A DNA stretch of 60,872 nt, counting the filler, from Sphacelaria rigidula (lineage: Eukaryota), in assembly GCA_964200075.2 (NCBI GenBank). It is 10 parts of 10 records of this genome, joined end to end, with 100 filler letters (N's around TTAATTAATTAA, not from the genome) between each part and the next. Parts side by side here need not be neighbours in the genome. Positions count along the whole stretch, not along the records: positions 54,877 to 60,872 come from CAXNAA020022927.1; 9 more parts are not named here. The stretch is one strand, 5' to 3'. Below are positions 1 to 60,872 of the stretch, one piece after another. A program made the translations under genes and the position numbers. Below the pieces are notes generated by a model. It had not been told where the DNA came from. It saw only the letters and a program-made list of their open reading frames with translations, and searched no databases. Position 1 is the stretch's first letter, and each line of letters begins with the position of its first letter.

Positions 1-389
1 CACTGTTTTGGGCTTGAACCTCATCTCGAAGTTAAACCTCAATTCGCACAATTTGTTGTTTTCTTTCAAATACTGTGGTCTGAAGCAAGCAAACCAATGC
101 GTGCTTGGCCAACTCTAGCCAACCGCAGGAAACCAACGGTTGTCACACACTTTCACTTTCCGTTGGTGTAGATATAGAACAGCTCCCGTATAACTGTTCA
201 TTCCAATTCACAAATGAACCATTTTTTTTGTACGCTCTCCACGAAAGCTGCTTTGACTTAACCAAACTTCGAATGATAGTGTCGCACTTCATTACGCTTT
301 CACGAGCGTGGGCTTGTTTATGGCCAAGACTTGAACTTATTATTGTTGAATTTCGGATGGCCTATCTCCTAATTGAGCATTACGGATAA

Positions 390-684
390 CAATGTTTTCG
401 TGAGATTGAGAGTAGAGCGCTGATTGAGAGTGGCTTTTATCATTCGCTTCAACTTGGCCAACTTTTCACTGCGTATGTGCTATTCCTGCCTGTATCACTG
501 GCGCGTGCTTACAGCTACACGTCGATATCCTACACAGGGATATCAAGGGCTTCAGTGGCAAGCTACTCCAGGAAGCATATCGGACCTCGTGGAGGGACAT
601 TTCGGAACTGAAACGGTTCATTCACCAATTGACCGCTTCTCACCCTCAATCGTACCCTCTGCTCTCAATCTCACGAAAACATTG
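390..684. mobile_element. MITE, ~295 bp, with ~28-bp terminal inverted repeats
   Basis: Left end CAATGTTTTCGTGAGATTGAGAGTAGAG. Right end CTCTGCTCTCAATCTCACGAAAACATTG, the reverse complement with 1 mismatch. A diverged inverted copy lies at 41602-41879. Confidence 0.8.
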
Positions 685-1658
685 TGGGATGTGCTTGATC
701 GAGCATCAGGTGGCATTTTCACATTTTATTTTATTGTGCCCCACGAGCTTGGGTTTCTGCTTGACCAAGCCATGAGTGACAGTCAGAACGGCATCCGACT
801 CTCAATAGACACCACACATGATCGCTTAATACACATATCTCCACAACATGCAATCGATCCTCAGTTCGATCGCCTCGTGTATGAGCGTTACAACTTCTCG
901 CTACATGACATGTAATGTGAGAAGAGCACAGCGCCATCAACCACCAAGGAAATCCAAACGTCCTGTTGGATCCCTTACGATAGTCAAAGCCCAGCCTCCG
1001 TCGAGGGATGCTTCATCTATCCCTGTGCGCACCAGGCGAATAAGCCCCCTTAGTTCCTCCGACCATGTATGTGTTTTTTGTTCAGCTCTCTTCCTCATCG
1101 GAGCGAAGTTGCGCATTCATAGGTGATACCGAGCTCCCAAACTCAACATGGGTGAGCAGGAAAAACAAAGCCATACACCATTTGAAAGGCTTTGTTTCTA
1201 GCGATCCGTTACCGTGAACGCGTTCTCTTCAAGCATTGTGAAGGGCTTGAAGCTCCCCCCACAATATTCCGGGGCGGTGACACTCCCTCTTGTCGTAATG
1301 TAAGCATTCAGAAGGCTCCGTGAACTCGAATCACAAGGAAGGCAGAATGAATAGGAGTTTCTGCGACATTAAGATTCTTCTCTGTTTTTCATAATGTGAG
1401 GGCAAAACTCCGTTCCCAGTAAAACGTCCCTAGCTCATGAACAACAAATATCCCAGTGTGTTTCTTATTTATTATGGGACTAAGAAATTCTCGATACCAA
1501 AGTAGCAAGTGTAACTCTCAAAATTAAGGTGATAATACCAAATTTACAGCCTGAGCCGGGTCGATATTCGAAACAGTATTGTGTAGGCTACTTGCCAGCC
1601 CGGTCATGATACTTGTGCTTGAAAACTTTGTGCGAAGAATCGCTGGGGCATATATATA

Positions 1659-1659
<1 letters not shown>

Positions 1660-1752
<93 letters not shown>
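1660..1752. repeat. (GTT)n microsatellite
   Basis: About 31 perfect GTT units; the poly-Val ORF over it is spurious. Confidence 0.98.
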
Positions 1753-1863
1753 ATCGCTGCTTCCTTTTTTCTTTCCTTTCTGAGGCCGTTATTTCTGTCT
1801 TTTCCCGGTTCTTTTCTTCCTCTTCTTTTTTCTTATATTATTCTTTCATTTTTTTGCTGCTCC

Positions 1864-1933
1864 TGACCACGGGCTGGATTGTTGCAATCAGCTAATAATG
1901 TCAGATAATCAATCAAGTAATCAATCAATCAAT
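1864..1933 (+). repeat. Probable retroposon 3' end with (CAAT)n tail
   Basis: GACCACGGGCTGGATT... followed by AATCAATCAAGTAATCAATCAATCAAT; only one copy in the window. Confidence 0.4.
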
Positions 1934-2795
1934 ACAAAAGAACGGAACATGGTGATTCTTTCTTCGATGAATGAAGCACATTTTTAGCGTAGTAGGATAT
2001 CTTCTTTCACGAGAACGCAATGAGCTCACGGGAAAAAAAGAAGAATGCAGTTTTGCTCTGTTTTCAGTATGTTCTTGCGATTCTCCATACTCAATTTGAA
2101 AACATAACTCTCAACAGTGAGGGGAGAAACTGAGGGGGGAGCCAAAAACAACGCCCATTTTTCACAAAAACGTTTTCAAGTCATGAAAAATATTTCAAGG
2201 TCATGTACGTTTCGATTTTGTTTTTCCTTGCGATACTCCATCATGACGAATTTCGAAGCACAACTCTCTGCAGTATGTGCCTTTTCTCCGTACTGTATAG
2301 GATTTACTCGACATGTCGTTTAATCAAGGAGAAAAGAGCTGGCCCAAGTTTTTGAAGAGATGGGCCTCTTTCCCTCGATTAGATGATTAATATGATGTGC
2401 AGATCACGCCTGAAGTCGTCTACGTCGATGGGATATGGCTGTGACAGCTTAATGCGTCTTAGGCGGGACCGGTTCGAAGTTCCACAATCGGTCGAATAAA
2501 AAAGCGATTCGTCCGTATATTCAACTTTATTACGGATCAATCATGCGATTCTTACAAGAACTTTAATTTGCACAGGTTCTGGACTCGTGACTCATGCGAT
2601 ACTCCATGGCACACGCACAATTCTGCTTGTCATTCGTGCGGTACACCCTCGGAGGTACATGCTCCCCATCATCTGTGATTCATGCGGCGTAAATTATACC
2701 TACATGTTTGCCAGTTGTGATTCATCCGGCATGAACCATACGTTCATATTTCCCATTGTTCATTCATGCGACGTGAATCAATTGAGCATGTTCCC

Positions 2796-3045
2796 AACAC
2801 TTTCTACGATAGCCCCCCCCCCCGAAAGTGCATGGTTATGGAAGGCAAAACCTTCACGTAAATCGAAATAGGAAACGCCGAGCACAACGAGAAGCTGGGA
2901 ATTCCCATGCCTGGGTTCGTTCTAGCCAATGTCGCCAGTATGAGGCGCTTCATGCAGCCTGAACCCGAACATCAGGGGCTGTATGGCCATTTGTTTCGTG
3001 ACACTTTGCTGGTTTTTTGGGGGGGGGGCTATCGTAGAAAGTGTC
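2796..3045. mobile_element. MITE, 250 bp, TIR (G/A)ACACTTTCTACGATAGCCCCC, 4-bp TSD TCCC
   Basis: TIRs at both ends; TCCC at 2792-2795 and 3046-3049. The same terminus recurs at about 30215 and about 42950-42970. Confidence 0.8.
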
Positions 3046-3373
3046 TCCCTCCTTTTATTTATGAGGGATTCTACGATAGGGGTGCACGCTTTAGTTCAAA
3101 GTGTTCTGAGGCTGCACGCCAAGGCCCAGATGTTTGTCATTCAGACGCTCTGACAGTGCACAGCCTCAGAAAGACAAATTACACCAATGGTGTAGAACCA
3201 CGCTCATGCAGTACGCATTGAGTCAAGATATTTCTATCTATTGCCGGTCGTACGGCAGGAATCACGCGTATGAAGTCTTCACATGTCATTAATACGCATG
3301 GATCCCACGGATGTTTTTCCCCGCTCATTCATCCATTCGTGTGACATGAATCAAATGCTCATTACCCTGACCT

Positions 3374-3629
3374 GAGCAATTCTACGGTAGGGGGGCACTT
3401 TTTCGCGAAATTTTGTCTGGTTCAGAGGCTCCTGATGATTCTAGACGCACAAGAATATGGGTCAGGGCATCCCCGTTTGCAGAGTCATTAGGGATATCCC
3501 CAGCACATTGGAATAGAAATCCTGGCGTGCTCTCGCATATTTCCATAAGTCGTGCTTTGGATGAGATAAAGGGCTCCTAACAATTCTAACCTCAGAAAAT
3601 ATTTGTGTACCCCTACCGTAGCATCCCTC
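3374..3629. mobile_element. MITE with GAG-terminal TIR (GAGCAATTCTACGGTAGGGG / CCCCTACCGTAGCATCCCTC)
   Basis: Imperfect TIRs; flanks ACCT/ACCG (3 of 4 match). A related lone terminus GAGGGATTCTACGATAGGGG is at 3063. Confidence 0.6.
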
Positions 3630-5479
3630 ACCGTCGTTTCATGCGCCAGGACCCTTTGGTGCATACAATACTTCGCAACTAGGCACGACTCTTCGGCTTA
3701 TATTTCGCGCACTCGATTCGTGGCCAACTTTTGTAGGTTGTGACCAACCTCACCTGTGCCTGATGTAGATATAATATATGTGGTATGCAAGATATCCGTT
3801 AATTCTGGTCTTCAAGAAACTGGATCGTATACACGAGTCGTTCAGGCATGAACCGCACTCGGCAATGATATCGAGTTCACTCGAACGGATCTGTTTTCTT
3901 ATGACGTATGCAAAGATCATCCCATCTTCGTCTAAAAACGTAGGCGGTGTGCCGTAATTTCCAAAGTTCTCTATAATATACACCGCTGAAGTTGCTGCTC
4001 AATATTCCACCCGCACCAGCACCTTCGTCTTGTTCAGTGCTGAACACTGTTGCAGTGCCGCCACCGGTATCACGGGTTACTGTCGGTGACTCCTGTCCCG
4101 TGGTGACCGTATGTCCTTCAAGACTTTGTGTGATGTACCGCACAAACTTGAATGAACCGGCCACCACTTGCTCGTTTACTGGATTTCTTGAGATCAATCG
4201 TTGCGTTTCCAATTTCGCCGCGATAGCCCGAAAACGCGTCACGAAGAAAATGCCCACATCGCGCATGGTAGCTGTTTTCAGACTGCATGAAGTGCTTCAG
4301 ATGGCGGATATTGGCGGAAGCGATCCCAAGCCCCAGCTGCTGGGTTTTCTCGGCTATCGTTATTTTGATTCACGTGTAGATTTTGCCTCCTCAAACCAGC
4401 CACTTTTCTGGGGGGGGCTTTCGCGGCATCAGTCTTCCTTCCTCAGTCATGGCCCCCGTCAGCATCGAATTCCTCATGAAACGATCAGAGCGTGTTCATG
4501 AATCTGTATCCTAGTAGTGCAGACCGCAGGGCATAGACGGAAGTGCACAGGAGGGTCGGCTCATAGTAGTAATGCACGGCTTGGATGCAAGTCGGCCGGT
4601 TGTGAGCTCGGAAGTTGGATAAAGTATGGATTGAATTGAAATACACGACTACTGCACCGAGTGGACCATATAATGCGTGATATCCTACACCAGTGCACAG
4701 AACGGCCCGAGATCTATGACGGAAGGACAAGATGAAAGAGTTACTACAACTGTCCGCAAATAACCTTTTGCTTCGAGTACTGTGCGCCTCGCTGCATGCC
4801 AATTTCCTTGTAGGGACTGAAATATACCAACGTTCGATGTTGCCGCCCGATCACGCAGAAAACGCGGGAAGCGCACAGAAGCAACCCGCATGGAGGTGAG
4901 AATTTTCAAGCGAGGATTCCTGGGACACCGAGGCGGGTAATGCGCCAGATGAGGCAGGTACGAAAAGTGGATATCGCCGGATCACGTGTTTTCGGTATGC
5001 ATGCACGCCATACCGTTGGTGGCCTCGCGAACCTCACGTAAGTGACATTGCGTACTATAGATGGCCCTATTCATAGAGTATCTCTATACCAAGTCTAGAA
5101 CCCCTCACAGATAATATATACCGGTAGCGATACTGGAGCTTCGCCCGGACCCGGCGACACCGGGGTGTCCGCGCTGGCGACATGGAAAGTGCAGGCGATG
5201 TTACGTCACTTCCGCAGGATTTGTGGTGCAATAAGAGCGGGATATTGCGTGAATGGGGGGGTGCGGACGTGATTTGACTTGGAGAGGCCGGTTACACGGT
5301 AGAGTCCCGGGCCAACGTGACTATTTGATTGCAAAACAAGGAGTCCATGAACGCCAATGCTAAAGCTTGTGACTAGACTAAGAAAGATGGATGGTCCTGC
5401 AGCAAGAATTCCTAACAATTTCATCTTCACGGGATGCTTTTGTACTAGTCATGCCTACGATGAGTCGTTCAACAACAAC

Positions 5480-5626
5480 AGATGGCGGGGGAGGGGGGGG
5501 CGTAGATGGCGGGGGAGGGGGGTGGTACACATGATCTTGCACTCCGTAGTCGTACACCATTGACCTCGAGGGGTGGGGGAGGGGCGTTCTCATTTGTAGC
5601 TTACAGGGGGGCGGAGGGGGGGGGGT
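5480..5626 (-). mobile_element. Stack of very short 3' fragments of the C-tailed LINE (family A) and its partner (family B)
   Basis: Minus strand reads ...ACAAATGAGAACG-CCCC (family A end), then GTCAATGGT...CAAGATCATG...CCCC (family B end), then a direct duplication of a C-rich 19-21-mer around ACG. Confidence 0.6.
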
Positions 5627-5906
5627 TCACATTCATTTCCGCCGCGCCCGTGTCTCCCATCGTATTATCAATATTGAAGTCATGGAACAAAGCCACACAA
5701 GATCATCGCGATGTATATTCTGTTCGACCGATGGGCGGGATTTTGCTTCAGAAAACACGTCGTAAGCTTTACTTTGTCCACAACGGGCACTCACGAAAGC
5801 GTCTCGTGCTCCACTTTGTAACGAAATTGCGTTGTTGCGCAAGCCCCCTGAAATCGTCGAGGGACTCGGGGGTAATATTTCGTGTTCCGTATTTTTTCGG
5901 GCGTTT

Positions 5907-5998
5907 GAGTCATCCTACGATAGGGGGGGGGGGGGGATTTGGTTGCACGAAAAAAAGGGATCATAGTGTGTCAGACATGCTTCCACAATTTCTTTTGG
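5907..5998. mobile_element. Terminus of a high-copy DNA transposon (GAGTCATCCTACGATAGGGGG...), cut by the contig end
   Basis: Same sequence at 12197-12266, 30490-30552, 42684-42700 and 48598-48680, always at a contig edge. Confidence 0.75.
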
Positions 5999-6098
5999 NN
6001 NNNNNNNNNNNNNNNNNNNNNNNNNNNNNNNNNNNNNNNNNNTTAATTAATTAANNNNNNNNNNNNNNNNNNNNNNNNNNNNNNNNNNNNNNNNNNNN
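5999..6098. other. Artificial contig linker
   Basis: N44-TTAATTAATTAA-N44, stop codons in all six frames. Confidence 0.99.
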
Positions 6099-6176
6099 CC
6101 CGGCTGACGCGCCCACATATCCCGAAAGGGGTAAACTGGCACCCAGAATAAATGGGACGACAACACACACAACACA
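6099..6176 (+). mobile_element. SINE family 1, 3' fragment
   Basis: Matches the 3' end and CA-rich tail of the full copies (e.g. 29559-29921). Confidence 0.75.
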
Positions 6177-8399
6177 GTATTGGAGGTCGTACTCAACGCA
6201 CTCAGAATTTGACCAGAGTATATGAAGCCGTAATCAACCTGCTCATGAGGTAAACAACAAAAGCCCCCCCCCTCCCCTCATCCCTCTCCTTACACGAGTT
6301 CGTACTTTCAAGGGGCCGACTCGTCTCTTTAGTGTATCATCACGCTGTACGTATGTGAGATATTGTACTTCAATGGTTTGCCGGTCGCCCTGGTGGCAAA
6401 CATCGAGTTGAGTATTTGAGGCCGTACTCGGCCTCCTCAAAAATTGAGTCGAGTATTGGAGGCCGTACTCCATCTACTCAAAGTCTGAGTGGGGTATCTG
6501 AGGCCGGATCCGATGTACCGAAAACCTATACCTTCAACTTCAATATTCAAGATCGTGCGCAAGATACTCAAACTCGGGTAGAGGAAATACCGAGGTATCC
6601 CTAGAGTTGCCCACCCACGATGAGTGTTGATGTGTCGTGGTCGAGTCTCAGGGTGGCGTATCAAGCTCGTGGGACATAGGCTGGGGGTGGTGTAACACCA
6701 GCGGTCAGCATAACCGTTACTGCAGCACACGACGGTGTTGCACCAGAGACTCACCAGAGTTCGGTTCAAACAGCACTGCATGCTCATGCAAAACACAGGC
6801 TCACGTTCACGTACAGAAGAGGTGCTCTTGACTTGCTTGCAAGCGAGATGTCTCCAAGTGGTGGCTGATAGCGTTGCATGAGGTTTGGCTAGGTAGCTAA
6901 ACACGACTGACCAGGCTGTGGGGTGATACTGCAAAACCCGACTGGAATATAACCACACTATTATAACGTACAGCTGGAATACGACCTATCGCCCATATCA
7001 CGCATATCCAGAACGCCTTCTACACAAGCGACTGTGTGGGCTGTAATGCCGAGTAGGGAATGTCACGACTTTTTTCATAACAAAAAAAAACGCGGAATTT
7101 CAGGGCTAGCGATGACCACGGGAAAAACTCGTCATGAAATCAAAAGATGAGCCGAACCTGGTATTCAGGGGAAAAGCCTCATCGTTTGGGGGAAAAGTCT
7201 CTCACGCCCTCTGGGATCATAGCGCGTGCTTTCGCACGTGCTATGTCGTCCCGGGATCCCAGTTACACTGGAAACAGAAACCACTGAGACTAGTCAAAAA
7301 CTATCCTCAGGTGGTAACGGCGCTTAGACACCCGTGATCGATTAGATCGATCCTGGGTAGTGCGGGACTCGCAAAAAAGCTGACCCACTAAAAAAAACCC
7401 AAGAAAGCGCTTACTGGTTGATGGGAGTGTGTAGGCAATTCTCTCACCGACCAGCAGCGACCGACCTACTGGACACCGGGGGACTCCTAAATTTTAGATC
7501 AACAGTTCCGTCATGGTACAGTGTCCAAGCAGGTACTTGGTGCCCACCCTCTTTATACAATGCTTACTCCAGTATATGAATTGCTCTACTCGAAAGGGGT
7601 GGGGCACCCTGAAAATCGGATGAACGTTCTCCGAGGACGAACCGTGATAAACGAACCGGGTACGTGAAACAAAGGGTGGGAACAGGTCTGACGGAATCAA
7701 GAAATAAATGATCTTCATGGAATGCAAGACCGGGAAAAAACAAAGAGCGGACCACGATCAACTGCGCGAAAAGGTGGAAAGGAAAAAGAGAAACAAAAAA
7801 ATAGTGCTGAAGGAACGAAGCAGGCCCACAACCAAAGGAGAAGGGGAGAAAGGAAACTGAACCATGAAGGAAAACTAGAAAGGACATACCACGTCCCTAG
7901 TACGAAAAAAATAACTCATAAACATGAAAACAAAAAAATAAAAAGGACTGACACGAGAAAGAGGATCAGGTCCTACGAAATCAAGAGAAGGCAAAACTGT
8001 TGAGGAAAAAAAACAAATAGAATCCAGACTGTAAAACCGGACAGAGAAAATATATGTGAGGGCCTAAGGAGGAAGTTCTGATCCGAAAAAACGAGGCAAA
8101 CCAATCGAGAAGGCGCCCCCCCCCAAAACAAATCAAGACCAAACGTTGTAAGGTGAGAAAATAAAGCCGGGAACGATACAAGGTATATAGCCGAGCCCAT
8201 GATCAACGGGAAAACACGAATGGAAACAGACCCAAAGAGAGTAGAAAAAAAAGAAGATACTCAACAGTTGTTCCAATGAAAAGAAAGAAACAGTACTGAA
8301 CTACTGCTCATTACTATATAAAAAATAAAATACGAATACAAAGTGCTGCTCGCTCCTGTAATGCACCACGAAACGACCTCCTGCTCTTTTCTTCGTACA

Positions 8400-9420
8400 A
8401 CATTAATGCTTCGAATGCCATCGGCTCGCTCGTCTGGGCCACTTGCTGGAGCTCTTCCACGCAGTCTTCGTCGTCTCACCACTCTCCCGAAGCGTTCACC
8501 GTCGTCGAACACTTGTCCTTTTTGCTGAGCTCCGTCAAAATCCTCTCAGAACATCACTGCGCAACAGAGGGGCATGGCGTGCTCGGACGGGATGGCATAC
8601 TTGATGCCTTGGCTGGGTGGTGCAGATGCAAAAGGGCGTGCTTCCTGGTAGCCCCTCTGACATTGCTCCAGCCTGGGCCTTTGCTCGCTATTTCCAACCT
8701 TTTTTTTTTCTCGATTAAGACTCGCGACGGTGTTGCAGAGTGAGGTGGTGGGGTTTGGGGTTTGGGGTTTGGGGTTCTAAAGGTTGGCGTCGCCTCGAAG
8801 TCTGGTGTTCGAGCAAACTAGGTGGATCCGTCAGCGACTGAATATCTCAGGTGGGACGGGTAACGGTATGCGGCTCGACCTATGGCGGACTGTCTTGCGC
8901 ATATGTATTTTGTGTCCCTGCATCACCACCTCCAGACCGCGTGCCGTCTTCAATCCTTGCCAACTTTTGATGTACCGTGTACTAGTGCTGCAGTTTCCTG
9001 CCGTTGCCATCCTGACATTGAGATCTTACCTTCCGGATCCATCACCAGTCTTACCTCGCATAGATGCTATTCGCGCTGTTATACGAAAGGGTGCAGTTGT
9101 ATACTCGGTTCTGCTTCTTGTGATAGAAGTGAAAGTCAGCTTAGACATTTGTTTTGCGTTGACGCGGCAACTCCGGGAGGGGGGCAGCGTGTCAAGCAAT
9201 GTGCGCGTGGTTCAAGGAACCAATGAGACCTGTTTACCCCACATGACTTGCAAAGTTCTGACAACATATCCAGTACCCTTCCTCCTGGTCTTACGACTGG
9301 GTCCTTACCGTGTGGGAGATCTGACGCTTCGGAAAGCGATGCCGTCTTTCAAGGTACCTGCTCAAATGGGTGACGATCTCCACGCTAAACGTTTCGCCTC
9401 CGCTCAGCGAATCTATTGAG
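8400..9420 (-). pseudogene. Decayed coding relic, probably transposon-derived, with a Tudor-like motif
   Basis: Minus frame gives EDFDGAQQKGQVFDDGERFGRVV, then after a frameshift DDEDCVEEL; the upstream frame is broken by several stops. Confidence 0.3.
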
Positions 9421-12096
9421 GGGCACCGGAGGTTAGGCACATTCTGCAGGGGCACTGACTACCCCGTTGACTTGTTTTGACGACTGTGGAAAATCAATTG
9501 GGGATCGAGAAGCGAGGTCAAGTGCCTGCAAATGTATATGTATGTGCGTGCAACATTACCTCATTATTGCCAAGTTGATCACCTCGTCCCATGGGCCTAT
9601 TGCACGCCCCTACCTGATGGCCGTTTGATGACTGCTTGACCTCTTGGGCCTCCTGCAACGGCATGACAGCACATTTCGCCTGATATATTTCGTACTTGTT
9701 GACAAAAGGAAGCGGTCACGCATCGCGGAAAGCGTGGCGCCTACTACTAATTTTCCATGAAATATGTGACCAAGTGCGAACAGGTCGGCCATCATTATTT
9801 TTGGAACTGCCGGCAGCTGCTCATCATCGACTCGTAGTTGTGGATCCTATTTTGTACTCGGATCAAGGGCACTCAGAAAAAAAAAATCTGGACCCACACT
9901 ACCCCCCCCCTCCCCGTCAGCACCTCCTGATATTCAAAAACGTTTTGCTCAACTGAACACTTATTTCTGAGCCTTTGGGGAGCCAGTGCTCAGCAAGACG
10001 TTCCCGGAATGGTATAGACGGAGATTTTTGTTGTTTCCGATTCTTTTTTGAGCAAACCAGTGCCAGCAACGACTTCACAGTAAAATTTGTAGACGATGCG
10101 TAGACGAATCGCAAGTGTACGTGAAGTATGTATGCAGTCGGCAAAAGTTGACAGTTGAAAAAAACAAGTTGTTACGGCCCCCCATTCTTGGGCCACATAC
10201 GGTAGGGATGTGTGGTCGGCTCGTCCTCCTTCAAGACACGTCTCTCCGCAGATGGAAGAAGACCATCAAGATCACCGCGCGCGGTACTCTCAAACCTATA
10301 CATGTCATGACCGCCATCGCGTACACATCTGTAGACTCTCGACACTGGCTACTTTGTAGACTGTACAAGTTCGGTTACACATTGAAGTGTATTGGCCATA
10401 CATAGACAAGGCATACTTAACTTATGTATGTACTCTTCTTGAGGAGGGTTTCCCTGGCTGGGTCGCTACTACTTTATGTGTACTTGCCGGGTTCGTTTCC
10501 ACGGTGACCGCGTTTGTTTTGGTATGGAGCGGCAGAACTATTTACGTGCTCAATATAAAGCCTTGAGTGTGCATGGTCTGAAACCCATACAAAACATATA
10601 TAGACTATAAAGGGTGTAGAATAGGCATACTAAATAGTACATAGTGTAAAATCAATATACGTTTTAGTGTCCCCAGTATAAATCCCATACAATAGAACAA
10701 ATTGCCTTTCCCCCCCCGCCCGCCCACCCCCTCAATCAGCCCCAAATCCAAAAATGTGAGTGTGGGTCCAGGAAAACTTTTCCTGGGCGCCCTTGGTTTG
10801 GGAAGCACCTTGTTCGTTTGACTCGAGACGAAATAGCCAACACACCATGAAGGTGTCAACACAGTGTCTATTGTAGAGAGCACTGCGTGTTGACAGCATT
10901 ATCTTTCGAAGAGACGAACGCCACGACAGTAATGAAGCAACTCTGGCTGCCAGTCGCAACGGAGACCAAACCGTCTTCAAAAAGACCTGGAGACACCCCA
11001 ACGCAGCGACAGCTACAGCACAAGAAACAGAGCATGAGTGTGTCTGTGCTGCAGCACAATGATACAGGACATATCCCATGCGATAGGTCTTTCCCTGATT
11101 TCGGATGGGCTAGATTTTGGCCGAGTGGCGGTTTGAAAACGCAGCGCTATATATTTTTTGCGCTTCGCGCGAAAAAAATTAATTTTCACTTTGGGTCATC
11201 CCCATCTGTGGCAGGTGGGCCGATGATCAGCTGACTGGAGCACATCCAACAGACGACAGTGTAAAACAGAGGTACTGACTGTGCACAACAGCGATTAGCA
11301 CGAACAACGTAATTGCGCAGTGTGAAGCTTTGGACCCCCAACGCGCTTAGAGAGTCATGCGGCTACGCATAGAGTTTGCTGACTACTTCTGAGACTTGAC
11401 CAACTCCTGAGGTCACGGCCTTGAAAAACGACACACCCCGGCCAACGGCCTACATCGGGAAAACAGTGTACCACGTACCGGAGAAACAGTTTTTCCGCTC
11501 CTGTACTGTACGCAGTACATTTCTATTCATGTAGTCTACTGTTGTCGAGGGTGCGTCATGACCTTGTGATATGCTTTCCGTCCCCGGCTTTTGGGGGCGA
11601 TTACAGCAGATCCGCGCCGTTTTTTGCTCTCGGCACAGCTTCAAGCGTCATTCGCTATGCGCCTACCAACTCTTCAACACCATCCAGCACAGCGGGGTAC
11701 GCACTGCTCCGGAGGCCGACCTTGGGCAACACTGTCCGTCCAACGTATTCAGAAAGCAGTGATAAACCTCCGCGTCTGAAAATTTGTCTGACCCTGCACC
11801 TCCCACACATGAGGATGACTCGAGGTGAGGTACAAGATTTTGGCGCGAAGCGCGATCATCGCCGCGCGTTCAAAAATCGGCACTCGTCAATAAAGGAGGA
11901 ACCGTCTGAAGTAAGGTAGAGAATGGGACATCAAGGCAGACAACTGCTACCATCAACCGCTTGGGATACAGCAGCTCCGTGCTGGCTCAGTTTGATTGCC
12001 CCAACCTGCACGCGTCCACCTTGCGTGTCTTTTCTGATCACAGCACCTGACTACATGAGGACCGACGCCCGGATGGGTAGGGTGACTCGGGTACAG

Positions 12097-12196
12097 NNNN
12101 NNNNNNNNNNNNNNNNNNNNNNNNNNNNNNNNNNNNNNNNTTAATTAATTAANNNNNNNNNNNNNNNNNNNNNNNNNNNNNNNNNNNNNNNNNNNN
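12097..12196. other. Artificial contig linker
   Basis: N44-TTAATTAATTAA-N44. Confidence 0.99.
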
Positions 12197-12266
12197 ATGT
12201 CTGACACACTTATGAGCCTCTTTTTGCGTGCAACCAAATACCCCCCCCCCTATCGTAGGATGACTC
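12197..12266. mobile_element. GAGTCATCC-family transposon terminus
   Basis: ...CCCCCTATCGTAGGATGACTC, the reverse complement of 5907-5976. Confidence 0.75.
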
Positions 12267-12957
12267 TTTCGTTCGTGTTAGTTCTACGTATTTTCTACAT
12301 CCCAAATAATCCATGATTCTTGAGCCAAAAGCAAAGCCGTGCTACACATTTCGGTATATGTGAAAAAAAAGTAGTGACAAAAATGGGGGCCTCGGAATTT
12401 GCTACTGGAAACTTCCGCCACGTGTACATTGTTTTCATCATGTCTGCCCTTCTTCAGACCCATCAGGAACTAAAACCGCCGTTCATATTGGACAGAATTA
12501 TCAAGGACGCCGTCATAACGCCACAGCCCGACCGCCCTCCTCATCAATCGACGTCCGAATATGTCCGTCATTGTTCATCGCTGATTTTTTACCCGCACGC
12601 ATGCGAGATTTCCCGAGATATCCCGAGAATATCCGAGAGGGAGAGAGAAAAAGAGAGAGCTCTTGTATCGTCGTGTGAGCGAGCTGCCGGGATAGGTTTA
12701 CGAGAATCCCTCACCGAAAATCCACGGTTACAGGAGAACACCGTCGCTTGTCAAACTCCAGGGCCAACGTCGACCGCAGATCAAACCCCAACCCGAGACA
12801 GACCGAGAACCCTGCGATAAGGAAGGTGCCGAGGGAAGGCTACGTCGGGTGTGCATTGGCAGAGCTCGAATCAGCGCGCGAAGAGATATGATTCAAGGAT
12901 ACAGCACGTGCTGCGCACGTGTACAAGAATATGACATATTGTCAGCCCCCCTTTCAT

Positions 12958-13315
12958 CCGGTCGCCCAGATGGTCAAGTTGGTAACCTCGGAACCGCCTT
13001 CTGACAGTTGGGTCGTGGGTTCGCATTTCGGTGCAGTCACACGATTTGGTTTCTTGTCTTCACGTTGTACCCAGCAACAGTGGAGTGCGACGATGTCGTG
13101 AGTACACAAACTCGACTTTACGGTCGAGGAGGGAAGGGGGCTGCTGAACCTCTCTCGCGAAAAGAATAAGGCAAGCACCTCAGAAGGAAAGTGGAGTACT
13201 AAAACAAAATGAAACAATCTCCGGTGTTGGCCTTCCTCCTGTGTAACCCCCGCTACTGCGCCCACAATTACCGAAAGGTGTAGACTGGTGTCCCGAATAA
13301 ATGGGATAGCAACAC
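12958..13315 (+). mobile_element. tRNA-derived SINE, family 1
   Basis: Degenerate Pol III A box TGGTCAAGTTGG and B box GGTTCGCATTT; body aligns with four other copies. Confidence 0.85.
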
Positions 13316-14841
13316 TCCCCTCCCCCGAGGTCCCGACACTCGGGGCACCTATCGCGTGACCTTATTTGGCGAGTGGGAAAAAGGCCACCGACGACATCAA
13401 AAGCAAAATCGACGGATCGTTCGTGACGGCATACACGGACATTGTGGGCATTGCAATGGCGCAGTGAAGCAACATCTTTGTTACTTTCTGTATTTCAGTA
13501 TTCCGTTCAAAGTTCACGTGCTGCTGCCGGTGGACCAATAGAGAAGATCAGGCAAAAAAACAATAACGCGTAGTCTGCGGCGCAAAACAGCAACAAAGTG
13601 GCATCACAATGGACACGCTCACCCGCCCACCCGCCCACCTACCAGACCCATGCCCCGAGCGTACCACTACAGTACATCTACACCGCTACCGCTGCGTGGT
13701 AGCCTTCTAGATCTACACGACTATATAGGGGAAACACGCAAGGAGGGTCACCCGATCTCAACATCCCGAAGAGCACACACACACGCACGAAAGAGCTGCA
13801 TGCTTCAAACTCAGTTGGCTCTGACACGCCCGAGAGTTGTTTACATCGATTCGCACTAGCCTCCGCTCGTCGAAGAGCCGATGGGGTCGTTCTGAAGGTT
13901 TTCGCTGCTGCTGCTGCTGCGGCTGCGGCTGCTGCTGCTGCTTTGCTCTGGAGGGCTAACAAACCCTGGTGTGTTCCTGGCTGTTTTCTACGGGTCCATG
14001 ACGGGGAGAGGTGCAGCCCTTCAACTCGATGGTTGACGCCCAAGCACTGAAGGGCGTGTGTACGAGCTAGAGAGGCAGGCAGGATACAAGTGGTACGGAA
14101 TTCTCTGTGTGGGCAAGAAAGCAAGTAGAACAGAGAGATGGACACATAGGTGACAGGAAGTTTTCCGATAAGCCATAAAAAAACAGGAACGCCAGGGAGG
14201 AATTTTATCAGTTCTTTTTTTACCGATCGAAAGATGGGCCCTATTTTTATCCCTCTAACTTTCTGCTTTCCGTTTGGTGGGAAAACACGACAAGGCATGT
14301 TCCCCATGTCGTCTCTTGCTTTCACTCCAGAGTACCCTCTCCCGCTCCCCGGGCGATCCATAGACTTTACGTTGCTCACAGTAGAAACATTCGTCCCTGC
14401 CAGCTGCAATGTACCACGCGCATACATACACACGCACACACAAGTGCACGGCTCCTGCCTGACCTACGATGCCCACGGTAGCACCTCCACGAATATAAAC
14501 AAATATGCGTCGCGTAGCAGTACATGGCGGGATTACAGCAGGAACAACAAGAGCAGCAGCAACAACAAAAACAACACAGAATAGTCTAGGAGTACACAAA
14601 ATAATTCGTGGGAAACATACACTCATTTTCGTCGACTGCTTGAGTGCGATGAGACGACAACAAAAATCTTGCTTCCATCATGTACTACAGTATACAGTGC
14701 CCGCCACGTCCTCATCCACATCAAACAAATCTGCTACAATATGCATTGACTATTTCTCGTTCACCGTAATCAACTTACTCTTCTAGTACAACCACGCGCA
14801 TTCATGTTCACTCTATGGTCCACAGAGGTCAGAAGCCTCGG

Positions 14842-14943
14842 TCAAAACGTTGCAACGATGAGCGCTAAGCAACTGGCGGTAATGAGGTGAGCTACCAGCT
14901 TTTTCTTGTCGCTCCACACCTCCCACGCGGGTTCCCCTTCCAC
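14842..14943 (-). CDS. Probable last exon of the Gly/Ser/His-rich protein (VEGEPAWEVWSDKKKLVAHLITASCLALIVATF*)
   Basis: Pyrimidine-rich acceptor TTCTTTGCCCCTGAATCAG; phase 0 matches the previous exon. The 3' end is uncertain because a weak donor may lie at 14896. Confidence 0.55.
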   Translation of the reverse strand: MEGEPAWEVWSDKKKLVAHLITASCLALIVATF

Positions 14944-15670
14944 CTGATTCAGGGGCAAAGAAGAAAGAGAAACAAGGGGAACGGGGCAACACACCAGAGA
15001 CGTACATCTAAACAGGACTAAAAAGACATACTACCATTACCACCACCACTACCACGACGACTACTAATACCGCTACTACTAGTAGTACTACTAGTACTGG
15101 GCGGTCTAACTATTCAGGGGTGTTTCAGGGTTTTTCTCGCGTGCTACACTTCGATATAACTCGAAATTCCCAGCGTCTGTAGATTTTGATATAACAAACA
15201 GATCATCCTCGAAACACAGTACCCAGGTCGGTGTGAGTTGGTGTTGACGGGCGATACGAGTAAATACCCCGTTTATCATGAGGGTGTTACTGACAGTGAA
15301 ACACAGTTTATTGGCTCTAGTGCAATGAGTAAATGGAAGTTCAAAAAAATAAAACTGTACATTTCTTCAAAAATATGATCGTCATAGGCTCGATCGACAG
15401 AAAATACCGAGCAGTAAGAATTTGGGCTGAAACGTGGCAGGACCCCCGATGAATGGTCAGCCCGTGAGTCACTCAATATTGAGTACAGATGTTTTTTTGC
15501 TTGGAATGTGGAACGGATACAAATACCTTCAGATTCCCACTGTGATAAGCGGTGGCAAGCGAAAAGAGCCCAAGAAAATCGCCAGTTACGAAAAAATCAC
15601 AAAATACCACAAAATGAATAGTTAGACCATCCACTACCGTACTACTACTACACAAGAAGAGAGGACACAC

Positions 15671-16843
15671 CTTGCCCGCCGGCCAGTTTGCCCTCGCGGC
15701 CTCATACCCCGCGACCAGCGTAACTCCCGCCGCGGCGGCGGCCGCCGCCCTCCTGTCACCGACGCTGTGGAAGCTGGCTCCCAACGCCGCAGTGTCGTGA
15801 TGGCTGCTGCCGTAACTAAACACGCTCCTCGATTCGTTGACCGTTGCGGGGCTGGGAGCCGCTGGCATCGCACCAATGCTCGACAGCGCACGCTTGACCT
15901 CGCCAAGCATCGAGCCGTTGTCCGCCCCGTCGTTTTCCCGCCCCATCTCTCCTGCCCCATCGCCGCCCTGATGTCCATCACTAGAATGATGTGACCAGGG
16001 CAGTACCAGTCCACTCGGTCTACCCGGAGTGCTCGCCGCAGTGTTGCCAGCGGCTGCGCTTGCCACCGTGCTCCCGTGGCCGCTGCCACCTCCGCTACCC
16101 CCCCGAACCGATCCGTGCCCGCTGTCACCCCCGGTCAGAGCCATTGTCGTCATCATGCGGCCTACGTGGTCGAGGAACCCCTCCGGCTCCTTGTCGACCC
16201 CCTCCTTTCCACCACCTTCCCCGTGATCATGGGTACATGAGTCCACCGTGGCGGTGGCAACGGCGGGGCTCGGGGGAGCGCCGTGCGAGCTACTGCCGCC
16301 GTTGCCACCCATACTTGCTCCGGACAGCGCGCGATTGATCTGCTTCCCCAGGTCGCCCAAGAGATTGCTGCCGCCGTCTCCATCTCCTCCTGTCGGAGGG
16401 TGCCCGCTGCCCCACGCCATCTCGCCGTTTTCGGGAATGGCAGATCCGTGCAAGCTCCCGATGCCTACGGCCGAGTGCCGGCTGCCTCCCGCGCTACCGG
16501 GACCCGACCCCCGACGAAGGGGCGGGCCCATGAGAGAGAGCGTAGGGAAGTAATTGCCATGGCCACTGCCGCTGCCGCTGCCGTGGGCGCTGCCGCTGCC
16601 GTGGCCACTTCCGTTGGTGATGCTGCCATGTGCACTGCCTGTCAGCGATCCGTGCGCGCTCCCACCCCCGCCTGCTCCTACCGCGTCTCCGTTGTCGCTC
16701 TGGTTGTCGATGGCGGTAGAGATCGCACTAACAATTTTGTCACGCAGACTCACGCTGTGCGAATCCGCCGACGCCGTCGACGCCCTATCATCGCCGTCGT
16801 CTTCTTCCGGGCCCTCTGCCCGTCCCTTCGAGCTAAGTGCATC
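15671..16843 (-). CDS. Large internal exon (391 codons) of an unknown Gly/Ser/His-rich disordered protein
   Basis: Open, GC-rich frame inside ORF 15473-16867; acceptor TGCAG|GAT, donor AAG|GTGTGT, phase 0 at both ends. Confidence 0.85.
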
Positions 16844-17259
16844 CTGCATGTCGCACACACCGAACATACCACGGATGTTACGGCAGCGGGGCCGGCGGAG
16901 GGCAGAGGGAGAGGGGAGGGGGGGAATCTACAACTTACAACGTAGCATTGCCGTGTGCACAAGTGTCGACAAAAATGTCAGACCTCTGGGTGAGACCGAC
17001 AAAAGCAAATCTTCAACTAGGGGTGATTGGGAGAGAAACAGATAGGCTACAGTTGAACTTCGCCAGTGAGCTAATGACTGTCGCTGCGGTGGAAATAACG
17101 GTAACCGTACCGGAGCTACGTACGCGCGATGTCTACAGCTAATTCAACGTTTTGCTAAGGAAGTTCCCGCAACAAAACAAAAAGAAAGGCAAAAACGCTG
17201 AACGCCGTTCCTTGTCGCTTCTTCAGCTGTATCTTCAACGGCTCGACACAAGACTTCTT

Positions 17260-17367
17260 TATTATTTATATTTTTATTATTTGTTTTTAGTTGTCGCGCT
17301 TTGAAACCCTCCCCTTTTTCGGGATGAGTCCGTGGTGTCAGGGAATCAACCCATCTCTCCCCCGGTA
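17260..17367 (-). mobile_element. SINE family 2 / LINE-type 3' fragment with A-rich tail
   Basis: Reverse complement matches 49879-49961; the same fragment is at 30277-30370. Confidence 0.65.
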
Positions 17368-17429
17368 GGACATATATAGGAATTAATATATTCGTTCCTG
17401 CGGCTGGTCGGCGGGCTGGTGAGGTTCAC

Positions 17430-17618
17430 CTTGCTCGGCTTTCTGCCCGTCCGGGGGCTGACTGCTCCCACAGGAGCGTTCGACGACAGCGCTGCTGCTG
17501 ATGTCGCGGCCGTGAGGGGCGTACTAGCCGAGGGCGAAGCTGACGCCATTGCCATGACGTCAGACGCAACATATGACAGGCTGTTCGTCAGCCGCCGCGC
17601 GGTGAAGCGCGCCTTAGA
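17430..17618 (-). CDS. Internal exon (63 codons, SKARFTARRLTNSLSY...GRKPSK) upstream of the large exon
   Basis: Acceptor CATCAG|TCT, donor AAG|GTGAAC, phase 0; joins in frame to 16843. Confidence 0.7.
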
Positions 17619-17689
17619 CTGATGCCGATGAGCCATCAATCGATCGTATAGGGAGGAGGAGGAGAAAAGACGGAGAGAGAGAAGCGCGC

Positions 17690-18180
17690 GGGGGGTAGGG
17701 CGCGGGAGGGGGGGAGTAATCATGATCTTGCATGCCATACTCATCAGGCCATTGGCCTCGCATCCCCACGAAGCCGGGACGGAGCGCGCTGAGTTTTCGC
17801 CGGATCAGGCTCGCACTCAATCACCGAGCGCAAAGCGCCGTGGTGTGTTCGCGAGTAGCATGACGGGTGAGCTGCACCCTGCTAAGATTGTTCGGCCCGA
17901 AGCCTACTGATTTCTCTTGCATTTGGATGACAGCTTCCAATGAGTTGCTCTATTTTCTGGCATCGCCACTTCCTGAGACAGCCACAGCTTATATACTGCC
18001 TCATGAGTGCCTCACCGTTTAACACCCTGCGTAGTATGATCGTCCTCTTTGTGCGGAGTTGAGCTTCTCCCATCACGCACAACACGATCTAGTTCGACTA
18101 CCATCATGGTTACCGCAAAAAAAAACGCAAGCGCGAAAAACAAAACGGTAACCTGGTTGCCTAGCTGACGCAGTGAGTGG
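17690..18180 (-). mobile_element. Non-autonomous retroposon family B (~460 bp) with C-rich tail
   Basis: Pieces recur at 5530-5570, 18295-18370, 54537-54776 and 55630-55732. It ends ...CAAGATCATGATT then CTCCCCCCCTCCCC. Confidence 0.7.
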
Positions 18181-18194
18181 GTAGGGGAGTTGGG

Positions 18195-18294
18195 NNNNNN
18201 NNNNNNNNNNNNNNNNNNNNNNNNNNNNNNNNNNNNNNTTAATTAATTAANNNNNNNNNNNNNNNNNNNNNNNNNNNNNNNNNNNNNNNNNNNN
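18195..18294. other. Artificial contig linker
   Basis: N44-TTAATTAATTAA-N44. Confidence 0.99.
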
Positions 18295-18381
18295 AGTTGC
18301 TTTATTCTGTGGTATCGTCACTTCCAGAGACAGCCATAGCTTTTACACTGCCTCATGGGTGTCTAACTGACGGGGGGGGGG
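18295..18381 (-). mobile_element. 5'-truncated family B fragment, preceded by C10 on its own strand
   Basis: Aligns to about 17943-18015; G10 at 18372-18381. Confidence 0.65.
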
Positions 18382-18892
18382 ATTCCTGTGAACGGAGTAA
18401 TCGGTAGGGTCGATAAAGCTGCATCCACGACATCTTGGTAGCGCATTTGTGCCATGTGTTTTGATCGTTACCCGCGCCGGAATTTACCATCAAATTTGGC
18501 GCGTCGAGGACACCCGTCAGTATGCGGCTTGTTGTCGAAGGTGTAGATGTGCCTACCCCCTCTCCTCTAGCTACTTGACAATTATACTACCTTATACCAA
18601 AATCCGATCGGTGGTCAGCCGTGTCCTCTGACGGACTATCGCAGTCGTTTCCATCGAACTGATCCATCAGTCCACAGAATAAGAAACACCAGGTTTGGGC
18701 AGAGTTTATTTGCAATACTGGTGCTGCGCGAGCCAGGCGTCAACATTTCGCGGTATACATACATATATTTCGCTACATGAGACATTGAATACACACTTGT
18801 TTTCATTCAATATCTTACACAATGTGATATACAAGGACGGGAATACCGTCTGTAGCAACGATACCAACCCGAACCAACCAAATCAAACACAC

Positions 18893-19132
18893 CTGACCCT
18901 GAGCGCCAGTTTTTTGCCAGTCCAATAGCCGAGATATACGCCGCCGAAAACCCTTCCACGAGGAGGCCTTGGCGCCGTCACATTCTTCCCCTCCCACAGA
19001 ACCAACACCACTGCCACCAGGCGGCGACGAAGATGTTGAAGGCGGCGGGTAAGGCTCGAAGCCACGGCCCGAAGGTTTCTCTCGGAACGCCGCCTCCGGA
19101 TCGAACTTGAAATCTACACACACGGCCCGCGC
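18893..19132 (-). CDS. Orphan internal exon (80 codons, ARAVCVDFKFDPEAAFREKP...WQKTGAQGQ), unknown protein
   Basis: Acceptor TATCAACAG|GCG, donor CAG|GTGTGT; open GC-rich frame. It is on a different contig from the 14.8-17.6 kb gene. Confidence 0.65.
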
Positions 19133-21568
19133 CTGTTGATAATTAGAAAAAAACGAAAACGCAGGGGCGTGGTATGCTCGGTTTATTTTTGATCGTTAGA
19201 AAAAAAAACACAAACACACGCAAAAAACAAACAAGAAAATATTGGCAGAAGCGGCAGGCTCCAAACCCTGTCATTTCTGTTTTTGTGTTGTCTCCATTAT
19301 TGATCATCATGATAGAGACAATAACGACGCTTATGACGATAATAACGACAATGCGAAGTAAATGATGACAGCACGCAAGGGACCCGCGAATGGAGATCCA
19401 GGACGGTGGGTATGCCGACGCTAGCTTCTCACTGCGTGAGGTGCCACGGGACGTGTAGTACGTCTCGTGGGCAGGAACTGAACAGGTCTTACAGTCGGGG
19501 GGCGGCGAAGGGCTTCTTTTACCCGGAACAAGTACGACAATTACCCGGATAGGGATGGACAACGACGTTCAAGACGAGATAGAAGCTGGGCCGCCGAAGA
19601 TGCGAACAGGATTATCGGGCCGTATCGTGTTTCTCAATTTTGAGTCGTTTCTATGTTTTTTTTTCACGATATACACTAGGTATGTGCGGAGACCTTTAAC
19701 TTTCCTCTTTTCTACATTTTTTTTCCTTTACTCGCGATTTAATTTAAAAAACAAAAACTGTCTTGAAGTTTTCCATGACCGACAACGTGCGAAAAAAAAT
19801 GAGTAAAGGGGGGAAGATGAGGTGTTCGCACATACGTCTTGCCACACTTTGTCATCTTAACGGGAAACGACTAAAAATTGAACAGCGAAATCGCGTTTTT
19901 ATCTCGGAAACCGGTTCCCATGTGGAAACGGACCATCCAAGATGTGAACAGAAATATTTGAGGGGCTGTTTGATTTCGACTCGTTTTCCATAAAAAGTTG
20001 ACACAACGTACATGAGGTATGTGCAAAGTCTCCCCTGACTCCTTTTCTTTTAGTGAGTTTTTGACGTATTTTCGCCGAAAACATTTGTTCCGAAATTCAT
20101 GACACAAATAGTTCAAGGGGAAAAGTAGGGGCTTCGCACATACTTCATGTACATCGTGTCAGAATTTCATTGAAAACAACTTGAAATTCAACAGCGCAAC
20201 CGCATTTTTCTGTCGAAAACCGGTTGACTTGCGTTTAGAGTACAATAACCGCAGCCATACCTTTGACGTTCTCTACAAGTTTTCTCCACCCATTGCTCAT
20301 CGGTTCGCACAAAACTACCAGACGCCTTGATACGCTGGGGGCCTCGTGTGCGTACCTTCCTAGACACTGCGCGCCTACAGTACGACATGCATTGTAGTAC
20401 AACCACAACTTGTGCGGCAACACAACTTGCGGCAGCGGCACAATCGACTCTAGCCGAAAATTCTGTTTCGGCCGATTCCCCCCCCCCCCCCTAACTCCGC
20501 CTCATATGTCAACTCCAACCCTCTACATTTTCGCAGGTGGTTACAGTTTGGTGTTTAGTTTCATGGGAACTTGTTGGATCGCAGTGTCAAATAGAGAGAT
20601 GCGCGTCGATCTGTCGATTACCACGATGTGTCATAGCAGGCATAGCTCGCGGTACATTGTGAGTTGCTCAAGGAAAGTCAGTTCCTCCCGCGGCCCAGCT
20701 TGTGGTCAGTTAGGGCTTGTAGGTAGCCATCTCGAATATCGAGATGTGGATATAGAGATGTAATAATGACGGGAAAAAATGATGAATGATAATGGGGTGG
20801 GCGCGGACTGAGCTTGTAGAGGCGGAACGTCTCTTGCACTGCGGAATATCTTGAATTCTCTACTTCTTTCGCCTGTGCCCACTCCAATGATGATAATAAC
20901 GACAGTCATATGATGATTAGTGGTGAGCCGTGGCTGACGCGCGTGGCAGCAGTGTCGCAGGTATCAGCGCCACGGGTCTCGCACGCGTAGAGGCTTCGAA
21001 CAAATGATGAATAGAAAGAATTGAGTCTGACGGCAACCATAAAGTCATGAGCGTAAGTAGATGAAGACTTCCAACCCCACGGCTAACCGTAACCACTACG
21101 AAAGAAGCAAGGAAGCCTGACCGTGTTGGCACCAAACCGGCAGCGCTACATTCATACAGGATCTATCCCAAAGAAGCGAGCACCAAACTACGTAGAATGA
21201 CGCCCCGTCGCTCGTCTAACCCCCCACCGGATGTAGAATAACGAAGTCAAAGGGTATCGATTCCTAGCTCGTCGATCCTCGACGGCAGTAGTGAGGCGTC
21301 GATTGCCTGTATCGCGTGGGCAACACACACTGGCCGTACACATCAAGTCGAGAGCGGATCTCATCGTTTGAAGGCCATGACGGCTTGTTCCTGGCGCGTG
21401 TCGACGGCATACCCGTTCGTCGTTGAGGGTGTTCGCTGCGTTCACATTGTTCTGTTGAAACGCCTGGGGGCAGCCATTCACCATGTTTTCGAGCCCCGCT
21501 GGCCTATCGGAACCGTTATAGTTGGGACACATCCCTCTGTCGCGGTTTCGTGTGGACGTGGTGGACAC

Positions 21569-21905
21569 CAGGATAAAAAAAACTCCACGAGGGCCTGCGC
21601 TGGCGCAGATTATAAGGGAAAAGTGGCCGATGCGCAGCTGTTGGGAGTTTTCTCTCTGCTGCTTGCCGCAAGAAAAAAAATTGCGGCCGTCATTTTTTCG
21701 CCAGAGACCAATTTGATTTTTGTTTGTTTGTTTTTTGGGGGGGGGTTTCGCCGCGAGGCCCATACCATCGAAATTTGACAAAATCTAGGCGTCTTCTTGA
21801 AAGGAAAACCCCCCAAAAAATCGCTCCGCGAGGCCCTTCCAGGGGGCCCCTGCGGGGGGCCGCATGTCGCCTTCGGCTCCCGCCTGCGGAGTTTTTCTAA
21901 CCCTG
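21569..21905. mobile_element. hAT-type MITE, 337 bp, 8-bp TSD
   Basis: Ends CAGGATAAAAAAACTCC and GGAGTTTTTCTAACCCTG; flanks GTGGACAC and GTGGGCAC (7 of 8 match). Confidence 0.8.
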
Positions 21906-22890
21906 GTGGGCACCACTCTTCCCTTACGAAAACATAGTGAAACACATTGTGAACAACCCATGTCGTCAGGCCTTACCTTGCCGCTTTCTGATTTATTTCC
22001 TTAGGGCGTGTCTTCAGCCATTCATATTAAGGTGACGACCCATCAGATCGTTTTACTTTTATACCCACCACACGTCTGCTGAGCCCCTCCTCCTAGGCGG
22101 GTTTTCATCGAAAGTAATCGTCACTTTTCAAACGATCACTTTTGGAAATTGAAAATGGATTGCCCCAAGAACGACCAGTTTTCAGTCTCATTGAGAAGCA
22201 GTTTTGTCCAAAAAATAGGGTTGTATAGTACACCAACTATTAACCAAGGGTTCGATTATTGATCAAAAGTTGATCGAATCAACTTGCTATTGATTGTTGG
22301 TTATTGATGGGACAGGGTTGATTCGTTGATTATTCAACTTGTTATTGATTGATAATGGATCAATTTGTGTCAATTTGTTCCTTGTTTATCGAAATAAAAG
22401 GCGCGTGTGCATCGTGTAACGCCACCTTGTTGCCTGCTGCGCGGGGAAGCAAACGGTGAATTCATAGTAGTCAAGACGACGGCACACGGCTACAGCAAAA
22501 ACCACACGACATTATTTTCACACACCAGTGGTGGCACACAAGAGACCGAATGCCACACACCACAGCAATCAGGCAGTACGCAAGGGCTACACGCAACTCG
22601 ACAACATGAGTGGTGCGGTCAGTCGTGGTACAGGTGCTGCACCCGCCTCCGGGACTGCCGCATCGGTGTGTTCTCTCTCACTTGACAACGGTCAAGCTGG
22701 AAGTACAGCCGATTCTGCCCCGGTGGTGGCACTGGTCATTTTGGTTTAAGGGGTAGCATGTCTTCAAACCCTGCTTGCAGGGCACCGGACGGAAAGGAAA
22801 TATAACATTCTGGCATGCATATCGTTTATGACGTGGGTGTTCCATCTCTGACGACGGTTGATGGGTAGTGGGTAGGACGGAACCGCATCG

Positions 22891-23260
22891 ATGGCTCAGT
22901 TGGTAACCTCGAAACTTCCTGACGGTTGGGTCGCGGGTTCTCAATTATCGGAGCGATCTGGGATTTTTTCTCACACCATGCCCAACAGTGACGAGGCACT
23001 ATGTCGTGGGTACACAATATTCGACTCAACGGTCGACAAGGGGAAGCGGCTGCTGAACCCCTCTTGCGAAAAAAATAAAGGCAAGCACCGCAGAAGGAAG
23101 GTGGAGTACTAAAACAACAAAAACAAATGAAGAAAAAACTCTCGTGCTGATCTTCCTCCTGTGTGACTCCGGCTGGTGCGCCAACACATACCGAAAGGTC
23201 TAGACCAGCGTCCAGAATAGATGGGATGACGACACAACACACACACACACACACTCACAC
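22891..23260 (+). mobile_element. tRNA-derived SINE, family 1
   Basis: A box TGGCTCAGTTGG, conserved body, (CA)n tail. Confidence 0.85.
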
Positions 23261-24292
23261 CCGCGAGGTGGAGTGCTGTATATCGACATGTCCGATGCTG
23301 AGGATACCTCACCACCAAATAAGGACACTAATGCATGATGTCTCAAGTAAACGTCCTGTTAATACCAGTACATCACAAGTGGTGTCTACTGATGTGGCTG
23401 TAGCAATACACAGTACGATGCCGCTGTCATGCGCGTGTGCAGAAAATTAACTGGCCGTAAAATATCGTCTCATTGAGGCTCATTTGCTGCTTCGACACTT
23501 GCAAAATAATCAACTCTTCATGATAATAATAGTTTATTTAACCATGTGATAGACAACCCCAGTTGAATATACTCATATACTCATGTGATGAATCAAGCAG
23601 ATTTTGGACAGGTGATCAAATATTCAAACCAACCCATTTTTGAGTTGGTCTACAACCCGACCCCAGATCGCAGCCCAGATTTGCACACAGATTCAGAAAT
23701 GCGGCGGTTCTGGCAAGGGTCGTTACTTCAACATCTCTGTATTGCTGCAGACCGCCCGGCGTACATCTGCCGGTGCGGGCAGGCTAGAAACGTGCTCGCA
23801 GAGTAGAACCAGTTACATGAGAAATTTGTGCAGACCCGCCGGTCCAACCAGCATTTTTGAATCCACCCGCGCACGAAAGAGCCAGCATGAAACTTACAAC
23901 TCGGGAAGCGGAGCTTTCTCTGCGGCAAACCTCAGGTAAAGCATGAAAGTATAATGAGTTCCCTGGTGTTTACTCAACGCCGCCCTTCACCGAAAAGGGA
24001 ACTGCGTCGTCGTCCGGGAGCGTGTTGCGAGGCAGTAAGGCACATGTACGTCATTAATACCCGTATTCCGTGCGTATGCAGTTCATTTGTCCGCATTTGT
24101 CTCGATTTCAGAGTGGTGTGCTGACCTGCACATGCATATGGGCGACACTGACGAGAAAAATCAAGCGTGGGAGTTCCCAGCTGCTCGGTGTGCTCGGATT
24201 TGGTCATTTTAAACGGCATGTAGATTGTGCCTGCTTGAACCATCCATTTTCCTGGGGGGGGGGGGGGGGTGGACCCATGTTCATGCTTCCCC

Positions 24293-24392
24293 NNNNNNNN
24301 NNNNNNNNNNNNNNNNNNNNNNNNNNNNNNNNNNNNTTAATTAATTAANNNNNNNNNNNNNNNNNNNNNNNNNNNNNNNNNNNNNNNNNNNN
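24293..24392. other. Artificial contig linker
   Basis: N44-TTAATTAATTAA-N44. Confidence 0.99.
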
Positions 24393-25384
24393 CGTGTCCC
24401 TCTAATTACTTGATTAAAGTATACTTTGGGTGTTTTTGCGGTTCTTTTAGGCTTACATGAGCAGTTCTACTGCAATCTCGTCGAGTTTGGTCGTGAAAAT
24501 TTGCACGGATGTTGATTGGACCCCCCCGAGGAGAAAGATTTTTTTTTTGTGTATGCTGCTTTTTGACCGATTTCATGGGGTCCCGAAACAGGGTGACCTG
24601 TTCCCTCCGCCAGGTGCAGGCGATCATTTGAGACAGCACGCGCTGAGAGCACCAAACTTGCGAATCAGGCCATGAGAAATCGTAGGAACGTCAATTGGTA
24701 TCCCCCGGTCTCTTTCCGCACACCCGCCGCTCCCTTGCGGGTGTGTACCAAGCACCGCAGCTCCTACTTTCGTGTGCGCACATGCTGCATGACGTTGATT
24801 GTTGACACTTTACGCTTGGCAGCTGGTGTATTGACATCTACGGGTTGTAGTGGGGTCGCCATCGTGTTTCTAGTTGCGGACCGCTGTGCTGGTGTGCAGG
24901 TGTGTTGCTGAGAACAAAAATCAAACAATACCTAACGGCTGCGCCGTGTTTGAAAAAACAGCGGCGAAATTACCAAAATGCGGCGTAACTGGCCATTTTT
25001 CAAGGCTTCTGATTGACTGATACTATTTTTCGTCCGTAGCGCCAAGCTCACCGCCGAACTCGAAAATCTAGCCATGTCACCCTCTTCATCTTCTCCTGGG
25101 CTTTCCTACGATACCAAAATTGTCCATATTGATCAAGAATTGCGTACGGGAATTCCCGGGGTGTAAATTTTGTGCGTTCAATCTGAACCAGCTTATATCG
25201 GACGTAGCTCACATGTACATGTTTGACTACAAGTGAGCTACCGCCCGCAGATGAGCTAGCTCATGAGCTGTCCTACGTGTGAACGATTATGTACCATTTA
25301 ACTGGTTAGTGAGTGCGCTGTGCGTAAGCTTTCAACTCGTAAATAGTTGGGCAAACCATTTCCGACCTCTACTTTTGGGACGTT

Positions 25385-25756
25385 TGACCCACTTATTGAC
25401 CCTCGAACAGGGAAAATCGCCAACACAAGTCTTGGACACTTTGCATTACCCCACAGAGAGGAGCCTAGCCCACTTGTCATATTCGCTCGGCTCCAAGGTT
25501 TCGAGAGTGATCACTGAACAATAATCCGTGTGCAATAAAATCTACGGCGATCTCAACAGATTTTTGAGCAAACTGCCGTGTGTTGGCAAGCACAGCTCAT
25601 TACACACGTGTTATTTTTCAGCGGCAAATCTCCAAACCTCGGAGCCAAGCGAATCTGAAAAGTAGCCTAGGCTCCTTCCTCTCTGTGGAGTGACGCAAAG
25701 TGTCCGCGACGTGTATTGGCGATTTTTCCTGTTTGGGGGATCAAAAAGTGGGCCAA
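25385..25756. repeat. Foldback pair (~125-bp inverted arms) of a MITE-internal sequence
   Basis: 25385-25506 is an imperfect reverse complement of 25629-25756; the same sequence is at 42702-42830. Confidence 0.7.
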
Positions 25757-25801
25757 GAATCCGTTTGCCGTAACGTCCGGCCTAAAGACACGCCCTTTGC
25801 A

Positions 25802-26602
25802 TTAACCCTTCGAACGCCAGGACGCCAGCGGGTTCATCTGGGCGATGTAGACTGTGTCAATTGAAAATGATGCCGATTCAATAGATGTAGCTACCCTGGC
25901 GGTGAAAGGGTTTGCTCTCCTTTCACCCCAACCATGGATCATTGGGGGTCATTTACCCCTTGGCCCGCGCTGCACATAGTCCATCTGGATAACGCACACT
26001 TTTTTCAAGTGGAATTGATGCCAATTCAGCAGGTAACATACCCTCGCCGTCAAAGGGTTAACCCTTAGACCGCGAGATTGGTCTTTCTGGATCATGCATA
26101 CTGTTTTCACTTGAAACTGATGCCGATTCAACAGAAGAATAACCTCGCGGTCGAAGGGTTAACCCTTACACAGCGAGAGTGGGCCATGTGTTGAATCGGC
26201 ATCAATTTCACTTGAAGAAAGAATGCATGATCCAGAAGGACTACCCTCCTCGCGGTCCAAGGGTCAAGGTATCTCAAACTCAAATTTCCCGGTTTATTCA
26301 ACGGTAAGTCATTGTCGAATATATCGGGATCGCGGAGTTTTAGATACCTCGAGTTTCAAAGGGTCAAGGTATCTCAAACTGGAGTTTCCCGGTTTATTCA
26401 ACGGTAATTCACTGTCAAATACATCGGGATTCCGGAGTTTAAGATACCTCGAGTGTGAGATACCTCATTTTTTCAAGTGCGGGAAATGATTCCGATTTAA
26501 CCCTTAGACCGCGAGGTTAGTCTTCTGTTGAATCGGCATCAATTTCAAGTAAAAAAAATTATGCATGATCTAGAAAGACTAATCTCGCGGTCTAAGGGTT
26601 AA
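25802..26602. mobile_element. Cluster of five ~100-bp piggyBac-like MITEs plus small GAG-terminal MITEs
   Basis: TTAA|CCCTT...AAGGG|TTAA units at about 25806-25910, about 25957-26057, 26062-26158, 26163-26263 and 26501-26598; adjacent units share single TTAAs. Confidence 0.8.
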
Positions 26603-27430
26603 CAAATGACCTTCCCTGATGGTCGAAGAGTAACCCTTGGACGGCCAACAATTACTACTCGAGTAGAAATAATGAAATACTGCCGATATGCCAACGTGAC
26701 ACACCATGGCGTCCGTCAGCCTCGCGTCGGAACATGCCGGACTTCGATGCCTGCCTAGGCAATATTGGCAATCTGAGGGGGAGTTGGAATCAAAAGAGGT
26801 ATCTCAAACACGAAACTCTCGGTTTATTTCACAGTAAGCTACAGTCAAATATACCAGGAACCTCGAGTCTGAGATACATCCAAGAATAAACGATTCGATT
26901 CAACGGACCGCCCACCCACTAAAATTAACCGGCGTTCAACGCCGGTTAATTCACCTCCCCCAAGTGGTCAAATGATTATCCAACAGCCGCAGTTGGTCTT
27001 TCAATGATACTGTAGAGACAGTAGAGTAGAGTATCTTCATTTTTTTTAAAGTAGGAGTACTCGTACTCGAAGTCGTATATATCGTGTACACCACAAGCAA
27101 GTCACAATCGTTTGAACGTCCACATCGGCGTTCTGCATGGCTGTGCGTTGACTCAATATGACAACGTGCATTTCTTCACCGCGTATGGTCTAGGCTGCTT
27201 TAACCCTTGGCCGTGTCTTATTGAGAGAAACAAAAACAAGCGCGAAGTGTAACAAGCGTCCAAAATCAGCATCTTGATTGGTTGCCGCAACCATAGACCC
27301 GCCCGGCGGTCAATCAACTCGCTGCTCCGGACGCTTATTCCTCTTCGTGCTTGTTTTTTTGGTCTCCATAAGGGCGTGTCTCAGCATACTGTACCCTTTT
27401 TTTTTCGATCGGAAGAGTGCAGTGGAAAAG

Positions 27431-28435
27431 AATATTTGCGACCTGATAACTCCACCACATTTCTGTTCCCAGTTGACTTCAACTATTTTTTAATGATTGG
27501 TGGCGCGCGAAGCGGCACTTGACTCCTATCTTACAGGCCACCACGCCAGATACCACCCGTTCACAGAACCATGAAAACTCCATGCAACTCATTCTCAGCT
27601 ACCACCGCAACCCTGCAGCATAGAGCACGAGTTCAGCACAGGGATCAATACACGGCACTAGTCAGGTATGATTTGTTTATTTTTTGTTGGCGATGGTAAG
27701 GGTCAGCAACGGAACTGCGTGGTAGGGTGGGCAACCGGGTTCCGTACATGCTCATGAAGAGTACAGGCAGTACAAAGCTGCACGTTGCCCAAGTCCTCTT
27801 CACGTCGCATTGTAAGCAGAGAGAACATATAGTCCTGGGCTGTCTGCACGGCACGTTGCCCACTTCTCGTTCACATCCTACGATACGAAACACGCACACA
27901 CGCACTCCAAGGCACGCTGTATGCAAAGAATGCAGACAGACTGTACTCTACTGTACACTAGCGACCAAGTACCGCTTCACGAATTTATTTCACCGTCTCT
28001 TTTCAATCGAAAGCTTGGAAGTTCGCTCGGACCCAACTCGAGAAAAATGAGCGAATTTTGCTCAAGTCGATTCCACCGCATAATTTTTTCGATCGAAAAA
28101 GTCCGATGGAAAAAAATATTTGCGATCTGATAGGTCCATCGCATTTCTGTTCCTAGTTGACTTCAACTATTTTTTATGATTAGTGGCGCGCGGAGAAGAA
28201 GTAAAAACCAAGCTTTTTCGATCGAAATCATGCCGTCGAAAGACACGAAGCGACACTTGACTCCTATCTTACTGATCACCACGCCAGATACCACCCGTTC
28301 ACACAACCATGAAAACTACAAACAACTCATTCTCAGCTTCCACGGCAACCTTGCAGTATAGAGCATGAGTTGAACACAGGGGTAGATACACTGCAGTACG
28401 GTAGTCGGGTGTGCTTTGTTTATTTCTTGTTGGCG
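27431..28435. repeat. Diverged direct duplication (27431-27692 vs about 28116-28435)
   Basis: Shared blocks such as CAGTTGACTTCAACTATTTTTT and CACCACGCCAGATACCACCCGTTCACA. Confidence 0.8.
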
Positions 28436-28470
28436 GGAACTTGAGCATCTTTTTTCATGTTAGGAAACAA

Positions 28471-28836
28471 CCGGTCGCCCGGGTGGCTCAGTCGGTAACC
28501 TTTACACCTTCTGACAGTTGAGTTGTGGGTTCGAATCTAGGTGCTTTCACATGATCTGGGTTTTTTTTTCTCACACCATGCCCAGCAGTGAAGAGCGACG
28601 ATGTCGTGAGTACACAAAATTCGCCCTCGCGGTCGACGAGGGAAAGAGACTGCTCGACCCCTCTCGCGATAAAACAAATAAAGGCAAGCACAGCAGAAGG
28701 AAGGTGGAGAACTAACATAAAAAATAAAACTCCTATACTGGCCCTCCTCCTGTGTGACCCCTGCTGGTACGCCCACATATACGGAAAGGTGTAGGCTGGC
28801 GTCCAGAATTGATGGGACGACAACACACACACACAC
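28471..28836 (+). mobile_element. tRNA-derived SINE, family 1
   Basis: A box TGGCTCAGTCGG, B box GGTTCGAATCT, (CA)n tail. Confidence 0.9.
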
Positions 28837-29558
28837 TGCATGCAAACAGTGCAGACAGTACAGAGTGTACTTACTGTACACAAAGGACCAAGTACCGCTT
28901 CACGAATTTCGAGGGCTGTTAACTGGACCAGTTTATACTGACGATCAAAAACTGGAACTGGAGAGATAAACTGGAGCTGACGACGAGGGCGCCAGTTTAT
29001 CCAATTTATTTGAGGTTTCCCGTTACTGGCTATTTTTATACCAATTTTGTTATGGTGATTCAGCAAACATACTTTTACACCGTTACGTATCATTTGACTA
29101 CCATTGAGGCCTGCACTTTACAGGTGCAGAGGAATATGAGGTATCAATCAAGACGGGGGGCGCTTCGAAGGCATCGACGAAAATCGTTTGCGTCGATGAC
29201 GCGTAGAGTAGCGGTATACAGCTTCATGTTCCGCCTTTCGTGGTTCGGTTGACTTGTAAAGCATAGGTCTAGCGTCCTGTGGTGGTACCGCAGCACATGG
29301 AAAACGGGTTTTCCGTGGGGCAGTCACTAGCTGACTACTTCATGTGTTTTCTAGATTTTTTTGTCCCATCTGCTTTTTTGGTACCTCATGATTCTGTATT
29401 TCCCGGGGGGGGTTGCCGTGGCGTGTAAGTCGACGGCTGGTCCGTCGAACGAGGAAATGAAGAAAAAGGAGTTGTGACTTAAACACGGCGGGACGCTCGA
29501 TGCTGAACTGCTGAACTGCCGAACGTCAAACCCCAAGTGCCAACTGCCAATTGTATAG

Positions 29559-29921
29559 CCGGTCGGCCCGGTGGCTCAGTTGGTAACCTCGAAGCCTTCC
29601 GACGGTTGGGTCGTGGGTTCAAATCTCGGAGCGATCTGAGATTTTTTCGCACACAATGCTCAACATTGGAGAGCGACCATGTCGTGGATACAGAAAATTC
29701 GACTATACGGTCGACGAGGGAAGGGGACTGCTGAACCCCTCTTGCAATAAAACAAATAAAGGCGAGCACCGCAGAAGGAAGGTGGGGTTCTAAAACAAAT
29801 AAAAAAGAAAAGACTCATGTGTTGGCCTTCCTCCTGTGTGGCCCCGGCTGGTGCGCCCACATACACCGAACGGTGTAGACCGGCGTCCAGGATAGATGGA
29901 ACGACAACAAACAACCCACAC
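29559..29921 (+). mobile_element. tRNA-derived SINE, family 1
   Basis: A box TGGCTCAGTTGG, B box GGTTCAAATCT, CA-rich tail. Confidence 0.9.
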
Positions 29922-30276
29922 ATGATGAAGTTAGTTTTGAACACGATGCAGCACGTGCTCACTACATCTCGAAGTGATATTATAGCAGAGGTATGCCAAG
30001 GTTTGCCGTTTCATTGCACGACATCCGAAAACAAAATCAATAACGAACGGTAACCCGCAACCACAAAATACAGAAAAAGCAATGACGTGATGTTCAACTA
30101 CATGCGTGCGTGTTTGTCGGCCCGGACGTGAATAACTTGGCGCTCGCATTCGGGATCCCACATGCTGCCAGCCTTGGCTTCCTTGCTTCCATCTTCCGCT
30201 CATCACGGACAGTCGACACTTCCTACGATAGCCCCCCGCAAAAAGGTGCCTGGTTTGGGGAGACAAAATCTTCACG

Positions 30277-30370
30277 TTTTTCTTCTTTTTTCTCTCCTCA
30301 CACTTTGAACCCCCCCCCTTCCTCGGGATGAGTCCGTGGTCTCAAGGGATCAACCCATCTCTCCCCCGTA
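30277..30370 (-). mobile_element. SINE family 2 / LINE-type 3' fragment
   Basis: Matches 17300-17367 and the reverse complement of 49879-49961. Confidence 0.65.
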
Positions 30371-30389
30371 CGCTCCTTTCACTTTGACC

Positions 30390-30489
30390 NNNNNNNNNNN
30401 NNNNNNNNNNNNNNNNNNNNNNNNNNNNNNNNNTTAATTAATTAANNNNNNNNNNNNNNNNNNNNNNNNNNNNNNNNNNNNNNNNNNNN
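30390..30489. other. Artificial contig linker
   Basis: N44-TTAATTAATTAA-N44. Confidence 0.99.
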
Positions 30490-30552
30490 TGACACACTTA
30501 TGAGCCCCTTTTTTCGTGCAACCAAACCCCTCCCCCTATCGTAGGATGACTC
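30490..30552. mobile_element. GAGTCATCC-family transposon terminus
   Basis: Near-identical to 12201-12266. Confidence 0.75.
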
Positions 30553-31049
30553 AAGCATGGATTTCTACGGAACTGCCAAGTTTGAGGATGATCTGAGGTT
30601 TTCTGGAGCGGGTCAGACGGAAATCGTCACGAGGCTCGCTGAGGTTATCTCCATATTACGAGGAGTGATTAGACGGCCCCAAACTCCACATCACGGAAAC
30701 ATAACGGTTTCGGTATCCTTCGACCCCGTCGGAACCGTTTTCAATCCCGTTTCTCCCGCGAGAATTTGGAGGTGATGACGGTCACTACGACTTTAAGCAT
30801 GTGGAAATTCGGTCGGAATTGGGCTTGGAGTTCGTATTTTCAATTTCGGAACAGTTTGAAAGGCGCTGATTGGTCGAGCCACACTTTTGTCCATAGCTCC
30901 ACCTCTTTAGCCGTATACAAAATTTCGGCTGTTTCACCCTCTTCATCTGTTCATTGCGGTCAGTATGATACCATGTATGCGGCTATTGGGTGCATACGGC
31001 AGAAGGTTGCTGAGTAGAGAATTTGGTTTTTGTTTCCGTGAATCAGCCT

Positions 31050-31468
31050 GTAAAGATGTACCAGTAGTCGGAAGGAGAAGAAGTTGGTGCACGGAACTGC
31101 ACCTGTGGCAAAGCAATAGGAAGCAGGCGACATGTACCAGCAGAACGAGAATTGTACGAGGAGGCACGGGGCCGGATGGAGGGGGCAATGCGGGACGTAC
31201 ACGAACGTGGCATGAACATGTTTGATGCATTAGACGGTATGAAGAAACGGCGATGATGGTGGGAGATCATGGACGGCCGGAGACGAGGAAATCGGAGGGG
31301 AACAAGATACGTGAACGGGTTTTCTGTAATGCCTGGAATAAACCGCACGAGCGCCGATATGTTGGAGGAGTCTCCACCAGGAGTAGTAACGGCGTTCCGT
31401 CTCGAAAGGCACGCGTGCGCAGCAGTCAAACGAGTAAGTTGAGCGACACATGAGCCCCCCCCCCCCCC
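31050..31468 (+). mobile_element. 5'-truncated LINE family A copy ending in a poly-C run
   Basis: Translates to RYVGGVSTRSSNGVPSRKARVRSSQTSK, homologous to the LINE C-terminus at 55766-56160; the stop codon is followed by about 14 C. Confidence 0.8.
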
Positions 31469-32753
31469 GACGGGATGTCAAAGAATTCCACACCCTGGAC
31501 AATACAATGTATTTTCAATATATGTAAGTCGATCATACTGGAATGTTTGACATGTTGCCGGCGTAATGTTTACTGGTACCGTCGGACAACCAACACTTCG
31601 TGTTGAAGCCAGCGAAAATATTGTTTTTTATTGCACATTGTGTTGAGATGTCCTTGGAGACATTATAGCAACAACATACATTGCTCGTGTCATGATCATG
31701 AAGTAATGTACGTCAATATATATTTGACACGCAGTTGCTCCGGCAATAAAACATTCAATTTATATTACGCACGCGGGCCGTGTGTGTATTGAAGTGGAAA
31801 TATATATGGAGTCGAACCGATGCGTAGCATGTCACTACTATGATATACATCGAACGCAAACCATGCAGAAGTATCGTTTCTCCAATATGTAATGCACACG
31901 CTCATCGGATAGCTTTTGTGCAGCCAACACATGTCGAAAACGCTTGCGGAGGAATACATTGAGCGTTTTCGGCATGTAAGATGCATGTTTGAATGGCGCC
32001 CGTGAACAAAGAACTGCCCACCATACTAATACAAATACAGTTTGCGTTGTAGACGGTGAAAATGCATATATTTTGCTACACCAACATGTATTGTGACCGT
32101 CGGTGCCCTAGTGTGTTGTCCGCCCAATACACACTGGACGCATTGACGCACAACATATTGGGGCGGCAATATATTTTGGCGCTTCGGGTGTTGGGCATAT
32201 CGAATCGTCAATATAAATTGATCTCGGGTGACAGCCAATATATGACTCAACAAACATATATATATATATATATATTGGTGCCTTCTCGCACCAACATGTT
32301 ACTCGGCCAATACATATTTTGAGGCGGTGGGTGTCGTTACATATTGTTCGGTCGTGATATATTGTTCGGTCGACATATATTGCATGTCGCCAGCCTTGAC
32401 ATATCGATGGTACGATGTATATTGACCCTCTCTCGTGCCATCATCCTGTCGCCCGATATATATTGACCACCCGATGCGTCGATACATTGAGCGGGCAATA
32501 TATTACGTATTGTATTGCACAAAGTGTGAAGAATTCAGAGACAAGGAGGCGTAAACAAGTGCTTTGGTCTTGACGCACAATGACCGGCGGGTGGACCGAC
32601 ACGAGCGAGATCTCATGACGAGAAAAGGAAGAAAGCGAAACACTATCAACAAGCGAAGCGAGCCAACAATTGACATACTGAATATTACGCACCATAACAG
32701 AAAGAAAACCACCTCCAATGAAGGCAAGTGGCATTGGGGCGTCGGCATGACTT

Positions 32754-33075
32754 TCATGTGGAAAGAGGCCGAATACGATGTCGATCCACAGGCGGACCAA
32801 CTACGTATCTCGCACCGTCCACCTTGAACTCTGCGGACCCGAAGGTCAGATAGTTGCACATGCCCATGTACACGGGACACCCATCCTGCCCATATGGGAG
32901 GAAGTTGTCGTCATCGTTACACACGGGACTGCAGTGGTCGGCGAAATTTTGTTACGACACATACATAAATATAGCAGCACAGAATGCTAAATAGTCGACC
33001 CAAGCAATACGAAGAAAAATACCAATATAATAAATCCAGCGAACAACTCACCTGGGGAGGATGTAGCACGTCGGC
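32754..33075 (-). CDS. Possible last two exons (33052-33075 micro-exon and 32754-32928) of an unknown or decayed gene
   Basis: CAG|..24 nt..|GTGAG and CTGCAG acceptor join in frame to PTCYILPSPVCNDDDNFLPYGQDGCPVYMGMCNYLTFGSAEFKVDGARYVVGPP...*. Confidence 0.4.
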
Positions 33076-34136
33076 CTGAGTGCAGCGGCCCAAACGGACA
33101 CACGTCAACTCAATTTTGGGAGTGGACATATGCACGGCGGGCCAGTAGCATCTGTGCGCAGCTGCAATATAAAGCCTTTTGTCGTTGTCATAACTTCACG
33201 GGTGGGCACTACGCGACCATCAAGCATGCTCATGCCCGGAACCGGACGACCACCCCCCTCCGTGGAACGACGAGAAAATATCGGCGCGGTACCGGAAACA
33301 CGCCCCCGAAACAAAGGAAAGAAAAAAACGTACCCAGCCTGCCCGTTTGTAGTGTCTCGACATCTGAATCAACACCTTACGTAGCAACGCGTCACCCTTT
33401 CACTCGACTTCCGCCGGATCGTTACAATCAGGTCAGCAAGGTGTGTTGAAGGACATCATGCTACAGGGGAGCACAAAGTTCACGGCGACGGTGTACGAAT
33501 TCCTATCTCATTCCGCAGCACGTCACCTGGGACACGCTCAGCACGCTTCGGAGACGATGTCCAAGGCAAGTGGAGGAAAGAGACAACGCAGTCGCGGGTT
33601 CGACCAACGTCTGTTACCAAACCCCCGAGACACCGAATTCTGAAACATCCCGACACGCCACTAATTGCGAAATCGTGCATACCTGCACCGGAATACGACA
33701 TTATAGTATGTTCTGACTACATTTTAAGACACGCAGCCACTTTCGCAAACAGCCCCAATGCGCTGTAAACGCCAGGTGCATGGTGCGAAGATGCCAGCTC
33801 CCCCCCCCCCCCCCCCCCCCCCCCACCAACAAAACACCCCCCCCCCACCACACCAACCACACCCCCCCCCACCCACNNNNNNNNNNCCCCTTTCGCAACC
33901 CGCCCCAATGCGCTGAAAAGCCCGGGGGCATGGTGCGACGGGCCCAGCCCCCCCCCCCCCCGCCCCTTCAAATGAGTACGCCCCCCCCCCCGCCCCTTCA
34001 TAAATCGGGGACCATCACGATCATAACATACAACAATGCCCTCACTCAATCGCGAGCACGCGATAAATCGAATGGACCGAAATCACGAGCGACTCACCGC
34101 CTGGCCCGGCCCATCTCACCCCACGATATACCGATA

Positions 34137-36285
34137 ATGTCTATGGCGATTGCCGCTGGTAGTAGTAGCGAAATTCCCCTCATCGAACAGCAACGTTCGT
34201 ACTCATACTTGAATGCGCAAGGTAAATATGGCTACTTCGAGAAATGGCCCATTGACGTGGCGGAGTGCCGATGTCACTCGATGACGAGACATGCCGCGAT
34301 AGGGGGGGGGGGGTGTTTTCGCCGTTTTATTCCAAAACTCCCTACAAACAAATCGTTGCGGACAGCAGCAGCGGCAGTTCGAACGCGCTGGCTTCCGATA
34401 TGCAATGATAAATCGTAGTGGTTGGCACCCCCTTTTCCCAAATATAAGCGCACCGCCCATGTTACCCGATCAAATCATAATTTGTGTTGCGACTGCGCCG
34501 TGCACGTTTATCACCACCCATCGAACAGCACTTTACGACCCCAAAATGGAGAGGCGACCCGCGGCTCCGCGATCCACCACCTGCGCACAAGCGGAAGAAA
34601 TGTTCTGTTTCGCGGCTGTCCCATTTCCATCCCCGCATACACATATCTACGAGCAATTATTGAGACCTACATTGAGTGCGCGAGAGGTAGATCGCCGTGT
34701 TGACAGGAAAGCCGCGGCCCCCGTCATCCGCCAATGAAGCCCACGCCATGAAGTATGACTCATATATTGCGATGGCCGCCATTATAATCCAGCCTAGCAA
34801 AAAAATGAATCCTAAGCTCAGCGAAAACGCAAAATGCGTGTCGCCACTTCGGAAAGCGGGCCGCTGCTGCGCGCCGCCCATGCCGCGCGACACAATTGCT
34901 CGCAATGCGGGTGCCGTAACGAAGTTGTCGTGTACCTGATGACAAATCCCGAAATTGGAACAAAACATGCACGCGAGGTCTACACACTCGTTGTCAGCGA
35001 AGCGGCCCACGGACGCGACCCGCCAGTGTCACGACAAGCCTATGATGGAACACGCCTTCCGGAGGTAAATAACGTGACACTGAATAAGAAACCTCATACC
35101 CCCCAAAGCGAGAAGGGGCAGCGTCGCCCAGCACTCTTTGAGGAGAACCGGCGTCTACCGACCAGGGTCATGTCTCTCACTTGCTCCAATTCGACGAGGC
35201 TGATGAAGTAAGCGGCGGCGTGCGAAAGAGTAGAACCCCCCCCCCCCCCGTATGACTAAAATCCTATATGTGTTACCCCATATTTTCTGGACCTCAGTCT
35301 ACACCTCTCGGAATATATTGGCCCATCGGCCCGGCCCACGCGGGAGGAAGGCGAACGTAAGAGCTATCGTCTTCTTGCTGTTGTTTTAGTTCTCCAACTT
35401 CCTTCAGCAGTACTTCTTGCATTATCTATATCGCTACAGGGTTCAGCGGTCTCTTTCCAACATCGGCCGCGAAGTCGATTTATTCATCAAAATATGTATA
35501 GAGCAATGATGCGGAAGGGATACACTTTTGCACAAAATATCGTCTCGTGTATGGATTTCCAACGGTTCTAGATCCACGAGAATATGAGTGAGGGCGCCCC
35601 TGTTTGAAAATATAATTCTTGACGCTGCTACATTGGAAGAGTAGTACTGATATATCCTCAGATACTTCACAAGTCATGTTTCAGCTGAGAGGAAGGGCTA
35701 CTAACAACATTCTAGTATCGGAAAAGGTTTGTGCACCCCCACTGTAGCGTCCCTCTGAGGGTCCATCTCCAGCAGCTGGCCACCATGGACATGATCCCTC
35801 GTGCCACGTAACATACACGCACCACATCGCCACCGTGTCTGTCGAACACTCCGTCGGTGTCCCCGCAGAAGCCAGGCCTGTGGTCAGCTCTGGGCATAAT
35901 AGGTCCCATCCTTCGCCAGATCAGTTTCCCAAGAGTCTCCATATGTTCCGATCAACTGGAAGAAATCATAAGCCCAGATTGGAAAACGATCATGCTCCCA
36001 CATCCACCAGCTTCAGGCGCCTACTCAACAGATCAAGAAAGGGCAGAAAGAGACGCGGAAAAGAAGGTCACGGATTATGCTACAGATTACCTGTTGAGCC
36101 ATGTCGTTCCCGTCAAAGACGGAAGACGCAAACCCCATTCCGAACTGAGGATTTTGGTAACTCTCGCGCATATCTTCGCCTGTCACGAGACCGACTGGCC
36201 TTCGGCAGATGTAGTGAGGGCCCGCCTCGAGAAAGAAGAGGAGGACAAGGAGGCGGCAGCTCAGGCGTTCGTCTCACCTGGCAAG
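34137..36285 (+). pseudogene. Decayed multi-exon coding region; best-preserved part about 35857-36285
   Basis: Protein-like frame DQERAERDAEKKVTDYATDYLLSHVV...ARLEKEEEDKEAAA ending at donor AAG|GTACAG; upstream blocks carry stops and frameshifts. Confidence 0.35.
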
Positions 36286-36486
36286 GTACAGTGAATCGAG
36301 TTGCATTATCAACATTGACTCAGACACTCCATCATATGCAACGGCCGTCGATATTTTCCAACTGACCGAAAAAAATTGAGCAATGACCCACGACAAGAAG
36401 ACTCACCTAATAGACATATGGCGTCGGGATATAAAACCAAGCCATGCTGCAAAAGGAGGGGGTGGGGGGTGGGTGGTATACTCATG

Positions 36487-36586
36487 NNNNNNNNNNNNNN
36501 NNNNNNNNNNNNNNNNNNNNNNNNNNNNNNTTAATTAATTAANNNNNNNNNNNNNNNNNNNNNNNNNNNNNNNNNNNNNNNNNNNN
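36487..36586. other. Artificial contig linker
   Basis: N44-TTAATTAATTAA-N44. Confidence 0.99.
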
Positions 36587-36692
36587 TGACCTTCCTCCTG
36601 TGTGACCCCGGCTGATGCACCCACATAATATCCCGAAAGGGGTAGACTGGCGTCCAGAATAAATGGGACGACAACACACACACAACACACAC
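36587..36692 (+). mobile_element. SINE family 1, 3' fragment
   Basis: CCTTCCTCCTGTGTGACCCCGGCTG...GGGACGACAACACACAC. Confidence 0.8.
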
Positions 36693-37894
36693 TACTGTTG
36701 TACTGTAGTACGCAACTCCACCCCCTCCCTTCCTGTCTGTTCCCGCCACGACACGTGATTTATTTTCATCAGCATCAAGCATAAACTCCGCTCCCAGACG
36801 TTTTCAACGTAACAGGCAAAACAACAGCATATCACTGTTTCGGTGAAGGTGGATATCTTCTTCCGCTATGGTAGTACGTGTACAATGCACCCGAGCGTAC
36901 AACCATCAACATGGCGGAACGAGTGAGCTACAATTCGCAGCAGTTCATCACTCACCCGCCACTGTTTGAACACAGATCGAACAACGGCGATGGTGTAATA
37001 TACATGAAAATAGAGGGGACTACTACGAACGAATCACACACTCCCTCTCCTCCTTCAAACGCCATCCCCAGAATCTCCCACAGCTAATCAACCCCACCTC
37101 TACATGCGATTAATGTCGATCGTACAGCATATCTGCTTGGCTGCTTAGCTCGTGAGGTCTTACTTTTTCGACGAACCGGCACAAAACTGCCCGATGAAAT
37201 TTAGCGGTTTCGCATCTTTAGTTTTTTAATTCCAAGCATTCAGGTCTGTCTACGCGAGAACAACAATCACCAAATCGATCCACAAAACCAATAGCACCCC
37301 CGCAGGCCACGGGCAGACACACCTGCACAGGAAGGAACCGTACAATACTGTATAACTAAAGGGATACGGCACGTCCGGCGTGCGGCTGACTAGGGTGATG
37401 ACTGACAAGGCGCTTGCGGAGAGAGAAAGCGGCGAGGATAGTGCGTCGACTTCTTCCTTAACGTCCGAGGTGATGCGCAGCACACCCCACACCGTTTTCC
37501 ATCTTTTTCCGTTTCTTGAGGCGGACATTCTGGCTATATAGATAGAAGCGCTTCTAGAGTGGGGTGGGGTGCATGTCCGAAACCGTAGCATGTGCGTCTT
37601 CTATAGCATGTAGTTCGCTCCTATCACGTTTCGGGGCACTTCTGTTGCCGATGGAGCACAATTATGGCTGATTACGGGCGCGGTCAGGGCGAGAGGAACA
37701 CGTAAACTGCCCGCGGGTCAGTCAAAATCATTTCAGAGAATCCATGTGTACTTGTACCGGTGACAGCGGACAGTAGAGGACAAAACGTTGTTGTCGTCAT
37801 CTGCGCACAGGGTCAACTTGAAAGCGACAGCTCGCTGGTAATGATTTCAACTGTCCTGTTTTGTTGCGTGCCTTTTCCCATCAAGGGGTAACCA

Positions 37895-38023
37895 ATGCGA
37901 CCCTTTCAAATGTATGCTGTGTCTGACCTGGGTGAAGGTGTCAGCTACAGCAATAGTGGCTGCGGAGGGGCTGGTGGTGGGAATGGTGTCGATACCATAT
38001 ATATACCTCTTCTTGGGCATACT
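37895..38023 (+). CDS. Candidate first exon of the CAP-domain gene
   Basis: ATG preceded by an in-frame stop, 43 codons, donor ACT|GTATGT in phase 0; no homology support. Confidence 0.35.
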
Positions 38024-38248
38024 GTATGTAAAGTATTTGGGAAAAACTCGCTTGATTCGTGCCTTCTGCCCCACTTCGTGTTTATGATTTTCGCATTAAT
38101 TTTTCCAGGGCAGGGGGCGGCTCGGCTTTTCCCTCCTTTTTTCCTGTATTACGGAGTACTCCACAGGAAAATGAGAGAACGAGAACTTACATGACACCCT
38201 TGTTCCACTTTCGTCAATCCATTCCATGACCTGTCCAAACGTGCACAG

Positions 38249-38515
38249 AGCTCTGCTGACTCTAGCGAAATGAGCATTACCGAGATGAACATGGCTATCC
38301 ACAGACCTACGGTGCTACGGAACATGAACTCGTTGAGGGCGATGCACGGTGCACCGCCATTGGAGTGGTCTGAAGTTTGTGCACGGAGAGCATGCCAGCG
38401 AGCGAACCAAGAAGCGGGCCCGATACCCGATTTTGGGGAGAGCTTGGCACGAAGTGCGGATGATCGATGGCAGGATCCCACTACGGCGTGTGTCCAGAGT
38501 TTAAAGCACTGGCAG
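38249..38515 (+). CDS. CAP/SCP (PR-1/GAPR-1-like) domain protein, N-terminal domain exon
   Basis: LRNMNSLRAMHGAPPLEWSEVCARRA...GESLA...SLKHWQ matches the CAP pattern HNxxRxxHGAPPLxW...GENLA...W; acceptor GCACAG, donor CAG|GTACGG. Confidence 0.88.
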
Positions 38516-39107
38516 GTACGGCAGGTTTAGTACGGCACCGTACTAAACCGCTACGCCTGCATACACTTGCCACCAGCTTCGGGGTGTTTTCCCGCAGTAA
38601 TTCTTTGGCGGGGGGTGTCTCTTTGCATCCATTTTTTTAGAGCGTCGTTGATGTTACGTGTTAACCACGACCGCCTCACGACCCCACCAAATTCGGTGAT
38701 GACGCAATTTGAAAACAATTTAATGCGTTCATTTCAAATTGAATTGAATTGAACTGAAATGTGGAGCCGCCCATGCACAAGCCTTACCACACGACCATCC
38801 ATGTGTTCGTCTTGTAACTTTCGCAAGTATCAGACGGAGACAGGGGTATAGCTAGGAAGTGTAGTGCCACTCGGCCATGATTGTCGTAAGCGTACTGCAA
38901 CTCTACACTCCGATACTGTTATTCGTCCTGTAGCCGCTTCCCCACTTCCTCGAGACGGTGATGCGTGCTCACACACAGTAGACGAAAATCTTATTCCGAA
39001 TATTATTCTTCGTCCTCCGTGAAAGCCCCAAACTACGCAACGCATGATGTTGCTCCCCTCCCCTGACCCATCTCATACGCCACCGGCCGCCTCCCGCAAT
39101 ATCCCAG

Positions 39108-39320
39108 AGGGAGGAGCCGCGATACAACTACGAAAAGCCGGGTTCAAGTACAAACACTGATCGCTTTTCGGCCAACGTCTGGAGGGATACCACCCATGTG
39201 GGGTTTGGGGTGGGAAAGGCACGAATCAAGGACAAAACTTCGTACTACGTCGTCGCGTACTTTTTCCCTCGAGGCAACCTTCCGGGAGAGTTTGATCGTA
39301 ACGTTCTGCCCAAGGGTTCG
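39108..39320 (+). CDS. CAP/SCP domain protein, C-terminal domain exon
   Basis: REEPRYNYEKPGSSTNTDRFSANVWRDTTHVGFG...YYVVAYFFPRGNLPGEFDRNVLP matches the CAP1/CAP2 motifs; acceptor CCCAG, donor TCG|GTGAGT, phase 0. Confidence 0.9.
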
Positions 39321-39826
39321 GTGAGTCGCAATGCAGCAGTAGTAGAGCAAGGTGGCCGAAAAACGTGTAAAGAAGAATGCCGATGACCATTTCGACAGCT
39401 GGGCGAGGATGCACCATCATATTTGCTGATAGTATATTACTCTAGTCTCTGTCTGACGATATATTTGTATACTTGAAGGTGTACCCACTGTGTCTGGACA
39501 GGAAGTAGGTATCGCACTGGTATGGCAGCACCGATACATCTTACGTTACTATCTTACGTTACTACACTGTACGAGTACTGCTGTCGACTTGGTTGAGGGA
39601 ATACGAGTACTTAACCGACTGTCAGTACAGTTGTACCGCACTGGTGACTGTACGAGGGTAGTTGTATTGTGTCCACACTGCCAATAGTGCCGGCCCTCCG
39701 AATTACCCACTCGCCCGTTGCCTCTGTTCTCGAAACGTTCTAGAGTATCGTTCGTTCCTCTGTTATCCTCTTTCATTTTTCATCTGTCGACTGGTGTACT
39801 TCTACCCCGTTTCTCTGGTTTCGCAG

Positions 39827-39895
39827 GTTGCACCCAACGAAATTCCGCATACTGTTCATTCTCTCCGCCTACGGAATCGAATACACTATATATAA
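39827..39895 (+). CDS. Candidate last exon of the CAP-domain gene (VAPNEIPHTVHSLRLRNRIHYI*)
   Basis: Strong acceptor TTTCTCTGGTTTCGCAG, phase 0. Confidence 0.5.
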   Translation, partial: VAPNEIPHTVHSLRLRNRIHYI

Positions 39896-40642
39896 CAGTA
39901 GTGTCGTGTTGCAGTGTCGTACTGGTGGCCTCTACCCTTTGCGGTCCACGTAACACGCGTACGACAGCAATGCACAATCCATGCGTTGGGAGCTTTTCAC
40001 GGGAATTCATTCTTGGAATAATTGTCATAACTGAATAAGATAGTCAACCCCAGGAATCCTTCGGCAAGTGGTGATGTGCCTAGAATACCCGAGACATTTT
40101 TTGCAAATCGTAGTCATATCGGCGTTGGGATTCTAGGGACAGTAGTGCATACGAAGCAACAATCAACCATCGTGTATTGTGTTGACTGACTCGAGCAAAC
40201 CCTACCTGTGCTCTCTGTACAGGGCAAAGAACTCCTACTCATGCCTCGAATGTTGCGGGGTCTAGGGTACCCGAGTAGCACACATGCACCTGCAGCAGTT
40301 CCGTTTTTTTTTCTTTCTAAGCAGCTCGCTAGGTATTCCTTGCCTGCCCCTCAACCGGTCGGCGGGTGTGAGTGAGCTAAGGGTTCAGGTTCTGGAGATA
40401 TCGGAGTACATCCCAACAGTGCACACACGAGGGTATCGGATAGTGCTGTCCCATCCCAGAACAGTACAGAGCAGTTGCATGTCATGTTTCATGTTTCGCA
40501 CGTGAATACAAGTGCTGTTGATGTGGCTTGCCTGTCTTACGTCAAGTGCCGGTCGTCTTTTCTTTCGTCTCCCCCCAGTAGGAGCGAAGAAGGATTGTAA
40601 ACATGTAGCATGTGTAATGCCGTTTTTCAAGGTGCACTACTG

Positions 40643-40988
40643 TCTTGTCGTCCCATGTATTCTGGACGCCAGTGTACACCTTTCGATATACGTGAGCTTG
40701 TGGGCGCACCAGCCGGGGTCACACGAGAGGAAGGCCAACGCAGGACTTTCTCTTAGTTCTCCACCTTCCTCCTGCAGTCCTCAACCCTCTCCTTTTATCG
40801 CGAGAGGATATCAGCAAACCCTTCGCCTCGTCGACCATTGGGTCGAATTTTGTGTACCCGCGACATAGTCGCTCTCCACTCTTGACAGTTTTCGAGAAAA
40901 AATCCCAGATCGCTCCGAGATTCAAACGCACGACCCAACCGCCGTTATAAGCTTTCGAGGTTCACCAACTGAGCCGTGGGGCGACTGG
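40643..40988 (-). mobile_element. tRNA-derived SINE, family 1
   Basis: Reverse complement of the family 1 head and body. Confidence 0.85.
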
Positions 40989-41601
40989 TATGACACCGTC
41001 TGTTGAATTTGGATGCTCCAGCTTAATTACTTACTGTTGTAATGACGACATACAGTAAAACTAAAGCATACACAACAGCGGTTCCAGACATGGAGACATG
41101 GATATTCTCTGCAACGCGCCGAGTCTAGTGATACTCGAAAGGCAAATCGGGGTGTTTTTGGCTCGCGACACAAAACATGTGTTGCCACACCTGGACAAAC
41201 TATTGCATCGTCAAGAGGTGTGCTGCGTACAGTATGGACTATCGCGTGTATTGCAGCAGATGGACATTTAATCCCATACTGTCGAGCAGTGCATTTACGA
41301 CACCAGGGTATACAGGATCACGGCGCTTTACGCTGGAGTCACGCTCTCATCTTGTTGTGTGTTGGTAATCTGACGGTTGCGGTGAACAGAAGCATAAATT
41401 GGTGTCGCTTGCTCCTTGTCTCATGAGAGTATCTTGCCCTAGCTTCGTAGCGCGGCGCAGCAACAGTTGTCCTGTTCTGATCCCAGTGTGAGAAGCCAGC
41501 GCAGGGGGGTTCTGTATGCTCCATGTACGCTGTACGTCACACAACGTTGCGGGTGCTGCGTCGTCCGTACTGTACCAAATGCTCCAGGCCTCCAGTCCAA
41601 A

Positions 41602-41879
41602 CACTGTTTCCGTGAGATTGAAGGTGAAGAACGGTTAATGAGTAAATGCATCGTTTCAGTTCCGAAATACCCCTCCACGAGGCCCGGTATATTTTCTGTA
41701 GTAGCCTCCCACTGACGCCCTTGATACCCCCTGAGTAGGGTATCGATGTGTAGCTGTAAACACATGCAAGTGATGGAGGTAACGAAAGGCACACACGGAA
41801 CGAAAAGTTGGCTAGATTGAAGGGAATTACCAAAGCTACTCTAAATGAGCGCCCTACTCTTGACCTCACGAAAACATGG
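41602..41879. mobile_element. Inverted, diverged copy of the MITE at 390-684
   Basis: Body aligns in reverse over about 270 bp; ends CACTGTTTCCGTGAGATTGA and TGACCTCACGAAAACATGG. Confidence 0.75.
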
Positions 41880-42583
41880 TTTCCATCTGTTATCCTGCCA
41901 TCGCCGTAGCTATGACATCCTTCTCGCCCTACTTACCGGTATACCATGCTCATCACTCGAAAAATGAAATCGATCAACTCATCTGTGTATCTCCGGGCGT
42001 ATATATATATATATATATAGAAATATATTTCCTTGATGGAAGGAGAAAACCCAACCCAACACTTACCCCGCTGACGATCGCAAACGATCGCGGGCGTATG
42101 GTGCAAGGGACCCCACCGAATACTTGTGAAACGATCGGAATACTTGTTCGCCAGCGTTCTGTGGGAAGACTGTTTTGTCACCTTGAAAAACGGTCTTGAA
42201 ATGATGTGTTCGTCTAGTCCAAGATATAAATGTTTTGAAGTCAAGACCAATAGCCCTCTCAAGTTCAGTTTCCTGCTTACTACTCCATGGTGATGTCACG
42301 TGCTTCTGATATTCTGTGAAATGGAGGGTCAAAGGAAGGGCGGAGTACACCGTCTCCAGACCCCAGTCAACAGCCGCACGGTACACAGGCGATCTCTACC
42401 GTTGATCGCGGGTCTGAACGTAGACGATAGACCGCCAATCTCCGCCGTTCCATCTGAGACGGGAAGATGATTAACCCTTTTTGGACCGACCCCCCACTAA
42501 AAGACCCACTTTTATGGCAAACGAATCCCGATTTTTTTGGAGCTCGATTTTGAAAAAATCGGCGGGACTCAAATTCGTGTACT

Positions 42584-42683
42584 NNNNNNNNNNNNNNNNN
42601 NNNNNNNNNNNNNNNNNNNNNNNNNNNTTAATTAATTAANNNNNNNNNNNNNNNNNNNNNNNNNNNNNNNNNNNNNNNNNNNN
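42584..42683. other. Artificial contig linker
   Basis: N44-TTAATTAATTAA-N44. Confidence 0.99.
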
Positions 42684-42970
42684 CTATCGTAGGATGACTC
42701 CAATCTCGAGACATCGGAGCCAAGTGAATCTGAAAGGTCTGCTAGACTCCTCTCTGTGGGGTGATGCAAAGAGTCCGAGACGTATGTTGCCGATTTTCCC
42801 TGTCTGGGGGTCAAAACGTGGGTCGAACGTCGCAAGAGTAAACAACCCGTGGACCAAAAATCTGTTTGCCATACCATCCGGCCTGAACCCAAACATCAGG
42901 CGCTCTATGTTGTTTTTTGTTCGTGACACTTTTGGGCTGGTTTTGGGCGGGGGCTATCGTAGAAAGTATC
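42684..42970. mobile_element. GAGTCATCC terminus abutting the right part of a GACACTTT-family MITE
   Basis: CTATCGTAGGATGACTC at 42684-42700; GGGGGCTATCGTAGAAAGTATC at about 42950-42970. Confidence 0.7.
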
Positions 42971-43191
42971 CTCTCTACTGTATCCGTTGCTTGACCCAAC
43001 CATCGATGATACGACAACCGCCCGTTGGTGACGGAAGAGTCTAACTTGACCCTGACACCAGCCCCGAGATCGCAACGGTACGGTGTTCCACAACCCACGG
43101 GATCACAAAAGACCGACGCGCCGTGAGTTTTAAGTCCAGTTATTGTATCGATGCGGAGAGACTCGGGAACCTTTCCCCGGGAGAAAGAGGC

Positions 43192-43847
43192 GTCGTTGTT
43201 GTGGCGTCTGTGAACGGCAAATGAGCGGGAAAAAGGCCGAATGTGGGCGCCATGGTTGGAGTTGGCGCGTCGACTCCCTTGCGCGCGATGTGCTGCATCA
43301 GATAAAGTGTAGAGAACGATGGCCTAGGACAGGTACGTCCTCGGCCGATCGGTGGCCCAGATGAGGTACGATTGAAGAAGAATTCCTAAATCAGGTATAC
43401 CTGGCCGAAATTTTGGCCTAGAAAAGGTAAGCGGTTTTTGGAGGCGAGACATCCGTTCTTGCGGGGCCATATCTCGCGAGTAACATATTTTCTCCGGTTT
43501 TCTTCTCGAGGCCCAGTTGCCAGGGATGTGCGTGAAACATTCGGAGCGAAAACAGTCAAAATGGCGTGTTTTGCTGTTTTCGCGTTTCCGTTTCTGGCCA
43601 TTTTTCGTACCTTTCTTATGCGAAAACCGAAAATGTATACCTTTTCTAGGCCATTGCCCGAGAATGAATAAGGTACAATGAAAAAAGCAAGAGTAATGGT
43701 CTAGAAAAGGTATATCTCCTCGTATTATGCCCAAGAAAGGTACGAAGAATGACCAGAAGTGCGAAGTTAGCCAAACACACAATCTAGCCCGATTTCGCTC
43801 CAAATGTTTCACGCACAGCAATCGGGAGGCTCCTTGGCACCTGTTGC

Positions 43848-43890
<43 letters not shown>

Positions 43891-44877
43891 GCTGCTGCTG
43901 CTGCTGCTACTGTTGTTGTTGTCATTGCTGTCTTCACATGAAAAACCGTCCCGATATCTGCGCGGTACATTCGCACTGGGCATCTGATGCGGATGCCTTC
44001 CGTGGTCACAGGCTGGCAAAAAAACAAAAACCAAGATAGACCCAGATCAAAACTCACAAAACGCGATACAAGCAAATCAGGGATAAATACTAAAGAAGAA
44101 AGAGAGTACCTACGGCTAACCTCAGAAGATCCGGTGCCGCAGGTGGCCATTCGGACTTCAGAGGGTGGCACCCGGCTTTCCAACTCGACGCGCGACGCCA
44201 AGTAGAAATGAACACAGGACCCGACTACCGGCGAGACTCAAGGCCCCAAATACCGCCATCCAAAGAACTAAGAATCGCAAGGTTCCATCTTTCGGCCTCT
44301 CGAGGGACAGCCATGCGTTCAAGCATACCAGGTGTATCAAGACAAGCACTGCATGACATAACGACACCCCTCATCGAGGGGGGGGGTTCACCCCCCACCC
44401 CCCCCTTCTCTGGACCGTCGTCATTGCTGCACTTTTTGCGCTTTGTTGGTCTCCTATCTAATCGCACGCACTCGGCTGGCCTTCTCTTCATTTGTGTGCC
44501 ATGAAGTCATGAACCTCTCCGCTCCCTGCAGCACTTCCGCTTGCAACGGTGGCACCTGGATCTCGAAACAAAACAGAAAAAAACATGCTACTCGCAATGT
44601 ATGGCCATGAGCAGAAGGACGCCTCACCTCCAGGAACCACTTCCCCTTCCTAGGCCAAATTAAGGCCAGTTATACCTGATCTAGGAGTTCTTTTTCAATC
44701 GTACCTCATCTGGGCCACCAGTCGTCTCAGAAAGCTATCCTGGGCCATCGCTTCCGACACTGTACCCGATGCGGCACACTGCGCGCAAGGGAACCCACGC
44801 GCCAACTCTAACCTTGGCGCCCACGCATTCGGCTCTTTTCTCGCCCATTTGCCGTTCACGAACGCCACAACGACCAC
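43192..44877. mobile_element. Non-coding element bounded by ~235-bp inverted repeats, containing an inner ~330-bp foldback
   Basis: 43192-43427 is an imperfect reverse complement of 44644-44877; 43514-43843 is nearly palindromic. Confidence 0.75.
43842..43930. repeat. (GTT)n/(GCT)n compound microsatellite
   Basis: Seen directly. Confidence 0.95.
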
Positions 44878-44908
44878 ATGTTATTGATCCTAACGACACA
44901 ACCATTGA

Positions 44909-45066
44909 TCCTTTTGGGACCAGACTTCCAGAAACATGGTGTTTACAAGCAGGGTTCTTTTTGTTTCTCGGGATCATCGTCAGTTGTTTTCAAGTCAATT
45001 ACTGCCGATTCACAAGAAAGTCCTCGCGTGCAAACACCATGTTCTGGGAGTCCGGTCCCAAAAGGG
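44909..45066. mobile_element. piggyBac-like MITE, ~158 bp
   Basis: TIR CCTTTTGGGACCAGACTTCCAGAAACATGGTGTTT versus its reverse complement; flanks TTGA and GTAA (decayed TTAA). Related ends at about 42471, 45401 and 45631. Confidence 0.65.
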
Positions 45067-48000
45067 GTAACAAGGGTTAGGTATATGGAAGGAATAAGCC
45101 CCTTGATAGCTTCTACAAGGCGTGGGTCTCTTCTTCAGCAGTTTGGTGCGGAGTACACACCGGGTTGTGTCTTGTGTGGGCGGGCGAGGCAGCTGGGCTG
45201 AATTTGCATAGCAAAGATGCCCCGTGTTCATCCGAGGAATGTCCCTTCCGGGATATTCCTCCGAGGTATTGCTCCGAGGTATTCCTTTGAGATATCCCAG
45301 GAACGGTTCTGCCTCTATCTGTGTAACCCCGGCCAGAACAACGGTTCTGGACGGCCATCTGACGTCACTCTACCTGTCAATCTATGGCGGCATTTACAGC
45401 TAAACCTTTTGGTACCGGACTCCCCACAACGGTATGCCTGTGACGATTTCCCCCAATTTCCCCCCAGAGTCGTGTGTTGGTGGCAGGTGTCCATTTGTGT
45501 TGTTTTCAAGTCAAAATGATGACAACTCACATCCAGGTTTTGTAAATTGGAATCATTTTGGCTAGAAAACAACACAAATGGACACCTGCCACTAACACAC
45601 GGTCGTGGGGGGAAAGGGCTTCAGGAAGGTCAAGCCCTTGGGGACCGAAGTCCCAGAAACATGGTGTTTGCGCGCAGCGACCTTTTTGTGAATCGGCATA
45701 AAGTTTACTTGAAAATGACTGGGAATTAGAGGTCTGTTCACCACTTGGTATGTATTGAAGATAATTCTCGGAAATTTACGGTTTGTGCAGGTGCTGACGA
45801 TCATTACTATTATTTTCTCACATACGCCTGACGCATGGAACAACACCTCTCGCGACATCTGTTTGTCACCAACTGTCACCTCGATAGTGACAGTCGCGGA
45901 AAAAATGCGCCGCTTTTCAGCAAGAGCGAGCACACATACCCGACGAACACACGCTCATTCAATGACACACACGCACCCTCAAGTATACACACACAAAGAC
46001 ACTAAGCAGTATTCCTGCTGCCCCTGGAGGTGTCAGGTTCCTGTAGTGTACCAGCTTGGAGGAGAAAACCTCACTTGATACATACGGTAGTATTGTCATG
46101 AGGAAGGAAGATGGAGAGGCGTTATTTGTTCCCACAGACATCTTTGGGGCAGGTTGGCTTACACATCATCCGACCTGTCCACGGGAATGCTCCCATAGTT
46201 CTGGGAAAGGTTGATGTACAGGCTACGTTCTAGAGACGATTGATGCACAGGCTGGTATATCCTAGCTGGGGAAGATTAGTGTGCAGGCTCACATGCCCTG
46301 GTCCCGAAGAGGCAAACGCCTTCTCGGGCCGAGTTCAGATAGGTTGCGTTGCATATACCTCATGCACCCTCGCTCACTCTTGAGCTACCCTTCAAGCCAG
46401 ACCATCTGCTCCTACTGTTTACCTTTGGTGAGAACAGTGTGCTGGGCGATCAAGGGAATAATCAGTGAGAGTTAAAAGATACAAGCCTTTGAGCTCCCTT
46501 TGCTTGTTTGCTGCTGTGACCGACAGTCACGTGAATCTGCACGTGTGTATTTGCAGGTTGTTTTACTCGGACACATCGCACCTTGTGCATCTCACAAGCT
46601 TGCAGTACATTGATCTATCAAGGAAGGTGTGTGGAGTCAGTCCACACTTCTTCTCATTACACTGGCGTTCGACTGATTGGCCGTGTCTTGCTTGGTTTTT
46701 CAGTAGCCCACGCGTATTCTCGTAGCCTTGTTGCCTTGTCCAGCTGTCTCTTTCTGTAGCCCACGTTTGCTGCTCCTTACTATTGGTTCATCCGTACTTT
46801 TTCGCTCTAGTTAGTAGCAGTTTCAACAGTCCTTCGTTTCCGTTTAGCTTTTAAAGTGGTTTTTCTTTTGCTGTACTACAGTGCTGTCTCCCTCCATTTC
46901 TTCAGTTGCATCTCCGCCGCGCAACTCCGCCGCAGCAGAAACAACTGCAACCTGCCATTTGTCCCTCTCCTGCTTTGGTCGCTCCTTTTGCTGGGCCGCA
47001 CTCTTGCTTTACAGTGCCCTTGTTCTGTTGTCATCGTCCTTTTCAACCCCTCATCGTCCTTTTCAACCCCGCCTAGCGCTGTGTCAGCTGGCTTTTTGTA
47101 AACTCTTCTTGCGGACAGTTGACACTATACCTTACTGAACCGTTACAGAACACGCTGTTTTTATCTTACGGCGAAAGCGACTGTACCTTTTCCCCTTCCA
47201 GGACGTGACACTTGTGTGCCGCTGCTGTGTTTACAGTGCGGTGTCCTTTTACTCTTGACACTGACTGCTTAGTGTCTTCATACTTTTTCGGTGCGACAAT
47301 TGCGTAGACACAACTGCCGCAGCAGAGTTGTGGTAGTATCGACCGCCGCTCCAGCGTGCAGAGTACTGTAGTGCACACTATTTGTTCTTCCGCGCGATAA
47401 TCTGCACCAACCCAACTGATACATTCGGGTGCTGTACGTCTCTCATGGCATCTCTCATCAGGTTTCTATCACACCTCCGCCCCGCTACTACATTTTTCGC
47501 TGGGTGAGCACTACGTGGTCAACTTTTCACTTTTGGGTGGCCATTCCCCGACGCGCTTTTCCTCTTTTGTACGTGTACTGGTGAATACATTTTGTTTTAT
47601 TTTTCGCGCGGGTACTACATACACGGTTTCCTTTTCCTTTTGGCCTTGCACAGCGTGTTCCACTTTTCTCTCTTTGGTGCTCTACTACCTGGATCGCTTT
47701 ACGATTCCCTGCTTTCTTGTTTGAAATTTCGTATCCCCCTGTAGTCTTTTCAACTTGGCGCCTGACCTGCACCAACAATTTGGTGTTTCAGTCGGCTGCT
47801 ACAGCTGTCTTCTCTTGGACCCTTGCACTTGAGTTCACTGTTTCGCACCCTCGCTGCCGCACTTTTGATTCTCCTTCTGTGTTGAATTTCGCAGATAATC
47901 GTCTCCCTTTTCGCAACGTGTTCTACACTTGTATTGGTGCCTACTTCCGCGGTCTCGAGTGGTGTTTTTCTACACCTCCTGTGTGAGGTATTATACTTGC

Positions 48001-48597
48001 ACCACTGAAATACCCTTGTCCAGCGTGTGCCTGGCCACTAGTCCAATAATACTTGGACACCAAACTCTGTCGGTGGAACGGTCATGTCTGTTCGTAACGA
48101 AAGAGAACCGTCCGTCCGTGCAAGCTTCGATGCTTAACCTTTTTCGGCAGACACTTTTAATGGCGTATATGTCGTTTCCACGACTGCTTTCATCACCGAT
48201 GACCCACATTTGCGGACCCCCTTGCTTTCGCCTTCGGCTCGCAAGGATGCTTTTCGTCGCCATGCTAACACATGCATCAAGTGCAATGGTACTGGCCACT
48301 GTATGCGAGATTGACCTGAACCTTGCATCAACATGTTTTCGCTCATAAGCCCTGAACTTCAGAGCAACAGGCAGGCGTGGCGCCGATGGCAAAAACGTAT
48401 GCGCGAGTATAATCCACCTTCTTGCCACCCTCGCCAGCCTTACCACAATCATAGCGACTCTCGCTCAAATCGCGACCGCAGCCACACCACTAACACAGTC
48501 TCAGGTACTCGCCATAGAGATAGTGCTTTCCGCCCTTCTTAGTCTTCGCATGGTCATCACCAGCAAACAGGGCCGACTCACAACAACACCAGCCCCA

Positions 48598-48680
48598 GAG
48601 TCATCCTACAATAGGGGGAGGGTATTTGGTTGCCCGAAAAACGAGGCTCATCAGTGTGTCAGACATCCTTCCACACTTGC
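48598..48680. mobile_element. GAGTCATCC-family transposon terminus
   Basis: Matches 5907-5990. Confidence 0.75.
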
Positions 48681-48780
48681 NNNNNNNNNNNNNNNNNNNN
48701 NNNNNNNNNNNNNNNNNNNNNNNNTTAATTAATTAANNNNNNNNNNNNNNNNNNNNNNNNNNNNNNNNNNNNNNNNNNNN
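48681..48780. other. Artificial contig linker
   Basis: N44-TTAATTAATTAA-N44. Confidence 0.99.
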
Positions 48781-49662
48781 TGATTCTCATTTCAAAATAC
48801 GTTCTCATTTTTCTGGCAACCCTGTTAATTTCAATCACTTACCCCTAATTACCGCAAAAACGGGGATGATTCGTGTTGTATCCCCGGGTTTCCACAGCTC
48901 TACACTAAAATCAGTACATTGACGCCAAGAGTATTCTAGAATTAGTATATTAACGCCAGAGAGAAGGTTTGAACGCACTTCTTGGCGCGTTTGTAATGCA
49001 CTTCTCATAGATGTATAGCAGTACACATGTACTCCGGTGTAATGCTAAGTATGTATTATGTATATCTACTTGTATGGATACATGTGCTGATGCTTGTCCT
49101 ACGTGTGTTGCATGTTGTTATGTTTATTGTAGACTATTTCTCATCATCACTTGTTTCGCATACCTTGCGTATGTACTTGTACGCAAGGTACGAAGTACAA
49201 GTGCTTCGAGTACATTTTATTACGTCTCTTCGTCGTACCAGTTATCCTTTTTGTAGTACCACACTTCCGCACCATTATTCCACCCCATCTTATCACTGCT
49301 ATAATATTGTCGCCTTGTCTCCGCCGGTCTTCTTTCAATTTGTGAGTGCAAGTGAGTCCGATGAAGCGTGCTGTCAGCCTGGTAAACCTAGAAATTGCGC
49401 ACAAATTGCAAGACGCTCTCACTCTTAGTATACACACGCACAAGATGAAACCATGCTGGCATGTAACCAAGTATCTCCCGTATCATACTGCCCTCGCTAT
49501 GCTCGTCACAACTTTGCAACGCTGCGAGAAAAATGTGGGGCCCGTGGATGCGACCGAAATTTGGGACCCTTATTACCGCCAAAATATGTATCACCTACTC
49601 CCCATAGGTGTTAACGGTAATTGCGGGTGCACAGGTCATGGACATCCTTGGTTTCGACCACC

Positions 49663-49961
49663 GCGCTCTGGTGGTGTCATGGTCCGGCTGTCGACATTAG
49701 GGTGGAGAATGGGGGTTCGATTCCCGATGCGTTGGGTTTTTTCTTCGTGATATCTGATTTCCACCCTGGAAAGCGTGAGAACGTGAGTAAACAAAGTTGT
49801 CGACCGAGTTTTGTTTGACGTGAGTTGACGCGGTGCGGGAGTGCTGAATCGAGCCGCAAGACCAAAATGCTAGGCATGTACCGGGGGAGATATGGGATGA
49901 TCACCTGAGACCACGGACTCGTCTCGAGGAAGGGGACGGTTTCGAAGTGCGACAAAAGAAA
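49663..49961 (+). mobile_element. tRNA-derived SINE, family 2
   Basis: A box TGGTGTCATGG (49672-49682), B box GGTTCGATTCC (49714-49724); the 3' 80 bp are shared with fragments at 17.3 and 30.3 kb. Confidence 0.6.
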
Positions 49962-50087
49962 TGTGTTGCGACGGCATAATCTCCGAAGTCTACACATATA
50001 TTGGCTAAAGTAAAATACGATCGCATTAGCCTACCCAATATGTGAATCTTGTTGAGTACGATCTAATTACTCAACCTTTTTTGGATG

Positions 50088-50115
50088 CTTATTACTATTA
50101 TTATTATTATTATTA

Positions 50116-50155
<40 letters not shown>

Positions 50156-50180
50156 CATTATTATCATTGTTATTATTATT

Positions 50181-50212
<32 letters not shown>

Positions 50213-50250
50213 TATTATTATTATTGTTATTATGATTATTATCATCATCA

Positions 50251-50296
<46 letters not shown>

Positions 50297-50297
50297 G
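50088..50297. repeat. (TAT)n/(CAT)n compound microsatellite
   Basis: About 210 bp; the poly-Y/I/H ORFs are spurious. Confidence 0.97.
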
Positions 50298-51236
50298 ATA
50301 TCTGCCACATTAGCTCGGTCTCTCGAACCCGTGGTCACATAGTGCAAGGAGCATACCACCCATACCCACAACCCAAACAGCCGGCAGAAGAAGGCAAGAA
50401 ACAAAACATCTACATGAAAAAAAGCTTAGAGTACCATTATTCAAAATACCCAAACGTGGGGAATACCCCACCCAACACACCGTTGAATTGCTGTCAAAGG
50501 CACCACAATAATAACCACAACGAAAAGCACCGACGAAATACATACATGGGACGTTTCCGGGGAGAAAAAAACAAAGAAGCGAGGATCACATGATGTACTG
50601 AATGCTATCGTACACACCGGCAACCCATCAGCTTAAACCCAATCCCGACTTGGTAAACCGCAGAATCGCCATCGTTCAATTCGAAAAATAACTACAGGAA
50701 CCAGATGACCAACCCCGGCGGTCGAGGAGTCAACAACCCCAACACTACTCACCGAATGGGATATGGACATGATAGTATCGTGACCGATCAGAAAATTGTG
50801 TCCTTCCCAGATTTTGGGGGAAACAAAACGTTAAAAACCCTGAAAGGCCCTCTTGCTTCTTCTAACTTTATACGTAACCTCTTCACTATCTCTGTCTGTC
50901 CCTGCCTCTTTTCAATCGACTCTTCTATGGTTTTCGTCCAGTAGACTTTGGAGTAGCCAAGCTTTCCACGAGGAAAACTAAGCTGAAGTAAGCATGCATG
51001 TATGCATGTATCGCGGCTCAGAATACAAAGCGAAATATATAGGCGACGCACGAGACACACCATGATGGCTCTACACCAGTAGCTACAAAATTGTCGACTA
51101 CACCGCCTTGCTCTAGGCGTGTTCTACTGACGGTGGTCCACGTTCAAAACATGTTTTCATTCATGTAGACGAAGTCGACCTAGAAGCGGTGATTAAGTAT
51201 CATCGGACACATACGCACACATGCACACACCCCAAG

Positions 51237-51348
51237 CCCTCCTCCACACACACATGGATGCTTTGTGTCGAAAGGGATGCGTGGTCAATGGTCAAACGAC
51301 TAAGGCAAGCAACAAGTGATTCCCCCTCCCCTCCCCCCCCACACACAC
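51237..51348 (+). mobile_element. Short LINE family A 3' fragment between C-rich near-duplications
   Basis: TCGAAAGGGATGCGTGGTCAATGGTCAAACGACTAAGGCAAGCAACAAGTGA; flanks CCCTCCTCCACACACAC and CCTCCCCCCCACACACAC. Confidence 0.75.
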
Positions 51349-51653
51349 GCACGGGAAGGAACGAAGCAAAACGGACGCTTCCATATTACGAGCAACACAA
51401 GCTGCACTAGATGAAAAAAGACCCCCCAGAAAAAAGGCACGACAGGTGGTGGACGATGAACCTGGAAAAACACACGCAGCCCAAATTTCAATCACGTGGG
51501 TCCTGAACATCCCATTGACAAGCGGCAGGTGAGGAGATATGGCTGAAACAGGTATCATCATATATGTGGACCCCCTTCCCCCACGAGTAAGGGAGTTGGA
51601 CCCCTTTTCGCTTTGAAATTCGTTTTTACCAACCTTTCCCCGACCGTGTACTA

Positions 51654-51752
51654 GGATGGAGGGAGGGGGGGGGGGCAGCGTACCCAAATTTGTTGCTGGC
51701 CTTAGTTGTTTGACCATTGACCAAGATCCCTTTCGAGACGGAGAAGGAGGGA
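51654..51752 (-). mobile_element. Short LINE family A 3' fragment with C tail
   Basis: Minus strand CCGTCTCGAAAGGGATC...CAGCAACAAATTTGGGTACGCTG-C11; flanks TCCCTCCTTC and TCCCTCCATC. Confidence 0.75.
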
Positions 51753-53273
51753 ACGGAAGCAGTACTGCGGCGGACTATCCAGGAGACGAACACACAGACA
51801 TATATATAGGTATATGTCACACCAACGATCGGGGTGTGTGGCCAGCACACACCACATACAAAGAAAGGCACCGAAAACATCATGCCAGAAAAATGCCGCT
51901 ACAGCTGCCGTTTTTGCTGTTGCGTGCCAAACACGAAAAAAAACACCCAATACTACGGGAAGTCTTGGTCCCGGGTACCTGTCGCACACAAGCACACAAT
52001 TAATGCTCAAAAGAGGCGCGGAATAGAGATGTCGCTCTTAATATTCCGAGTCGTACGCCCCAGACAAAAAGGTTGGATCTGGCCACTATATTGAGCCCTA
52101 CGGCATCGAAATCAGTGCGACCGGTCTCTGTGCGCGGTAAGCGTGGAACAGCAACCCACGCGATGCTTCCCCACCACCCTTCACCTCCTCCAACCCCCCG
52201 AAAAAGGGAAGCTCAAGTATTTTCTCTTATAAACGAAACGACAACCCTGTGCTCTTGATAAACACGCGTCTATAACCACAAAAAAAACATACATTTCTGA
52301 CGGGAGGACCAACTTCTCGATAGCTCTGGCAGCATATAGCAATTTCCGACAAAAAAAAACGAAACATCCATCTATGATGCCTGCCGCTTTGACAAAGCCC
52401 CGACGCGAGGGGAGGGGAAGGCGATTCCGATACACGGCTCGACGAATGCGCCTGGTACTATTGCCGCGCTTGAGTTAGGCTATCGCTATCGCGGCGTCCG
52501 GGGTTATACTACGAAACAAATCCACCACCCGGGATCATTGCTTCGACACACCCCTACTCGGCTGGGGCATGAAGAGTATGACATATACCATTTATACCGA
52601 GGGAACTGGCTCCCGCCGAAGGCTGATCGATAACATGTTTCCCGATCAAACCAAACATGGCAAACGAGGTCAGCATACGGTATAGGCTTCGAGGGTAAGC
52701 TGAGTATTGTGGGGGGAGGGGGGGGAGGGGGGAGGATTCGAGCCAAGACGTACCCTCGAGCACCACGCCGTACTTGCAGCAGCCGATACCGTAGACACCG
52801 TCACCATCGCGAAATACTCGGGTGCTACGAAACCCGCTGAAAATCCGGGTATATCTCGAGCACGGTACCCTACCCTAAATGCCGCTGAAAGATTTCAATG
52901 CTTTCGGGAAGCTTTAACCACAGTATGCTCGACACGGCTCCACTCTCTTCAGACAAACAACGAATATTGTAGACTAAGATGGTGTACGCCGCGACTACGG
53001 AACACTAGTGGGGGGCGGGAGGGGGAGGGCGGGAGGGGGAGGGCGGGAGGCGGGGGGGATCCGCATATCGAGACTTCATCAACTCCTTCCGTCACGAGAC
53101 GGTAATTTCGGGACCCGGATTCTTTTTATGGCTCCTCTCGCACCTACCCGTTAGTCCAGCAAAAAGGGGCATTGTTCCGAAAATTCCACCTACAGTAGAA
53201 TCATTTTGATTATTCACCTCATTGCAGTACAGTAAACAGCCCCGGTTCCAGAACCATTCATGAGGGAATCGGG

Positions 53274-53588
53274 CTACAAATCGCCGTGCAAACCCTCCAG
53301 CGAAGGACACTCGTACCCTGCGCGCTCAAACAGATACATTATCTCCACGTCTTTGGTCAGAGGGATCACGAGCTTTCGATAAAGGTCCATGATGACCTCC
53401 GGCTCCACCTTGAAGTGCGGGGATACTTCCTCGCCTCCGGCCAAGTCTCCGATATCGCGGCCGTACGTCGAAGCTTTCATGAAGGCTCGGTGCAGTACCT
53501 TTTTCTCGACCGCCTTGTTGGTGAGGAGTTCGTTCACACCCGCAGCATCGCCGGCTCGGCAGAGTTCCTGGTACGTCTGGCTATCCGC
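53274..53588 (-). CDS. ARO7: Chorismate mutase (eukaryotic AroQ, ARO7/CM type), last exon
   Basis: LLTNKAVEKKVLHRA..KASTYG...YRKLVIPLTKDVEIMYL matches the yeast/plant CM C-terminus; acceptor AAACAG|GCG, stop at 53274-53276. Confidence 0.95.
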   Translation of the reverse strand, partial: ADSQTYQELCRAGDAAGVNELLTNKAVEKKVLHRAFMKASTYGRDIGDLAGGEEVSPHFKVEPEVIMDLYRKLVIPLTKDVEIMYLFERAGYECPSLEGLHGDL

Positions 53589-53923
53589 CTGTTTATTCAA
53601 TTCGTTTTTTTTCGCATTTTTCTTTTCTTCAGTTCTTCAAATTCGACTTGTTTCTGTTCCTTTGATTGCTTGTTGCTGTTGTCATCGTGGGAAGATGAAA
53701 CAAGAAAATAAGCACAAGATATTTCAAACAGCAATCATGATGGAAAAAAACAGAGAAGGGCGTTGAGAGGTGATCAACGGGTATACATGAAAAAAAACTG
53801 TTGATTCTCTCCTCCGCTCACCGTCAAGTTCGACGTTTCGTGCACACATGCGCGAGCGACACGGACGCCTAGTTTTCCTTCCGTGCTCGACCCCCAAATA
53901 TATGATAGTTTTTCTTCACGCGG

Positions 53924-53925
<2 letters not shown>

Positions 53926-53970
<45 letters not shown>

Positions 53971-53972
53971 TG
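53926..53972. repeat. (GT)n microsatellite in the chorismate mutase intron
   Basis: Seen directly. Confidence 0.95.
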
Positions 53973-54163
53973 CATGCCCTTGATATACCACTTGCGGTCG
54001 CTCGTCGAACGTCGCCGCTGCAGAAACACTCGTGCTTCAAAAACATGTATGTAGTCGTATTTCAGATGAAAAGTGTCGAGATCATCGCCAAATATTCGCG
54101 CATCATGAGCCAGAAGAGTACTCGAGCGTCATTAGCAGGCACGAACATTCTACACATACGAAC

Positions 54164-54308
54164 CTGGAATTTGCTCTCCGCGACAAACTTTCCGAGGTGC
54201 ACCCTCCGGCTGATCGCCTGTAGCGCCGACACGTCGCACACAATGGAGGACCCGTGTTGGCCATCGTCTCCCGCTTCGCATATCGCCGGCACCACTTCCG
54301 AAACGTAC
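54164..54308 (-). CDS. ARO7: Chorismate mutase, penultimate exon
   Basis: [48 protein letters not shown] carries the LSRRIHxGKFVAExK signature; CAG acceptor, CAG|GTTCGT donor in phase with the last exon. Confidence 0.95.
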
Positions 54309-54514
54309 CTGCTCGTTTGGAAAATGACAAAAACGCAAGGACGAGAAACAACAGTTTCAGCAGCAGCAGCAGCAGCAGCAGCAAGAATTAGCAGTAGCGA
54401 ACACCAAACGAAAAAAATGGATGTGAGATGCGCAGGATCGTGCGAAGTATTATACAGAGAAAAAAAAGGACAGCGAGGTTTCGACTTCCGATCTTCGCCG
54501 TGTACCTCCTCATC

Positions 54515-54776
54515 CGCCCCTCCCCTTCCCCGTTAGCCTGGTCCGGCGAGAACCCGGCGTGCTCCGTCCCGGCTTTAGGGGCGGACCCCCGATGGGGTTG
54601 GCGTCGGTTGGCGATGACGCTACGAAACACGCCATTCACTGCGTAAGCTAGGCAACCAGGTTACCGATTGTTTTGCGCACTAGCATTTTTTTGCGGTAAC
54701 CATGATAGTAGTCGAGCTAGATGATGTGCGGCGTGGGAGAACCTCAACTCCGCACAATGGGGATGATCGTACCACG
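54515..54776 (+). mobile_element. Family B fragments (a 3' piece after a C-tract, then a 5' end running into the contig break)
   Basis: 54537-54585 matches the reverse complement of about 17765-17810; 54632-54776 matches the reverse complement of 18030-18180. Confidence 0.7.
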
Positions 54777-54876
54777 NNNNNNNNNNNNNNNNNNNNNNNN
54801 NNNNNNNNNNNNNNNNNNNNTTAATTAATTAANNNNNNNNNNNNNNNNNNNNNNNNNNNNNNNNNNNNNNNNNNNN
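54777..54876. other. Artificial contig linker
   Basis: N44-TTAATTAATTAA-N44. Confidence 0.99.
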
Positions 54877-55028
54877 GTTCTTCTGTCTTGTTTGTGGTGT
54901 GTTGTACCGTGTTCGTGTGTGCGGGTGGGGTGTGGGGGGGGGGGGGGGGGGGGGGGGGTGACTGACTCGCGTCCCCCGACGCGCCATCTCTTCGTTCACG
55001 CTGCCTCCTCATGCTCTCATTTCTCGAG

Positions 55029-55184
55029 GCTAGGCCGCTTTACACACGATGTGATCGCCTTGATCGGGTTCCGATATGAGTCAAGGGCGATATCCGCGAC
55101 TGCAGGAGACAACAATCCTCTTTTCGAGGCGCTGGGGAACATACTGGGAAATTTCCAAGCCCTTTTGCTGTCGCCATTCCACTG
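55029..55184 (+). CDS. Cytochrome P450, internal exon (helix E-F region)
   Basis: LGRFTHDVIALIGFRYESRAI...NPLFEALGNILGNFQALLLSPFH resembles the P450 pattern RxTLDIIGLxGFGYDF; acceptor TTCTCGAG, donor TG|GTGAGA. Confidence 0.7.
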
Positions 55185-55376
55185 GTGAGACTCAGGCGCT
55201 ACGCTGCAGCCTCGTTCAACACGCCATCAAACACAGCTTTTGCGTAAAATCAATATGAGTGAACAGCGGAGAGCAAAAACAACTCACATTTCTGCAGGCG
55301 AATTTTAAATACAATTTGCTGCAAAATAAACGTAGATTATTTATTATATTTCCTTGCTCGTTTTATCTGTCATCAG

Positions 55377-55458
55377 GTTCGCATACAAGTTCCTCCCGTT
55401 CAACAGCTGGGTGAGAAGACTTTCGAAGGAAAAGGCAGTGGTTCATAAACTTGTGAAG
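55377..55458 (+). CDS. Cytochrome P450, next exon (F-G loop / helix G)
   Basis: The split codon TG|G gives W, then FAYKFLPFNSWVRRLSKEKAVVHKLVK; acceptor CATCAG, donor AAG|GTAAAC. Confidence 0.7.
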
Positions 55459-55629
55459 GTAAACTGCACACCACCCTTTAAAATGTCGGGGTCACATTTT
55501 TGCAGTCGACTGAGCACTCGACCTGCCCGTCTCGTTTCATTGCAGTCGTAGAGGACTACACGCACTCAGCGAAAAAGAAAATGCGTCATTCATACTCTAC
55601 GGTGGCGTGGGTACCGCTTTTTTATTTCG

Positions 55630-55732
55630 AGGGGAGGATGTTTTCATGATCTTGCATGCCATAGTCGTAAGACCATTGAGCGTCCATCGCTACTAAGCCG
55701 GGGCGGAGCACGTCGAGTCTTCGCCGAATCAC
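55630..55732 (-). mobile_element. Family B 3' fragment directly downstream of the LINE tail
   Basis: Matches 17720-17810. Confidence 0.7.
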
Positions 55733-55737
55733 ATTTC

Positions 55738-58700
55738 GGGGGAGGGGGGGAGGGGGGAGGCGTACTCATTTGTTGCTTGCCTTAGTCGTTTGACCATTCA
55801 CCGCGCACCCCTTTCGAGACGGAGCACCGTTCCTATTCCTGATAGAGATGCCTCCAATATTTCGGCGCTCATCACGTTTCTTCCACACATTACATAAAAA
55901 ACGTTTTACACATCTTATCCCCTTTCTGATTCGCCGTCTGTGGCCACCATCTACTGTATTTCCTAGTATAGCCATCTTTTTCTCCCTTGTGTCTGAAAGA
56001 TCTCATGCCACCTCCGTTTACTTTCCGCATTTCCCCCTCCAGCGCGTCCCGTTCCTCCTTGTATAGATCACATTCTGCCACTGCATGGGTTCTACTCTCT
56101 ATTGCTTTGCCACAGAGGGAATTCCGTGCATTTAGGTCCTCCCCCACTTGACTACTGATATATTGTATCTCTTTCTTCCTTCTGGCAGGTTCAGTCAATT
56201 TTTTCCAGGAGTCCATTCGGCCATGAAGATATGTATTTATCCCTATCCCATCTCTCCACCCACCGTATACCTCCAGGTGTTCTTCCTCGTCTAATTTGCG
56301 TCTGAGTGTTTCTTTTCCCGTATTTCTATCATATCTCTTACGTTTGTCTTGTTCCCCCCGCATTCACCCATTGACATTATATATCGTCTTGGTTTTCTCC
56401 TATCTCCTTACATACATTCTCGACTTCTCCATCCCACCTTATTCCCGTCTATCCTGTCGTCATTTTCTTCCATACGGCTTTATCAACTATGCCTGGCAAT
56501 CTCTTCCCCTGCCTGTTCTTTACGCTGTATTACTCTTTCGATTTCCTCATGTCTCTGTGTTCTAAGCGGGCACAATCCCAATTGTGCTCTCAATGCTGCA
56601 TTGCTCGTCGTTTTTTAGCATCCGAGTATCTTCTTACCTGCTTCCATCTGTATTGTTTCCAACTTCTCCTGCATATTCCAGCTTTGGTACAACCGCGTCC
56701 ATCAGGATACATATATTTATTCTAGTATCTAGGTGTGAGTCTCTGATAATCACATCGATCCTGCATATCTGCACCTCACCCTTATCTATTACTTCAAATA
56801 TGTGTGCACCCCAATAGAGCTTTCTTATATCTCCATGCCGAGGTATGTATACTGGTCTACGAGCCGCAGTTGCTCTTCTCCCCACTTCCATTTGAACTCT
56901 ATCGGATTTCCTAATCTTTGTTACATGCAAGTACTGCGCATTTGTTTACGTTCGCTGTCACTCTCGATTTTCTATTGTATTCTAGGGCCTTCTCTATTTT
57001 CTTCTGCAATCCTTCTGGTGTCTCTTATATCCCCACGAAGTCATCCGCGAACATCAACCCTGATACCGTATGTCCCCCGACTTTGACTCCTTGTTTTGCT
57101 GCTTCAGTTGCTATTATCAGGTCATTAATGAATACCTTGAATAAAGTCGGTGATGACGTATATCCATGTGCAACTCCCTGTGAAACATCAACATATTTCG
57201 ATATTTCCCAGTCTAGCATCATGGCACTTTTCGCACAGTCTGCCCTCTTTTTCACCATTCTCCACATTTTCCCTCTGATCCCAGTTTCCCACCACTTTTT
57301 CCCGTAGCCCATTTCTCCATACCATAATAGGCCTTCTGTGCGTCTAGAAAGAAAGAGTACGTTGTCAGCCCGGCGTCTTTCCTACCTTGAATAATATTAC
57401 GTAATGTGTACACATTGTCTACGCAACTACGTTTTGGTCTAAAACCTGCGTAACCCTGGCTGATTTTTTCTTCCTTCTCGAGCCGTTCCCACAGAATTTT
57501 GCAGAATGTTTTCTGTACGGTGCTCAGGAGCATTTATCCCTCTATAATTTCCTGTGTCAGCTTTGTCTCCTTTCTTGAAGAGGTTTACTACTACTCCTTT
57601 TTTCCAACTCTTGGGTGTGTAGTCGTTTACCCATATCCAATTGTACAGCATAACCATCATGGTAATTATCCCGTCTCTCCCGTACTTGAGAGATCCATTC
57701 ACCATATTTCGTCTGCCCCTGCTGCCTTTCTGTTTTTGAGTCCAGCTACACACTCCTTTGATTCATCTCTGGTGAACTCTCTCTGCAGTTCTTTGGAACC
57801 ACTATCCTCCTGCTTTGATGCCTCTACATTTGCCTCTGCCCATGTGTTGATTTCTCTCTCGAATTCCGTGTCGAACCTCTTGTTAGTTTTTGGTGTTCCT
57901 AGATTACGGTAGTGCTCTACTAGTACTTCTCTTTCCCCCCTCGAAATAGCAACCATTTCGCCGCTCTGTGCCAGTAGTGTAGCAACCCCCTTGTCTGTCT
58001 CTCCTGCCTGATTGCCCAGCCTCCCTTATATCCCTACCCACATTTGTTTCATCCCACCATCTAAATCTTCAATTGTTTCCTCAAGTACATCTTCCTCTAT
58101 TCCCTTTTTTTTTCTCCTCTACCATCTTGTTCATCTCTTTTCTAGCTTTAGCGTGTTCCTCCAATCCTACTGTAGTTTAACTCGACATTTATCTCGCGTT
58201 GGCCTCTCGCCTTACTCTTATAGCCTCTTTCACTTCCTCATCCCACCATTTTACTATTCTGTTGCCTATGATGAGTTTCTTCCCCATGACTTCACTCGCT
58301 GTGTTCTTGACCAAGTGCTCCCATCCTTCTATAATTTTCTCTTCTGCCCAATCCCTTTCCATTTCGGTGTCAACTGTACCTGTGCTTTCCAACAGCTCGG
58401 AAAAATTCGCTCCAGTTTTGGTCATATCTTCTTGGAACTCTTGCTGATTTGTTTGTATTTATAGTTTACCGATTCTCCATCTGTACAACTTCCTACCCCG
58501 CCTTTCTCGTTTAGCTTTCATCTGTTGGCTTTCTGTCCACATTAAGCAATGATCTATAGTTTTCACGTCCTCTGCGCATACATGTACTTCCATTTTCTCA
58601 CTCGTTCAAACTCCACCGCTCTATAGTCAAGAACGGAGAGTACTGTCTCGTCTACGCATTTTCTAGTCCATGTCCATTGCGCCTCTGTCTTTGTGCTCTG

Positions 58701-60570
58701 TCGTTCAGCGTCTTTATCTCGTTATTCTCAAGGAACTGCAGCATATCTACTCGTACCCCATTCGTGTTTCTCTTATCTTCCCCCTATTGCCCACTGATAC
58801 CAGCCGGTTGACCTGCTTTTCCAACCCTTGCATTAAAATCTTCGACAAACATTACTTCTCGCCTTTTATACTTCTGTACAACTGTTGCTACCTCTCCGCC
58901 TCCTCTGTATATCGTTTACCGCTCTCTTCGATTCTGGGGGCATGTAGATGTTGCCTACGAAGAATTCCTTCGTTCCCCGCTCTCCTGGTACCCTTATCTA
59001 TATGCTCTCGTCGAAATTTGTGTCTTTACTCACTTCTGTCATGTCACACAGGTATTCCTTGACTTAAGAATCCTACTCCCCCCGCTCCCCTGTTCTTGGG
59101 GTTCTGTCCTTCCCGCTTTTTCCATATCTATACGTACTCTTCAACTTTACATCCTATTTCTACCCCCTCTTCATCCCATGACTCTTGGATTCCCACTATA
59201 TTTAGGTCGCGTTTACTTACTTGTTTGGCTATCTCTATGATTTGGCGCTCGTCCGTGGCGAATCCACACACGTTCCACGATCCTATTCTCAACTTCCTCT
59301 TCAAAACGTTATCCACTCTCCTTTTGTCTATTGTTTTCTCACCGTCGTTTTTGAAGTATTTCCCCTTGCTTGATTTTTCTTTCCGTTTCCGGTTTGGTTT
59401 TCGCCTGTTTGCTTCGGGCCGCTATTTTCCCCCCCCTTTCCCTTCCGGGCACTCTCTTGTTTCTGCTTCTCCTTCTCTGCGTTTACCCGCGGACTACGTC
59501 TTGGGTTTGCTGTTCCTTTGGCTATGCATACTCTCCATCGTACCCTTCCAACCCATGCCGACACCTTACTTGTCTTTATTATCCTTTCCCACTCCTTGCT
59601 CGCGCTCTGTTTTAACGTGACTCGGAAGTGTTCTCCCTCCCCTTCTATTTTTCCTATTCCCACACAGTATAGCCCTACTTCATCGCATTTGCTCTTCAAC
59701 TCAATTCTCGTCGTATCGCTGCGGATTCCGAATACTAGCACTACTAGTACTGTACCGGCCCACTCTTTACTGCTCTATCCACCCTTCCTCGCCGTCTCTC
59801 TCTCTCTCGATTCCTTTGAAGAGTGTCTCCAGCTTCTTCGTTTCAAGTTTTGTCGTGGGATGTAGTCAAGGCACTGGGATATCCCAACCCTAGTGCTTGT
59901 TCGACGGCTGGTGTCTTTCATTTCTCTTTTTGGCTCACCGACACTGAAACATGTCTCCAAAACGGGCTCGTAGCCTGAAGCCAAGTTCAACATCTTTGAC
60001 ACAAGTATCCCACGTTTATCCCAGGCGATCTGCGTGGTAAACTATCCAGGAGTCCCACGATCGTATTTTCTAGCTTCTTGCCCCACAGCTGTACGGATTA
60101 CTTTCCTCCAGGGAGGCCATTTTCACCGTGTAATGTTCAAGGATGGCTTGCATAACACAAGGTCTTACTTACACATTGGGATGTCCCGTACATCATCACT
60201 TCCTCCCACTCCGTGTACCGTTCACCGTGGGTCGTTACTCCACTAATGCTCCCGAGTAGACCTTCGCTGCCGAAAGCTTGACCAACGATTCCCTCATCCT
60301 TTGCACCAGCTTCTATCCGTCAAGATCTGAAGAAGTCCACGTGCCGCTTGGTGCTCCTCCTCGTTGGACATGTGGTCGGTCATTGGCAAGGTGTTTGTTT
60401 CATGGGTGCAGTAGGCATTGACGTTTATGTCATGCATTATCAATCCCTTCTCTTCGCTTGACGCTTGTGCACCTAGTGTCGGGAATTTCAGGAAAATGTC
60501 TGACCAGATTTCCACCGCCCAATGGAAACCGGTAAAATTTTCCGGGTATCTCAGCACGAGACACAACCTC
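55738..60570 (-). mobile_element. Decayed near-full-length non-LTR retrotransposon (LINE family A; RTE/RTEX-like by motif style)
   Basis: ORF1-like relics at 59.3-60.6 kb; APE endonuclease, RT and C-terminal Cys/His motif in ORF2; C-rich tail at 55738-55760. The 5' end is not defined. Confidence 0.92.
55766..59316 (-). pseudogene. LINE ORF2 (APE endonuclease + reverse transcriptase), frameshifted
   Basis: LRIGSWNVCG...VGIQESW (APE); WKKGVVVNLFKKGDKADTGNYRGI, AGFRPKRSCVD, FFLDAQKAY, GVAHGYTSSPTLFKVFINDL and LMFADD (RT); CGKAIESRTHAVAEC. Confidence 0.93.
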
Positions 60571-60872
60571 CATGTGAATTTAACATGTCGAGGTGATCCT
60601 ATCGTATCTGCACTCGTTCTACCTTCGGGTCTTTCAATTGGCGTGTGATGCGGTCAACCTTCACGATCTTACTTACATGTCTGGGTTTTGGTCTTATTTT
60701 ATACCTTACCTTTGTAATGATGTGGAGGGAAGAGTCTCGGTTGTTTTCTGTTTTGATATGGGGAAATATAACTGTTTTTTCTCAATACTTCATGTCTATG
60801 CCTCTAAAAAGTAACCTGTAGTCCATTCGAGCAGTACACTCGCTGCTGCTTTTCTCCGAACAGGTGTGATAG

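What the first reader, a model, noticed from the sequence alone, without database searches (positions are those of the whole stretch)
55738..60570. A LINE with a C-rich tail that appears to insert at poly-C/G tracts
Seen: ORF2 ends at TGA (55766-55768), followed by only GTACG and then CCTCCCCCCTCCCCCCCTCCCCC, with no poly-A. Every other 3' end of this family in the window (about 5590, 31450, 33975, 51320, 51680) also runs straight into a C-tract, and four of them have a similar C-rich sequence on the 5' side. Established: in target-primed reverse transcription the TSD starts with the sequence that matches the RNA tail (A-tract for L1). Inference: this APE-LINE nicks G-runs and primes on a C-rich RNA end, a mirror image of L1. 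That would also help explain the many G/C homopolymers in these contigs. I do not recall this tail/target type being described, but I cannot search the literature.
Basis: partly seen in the sequence, partly recalled or inferred. Interest (0 to 1): 0.7.

Follow-up and report, generated by a model that had tools for sequence, protein, structure and literature searches.

The report
C-tailed algal LINE targeting C-runs
This is a decayed copy of a very common jumping gene that ends in a run of C's and lands in runs of C's already present in the genome; the trait is real but is already listed for what look like its relatives in the brown alga Ectocarpus.

Summary
Observation confirmed; novelty mostly not. 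The stretch is a decayed single-ORF APE-RT LINE (minus strand, 55761 to about 60800, cut off near the contig end). The genome holds 689 exact copies of its last 42 nt. Of 82 sampled ends, 75 run into C's and 1 into A's. TSDs were called at 33 of 69 copies, against 17 of 1189 mismatched controls. On the 5' side, 29 of those 33 begin in a run of 3 or more C's. Empty paralogous sites already carry the C-run (19 of 28). A ~505-bp non-coding partner shares the last ~66 nt and the same C habit. The supplement of the Ectocarpus TE paper (PMC12477816) already lists RTEX-1/2_Ec32 as single EN-RT ORF, (C)n 3' end, C-rich TSD, with a similar partner. The closest named RT homologues are Ectocarpus proteins. 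Added here: counts, empty-site evidence, signs of nicking inside G-runs, and a 66-nt mini-unit. Whether the endonuclease or the priming step selects the G-run is open. The family explains only about a fifth to a quarter of long C/G runs.

The parts
55761..60800 (-). Decayed single-ORF APE-RT LINE (family A); 5' array and head missing at the contig end
55738..55760 (-). 23-nt C-tract after the 3' end (tail plus 3' target copy; the two cannot be separated here)
55761..55826 (-). Conserved ~66-nt 3' unit, coding the last residues and the stop; shared with family B; also the commonest size of short copies
55766..59792 (-). The single ORF, broken by many stops and frameshifts: N-terminal domain, APE, RT, C-terminal CCHC knuckle
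   Evidence: tblastn of P0002 residues 2-1360 to 59789-55769; Pfam on P0002
58537..59283 (-). APE endonuclease domain (SWNV, QESW, DFN, DH motifs)
56830..57570 (-). Reverse transcriptase domain (NYRGI at 57552, FADD at 57054-57031); edges approximate
56070..56117 (-). C-x1-2-C-x8-H-x4-C knuckle, partly decayed
59793..60800 (-). 5' UTR; in other copies it continues into a 63-bp tandem array and a head preceded by a C-tract
55644..55731 (-). 5'-truncated family B copy inserted just after the LINE's C-tract, with a near-repeat C-run+GAAAT on both sides
31088..31454 (+). 5'-truncated family A copy followed by C14
33971..33980 (+). 10-nt family A 3' end between two copies of a 20-nt C-initiated TSD
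51259..51320 (+). ~62-nt family A short copy with C-rich flanks
51680..51743 (-). ~64-nt family A short copy with C-rich flanks
5570..5602 (-). Degenerate short family A end between C-tracts; a family B end (5525-5568) follows
17716..18180 (-). Near-complete family B copy (profile positions 41-504), followed by a C-tract

Best explanation
It is a dead copy of a brown-algal RTE-X-type LINE that moves by target-primed reverse transcription. One protein (APE, RT, CCHC knuckle) binds the conserved ~66-nt 3' RNA unit, which a ~505-bp non-coding partner also carries (binding inferred from the shared sequence). The bottom strand is nicked in a G-run, often inside it rather than at its edge (inferred). 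The freed G-ended strand pairs with C's that follow the 3' unit in the RNA and primes cDNA synthesis (inferred). A second nick about 8-20 nt away gives a TSD that starts in the C-run (the pattern is shown). The RNA's C's are most likely copied from the donor's own C-tract. Each insertion duplicates and often lengthens a C-run, which makes a new target, so copies nest in older tails (pattern shown). How much of the site choice comes from the endonuclease and how much from primer pairing is not resolved.
For: APE and RT domains. One ORF in an intact relative covers the copy. C-rich 3' flank at 75 of 82 and 97 of 102 ends. TSDs at 33 of 69 against 17 of 1189 controls; median exact match 13 nt. 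A C4 run lies in the last 25 nt of the 5' flank at 54 of 69, against 237 of 2974 background windows, and G4 at 1 of 69. The 5'-side C-run is 3 or more at 29 of 33 TSDs. Empty paralogues carry CCCC at 19 of 28. The 3' C-side is shorter than the 5' run at 12 of 33 and longer at 19 of 33, and 6 of 69 copies are nested in an older tail. Extra tail bases are 125 C and 8 T, with no A. The same end and C-tail occur in two metagenome contigs. The family forms a clade with Ectocarpus proteins (SH-aLRT 100, quick tree). The Ectocarpus table lists single EN-RT ORF, (C)n 3' end, C-rich TSD and a partner with a shared 60-bp 3' end.
Against: 36 of 69 usable copies gave no TSD under my rule (a pure-C TSD cannot pass it; others are decayed). 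That all 33 TSDs start with C is partly forced by the C-rich 3' side. Homopolymer slippage and assembly error blur the length comparisons. The empty-site test rests on one host repeat (search query held six C's) and a second whose query spanned the tract. The three head-to-end loci show no convincing unique TSD, L190 a doubtful one. The 66-nt unit folds no better than shuffles (z -1.4 to 0.2). The Ec32 consensus and Repbase RTEX sequences could not be compared directly.
Confidence: 0.85

Rival explanations
1. Priming selects the site. The endonuclease nicks with little sequence preference, and only nicks that leave a G-ended strand able to pair with the RNA's C-tract become insertions. This is a sub-case of the best explanation, with no G-run-specific nuclease.
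For: Nick positions vary within the run, and as few as 2-3 C's remain on the 3' side. In RTE elements the first TSD base tracks the tail repeat, and pairing is one of two proposed causes (PMC6007223, passages). By eye, the endonuclease hairpin region is about as long as in relatives from clades with non-C tails.
Against: 5'-side runs are often longer than pairing of 2-3 nt needs (5 or more C at 22 of 33), which fits a nuclease or binding preference as well.
Confidence: 0.4
2. The C's are all tail. The element adds C's at unbiased sites, and the 5' C-runs are chance or come from tandem or nested copies.
For: 19 of 33 copies have extra C's on the 3' side, and 6 of 69 are nested in older tails.
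Against: 5'-side C-runs at 54 of 69 against 8% background. Empty paralogues already carry the run. Nesting covers only 6 of 69.
Confidence: 0.04
3. The C/G tracts are sequencing or assembly artefacts (poly-G calls, breaks at repeats).
For: Many exact 3'-end hits lie at contig ends, and some tracts sit next to N gaps.
Against: The tract is strand-specific (C on the sense strand at both ends, G4 at 1 of 69) and is followed by unique duplicated sequence. The same tail occurs in two other assemblies and in the Ectocarpus table.
Confidence: 0.02

Closest known systems
RTEX-1_Ec32 / RTEX-2_Ec32 and RTEX-N1/N2_Ec32 of Ectocarpus (Dinatale et al. 2025, PMC12477816, Supplementary Material 3 rows 2-7; passages and table rows seen)
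   Same: Single EN-RT ORF; (C)n 3' end; C-rich TSD; length of the same order (5.5-5.9 kb there; head-to-end 5.3, 5.9 and 6.6 kb in three loci here, continuity not checked); abundant non-coding partner sharing about 60 bp at the 3' end, with weak likeness to the LINE's 5' head and tandem copies.
   Different: Here every copy scored is decayed (longest open frame 445 aa among the 150 RT hits). The partner is about 505 bp, not 604-607. A 63-bp array lies in the 5' UTR and a 66-nt short class dominates; neither is mentioned in the rows seen. RT identity to Ectocarpus sp. CCAP 1310/34 proteins is about 50-65% in most rows (61% over 88% of the query for P0006), so it is a different family.
RTE-clade LINEs and their SINEs (Nishiyama and Ohshima 2018, PMC6007223; passages seen)
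   Same: Simple-repeat 3' tail; first TSD base matches the repeated tail base; partner shares the 3' end.
   Different: The tails in the table rows seen are (GTT)n, (CAA)n, (CTGAA)n and similar, with TSDs starting mostly with T or A; none is C. Overlap there is 1-2 bases, here a run.
Mammalian L1 (recalled, except the weak RT match)
   Same: TPRT with a homopolymer tail pairing to a complementary nicked run; TSD begins with the tail base.
   Different: No ORF1, no poly-A, no TT/AAAA target. A specific 3' unit is shared with the partner. RT similarity is distant (E about 1e-20, like the R2 match).

Membership tests
Brown-algal RTE-X (RTEX-1/2_Ec32 type) | Single ORF with APE endonuclease and RT | tested here: met
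   read from intact relative P0002, which covers the whole decayed copy
Brown-algal RTE-X (RTEX-1/2_Ec32 type) | (C)n 3' end | tested here: met
   75 of 82 and 97 of 102 ends
Brown-algal RTE-X (RTEX-1/2_Ec32 type) | C-rich TSD | tested here: met
   33 of 69 against 17 of 1189 controls
Brown-algal RTE-X (RTEX-1/2_Ec32 type) | Non-autonomous partner sharing about 60 bp of 3' end, with weak 5' likeness | tested here: met
   Family B, 199 exact 44-mers; length about 505 bp against 604-607
Brown-algal RTE-X (RTEX-1/2_Ec32 type) | Full length 5.5-5.9 kb | tested here: inconclusive
   5.3, 5.9 and 6.6 kb in three loci, continuity unchecked; array length varies
Brown-algal RTE-X (RTEX-1/2_Ec32 type) | Sequence similarity to the Ec32 consensus | not testable with these tools
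   The FASTA supplements cannot be read. Proxy: clade with Ectocarpus sp. CCAP 1310/34 proteins
RTEX clade (Repbase) | RT domain falls inside the RTEX clade | not testable with these tools
   No clade-labelled references were available; the tree has none. The label rests on the Ectocarpus table's best-blastp notes
L1 clade | Separate ORF1 and ORF2 | tested here: not met
   1 kb upstream is UTR, then an array
L1 clade | Poly-A tail and A-initiated TSD | tested here: not met
   1 of 82 and 0 of 102 ends A-rich; 0 of 33 TSDs start with A
Ectocarpus RTE-1/2_Ec32 | (CAA)n 3' end | tested here: not met

The most novel reading that the evidence does not exclude
The brown-algal RTE-X protein has an endonuclease that is itself specific for G-runs and primes inside a C-tract of a read-through RNA. 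Its 66-nt recognition unit also moves as an independent mini-element, one of the smallest retroposons. The hints are that 49 of 73 exact-anchor and 10 of 28 other copies measure 58-72 nt, that they start where the LINE and partner begin to match, and that their core is less diverged than in long copies (2.5% against 7.5%; 50 and 14 copies).
Probability: 0.25. Interest if true: 0.6.

Novelty: new member of a known kind. Interest (0 to 1): 0.32.

Why it matters
The tail and target type is already in a curated table, so this is not a discovery of kind. I found no mechanistic treatment of it in the passages of that paper's main text that I searched, or in the paper searches run. A C/G counterpart of the L1 A/T system is a natural test of whether the nuclease or primer pairing sets LINE target choice. 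Intact relatives exist in public data (P0002, P0003), so nicking and tail-swap assays are feasible. The family also feeds some of the C/G runs in this genome, and many of its ends sit at contig breaks.

Tried and rejected
Rfam on 7 loci: no hit near a gathering score, so no known ribozyme or tRNA head. Folding of 4 end sequences: no z-score below -1.4. LINE and partner differ mainly in predicted loops, but no compensatory change was seen, and the alignment misplaces the 5' part, so no pair count was run. ESM Atlas on the N-terminal 86 aa: best score 0.80, no lead. PDB search: only distant L1 and R2 RTs, which says nothing on clade. The careful tree did not finish; only the quick tree is used. 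Sequencing runs: no RNA holder listed, contigs only, so no reads were laid. Local empty-site search among held loci: 7 copies hit, 5 of them self-matches from nesting and 2 real. The search spanned the C-tract, so it is not a fair count. No intact ORF among the 150 RT hits scored of 1763 candidates. Earlier scan notes: nothing. Paper searches: among the papers I opened, a C-tailed LINE appears only in PMC12477816; the other listed hits were seen as listings only. Repbase, Dfam and subscription journals were not searchable.

Full report
Setting. The window is ten contigs of about 6 kb joined by N spacers. The element lies on contig C22927 of a 244-Mb, 27,214-contig assembly. The closest named RT homologues are Ectocarpus sp. 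CCAP 1310/34 proteins (for example 61% identity over 88% of the query), so the host is probably a brown alga (inference).

Anatomy. On the minus strand the copy has decayed APE and RT domains (Pfam E 1e-4 and 3e-4 on broken frames). An intact 1360-aa relative, P0002, aligns from residue 2 to 1360 across 59789-55769. It carries Exo_endo_phos and RVT_1 and a C-terminal CCHC knuckle. So there is one ORF, not ORF1 plus ORF2. The stop TGA lies at 55768-55766, followed by GTACG and the 23-nt C-tract. Upstream, the copy matches other genomic copies to about 60800. In those copies the UTR continues into a 63-bp tandem array of up to about 16 units and then a head. By eye, 13 of 14 heads are preceded by a C-rich tract. 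This copy lacks both, so it has no TSD of its own. No intact ORF was seen among 150 RT hits scored of 1763 candidates.

The 3' end. The last 42 nt occur exactly 689 times, and the reversed control 0 times. I sampled 85 of the first 100 listed places; 14 at contig edges and 1 already held were left out. Of 82 with enough flank, 75 have at least 5 C in the first 8 nt and 1 has at least 5 A. Among 102 non-exact ends in the held loci, 97 are C-rich and none A-rich. Two marine metagenome contigs, 88% and 75% identical to P0002, end the same way, so this is not an artefact of one assembly.

The target. 69 of the 85 copies had clean flanks. An exact repeat of 8 nt or more with at least 3 non-C bases was found at 33 of 69, against 17 of 1189 mismatched flank pairs; the median length is 13 nt. 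All 33 start with C, which the C-rich 3' side partly forces. The independent test is the 5' side, which cannot come from the RNA tail. There the C-run is 3 or more at 29 of 33 and 5 or more at 22 of 33. Over all 69 copies, CCCC lies in the last 25 nt of the 5' flank at 54, against 237 of 2974 background windows, and GGGG at 1. Paralogous empty sites give a direct check. One host repeat carries insertions at L051, L056 and L245. Of 28 paralogues aligned (29 given), 19 have CCCC at that spot, one of them the filled L245; most others have a run with one change. The genome query included six C's, a small bias. A second host repeat shows the same, but its query spanned the tract. The 36 copies without a called TSD include pure-C duplications that my rule cannot score and decayed sites.

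Mechanism. The TSD pattern is what TPRT gives when the bottom strand is nicked in a G-run and the G-ended strand primes on C's in the RNA (established TPRT logic; the steps are inferred). At 12 of 33 copies the 3' side has fewer C's than the 5' run, down to 2-3, which suggests nicks inside the run. At 19 of 33 it has more, which suggests C's brought by the RNA. Slippage can blur both. Extra bases are 125 C and 8 T, more like a copied genomic tract than an untemplated tail, so priming may be internal on a read-through RNA. Six of 69 copies sit in the tail of an older copy. The data cannot separate nuclease preference from selection by primer pairing. The same two options are given for RTE elements (PMC6007223, passages).

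Partner and short class. A non-coding family B (199 exact 44-mers; 479-505 bp in five copies) shares the LINE's end from the GTGCTCC motif onward. Its head resembles the LINE's head, and it shows the same C flanks and TSDs by eye. One B fragment sits just past the C-tract of the window copy (55644-55731). Short A copies pile up at 58-72 nt: 49 of 73 exact-anchor and 10 of 28 other copies. They start where the shared unit starts. Their core differs less from the common form than that of long copies (2.5% in 50 against 7.5% in 14; boundary calling favours the short ones). A closed stem is predicted for one of four ends folded but is not significant, and Rfam gives nothing. A truncation hotspot and a separate mini-element both remain possible.

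Homopolymers. Only 8 of 32 C/G runs of 8 or more in the window, and 8 of 41 in 163 kb of loci picked on other repeats, lie within 45 nt of A or B. The family contributes but does not explain most runs.

Relatives. In a quick ML tree of 60 RT rows (the careful search was unfinished; no clade-labelled references), three own-genome copies, the two C-tailed metagenome contigs, P0001-P0004 and two Ectocarpus proteins form one clade (SH-aLRT 100). Of 32 metagenome loci (of 80) whose ends I read, only those two have a C-tract after the stop. About 19 of the other 30 show simple-repeat tails by eye, such as ATTT, TTCCA, CT, TAA and TTGAA; several are cut off. The C tail thus looks like the one-base extreme of an RTE-type repeat tail, confined so far to the brown-algal clade.

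What is known. Supplementary Material 3 of PMC12477816 (rows seen) lists RTEX-1_Ec32 as 'single EN-RT ORF; (C)n 3'' with TSD 'C-rich', and RTEX-2_Ec32 with '(C)n termini/TSD'. It lists RTEX-N1 as a 604-607-bp partner with a 60-bp 3' end 83% like them, weak 5' homology and tandem copies. The main-text passages found by term search name these families but do not mention the C tail; Fig. 1C could not be seen. The FASTA supplements were unreadable, so membership rests on matching features and the clade with Ectocarpus proteins. PMC4421812 (passages) reports a recently active RTEX-1 in kelp, with no tail described in the passages seen. PMC5753468 (passages) gave only the clade list. Ten searches led to no other description among the papers opened; Repbase, Dfam and subscription journals were not covered.

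Verdict. The feature is real and the targeting is well supported. It is a new family of an already catalogued kind; what this adds is the quantified target, the empty-site evidence and the 66-nt unit. Interest 0.32.

Noticed in passing
window 5999-6098 and every ~6.1 kb: N44-12 nt-N44 spacers join ten separate contigs, so neighbours across them are not real.
   Followed up: yes
window 33948-34000: A 10-nt element end flanked by a 20-nt C-initiated TSD, the shortest insertion seen.
   Followed up: partly
L154, L157, L165, L173 and others, upstream of the 5' UTR: 63-bp tandem array of up to about 16 units, then a pyrimidine tract and a head preceded by C's; possibly promoter monomers.
   Followed up: partly
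window 17716-18180, 18294-18367, 54534-54776, 55644-55731, 5525-5568: Copies of the ~505-bp non-coding partner (family B), some in tandem or nested.
   Followed up: partly
window 5905-5990, 12197-12267, 30490-30554, 48597-48678: Another repeat with an internal C-run; similar sequence forms the TSD or flank of insertions at L033, L094, L004 and L017, so it looks like a recurrent target.
   Followed up: no
window 17291-17367, 30289-30368, 49879-49961: High-copy short repeat (2609 candidates) starting with a T-run and a C-tract; hit by insertions at L098 and L141.
   Followed up: partly
window 12955-13315, 22889-23246, 28468-28836, 29559-29922, 40641-40989: An unclassified ~360-bp repeat family, 71-81% alike.
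   Followed up: no
window 43192-43522 and 44550-44877; ORFs 42811-44046: Inverted pair of ~330 bp (78%) next to two stop-to-stop frames of 170 and 240 aa.
   Followed up: no
window 25837-26880, 50085-50299, 1659-1763: Tandem repeats (about 102-bp period; 3-bp units).
   Followed up: no
P0002 residues 10-95 (window about 59500-59790): N-terminal domain conserved across the wider clade, with no Pfam hit and no Atlas hit at 0.9 or more.
   Followed up: partly
L292 near the stop; C-termini of P0009-P0044: Distant relatives keep a C-terminal CVVNG-like motif, which is coded by the conserved 3' unit. L292, the one of these with DNA in hand, has an ATTT tail, so the unit may be older than the C tail.
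   Followed up: no
G000, lists: Many exact 3' ends lie within about 100 nt of contig ends, so the family coincides with many assembly breaks.
   Followed up: no
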